Source: a virus
Direction: 5' to 3' (one strand)
Length of the DNA: 5,219 nt
IMG/VR virus record: IMGVR_UViG_3300045988_096283
The notes under the pieces are model-generated. The model made no database searches. It saw only the letters and a program-made list of their open reading frames with translations, and was not told the DNA's origin. Positions within the stretch are counted from its first letter, which is position 1; each line of letters begins with the position of its first letter. Shown one piece after another: positions 1 to 5,219 of the stretch. The translations under genes and the position numbers were made by a program.

Positions 1-55
1 CTGATCTTCCAATATTGTCGCCTGAGTGGATCGTTGAGGATAGGACTAATGTAGA
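1..55. repeat. Terminal overlap (left copy) of a circular genome; identical to 5165..5219
   Basis: CTGATCTTCCAATATTGTCGCCTGAGTGGATCGTTGAGGATAGGACTAATGTAGA occurs at 1..55 and again, base for base, at 5165..5219. The reading frame of the capsid ORF is continuous across the join. Unit length is therefore 5164 nt. Confidence 0.95.
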
Positions 56-176
56 TCGTGCGTTAGCTGTTACGTCTTCTGTTGCTAATCAGTTTTTCGG
101 TGATTTTTATGTCAAAAATTTGTGTACTCGTCCTATGCCTGTATTTAGTATACCAGGTTTAATAGATCATCATTAA
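1..176 (+). CDS. VP1: Major capsid protein VP1 (F-like), C-terminal segment. Continuation of 3649..5164 across the circular junction.
   Basis: Positions 1-2 complete the codon begun at 5164. The frame from 3 reads DLPILSPEWIVEDRTNVDRALAVTSSVANQFFGDFYVKNLCTRPMPVFSIPGLIDHH and stops at TAA 174..176. It has no start codon of its own, so it is absent from the ORF track. The C-terminal RPMPV..S.PGLIDH pattern is typical of gokushovirus VP1. Confidence 0.93.
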   Translation, partial: DLPILSPEWIVEDRTNVDRALAVTSSVANQFFGDFYVKNLCTRPMPVFSIPGLIDHH

Positions 177-204
177 TATTTTTAGATTTATTTTAATTTA
201 CTTC

Positions 205-233
205 TTGACATTTTGATTTATTTGATGTATAAT
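205..233 (+). promoter_or_regulatory. Consensus sigma70-type promoter: TTGACA (205..210), 17-nt spacer, TATAAT (228..233)
   Basis: Both hexamers match the consensus exactly and the spacer is the optimal 17 nt. An A/T-rich tract (177..204) lies upstream and is UP-element-like. The predicted start near 240 precedes AAGGAG (249..254) and ATG 265. TTAGATT occurs on both flanks (182..188 and 233..239). Confidence 0.7.
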
Positions 234-264
234 TAGATTATCAAGTGAAAGGAGATTTGAAATA

Positions 265-450
265 ATGAAAAAAAGATCTGTTGAAGGTTATGAGATTGGT
301 AGTGATTTTATTTCCTTTTTTACGAACGAAGGAGAAGTTATTGTTGAATTTAATAAATATCAGTTAGATTGTATTTCTGTTGAAATTCAAGATTATGGTT
401 ATAGTCCTTCTCTTTTAAATGTAATTTCGGAGGTAGAATATGAAGATTAA
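265..450 (+). CDS. Hypothetical small acidic protein (61 aa), accessory ORF A
   Basis: ATG 265 lies 10 nt after AAGGAG (249..254), directly downstream of the consensus promoter. Codons end mostly in T, as in the core genes. The protein has 13 D/E against 4 K/R. I recognise no family. Confidence 0.6.
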   Translation: MKKRSVEGYEIGSDFISFFTNEGEVIVEFNKYQLDCISVEIQDYGYSPSLLNVISEVEYED

Positions 451-658
451 ATTTAGAGTTTCAGGTGAAAATGGTTATTACACAAATGTTGTCTTAGATC
501 CATCTGATCCATATATGTCATATGGTACTTATCGTCGTTTGATTCGCGAGAATAATGGTTTTATTCCTCTTATTTTAGATCCGTCTGGTCTTTTGCGGAC
601 TAATCCTTATATTTTTGGTACTCCTGATGTATATTTGCCTTATGATTGCTCTTTTTAG
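440..658 (+). CDS. Hypothetical protein (72 aa), accessory ORF B, with internal LDPS repeat
   Basis: ATG 440 lies 6 nt after GGAGG (429..433) and overlaps ORF A by 11 nt, suggesting translational coupling. It shows T-ending codon bias. The protein is Y/P/G-rich and contains VVLDPSDPY and LILDPSGLL 27 codons apart. I recognise no family. Confidence 0.6.
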   Translation: MKIKFRVSGENGYYTNVVLDPSDPYMSYGTYRRLIRENNGFIPLILDPSGLLRTNPYIFGTPDVYLPYDCSF

Positions 659-662
659 GCTT

Positions 663-683
663 TGGAGGCCTTTTTGGCCTCCA
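663..683 (+). other. GC-rich perfect hairpin: TGGAGGCC / TTTTT loop / GGCCTCCA
   Basis: An 8-bp perfect stem (663..670 pairs with 676..683) with a 5-nt T loop, beginning 5 nt after the ORF B stop (656..658). No T-run follows it. Confidence 0.6.
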
Positions 684-707
684 GCTTGCAATGTTTCCTT
701 ATAAGTT

Positions 708-743
708 GCCTTGGCATAAGCAGAGCGATGCCCTTGCCAAGGC
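708..743 (+). other. Perfect 9-bp stem-loop: GCCTTGGCA / 18-nt loop / TGCCAAGGC
   Basis: 708..716 is the exact reverse complement of 735..743. An alternative inner pairing exists between GGCAT (713..717) and ATGCC (728..732). It lies 29 nt upstream of the VP2 start. Confidence 0.55.
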
Positions 744-771
744 TCTATTTTCACTTTTAAGAGGTGTTATT

Positions 772-1380
772 ATGGCTATGTATGATGATTTACTTAATTC
801 TATAAAAGAATCGTCTGCGGCTAACACAGCGCAGTCTCAGGCTTTCGCCCGTGAGGAGATGCAGTTTAATGCTGAACAGGCCGCCCTTACCCGTTCTTGG
901 CAAGAGAATATGTCCAATACAGCCCATCAGAGAGAAGTAAAGGATTTGATCGCCGCTGGTCTTAACCCTATTTTGTCCACTGGTGGACAAGGAGCGGCTA
1001 CTCCTTCCGGTGCTACTGCTACCGGTAAATCTGGTAAAGTTGATGAGTCTTATTCTTCTGCTATAGCTGGTTATCTTCAGTCTTTAATTGCTTCTGCTAC
1101 GCAAATTAATGCTGCGCAGATTAGTGCTAATGCTATGCTCGGTTCTGCTTCTATGAGTGCTGCTGCTTCTCGGTATGGTGCAGATCGCAGCTCCGCCGCT
1201 TCTATTTTAGGTTCAACGCTTTCGAGTAGTGCTTCCCGGTATGCTTCTAATAAGTCTTATGCGAGTAAGCGTGACTTTCCTTCAAGTCCTTTCTCCTTGC
1301 TTGGTTCAGTATATCAAGGTTATCAGAAGTATATTGGCCAACCTTTTGCGAACTTTATTAGTTCTTTATTTAAAAAGTAG
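772..1380 (+). CDS. VP2: VP2 minor capsid / DNA pilot protein (202 aa)
   Basis: ATG 772 is preceded by AAGAGGTG (759..766). The translation MAMYDDLLNSIKESSAANTAQSQAFAREEMQFNAEQAALTRSWQENMSNTAHQREVKDLIAAGLNPILS carries the MSNTAHQREV.DL..AGLNPIL block characteristic of gokushovirus VP2, followed by an A/S/G-rich tail. The track start at 646 is a TTG with no RBS and spans the two hairpins. Confidence 0.92.
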   Translation: MAMYDDLLNSIKESSAANTAQSQAFAREEMQFNAEQAALTRSWQENMSNTAHQREVKDLIAAGLNPILSTGGQGAATPSGATATGKSGKVDESYSSAIAGYLQSLIASATQINAAQISANAMLGSASMSAAASRYGADRSSAASILGSTLSSSASRYASNKSYASKRDFPSSPFSLLGSVYQGYQKYIGQPFANFISSLFKK

Positions 1381-1385
1381 TGTAT

Positions 1386-1407
1386 ACTGTCCTATAAATA
1401 GGACAGT
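1386..1407 (+). other. Hairpin ACTGTCCT / ATAAAT loop / AGGACAGT just after the VP2 stop
   Basis: ACTGTCCTAT (1386..1395) and ATAGGACAGT (1398..1407) are exact reverse complements. The realistic structure is an 8-bp stem with a 6-nt loop. Confidence 0.55.
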
Positions 1408-1412
1408 GCATT

Positions 1413-1462
1413 AGTCAGCCCAATTACCCTCTTGATGTAATTGGGCTGACTGACACCTTTTT
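1413..1462 (+). other. 14-bp perfect stem-loop followed by a T5 run; candidate terminator and/or origin hairpin
   Basis: AGTCAGCCCAATTA (1413..1426) is the exact reverse complement of TAATTGGGCTGACT (1438..1451). The 11-nt loop is CCCTCTTGATG. GACACC and then TTTTT (1458..1462) follow. This is the longest perfect inverted repeat I found in the window. Confidence 0.6.
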
Positions 1463-1597
1463 GAAAAAAGTAGTCTGACGTTGTATTTATTTTAGAATAA
1501 TATTAAAATATTTATTGAATTTAAAACACTTATTAAACGTTTATAGTGTATGTTATTAATATGAATTTTGCCGTTTTTTCCGGCTATGAGGTATATT

Positions 1598-1768
1598 ATG
1601 GATTATCTTGTTAGTTTGTATGATGTTTATAAAGATGATTATATAACTTTTCACTTTTATAGTGATTATGACGTTGCTTCTGATGATTTTTATGCTGATC
1701 TTGATGAGGCCGCATCTGATCGTGGTATAGATTTTTATCTTGTTGAAGAAGTTTTTGAAGGTTTTTGA
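1598..1768 (+). CDS. Hypothetical hyper-acidic, aromatic-rich small protein (56 aa), accessory ORF C
   Basis: ATG 1598 lies 6 nt after GAGG (1588..1591). The stop TGA (1766..1768) is 1 nt before the Rep ATG at 1770. T-ending codon bias is strong. The sequence is MDYLVSLYDVYKDDYITFHFYSDYDVASDDFYADLDEAASDRGIDFYLVEEVFEGF, with 16 D/E, 2 K/R and 14 Y/F. The start could instead be ATG 1586. The track start at 1568 is TTG. Confidence 0.55.
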   Translation: MDYLVSLYDVYKDDYITFHFYSDYDVASDDFYADLDEAASDRGIDFYLVEEVFEGF

Positions 1769-1769
1769 A

Positions 1770-2798
1770 ATGTGCAAACATCCTTTAAAAGGTTTTCCTA
1801 TAGGTATTTGGCCTGATTCTGGTAAATCTAAATATAAGATTGTTTCATATAATACTGATTTTGTTCGGTTTGATGGTGATCATTGGCATGCTCTGCAAGG
1901 TGTTCCTTTCGGTGATTACGTGTCTGATTTTATTGAAATTCCTTGCGGACAGTGTATTGAATGTCGTTTACAGTATGCCCGTGACTGGGCTAATCGTTGT
2001 ATGCTTGAAGCTCAGTATCATGATGAGAATTGGTTTTTAACGTTAACTTATGATGATGACCATCTTCCTGATCGGCATGAACTTGTAAATTGTGAGACCG
2101 GAGAAATAGTCCCCTCTCCTATTGTGTCGCTTGATAAGGATGAACTTTCTGCCTTTATGAAAAGGCTGCGGAAGAATACCGGTCAAAAGATTCGCTTTTT
2201 TGGTTGTGGCGAGTATGGTGATGAGACTCATCGGCCGCATTATCATGTTATTATCTTTGGTCTTCATCTTAATGATCTTAAGATATATAAAACTAATTTT
2301 CGCGGAGAGATCTTATATAACTCTCCTACTATTGATAAAGCTTGGCAGTATCGAGGTCATGCCGTTTTGGCTGAGTGCTCATGGGATACTTGTTGTTATG
2401 TAGCCCGTTATGTAACTAAAAAGTTGAAGGGTAAATCTTCTTACATTTATGAAGATTTAGGTATACAATCTCCCTTTGTTCGTATGTCTCGAGATCCCGG
2501 CATTGCCCGTTATTATTATGACGATAACAAAAGTAAAATATATGATTATGATAAAATTTTACTGTCAACTTCCGTTGGCGGTAGGTCTTTCAAGCCGCCT
2601 CGGTATTATGATAAGTTGTATGATGTGGAGTATCCTTCTGATATGGCTGCTATAAAATTGAATAGGCAGTATGTCGCAGAGAAGATAAAAAATAATAAGT
2701 TAAAAAGAACAGGTCTAAAGTATCTTGATTTGTTGGCCATTGAGGAGGATACTCTTATCAACCGTCTTGGTCATCTCAAAGAAAGGAGTAAAATATGA
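1770..2798 (+). CDS. VP4: VP4 replication initiation protein (rolling-circle HUH endonuclease, 342 aa)
   Basis: The rolling-circle Rep motifs occur in order: FLTLTY (2034..2051), HUH motif HYHVIIFG (2238..2261), and catalytic-Tyr motif YVARYVTKK (2397..2423). There is also a CGQCIECR cysteine cluster. The N-terminus MCKHPLKGF from ATG 1770 resembles the usual MC..P start of gokushovirus VP4. The track start at 1740 is a TTG with no RBS. Confidence 0.96.
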   Translation: MCKHPLKGFPIGIWPDSGKSKYKIVSYNTDFVRFDGDHWHALQGVPFGDYVSDFIEIPCGQCIECRLQYARDWANRCMLEAQYHDENWFLTLTYDDDHLPDRHELVNCETGEIVPSPIVSLDKDELSAFMKRLRKNTGQKIRFFGCGEYGDETHRPHYHVIIFGLHLNDLKIYKTNFRGEILYNSPTIDKAWQYRGHAVLAECSWDTCCYVARYVTKKLKGKSSYIYEDLGIQSPFVRMSRDPGIARYYYDDNKSKIYDYDKILLSTSVGGRSFKPPRYYDKLYDVEYPSDMAAIKLNRQYVAEKIKNNKLKRTGLKYLDLLAIEEDTLINRLGHLKERSKI

Positions 2799-2911
2799 GG
2801 CGAAGAAGAATGAGTAGGCGCAAAGATAAGAGAGTTTTTGCCCGTACCGCTGGCAAGACCAAACAAATTAATGTTAAACCCGGAGAATGGAGAGGAGGCA
2901 TAAGATTATGA
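2795..2911 (+). CDS. VP8: VP8-like small arginine-rich DNA-binding/packaging peptide (38 aa, phiX174 J analogue)
   Basis: It is not in the ORF track because it is too short. ATG 2795 lies 6 nt after AAGGAG (2783..2788) and overlaps the VP4 stop as ATGA. The translation is MRRRRMSRRKDKRVFARTAGKTKQINVKPGEWRGGIRL, with 15 of 38 residues K/R. The RGGIRL C-terminus and RR.S.R...R.F.RTA pattern match gokushovirus ORF8 peptides as I recall them. Confidence 0.8.
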   Translation: MRRRRMSRRKDKRVFARTAGKTKQINVKPGEWRGGIRL

Positions 2912-3147
2912 AATATGGTTTATATACTATGAAAGATGAGAAAGTGGGTTATCTTCAGGTTACTCAGGACGTTAATGATTATACAGCTGTTAGGAATTTT
3001 ACCCATGCTATAACGGCCGAAGGCTCTTTATTTAATGCTAATAAGAGTGATTTTAAGCTTTATAAGCTTGGTGAGTTTGATTCTGCTACTGGCGAGATAG
3101 TTCTTTGTCCTACTATTGAGCTTGTTTGTGATGGAGGTAGTTTATAA
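2908..3147 (+). CDS. VP5: VP5-like non-structural protein (79 aa)
   Basis: ATG 2908 overlaps the VP8 stop as ATGA and lies about 9 nt after GGAGG (2894..2898). MKYGLYTMKDEKVGYLQVTQDVNDYTAVRNFTHAI...SDFKLYKLGEFDSATGEI fits the conserved pattern Y...D.K...F..P....N...A.R.F ... DF.L...G.FD..TG.I that I associate with gokushovirus ORF5/VP5. The in-frame ATG at 2887 has its GGAG only 1 nt upstream, so it is disfavoured. Confidence 0.72.
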   Translation: MKYGLYTMKDEKVGYLQVTQDVNDYTAVRNFTHAITAEGSLFNANKSDFKLYKLGEFDSATGEIVLCPTIELVCDGGSL

Positions 3148-3656
3148 TGGATTATCGCACTCAATTTGATGAGCATGAAAGGTTTATTTGTGAGTCTGGA
3201 CGTGAAGAATATGAAGTATATACCGTTGATGATGATGGCAATCCTGTTGTGATTGGTGTTAATAATAGGTATGAGGAGATTCAGTCTCATAGAGAGTCCG
3301 TGGAGCTTTCTGTTCTTTTGCAGCGTTATGCGCAAGGTGATGAAACTGCTCTTAATAAGGTTCATGGTGTATATGAGGATATTGTTGATTCTCCTAAGAC
3401 CCTCGCCGATATTTATGAGTATGTTAAAGACGCTGAGAATAGTTTTAATGGCTTACCCCCCGGACTTAGAGATCTTTTCAATAATTCCCCTGTTGAATTC
3501 TGGCGGCAAGCCGGAACGCCTGAATTTCTTGAGAAGTTTGATAAATTTACTGCTGCCGAAGGATCTAAGAAAAAGGCAGCTAATAGCTCTAATAATAGCG
3601 GCAGTAATAACGATGGTAATTCGTCTAGTGGAAATGGAGGTACTTTGAATGAATAG
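3147..3656 (+). CDS. VP3: VP3 internal scaffolding protein (169 aa)
   Basis: ATG 3147 overlaps the VP5 stop (TAATG) and lies 9 nt after GGAGG (3133..3137). RYEEIQSHRESVELSVLLQRYAQGDETALNKVHGVYEDIVDSPKTLADIYEYVKDAENSFNGLPPGLRDLFNNSPVEFW matches the gokushovirus VP3 pattern (..IQSH...V.....L.R...GD...LN...G.Y.D....PK.L.....F..LP...R..FNN.P.EF). Its position immediately upstream of VP1 is the canonical one. Confidence 0.88.
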   Translation: MDYRTQFDEHERFICESGREEYEVYTVDDDGNPVVIGVNNRYEEIQSHRESVELSVLLQRYAQGDETALNKVHGVYEDIVDSPKTLADIYEYVKDAENSFNGLPPGLRDLFNNSPVEFWRQAGTPEFLEKFDKFTAAEGSKKKAANSSNNSGSNNDGNSSSGNGGTLNE

Positions 3657-5219
3657 GAATCAGAATTCACATTTTTCTAAAAATCCGCAAGTTGATATAC
3701 AGCGTTCGAGGTTTGATCGTTCGCATAGTGTTAAACTTTCCGGCAATGTTGGCGACCTTATTCCTTTTTATTGTGATGAGGTTTTGCCCGGTGATACATT
3801 TCAGATAGATACTTCTAAGCTTATCCGCTTACAGACCCTTGTCACTCCTGTTATGGATAATATTTATCTTGATACCTATTACTTTTTTGTTCCTTGTCGT
3901 CTGGTTTGGGAGCATTGGCGCGAGATGATGGGCGAAAATACTTCTGCCCCTTGGTTTCCTGAAGTTGAATATTCTGTTCCGCAGGTTACTTCTCCGCTTC
4001 CTTCTGGTGGTGGTAGCTCTGGACCCGGCTGGGCTGAAGGTACTATAGCTGATTATATGGGTATTCCTCCTTATGTTGGTAATCTTTCTGTTTCTGCTCT
4101 TCCTTTCCGTGCTTATGCTTTGATATGGAATGAATGGTTTAGGGATGAGAATTTGCAGACTCCTCAGTCTGTTCCTGTTGGTGATGATGTTACTGCTGGT
4201 TCTAACGATTCTTCCGGTCTTTTTCAGGCCGTGAGAGGTGGTTATCCTTTAAAAGCTGGTAAGTTTAGAGATTACTTTACTTCTTGTTTACCTTCTCCTC
4301 AGAAGGGCCCTGATGTATTATTGCCGCTTGGTAATCAGGCCCCTGTATATGGTGGTAATACTTCTAATCTTGTTAGTTATGACGATAGGCCTGGATGGTC
4401 TCTTGATTCTAGTGGTAAGCCATCTTCTTTGATGTTTAGGCATGCCAATGATAATTCTTCTATCATCGGTGATCATGATGTTAAGCTTCATAATGCTTCT
4501 CTTTCTTATACTGGTACTAATAGTGGCGATGGTGTTGATATTTATCCTTCTAATTTGTGGACGGATCTTACACAAGCCACCGCTGCGACCATCAATCAGC
4601 TTCGCTTGGCTTTTCAGATTCAGAGGATATATGAGAAAGATGCCCGAGGTGGTACGAGGTATATTGAGATTTTGTCTAATCATTTTGGCGTTACTTCTCC
4701 TGATAGTCGTTTGCAGAGACCGGAGTATCTTGGCGGTAATCGTATGTTGATTAATGTAAACCAAGTTGTTCAAAATTCTGAATCTGCTACAACTCCGCAG
4801 GGTACAACTACCGCTTATTCCTTGACTGTTGATACCCATTCAGATTTTACTCAGTCTTTTGTTGAGCATGGTTTTTTGATTGGCCTTTGCGTTGCTCGCT
4901 ATGATCATACGTATCAGTGCGGTATTGAACGTTTCTTTAGCCGTAAAAGTCGTTTTGATTATTATTGGCCGTCGCTGGCCAATATTGGTGAACAGCCTGT
5001 ATATAACCGTGAAATATTTGCGCAGGGTACTATTGTTGATGATGGCGTTTTTGGTTATCAAGAGGCTTGGGCGGATTATCGTTATAAACCTAATAGGGTT
5101 TGCGCCGAAATGCGTTCTATTTCTAAAAAATCTCTTGATGCTTGGAATTTGGCTGACGATTATGCTGATCTTCCAATATTGTCGCCTGAGTGGATCGTTG
5201 AGGATAGGACTAATGTAGA
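3649..5219 (+). CDS. VP1: Major capsid protein VP1 (F-like), N-terminal 523 codons. The ORF runs off the window end and finishes at 176 after circularisation (563 aa in total).
   Basis: ATG 3649 lies 8 nt after GGAGG (3636..3640) and overlaps the VP3 end by 8 nt. There is no stop through 5219, so the ORF is absent from the track. It begins MNRNQNSHFSKNPQVDIQRSRFDRSHSVKLSGNVGDLIPFYCDEVLPGDTFQIDTSKLIRLQTLVTPVMDNIYLDTYYFFVPCRLVWEHW. It also contains ATINQLRLAFQIQRIYEKDARGGTRYIEILSNHFGVTSPDSRLQRPEYLGG. Both are hallmark Microviridae capsid blocks. Confidence 0.97.
   Translation, partial: MNRNQNSHFSKNPQVDIQRSRFDRSHSVKLSGNVGDLIPFYCDEVLPGDTFQIDTSKLIRLQTLVTPVMDNIYLDTYYFFVPCRLVWEHWREMMGENTSAPWFPEVEYSVPQVTSPLPSGGGSSGPGWAEGTIADYMGIPPYVGNLSVSALPFRAYALIWNEWFRDENLQTPQSVPVGDDVTAGSNDSSGLFQAVRGGYPLKAGKFRDYFTSCLPSPQKGPDVLLPLGNQAPVYGGNTSNLVSYDDRPGWSLDSSGKPSSLMFRHANDNSSIIGDHDVKLHNASLSYTGTNSGDGVDIYPSNLWTDLTQATAATINQLRLAFQIQRIYEKDARGGTRYIEILSNHFGVTSPDSRLQRPEYLGGNRMLINVNQVVQNSESATTPQGTTTAYSLTVDTHSDFTQSFVEHGFLIGLCVARYDHTYQCGIERFFSRKSRFDYYWPSLANIGEQPVYNREIFAQGTIVDDGVFGYQEAWADYRYKPNRVCAEMRSISKKSLDAWNLADDYADLPILSPEWIVEDRTNV
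5165..5219. repeat. Terminal overlap (right copy); identical to 1..55
   Basis: Exact 55/55 identity with 1..55. It lies inside the VP1 coding frame. Confidence 0.95.

Follow-up and report, generated by a model that had tools for sequence, protein, structure and literature searches.

A likely clade-specific, promoter-equipped accessory cassette between VP1 and VP2 in gokushoviruses

Organization of the VP1-VP2 interval

What occupies the long interval between VP1 and VP2 in this gokushovirus, and does it hold genuine genes with an expression signal of their own? The window (the whole stretch of DNA analyzed, presented as 5,219 nt) corresponds to a circular gokushovirus genome of 5,164 nt. The VP1 stop lies at position 176 and the VP2 ATG at 772, leaving a gap of 595 nt between them (177-771); VP2 has PHROG matches annotated as DNA pilot protein (1e-46 to 1e-15). 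The gap contains one sigma-70 promoter matching the consensus at 12 of 12 positions, two overlapping open reading frames (ORFs) preceded by SD sequences, and two hairpins. These features and the edge of VP2 are listed below, with the evidence for each in parentheses.

177..204, + strand: A/T-rich tract right after the VP1 stop, possible UP element (sequence, conservation in the clade)
205..233, + strand: consensus promoter of the sigma-70/sigma-A type, TTGACA-17 nt-TATAAT (consensus match, conservation)
248..254, + strand: SD of ORF1, AAAGGAG, 10 nt before the ATG at 265 (sequence)
265..450, + strand: ORF1, 61 aa, acidic (pI 4.08), soluble, facultative (pN/pS, T3, AF2)
429..433, + strand: SD of ORF2, GGAGG, inside the 3' end of ORF1 and 6 nt before the ATG at 440 (sequence)
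440..658, + strand: ORF2, 72 aa, near-neutral (pI 6.05), Y/P-rich, soluble, core gene of the cassette (pN/pS, T3, conservation)
656..688, + strand: hairpin 1 (extended stem), GC-rich, with the core GGAGGCC-TTTTT-GGCCTCC at 664-682 (RNA fold)
708..758, + strand: hairpin 2 (GCCTTGGCA...TGCCAAGGC, 708-743) and its U-rich tail (744-758) (RNA fold, conservation)
759..774, + strand: SD AAGAGGTG and ATG (772) of VP2, the downstream edge of the insertion

The first-pass annotation of this DNA had described about 600 nt between VP1 and VP2, holding a perfect promoter with an A/T-rich upstream tract (the only such promoter in the genome), an acidic 61-aa ORF, a Y/P-rich 72-aa ORF overlapping the first, both preceded by an SD, and a GC-rich hairpin after them. 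All of these elements were found where it had placed them, and the two ORFs overlap by 11 nt. Its account of the hairpin needed amending: the GC-rich hairpin is indeed present at 664-682, but the conserved element is hairpin 2, which it did not mention.

Selection on the cassette genes

ORF2 showed an overall pN/pS of 0.23, with values of 0.00 to 0.16 over codons 1-40 and of 0.67 to 0.90 over codons 49-64. ORF1, where intact, gave 0.35 in frame and approximately 1 off frame, and the off-frame values for the two genes ranged from 0.97 to 2.55. The bias toward T at third codon positions (T3) was also frame specific, reaching 0.59 in ORF1 and 0.67 in ORF2, compared to 0.28 to 0.32 in the other frames; the corresponding values for VP1-VP5 were 0.54 to 0.62. 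ORF1 and ORF2 are under frame-specific purifying selection and are real genes. The earlier argument that both are real and resident, which had been drawn from a T-ending codon bias shared with the rest of the genome, is borne out by the selection data and by the T3 values alike.

The constraint on the cassette genes was weaker than that on VP1-VP5, whose pN/pS values ranged from 0.06 to 0.17. In the case of ORF2, it was two- to four-fold weaker than for VP1, VP2, and VP3, VP2 being the most conserved gene of the clade (0.06). Variability was concentrated in local patches (residues 28 and 55 in ORF1; residues 50 and 58-62 in ORF2), and the windowed pN/pS rose to 0.67 to 1.14 at those of ORF1 and at 58-62 of ORF2. 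Such patches, together with the small acidic nature of ORF1 and of the ORF3 found in some relatives (see below), hint at an arms race, with overall pN/pS values below 1, which make diversifying selection a tentative reading at most.

The AF2 model of ORF1 consists of three beta strands followed by two helices (pLDDT, 91.3). That of ORF2 was poor (pLDDT, 54.5), and the protein may be partly disordered. An internal repeat in ORF2 (VVLDPS..PY..GT, twice) was discarded as weak, given that 19 of 1,000 shuffles scored as high.

Distribution of the cassette among related gokushoviruses

In a synteny survey of 65 related gokushovirus loci, the VP1-VP2 gap was of 110 nt or less in 61, in agreement with the first-pass statement that VP2 usually follows VP1 closely, and VP1 and VP2 overlapped in 19. 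The four larger outgroup gaps were filled by VP2 coding sequence or by a short hairpin, and none of the 65 loci contained an extra gene between VP1 and VP2. The nearest outgroups, L005 and the prophage L109, are devoid of the cassette; in L109, whose VP1 is 68% identical, the gap is of 9 nt. Given this absence of an extra gene and the short gap in 61 of the 65 relatives, the cassette constitutes a clade-specific insertion.

Within the clade, the cassette was present in 30 genomes, which carry 22 distinct cassette sequences. It is modular: ORF2 is constant, being intact in all 30 genomes, and ORF1 and ORF3 are facultative. ORF3, which encodes an acidic protein of 66 aa, occurs in one sub-lineage only and is absent from the window studied; its pN/pS was 0.29 in frame versus 0.46 and 1.07 off frame. 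For its part, ORF1 has been lost in five ways among the relatives (K42*, E40*, a poly-A frameshift, and two different deletions), and in all five knock-outs the promoter and ORF2 were kept intact. In L102, a deletion joins the SD of ORF1 directly to ORF2.

These comparisons qualify three points of the first-pass annotation. Its two-gene cassette describes the genome studied here, but not the clade, in which the number of genes varies from one to three. The variable hotspot that it had proposed to look for in the VP1-VP2 gap exists within the clade, but not across gokushoviruses. Broken frames in close relatives, which it would have counted against its reading, were found for ORF1 and not for ORF2; ORF1 is dispensable, as its five independent knock-outs indicate.

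Relatives of these viruses occur as prophages in Clostridia genomes, and Clostridia as the host class would be consistent with the strong SD sequences and with the type of promoter. No contig of the cassette-bearing clade exceeded 6 kb, and the clade was never seen integrated, so expression of the prophage moron type is unsupported.

The promoter and the downstream hairpins

The promoter at 205-233 (TTGACA at 205-210 and TATAAT at 228-233, with a spacer of 17 nt) is the sole 12/12 match in the genome, all other candidates reaching 9/12. Promoters with at most one mismatch were expected 0.06 times per dinucleotide shuffle and appeared in 10 of 200 shuffles. Its hexamers were identical in 20 of the 22 distinct clade sequences, the exceptions being TTGATA (L099) and TATAGT (L002), and the region is ungapped in the clade alignment, so the 17-nt spacer is kept throughout. 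The pi value of the hexamers was 0.015, compared to 0.11 to 0.14 at third codon positions, and every ORF1-deleted genome retained the promoter. The predicted promoter is conserved and, to judge from the alignment, under selection. The tract at 177-204, with a pi of 0.066 versus the same third-position range, is a possible UP element. An operator-like palindrome over the -10 region (ATAATTnnATTAT) was rejected, as it is A/T-rich, the -10 hexamer accounts for one half of it, and L091 carries a broken version.

Downstream of ORF2, the segment from 650 to 775 has a folding energy of -45 kcal/mol (z = -3.3). Hairpin 1 is confined to genomes without ORF3, at the site where relatives carry this gene; ORF3-bearing genomes are longer here by 185 to 186 nt, and the 3' arm of the hairpin aligns to the 3' end of ORF3. 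No U-tract follows hairpin 1, which is thus not a canonical terminator. Hairpin 2, located just upstream of the VP2 SD, had a pi of 0.042. It includes one compensated pair, U711-A740 to C-G, in which both positions always changed together, and 97.7% of the cells were paired, versus 20 to 51% for slid partners. With its long interior loop and interrupted U-run, it is not a canonical terminator either, and a simple terminator scan, which admits loops of 3 to 8 nt only, did not report it. We consider it a putative terminator-like element. No Rfam family matched within the cassette.

Does the promoter belong to the cassette, or does it serve the whole genome? Single perfect promoters with small ORFs were also found at other intergenic sites in other gokushovirus clades, and hence the promoter at 205-233 may supply essential genes farther downstream as well. 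The VP2-VP4 spacer, which reaches only 9/12 in the genome studied here, is the site of the best promoter in the nearest outgroups (10 to 11/12). Both observations mean that 205-233 may be the main promoter of the genome, not one private to the cassette. If so, transcription of VP2, the Rep gene, and everything else on the circle would start from it, and ORF1 and ORF2 would be passengers close to the promoter or regulators of that transcription, for example, with ORF1 as an autoregulatory ribbon-helix-helix (RHH)-like protein. Several results fit this arrangement. No other strong promoter exists in the genome, and the other clades likewise have exactly one perfect promoter on the coding strand, followed by small ORFs; the promoter stays when ORF1 is deleted; and the imperfect U-tract of hairpin 2 makes read-through into VP2 likely. 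In L061, moreover, the first such ORF gave weak RHH matches (DUF6290, 2e-4; RHH_1, 0.03), and the C-terminal part of the ORF1 model (strand 23-28, helix 31-44, and helix 48-59, with G45-Y-S47-P-S49) appears to resemble the RHH topology, with a beta-alpha-alpha arrangement and a G-x-S-x-S turn.

However, the overlap of VP1 and VP2 in 19 of the relatives leaves no intergenic room, which means that VP2 can be expressed with no promoter at this site, and the purifying selection on the ORF2 protein would be left unexplained. ORF1 is also acidic and repeatedly lost. Its comparison with CopG by hhalign gave a probability of 2%, no RHH family of Pfam matched at an E value of ≤10, and in an ungapped alignment with what we take to be the CopG sequence, the DNA-contacting ribbon positions would correspond to Glu24, Ile26, and Glu28. 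ORF1 as an RHH regulator was thus set aside as a topological lead. On balance, we regard a principal promoter with passenger or regulatory ORFs as rather unlikely; it is compatible with an accessory cassette and does not exclude it.

Homology searches

ORF1 and ORF2 yielded nothing significant in Pfam, PHROGs, NCBIfam, or PADLOC, nor did ORF3 in Pfam or PHROGs, and PDB sequence profiles gave no match for ORF1 or ORF2. Both proteins thus remain of no recognizable family, as they had appeared at first reading. A tblastn search against 50,697 GenBank phages returned no hit for ORF1 and only hits with an E value of about 10 for ORF2, and whole-genome megablast recovered VP1 fragments only (73 to 79% identity). 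A word-indexed search of 5.8 billion proteins detected ORF1, ORF2, and ORF3 only in the clade, at identities of at least 75% and on contigs of approximately 5 kb; the collection contains over 200 variants of ORF1 and ORF2. Similarly, an exhaustive profile search with ORF2 against 1.84 billion representatives produced no credible homologue outside the clade, and a GTDB genome scan found no relative of ORF2. A repeat protein of 1,187 aa (P0080; E = 2.4e-4) was rejected as an ORF2 relative, the hhalign value of 5.6% pointing to repeat noise. With the ORF1 model as the query, Foldseek gave nothing at an E value of ≤0.001, the best values being 0.29 (PDB) and 0.063 (BFVD). No membrane segment was detected in ORF1, ORF2, or ORF3, their maximum 19-residue hydropathy being 0.66 to 0.98, versus a threshold of about 1.6.

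Derivation of the cassette from a core-gene fragment or an internal duplication was also discarded, as nothing elsewhere in the genome resembled it at the protein or DNA level. The first-pass annotation had pointed to fragments of known core genes as the finding that would speak against an accessory origin, and none were found.

Possible function of the cassette

It is very probable that the interval between VP1 and VP2 holds a genuine accessory cassette that is specific to the clade, comes with a promoter, and has ORF2 at its core. With somewhat more reserve, we favor its interpretation as a lineage-specific, moron-like accessory transcription unit that was acquired by one gokushovirus clade. 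No functional homologue was found, and we tentatively suggest, by analogy, that the cassette proteins might interfere with the host or its defenses.

According to this model, host RNA polymerase would start at approximately position 240 on the double-stranded replicative form, giving rise to an abundant short ORF1-ORF2 message. Part of the transcript would stop at hairpin 2, and the remainder would continue into VP2. Translation of ORF2 would probably be coupled to that of ORF1 through their 11-nt overlap. The proteins would act on the host cell, on anti-phage defenses, or on competing phages, and not in virion assembly, replication, or lysis; ORF1 and ORF3 would perhaps have overlapping or host-dependent roles.

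A place in the virion deserves consideration for ORF2, which could be an additional decoration, scaffolding, or pilot-associated protein made abundant by the strong promoter. The gene is present in every genome of the clade, sits between the virion genes VP1 and VP2, and is accompanied by what are predicted to be strong expression signals. Relatives whose VP1 is 50 to 68% identical nevertheless assemble without it, its constraint falls well short of that on VP1, VP2, and VP3, it is unlike any microvirus structural family in PHROGs or Pfam, and its low-confidence model may reflect partial disorder. We consider a virion or assembly role improbable.

Lysis had been among the candidate functions in the first-pass annotation. 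Gokushoviruses have no recognized lysis gene (PMC7062461), and some other microvirus families (2, 7, and 14) place lysis-associated accessory genes with recognizable domains in the VP1-VP4 interval (PMC9239249). The missing function might then be provided by ORF2 or by a hydrophobic ORF of 35 aa that, in most relatives, overprints the 3' half of ORF2 in the +1 frame. However, the cassette proteins have neither a membrane segment nor a hydrolase-type domain (no peptidase or amidase signature was found, nor any domain like those of the lysis-associated genes), and close relatives without the cassette must lyse their hosts too. As for the overprinted ORF, in the genome studied it has no start codon and extends for 25 aa only, its off-frame pN/pS was 1.15 to 2.55, and it was rejected as a nonconserved, expected by-product of T-rich third positions. 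Lysis was rejected as the function of the cassette and seems very improbable. Finally, two small overlapping genes behind one strong promoter, the upstream one acidic and with a nonsignificant PHROG match to an antitoxin family (E = 0.27), could recall a type II toxin-antitoxin or addiction pair with ORF1 as the acidic antitoxin and ORF2 as the toxin, but this is practically ruled out by the five independent ORF1 knock-outs that keep ORF2 and the promoter, which would be lethal were ORF2 a toxin neutralized by ORF1, and searches of Pfam, NCBIfam, and PADLOC matched neither protein to a toxin or an antitoxin.

Comparison with known systems

The moron-like accessory unit that we favor takes its name from the morons reportedly carried by tailed double-stranded DNA phages of the HK97/HK022/lambda family. 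The cassette is like them in lying between genes that are adjacent in relatives (a gap of at most 110 nt in 61 of 65 loci), in having a putative promoter of its own and a terminator-like element, in a base composition that differs from that of its flanks, and in comprising dispensable genes, apparently of the host-interaction type, that are gained and lost between close relatives. It differs in its carrier, a 5.2-kb single-stranded DNA (ssDNA) microvirus with very tight packaging limits, in its codon usage, which is already resident-like, in its occurrence on contigs of up to 6 kb and never integrated, and in its noncanonical terminator.

Anti-CRISPR operons are said to combine a strong early promoter and small ORFan proteins with an Aca repressor. 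In common with such anti-defense operons, the cassette has a predicted promoter that would be very strong, small and often acidic ORFans, genes that turn over fast while the promoter stays, and local variable patches. Unlike them, it has no helix-turn-helix (HTH) regulator of the Aca type, and no Acr or Ard homologue was found in the libraries searched, the fold search covering ORF1. In temperate microviruses, the hypervariable region of VP2 reportedly confers superinfection exclusion. This is likewise a variable, competition-related function of gokushoviruses located next to or in VP2; the cassette genes, in contrast, stand apart from VP2, on its upstream side and with a promoter of their own, and VP2 of the clade is under tight constraint (pN/pS of 0.06).

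In phiX174, expression is graded by the promoters pA, pB, and pD and by leaky terminators, and the pilot gene H lies downstream of a terminator. In the genome studied here, similarly, all genes share one strand, the hairpins after the predicted strong promoter probably attenuate transcription without stopping it, and a low-copy pilot gene, VP2, comes just after a terminator-like hairpin. The two viruses belong to different subfamilies, however, and the promoter-proximal genes of the cassette are non-core ORFans. Unlike the E-type lysis proteins of phiX174, the cassette ORFs have no membrane span or inhibitor/hydrolase domain.

The accessory genes of Microviridae include methyltransferases, peptidases, and peptides of about 65 aa of unknown function, and where accessory genes link microvirus families, the link is mostly a small peptide to which no function can be assigned (PMC9239249). 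The cassette also consists of small accessory ORFs at an intergenic position, but it is defined by its perfect promoter, and promoters lay outside the analysis of that survey.

Significance of the cassette

Microviruses are among the most abundant gut phages. Their accessory gene repertoires are reported to be very limited, with little exchange of genes (PMC9239249). The cassette provides a widely sampled case in which an ssDNA phage of 5 kb has gained, lost, and replaced accessory genes, and it brings its own conserved promoter together with three orphan protein families. Much more tentatively, ORF2 and the interchangeable acidic ORF1 and ORF3 could be the founders of new host-takeover or anti-defense families in the ssDNA gokushoviruses that infect gut Clostridia, with a consensus promoter dedicated to their expression. 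In that event, the cassette would be a moron-like hotspot of gene turnover with a promoter of its own, the first to be reported from Microviridae, and similar units at other intergenic sites in other gokushovirus clades would point to a general design of such phages. Should the proteins turn out to be takeover or anti-defense factors, they would establish a group of these in ssDNA phages. Even as the main promoter of the genome, 205-233 would help to map the transcriptional layout of gokushoviruses. The small size of the genes, and the fact that gokushovirus genomes can be synthesized and revived, as with the enterogokushovirus EC6098 (PMC7062461), make the cassette directly testable.

The base composition of the cassette also speaks for accessory genes and not core ones. 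The GC contents of ORF1 and ORF2 were 0.27 and 0.33, compared to 0.41 for VP1, 0.44 for VP2, and 0.35 to 0.44 for the core genes as a whole. The cassette is thus unlike the core genes in GC content, yet its third-position T bias is equal to theirs.

Organization of the genome

The first and last 55 bases of the window (1-55 and 5165-5219) are identical, an exact terminal redundancy showing that the genome was assembled as a circle of 5,164 nt, so that VP1 runs across the window ends. All genes are carried on the + strand. On the basis of its PHROG and Pfam matches, the genome was identified as that of a gokushovirus. GenBank phages had only VP1 fragments in common with it (73 to 79% identity), and all of these phages were faecal microviruses.

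Features of the genome (coordinates, strand, description)
3649 across the junction to 176, +, VP1 major capsid protein, 563 aa
205-210 and 228-233, +, predicted promoter TTGACA-17 nt-TATAAT, the only 12/12 match in the genome
265-450, +, ORF1, 61 aa, pI 4.08, behind SD AAAGGAG
440-658, +, ORF2, 72 aa, pI 6.05, behind SD GGAGG
664-682, +, hairpin 1, GC-rich, GGAGGCC-TTTTT-GGCCTCC
708-743, +, hairpin 2, with a U-rich tail behind it
772-1380, +, VP2 pilot protein (pilot-protein PHROGs, 1e-46 to 1e-15)
1598-1768, +, acidic ORF, 56 aa, without family match, directly upstream of VP4
1770-2798, +, VP4/Rep (replication initiation protein, 1e-115)
2795-2911, +, Arg/Lys-rich ORF, 38 aa (phrog_10695, 8e-8)
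2908-3147, +, VP5 (Phage_ORF5, 2e-19)
3147-3656, +, VP3 scaffold (Chlamy_scaf, 2e-28)

A clade-specific insertion between VP1 and VP2

A VP1 search of IMG/VR yielded 80 loci, and the interval separating the VP1 stop and the VP2 ORF was measured in the 65 outgroup loci with both genes on one contig. This distance was 0 or less in 19 loci, 1 to 60 nt in 34, 61 to 110 nt in 8, and 165 to 301 nt in 4. The premise of the first-pass annotation, that VP2 normally lies close behind VP1, was thus correct (110 nt or less in 61 of the 65). Reading of the four long gaps revealed no extra gene; they held either the coding sequence for the VP2 N terminus or a short hairpin of terminator type. The window gap, for its part, measures 595 nt. 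Both nearest outgroups, L005 and L109 (68% VP1 identity each), lack the cassette, and the gap in L109 is 9 nt. Since outgroup gaps are short or gene-free and these two loci are cassette-free, the interval represents a clade-specific acquisition; in this synteny survey, the insertion was confined to one clade among the loci examined.

Searching IMG/VR with ORF1 and ORF2 returned four relatives, and a collection of 5.8 billion proteins returned 32 clusters for ORF1 and 17 for ORF2, with about 200 sequences each. All matches were at least 75% identical and lay on contigs of ∼5.0 to 5.5 kb in metagenomes from JGI, ENA and Logan, several of which look, from their record names, like human gut cohorts. 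A further 25 genomes were retrieved, and the VP1-VP2 intervals of 30 genomes were aligned, giving 22 distinct sequences.

Coding potential of ORF1 and ORF2

Every element listed in the first-pass annotation (promoter, SDs, ORFs, their overlap, codon bias and GC-rich hairpin) was present, the ORF overlap being 11 nt. The T-ending codon bias said to be shared with the genome was recovered, with T3 values of 0.59 for ORF1 and 0.67 for ORF2 in frame, compared with 0.54 to 0.62 in VP1-VP5 and 0.28 to 0.32 in the other frames of the two ORFs. Summed pairwise pN/pS came to 0.35 in the 16 intact distinct sequences of ORF1 and to 0.23 in the 19 distinct sequences of ORF2, against off-frame values of 0.97 to 2.55 (five-genome set). 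These low in-frame ratios show that both genes encode real proteins and evolve under purifying selection, with a constraint two- to four-fold weaker than that on the core genes (0.06 to 0.17). In ORF2, codons 1-40 gave 0.00 to 0.16 and codons 49-64 gave 0.67 to 0.90, with three to six alternatives at each of residues 58-62. In ORF1, codons 25-32 reached 1.14, and residues 28 and 55 varied most.

A hydrophobic ORF overprinted in the +1 frame (577-705) covers the 3' half of ORF2. It has 35 aa in most relatives (MIRLVFCGLILIFL...RYFDE) and 25 aa here, starting from an ATG at 627. The ORF is not conserved, and the start codon of the relatives is missing in the window. Such an ORF is an expected by-product of T-rich third positions.

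ORF2 is the core of the cassette and ORF1 is facultative

When the frames were checked for breaks in relatives, the two ORFs behaved differently: ORF2 was intact in all 30 clade genomes, whereas ORF1 was inactivated in five different ways, with ORF2 and the promoter untouched each time. The knock-outs were a stop at K42 (AAG to TAG; L084 and seven similar contigs), a stop at E40 with further damaging changes downstream (L085), a frameshift in the run of A residues behind the start codon (L088), an internal deletion after which 14 codons remain (L100 and L101), and a deletion spanning the ORF1 SD to that of ORF2, by which ORF2 comes to lie directly behind the ORF1 ribosome-binding site (L102).

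A third gene, ORF3 (66 aa, MNNDLFFEFL...PTMK, pI 4.2), is absent from the window and present in 14 of the 30 clade genomes (L001, L003, L084, L086-L088, L093-L095 and L100-L104), in L003, for example, directly 3' of the ORF2 stop. It is under purifying selection (pN/pS 0.29) and has a T3 of 0.55; the gene is frameshifted in L001. It was not found outside the clade in the 5.8-billion-protein collection. In L003 and L084 its coding sequence contains a perfect 12-bp hairpin (GCAGGAGATGGA-AGAC-TCCATCTCCTGC). The cassette described originally is real and its interpretation was essentially right, except that ORF2 forms its core, ORF1 is facultative and relatives carry a third gene.

In a backbone tree (VP4 to VP3), ORF3-bearing and ORF3-less genomes formed two lineages; L088, outside the tree, was assigned to the former by its ORF3 content. 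Every one of the five ORF1 knock-outs belonged to the lineage with ORF3 or to its sister, L085, where 5 of 12 distinct sequences were affected, versus 0 of 10 in the other lineage, a statistically weak association (one-sided Fisher about 0.03, our own calculation) which hints that ORF1 is dispensable where ORF3 is present, or in the host of the ORF3 lineage.

The promoter

As first annotated, the promoter is the only perfect-consensus one in the genome, all other candidates scoring 9/12; shuffled genomes gave 0.06 matches with at most one mismatch. TTGACA was found in 21 of 22 distinct clade sequences (TTGATA in L099), as was TATAAT (TATAGT in L002), and all 22 share a 17-nt spacer, the region being ungapped in the alignment. 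Nucleotide diversity was 0.015 in the hexamers, versus 0.11 to 0.14 at ORF third codon positions.

Outside the clade, perfect TTGACA-N16-18-TATAAT promoters occurred in 13 of 106 loci, nearly always once and on the coding strand. Seven genomes of one outgroup clade (VP1 ∼51% identical; L062, L064, L066, L070, L071, L075 and L078) carry one between VP4 and VP5, with the sequence TTGACAAAATAGAAAAAGTATGGTATAAT or a close variant and in most an extended -10 (in L070, 1496-1524, with an ORF at 1550). Behind it lies a conserved 61-aa ORF, whole in six genomes and truncated in L062, where the contig ends, and in most cases a second small, variable ORF of 34 to 68 aa. In L061, another outgroup locus, a perfect promoter (4002-4030) lies right after VP2, followed at 4052 by a 55-aa ORF with weak RHH-type matches (DUF6290, 2e-4; RHH_1, 0.03).

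These cases, with perfect promoters and small ORFs at other sites in other gokushovirus clades, lend weight to the main rival reading, in which the cassette promoter may also be the principal site from which VP2, Rep and the remaining genes are transcribed. So does the location of the best promoter of L005 and L109 (10-11/12) in the VP2-VP4 spacer, where the window has only 9/12 sites. A consensus promoter with small orphan ORFs looks like a pattern that recurs among gokushoviruses and is not peculiar to this genome, which is compatible with accessory ORFs but weakens the idea of a private promoter.

Hairpins at the cassette end

The region 650-775 folds at -45 kcal/mol (z = -3.3). Hairpin 1 fills the place of ORF3 in ORF3-less genomes, and its 3' arm aligns with the ORF3 3' end. 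Hairpin 2 is well conserved (pi = 0.042), with 97.7% of cells pairing versus 20 to 51% with slid partners. In 10 of 22 distinct sequences, C-G stands in place of its U711-A740 pair, with both sides changed every time, a single compensated event that supports the structure only modestly. With its U-rich tail and the VP2 SD 16 nt downstream, it resembles the hairpin-then-VP2 layout of four outgroup loci (L005, L060, L065 and L075). The cassette would be flanked by VP1 and by a leaky terminator, which would dampen transcription entering the low-copy pilot gene. Analogous attenuation occurs in phiX174.

Family and structure searches

The statement that neither ORF belongs to a recognisable family held: Pfam, PHROGs, NCBIfam, PADLOC and PDB sequence profiles gave nothing significant. 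An exhaustive HMM search of 1.84 billion cluster representatives with the ORF2 profile recovered its own family and one repeat protein (E = 2.4e-4), which was rejected at an hhalign probability of only 5.6%; no ORF2 relative was found in 185,579 GTDB species genomes. Neither ORF1, ORF2 nor ORF3 has a membrane segment or any likeness to a core gene or other part of the genome, and the objection that they are core-gene fragments therefore falls.

AlphaFold2 modelled ORF2 poorly (pLDDT 54.5) and ORF1 well (91.3), as three strands followed by two helices, for which Foldseek gave no match below E = 0.06 in PDB and BFVD. The ORF1 model ends in a strand-helix-turn-helix with G45-x-S47-x-S49 that is reminiscent of ribbon-helix-helix proteins, a lead only: comparison with the CopG profile gave 2% probability (hhalign), and in an ungapped alignment to the CopG sequence the would-be DNA-contacting strand would carry glutamates.

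Proposed role

Taken together, the block is very probably a real, clade-specific, promoter-equipped accessory cassette with ORF2 as its core. It resembles a moron in being extra DNA between two otherwise adjacent genes, with its own promoter, a GC content below that of its flanks, an end that looks like a terminator, and dispensable genes subject to gain and loss; it would be a promoter-equipped block of orphan genes in an unusual carrier. In the most economical view, the replicative form would serve host RNA polymerase as template for high-rate transcription of ORF1-ORF2, with ORF2 providing a benefit selected in all clade members, and ORF1 and ORF3 conditional ones.

We tentatively suggest that the proteins might interfere with the host, its defences or competing phages. 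Such a role fits because the orphan proteins are small and soluble, two of them acidic; because variable patches are localised; because one gene is repeatedly lost while the promoter is retained; and because cassette-free relatives complete the same life cycle. All these features suit assembly, replication or lysis poorly. A lysis function was rejected on the absence of membrane or hydrolase features and on the clade restriction, the overprinted ORF being discarded as a lysis gene as well, and a toxin-antitoxin pair was rejected on the ORF1 knock-outs.

Related prophages and other features of the genome

Related gokushovirus prophages (VP1 45 to 68% identical) were found on long contigs of Clostridia and Negativicutes genomes: L109 (5602-10720), L116, L134 and L119, in hosts comprising a Peptostreptococcaceae MAG (which carries L109), Oscillibacter sp. 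PC13, Muriventricola aceti and Phascolarctobacterium faecium. Strong SD sequences and a promoter of sigma-A type are in keeping with a Clostridia host. The cassette-bearing clade was never seen on contigs longer than 6 kb, and lysogeny is therefore not supported for it.

The 56-aa ORF upstream of VP4 is very acidic (pI 4.05; T3 0.77) and kept across the clade (pN/pS 0.14); an ORF at the same position in L109 (5663-5866) has 'LDYLV' in common with it, by eye only. The 38-aa ORF (pI 12), which overlaps the VP4 end and the VP5 start, has a T3 of 0.24, unlike all other genes, and probably encodes a VP8/J-like DNA-binding protein.

A 20-nt direct repeat (GTGATTTTAGGAATAGTAAT) delimits the L109 prophage (∼5.1 kb, on a 317-kb contig), which is opened in the VP2-VP4 spacer. 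In the window, this spacer contains, at 1386-1407, 1414-1450 and 1489-1505, two strong hairpins, one with arms ACTGTCCTA/TAGGACAGT and the other with a 14-bp stem (GTCAGCCCAATTAC/GTAATTGGGCTGAC), plus the sequence ATTTTAGAATAATATTA, similar to ATTTTAGGAATAGTAAT, the direct repeat that flanks L109; they may serve as origin, terminator or attachment elements.

Follow-up and report, generated by a model that had tools for sequence, protein, structure and literature searches.

The open reading frame (ORF) at positions 1598-1768 of the DNA analysed here, a stretch of 5219 nt hereafter called the window, is almost certainly a real and conserved gene that encodes a folded protein, and the acidic proteins of 56-78 aa to which its product belongs constitute a previously undescribed small-protein family. 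The window comprises the entire circular genome of a gokushovirus-type microvirus (G+C content 38%), in which the genes are arranged in the order VP1, two small ORFs (265-450 and 440-658), VP2, a non-coding region, the acidic ORF, VP4/Rep, VP8, VP5 and VP3. The features that bear on the analysis are as follows.

3649 to about 176: VP1, wrapping round the circle
up to 1380: VP2
between VP2 and the acidic ORF: non-coding region of 217 nt
1386-1407 and 1413-1451, + strand: two conserved palindromes/hairpins after VP2, with which the non-coding region before the ORF begins
1520-1547, + strand: weak sigma-70-like promoter match, TTTAAA-16-TATAGT, found by a consensus scan in AT-rich intergenic DNA
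1588-1591, + strand: Shine-Dalgarno-like GAGG, 6 nt 5' of the acidic ORF ATG, read from the sequence
1598-1768, + strand: acidic ORF, coding for 56 aa, with the stop codon TGA at 1766-1768
1757-1761, + strand: Shine-Dalgarno-like GAAGG for VP4/Rep, within Glu-Gly codons of the acidic ORF and 8 nt before the Rep ATG
1770-2798, + strand: VP4/Rep, the replication initiator, 342 aa, beginning 1 nt past the acidic ORF stop
2795-2911, + strand: VP8-like basic peptide, 38 aa, net charge +13, predicted to bind DNA
2887-3147: VP5
3147-3656: VP3

The identity of Rep was indicated by the products of relatives, which match Pfam PF23343 (REP_ORF2-G2P), and by tblastn with the window Rep, which gave matches at VP4/Rep-annotated regions of 3711 phage records. 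All six canonical gokushovirus genes (VP1, VP2, VP3, VP4, VP5 and VP8) were located elsewhere in the window, and the acidic protein matched none of the named genes in Pfam or PHROGs, in keeping with the view of an earlier note on this DNA that it is not a recognised gokushovirus gene; neither database contained a significant family for it, and a Pfam scan of six family members returned a sole match, to PF22084, in one member (E=0.14). The two small ORFs between VP1 and VP2 code for 61 aa (acidic, net charge -9) and 72 aa, respectively; they share 82-94% identity with their counterparts in the close relatives compared (L001 and L012), and none was detectable in other clades of the lineage.

Translation of 1598-1768 gives the 56-aa protein MDYLVSLYDVYKDDYITFHFYSDYDVASDDFYADLDEAASDRGIDFYLVEEVFEGF, which contains 16 acidic residues (12 D and 4 E), 14 aromatic residues (8 Y and 6 F) and only one K and one R, exactly as the earlier note had counted, and carries a net charge of -14. 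The other proteins of the window have on average 12.1% D/E and 10.4% F/Y, and relative to the rest of the proteome such a composition is improbable (P=7.5e-4 for at least 16 D/E and P=1.4e-3 for at least 14 F/Y); the acidic protein has 30 D/E/F/Y residues, whereas the maximum for a 56-aa stretch elsewhere in the proteome is 22. A second in-frame ATG lies 5' of 1598, at position 1586, but 1598 was adopted as the working start because a 1-nt insertion between both ATGs in one close relative (L012) places 1586 out of frame and yet keeps the ORF. The GAGG sequence at 1588-1591 is kept in all close relatives. Sigma-70-like sites were no more numerous in the consensus scan than in shuffles, and we infer only that the match at 1520-1547 may be a candidate promoter of the ORF-Rep operon.

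That the ORF is maintained as a coding sequence is indicated by comparison of eleven near-identical genomes or fragments of the same clade (L001-L006 and L008-L012; 94-98% nucleotide identity). The frame is intact in all eleven, with a stop codon that alternates between TGA and TAA. In the ORF frame, the variable sites amount to 11 synonymous against 6 non-synonymous changes, with omega at about 0.13 and a binomial P=3.8e-5, whereas the identical sites read in either other frame give 2:15. For unsaturated pairs from other clades, omega was 0.10-0.38; comparisons between clades were saturated (dS>0.7) and were therefore left out. Conservation and dN/dS had been proposed in the earlier note as checks on the frame, and both came out in its favour, the frame being kept in relatives that form a family of about 59 clusters and being under purifying selection. 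A chance open frame in T-rich DNA might be suspected, since the window is rich in short ORFs (35 of at least 30 aa) and F, Y and D are favoured by T-rich codons, but selection specific to the ORF frame, conservation over some 59 clusters, preservation of the stop as TGA or TAA and a confident structure prediction all argue to the contrary. We take a chance frame to be exceedingly improbable, the family searches and the frame-specific selection having effectively refuted it.

Direct similarity searches were of little help in finding relatives of the protein: tblastn of the 56-aa sequence against 50,697 phage records gave nothing usable, and phmmer, run exhaustively on 1.84 billion representatives, recovered its own cluster only. 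Distant homologues were reached first through gene order, in genomes whose Rep is about 60% identical, and then by profile searches. Specifically, a positional homologue was present directly 5' of Rep in genomes whose Rep is 58-65% identical to that of the window. Homologues located in named records and contigs were the following.

MG945728 and MG945297: 67 aa, directly upstream of Rep
MG945366: the record begins within the gene
Dulem virus 172: 62 aa, annotated as 'hypothetical protein'
L096 (an IMG/VR contig): 58 aa

The homologues match one another by tblastn with E values of 6e-3 to 2e-2 (against 2.3 Gb). Profile searching yielded 51 clusters and, in a second round, about 59 (clusters at 90% identity), containing proteins of 56-78 aa; scans of IMG/VR with the family alignment gained one locus (L096), the genome collection gave zero loci when scanned with the family, and a sequence profile search of the PDB gave no match. 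The clusters occurred only on contigs of at most 5.4 kb, which are full microvirus genomes (4.6-5.4 kb) or fragments, or in one prophage, and the ORF lay directly upstream of Rep in 28 of the 28 loci read. As judged from the sequences retrieved, the family was shown to occur in one lineage of mammalian-gut microviruses, the Rep proteins of which share at least about 58% identity with one another.

The family has the consensus MxxEMRDYVVSVVCxxDDxDxYHxIHFVTEYPVNSVGFWEDFYDVVFxLFDxxxxxxLRIxEIEEGF and the motif Y-[VL]-V ... h-x-F ... S-x-x-[FW]-x-x-D-[LF] ... E-x-G-[FI]-COOH, which the window protein fits, although it is the shortest member of the family and a divergent one. Residues Y3, V5, F20, D34 and G55 (window numbering) are invariant in alignments A2-A4; S28 and F56 are invariant in A2 and A3 and conserved at 90% or more in A4, the departure there being that of L096, whose protein ends in Ile. 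Composition is likewise maintained, with 12-17 D/E, 1-6 K/R and 12-19 F/Y/W residues across 49 members. One apparent variant with an odd N-terminus, P0004, was rejected as an independent variant, its contig (L007; ENA ERZ27299321 k141_38557; 728 nt) joining window positions 2112-2322, inside Rep, to 1638-2124 via the common sequence ATTATATAACT. The shared junction corresponds to window positions 2312-2322 and 1638-1648, the contig ends repeat, and the contig resembles a 685-nt circle or a tandem junction; the 9-mer TATATAACT is present in exactly two copies in the window. L007 could have arisen as a chimera during amplification or assembly, or it could represent a defective mini-circle left by aberrant rolling-circle termination.

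The acidic ORF is closely tied to Rep. Its stop codon (TGA, 1766-1768) is separated by a single nucleotide, A1769, from the Rep ATG (1770-1772), as the earlier note had stated, and the same junction, ...GAAGAAGGTTTTTGA(A/T)ATG, was found in the pig-faeces clade. In most members of the family, 1-2 nt lie between the ORF stop and the Rep ATG, and the last codons of the ORF contain the ribosome-binding site of Rep, an arrangement that fits tandem translation or translational coupling. Downstream, neighbouring genes among VP4, VP8, VP5, VP3 and VP1 overlap or abut. These positions, together with the TGA-A-ATG junction, bear out the proposal in the earlier note that the ORF heads the Rep-VP8-VP5-VP3-VP1 string, and the gene layout shows it to be the first cistron of that operon. 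A different junction is present in the clade of Dulem virus 172, in which a 71-nt GC-rich hairpin lies between the ORF and Rep, which is preceded by a ribosome-binding site of its own; the protein of this clade still ends in ...ENGF. Since the terminal Gly-Phe is kept there without coupling to Rep, it is probably constrained at the protein level and not by the Rep ribosome-binding site alone. The 71-nt spacer is an inverted repeat (…GTGCCGCACCTGCTTACAGCGGCAC…; L089 3061-3131 and L094 10190-10259) that was seen only in the Dulem-172 clade, where it stands in for the 1-nt junction of the other clades. In addition, Rep of this clade is annotated or called as two overlapping coding sequences (L089 3132-3962 and 3934-4158), both spanned by a single tblastn match to the window Rep, and a short N-terminal Rep call (276 aa) is also present in a prophage (L094 10260-11090) and in a Logan contig; the two-piece Rep could reflect a frameshift, possibly a programmed one, or a split Rep.

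The position upstream of Rep is occupied differently in other gokushoviruses. In most of those fetched, the basic VP8 peptide (...RGGIRL) abuts Rep upstream, whereas in the lineage of the window VP8 lies behind Rep. The nearest outgroups, with Rep 47-49% identical, have a window-like gene order, but the acidic ORF is absent from them and the slot carries other small ORFs, which encode short hydrophobic peptides of 33-46 aa. These outgroup ORFs (L184 2817-2918, L185 3035-3139 and L186 3017-3157) resemble the acidic ORF in position and small size and differ from it in coding for membrane-type peptides rather than an acidic soluble protein. A hydrophobic ORF (45 aa; L089 about 2577-2715) is also present in the Dulem-172 clade, besides the acidic one, and the hydrophobic ORFs of the slot are candidate lysis or membrane peptides. 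The VP2-Rep interval thus appears to be a slot for lineage-specific small genes, with the acidic protein confined to one lineage. Between clades of this lineage, the acidic protein is 33-40% identical, whereas VP1-VP5 and VP8 show 51-79% over equal genome distances, which makes the acidic ORF, by sequence comparison, the fastest-evolving conserved gene of the genome.

AlphaFold2 (AF2), run with the family alignment, predicted the window protein to be a single domain (pLDDT 93.6, pTM 0.75) with the elements beta1 (2-9), beta2 (14-21), a helix (29-41) and beta3 (47-54), and a consensus member of the family, P0034, was predicted to have the same topology (pLDDT 86.9). Since both models are confident and the two agree, the protein is predicted to be folded rather than to be a disordered acidic tail. 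Foldseek searches of the PDB with the two models gave no match below E=0.03. For the window model, the best E value was 1.3, and T7 Gp2, YkzG, T4 Dmd and phi29-type p56 were found at TM scores of 0.40-0.44; for the consensus model, the best match was the archaeal ribosomal protein LX/eL20 (TM 0.65-0.68, E 0.03-0.2), with p56 at 0.42 and phi29 p6 at 0.49. A search of BFVD revealed one family member, A0A858NM90 (56 aa, 34% identity, TM 0.95), the remaining matches being uncharacterised small phage proteins only. Because no PDB match was significant and several weak ones were found, the predicted fold is regarded as generic. The N-terminal domain of LX/eL20, although the best superposition for the family consensus model, is 12-18% identical and belongs to a ribosomal protein that binds RNA and stems from an unrelated lineage; it is a fold analogy only. 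T7 Gp2 and the epsilon subunit of Firmicute RNA polymerase (YkzG) are also small (about 50-65 aa), but these weak matches have TM scores of only about 0.40 and E values above 2, and inhibition of RNA polymerase in the manner of T7 Gp2 would hardly make sense when the phage itself relies on the host RNA polymerase.

The strong acidity and small size of the protein (net charge -14) agree with what is seen in DNA mimics in general, and the earlier note had pointed to Ocr and ArdA-type proteins as precedents. Ocr (T7 gp0.3) and ArdA do resemble it in having a very low pI and in being encoded at the head of the phage expression order. However, Ocr (about 116 aa) is entirely helical and dimeric, and ArdA (about 166 aa) is elongated and built of three domains; mimics of this type are elongated helical or multi-domain dimers that imitate B-DNA, whereas a single 56-aa beta-beta-alpha-beta unit is predicted here. 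The Ocr and ArdA Pfam models had no match in the scan of six family members, and no Ocr or ArdA chain was among the 50 best Foldseek matches listed in either search. Kinship with Ocr and ArdA is thus not borne out by the Pfam scan or by the predicted fold.

A closer likeness is that to p56, the uracil-DNA glycosylase (UDG) inhibitor of phages phi29 and PZA, an acidic protein of 56 aa with beta1-beta2-alpha1-beta3 connectivity (beta strands 10-17, 22-29 and 48-54 and helix 33-43) whose acidic beta1-beta2 loop is needed for UDG inhibition (PMC3239192). The two proteins share their length, strong acidity and strand order, have elements of near-equal lengths and an acidic beta1-beta2 loop, and come from small phages of Bacillota hosts; they differ in context, p56 being encoded in the genome of a double-stranded-DNA phage and the present protein in a microvirus Rep operon. 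At the helix positions that align with the E-x-x-Y motif defined in PMC10303552, most family members have E-D-F-Y or D-D-L-Y, and the window member has A-D-L-D. Quantitative comparisons gave no sign of homology: hhalign to p56 returned a probability of 0.3%, the family HMM scored p56 at 2.3 bits, a value equalled by 20% of shuffled p56 sequences (P=0.20), p56 was not recovered by the PDB profile search, and superposition on p56 (4l5n_C) gave TM scores (TMq) of 0.44 for the window model and 0.42 for the consensus, below TM 0.5. An alignment to p56 made by eye was accordingly discarded as a composition effect, on the basis of hhalign and the shuffle test. The resemblance to p56 lies in size, charge and topology alone, and it does not extend to membership of the p56 family in sequence or structure.

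Two further candidates were rejected. Mimicry of the C-terminal tip of single-stranded-DNA-binding protein (SSB), in which acidic residues precede a terminal Phe, would rest on E-x-G-F-COOH alone, the protein of L096 ends in Ile, and Gly precedes the Phe here, whereas in SSB tips that residue is Pro. A lysis function was dismissed since the protein is soluble, acidic and expressed first.

The non-coding region upstream of the ORF contains conserved secondary structures. Directly past the VP2 stop, positions 1386-1407 form a perfect palindrome, ACTGTCCTAT-AA-ATAGGACAGT, the pairing of which is likely to be under selection because a compensatory pair of changes (T1393C and A1400G) is present in L002 and L010. 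Positions 1413-1475 contain a strong hairpin with 15-bp arms (z=-6), followed by TGACACCTTTTTGAAAAAA; the hairpin loop (C[CT]TCTTGATG) and tail are conserved in L094 (about 14700-14770) with a different stem sequence. These palindromes after VP2 may represent a terminator, an origin or an attachment/recombination element.

L094, a metagenome-assembled genome (MAG) from mouse gut, carries a complete Dulem-172-like gokushovirus prophage (9925-15043), of which the acidic ORF is the first gene. The prophage is flanked by 32-nt imperfect palindromes, ACTATTCCCAAAA-N6-TTTTAGKAATAGT (with the variable base shown, ACTATTCCCAAAA-N6-TTTTAG(G/T)AATAGT), at 9910-9941 and 14967-14998. The MutS of the L094 host is that of Peptostreptococcales/Anaerovoracaceae (Clostridia), with a 100% match to MGBC162508, and at least one member of the lineage is thereby shown, on sequence grounds, to lysogenise a bacterium of this group. 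No integrase was found in the L094 phage, suggesting that a host tyrosine recombinase is used for integration. An integrated genome would have its acidic-ORF-Rep operon cut off from the AT-rich promoter region that follows VP2. Among the loci fetched, the window clade and the pig-faeces clade showed neither a prophage nor the L094 attachment palindrome. The prophage adds to the very few microviruses that have been tied to Gram-positive hosts, and its host provides a background for testing the acidic protein.

As to function, on which the caution of the earlier note was appropriate, we tentatively favour a role as an acidic decoy or inhibitor directed at a basic surface that binds nucleic acids, a UDG-specific version included, as a plausible though far from secure reading. 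The protein would act stoichiometrically, occupying the basic nucleic-acid-binding surface of another protein, and may work like p56 or other small acidic phage inhibitors of that type; contacts would be made by the conserved acidic positions D13 in the beta1-beta2 turn, D34 and D/E37 in the helix and E51 and E54 in beta3, and by the terminal Gly-Phe. The likeness to p56 speaks for such a role, as does the vulnerability of exposed single-stranded DNA to Ung-initiated cleavage (PMC10303552). The target would preferably be a host protein that endangers the phage DNA, or competes for it, as it enters or replicates, for example, a nuclease, a glycosylase or another DNA-binding defence or repair protein, and production first and alongside Rep would allow the target to be neutralised once replication starts. 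A host target is favoured because the gene is lineage-specific, because it evolves faster than the phage proteins that might be bound and because phages without the gene have the same Rep and VP8. However, the strict linkage to Rep would fit a phage-directed role equally well, and the fast divergence may mean no more than that a small protein is weakly constrained. The generic fold, a sequence likeness to p56 no better than chance and the lack of E-x-x-Y in the window member also count against the decoy. The main rival, serious though less likely than the decoy, is a partner of the phage's own proteins, which the earlier note had offered as an alternative: the acidic protein might bind Rep, masking its DNA-binding surface or tuning its activity, or serve VP8 as a charge-neutralising chaperone until packaging. 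The ORF is invariably adjacent to Rep, and in most members 1-2 nt part its stop from the Rep ATG, which would suit such a partner, as would the opposite charges of the acidic protein (-14) and VP8 (+13) within one operon and the fact that the slot upstream of Rep holds VP8 in most other gokushoviruses, VP8 having moved behind Rep here. Nevertheless, gokushoviruses that lack the acidic gene do without such a partner although their Rep and VP8 are the same, the ORF of the Dulem-172 clade is uncoupled from Rep by the 71-nt hairpin spacer, and the acidic ORF diverges faster (33-40% identity) than Rep and VP8 (58-79%).

Within the favoured decoy reading, the specific case of a p56-like inhibitor of host UDG, guarding both the single-stranded genome and the intermediates of rolling-circle replication in a Gram-positive host, appears unlikely. 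The host lineage is Bacillota, and the length, acidity, strand order and acidic beta1-beta2 turn are those of p56, with E-D-F-Y, an E-x-x-Y pattern, in the helix of most members; but the TM score to p56 is only 0.42-0.44, the hhalign probability and a profile score no better than that of shuffled p56 count against it, and the window member has A-D-L-D instead of E-x-x-Y. It is less likely still that the ORF is a translational leader that delivers ribosomes to the Rep start and sets Rep dosage, with a functionless product, as the 1-2 nt stop/start spacing and the position of the Rep ribosome-binding site within the ORF might suggest, because selection is purifying at the amino-acid level, motifs are conserved between clades that are 30-40% identical, a confident fold is predicted and the ORF persists without coupling in the Dulem-172 clade. 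An equally slight chance is given to an accessory role in lysogeny or recombination, for example, as a helper of integration or excision by the host tyrosine recombinase: in L094, about 60 nt separate the ORF start from the left attachment palindrome (9910-9941), and the phage has no integrase, but recombination directionality factors are, as far as is known, basic DNA binders whereas this protein has a net charge of -14, and the loci fetched gave no prophage or L094 palindrome for the window and pig-faeces clades.

To our knowledge, no anti-defence protein has been assigned to microviruses, and in a full-text search of the literature 'Microviridae' and 'DNA mimic' occurred together only in passing and never in a title or abstract. 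Microviruses have been described as nearly without accessory genes (PMC9239249). It is conceivable, though rather doubtful, that the acidic protein is the first anti-defence or host-takeover protein in Microviridae, a p56-like acidic DNA mimic that a 5-kb phage of Gram-positive Clostridia would make with Rep to shield its single-stranded or replicative-form DNA from a DNA-targeting host enzyme, for example, Ung or a nuclease. If it proves only to be a helper of Rep or VP8, it would be a modest addition to the catalogues of microvirus genes. As a conserved, predicted folded and fast-evolving acidic protein of 56 aa, it is a concrete and easily synthesised candidate for an anti-defence role.
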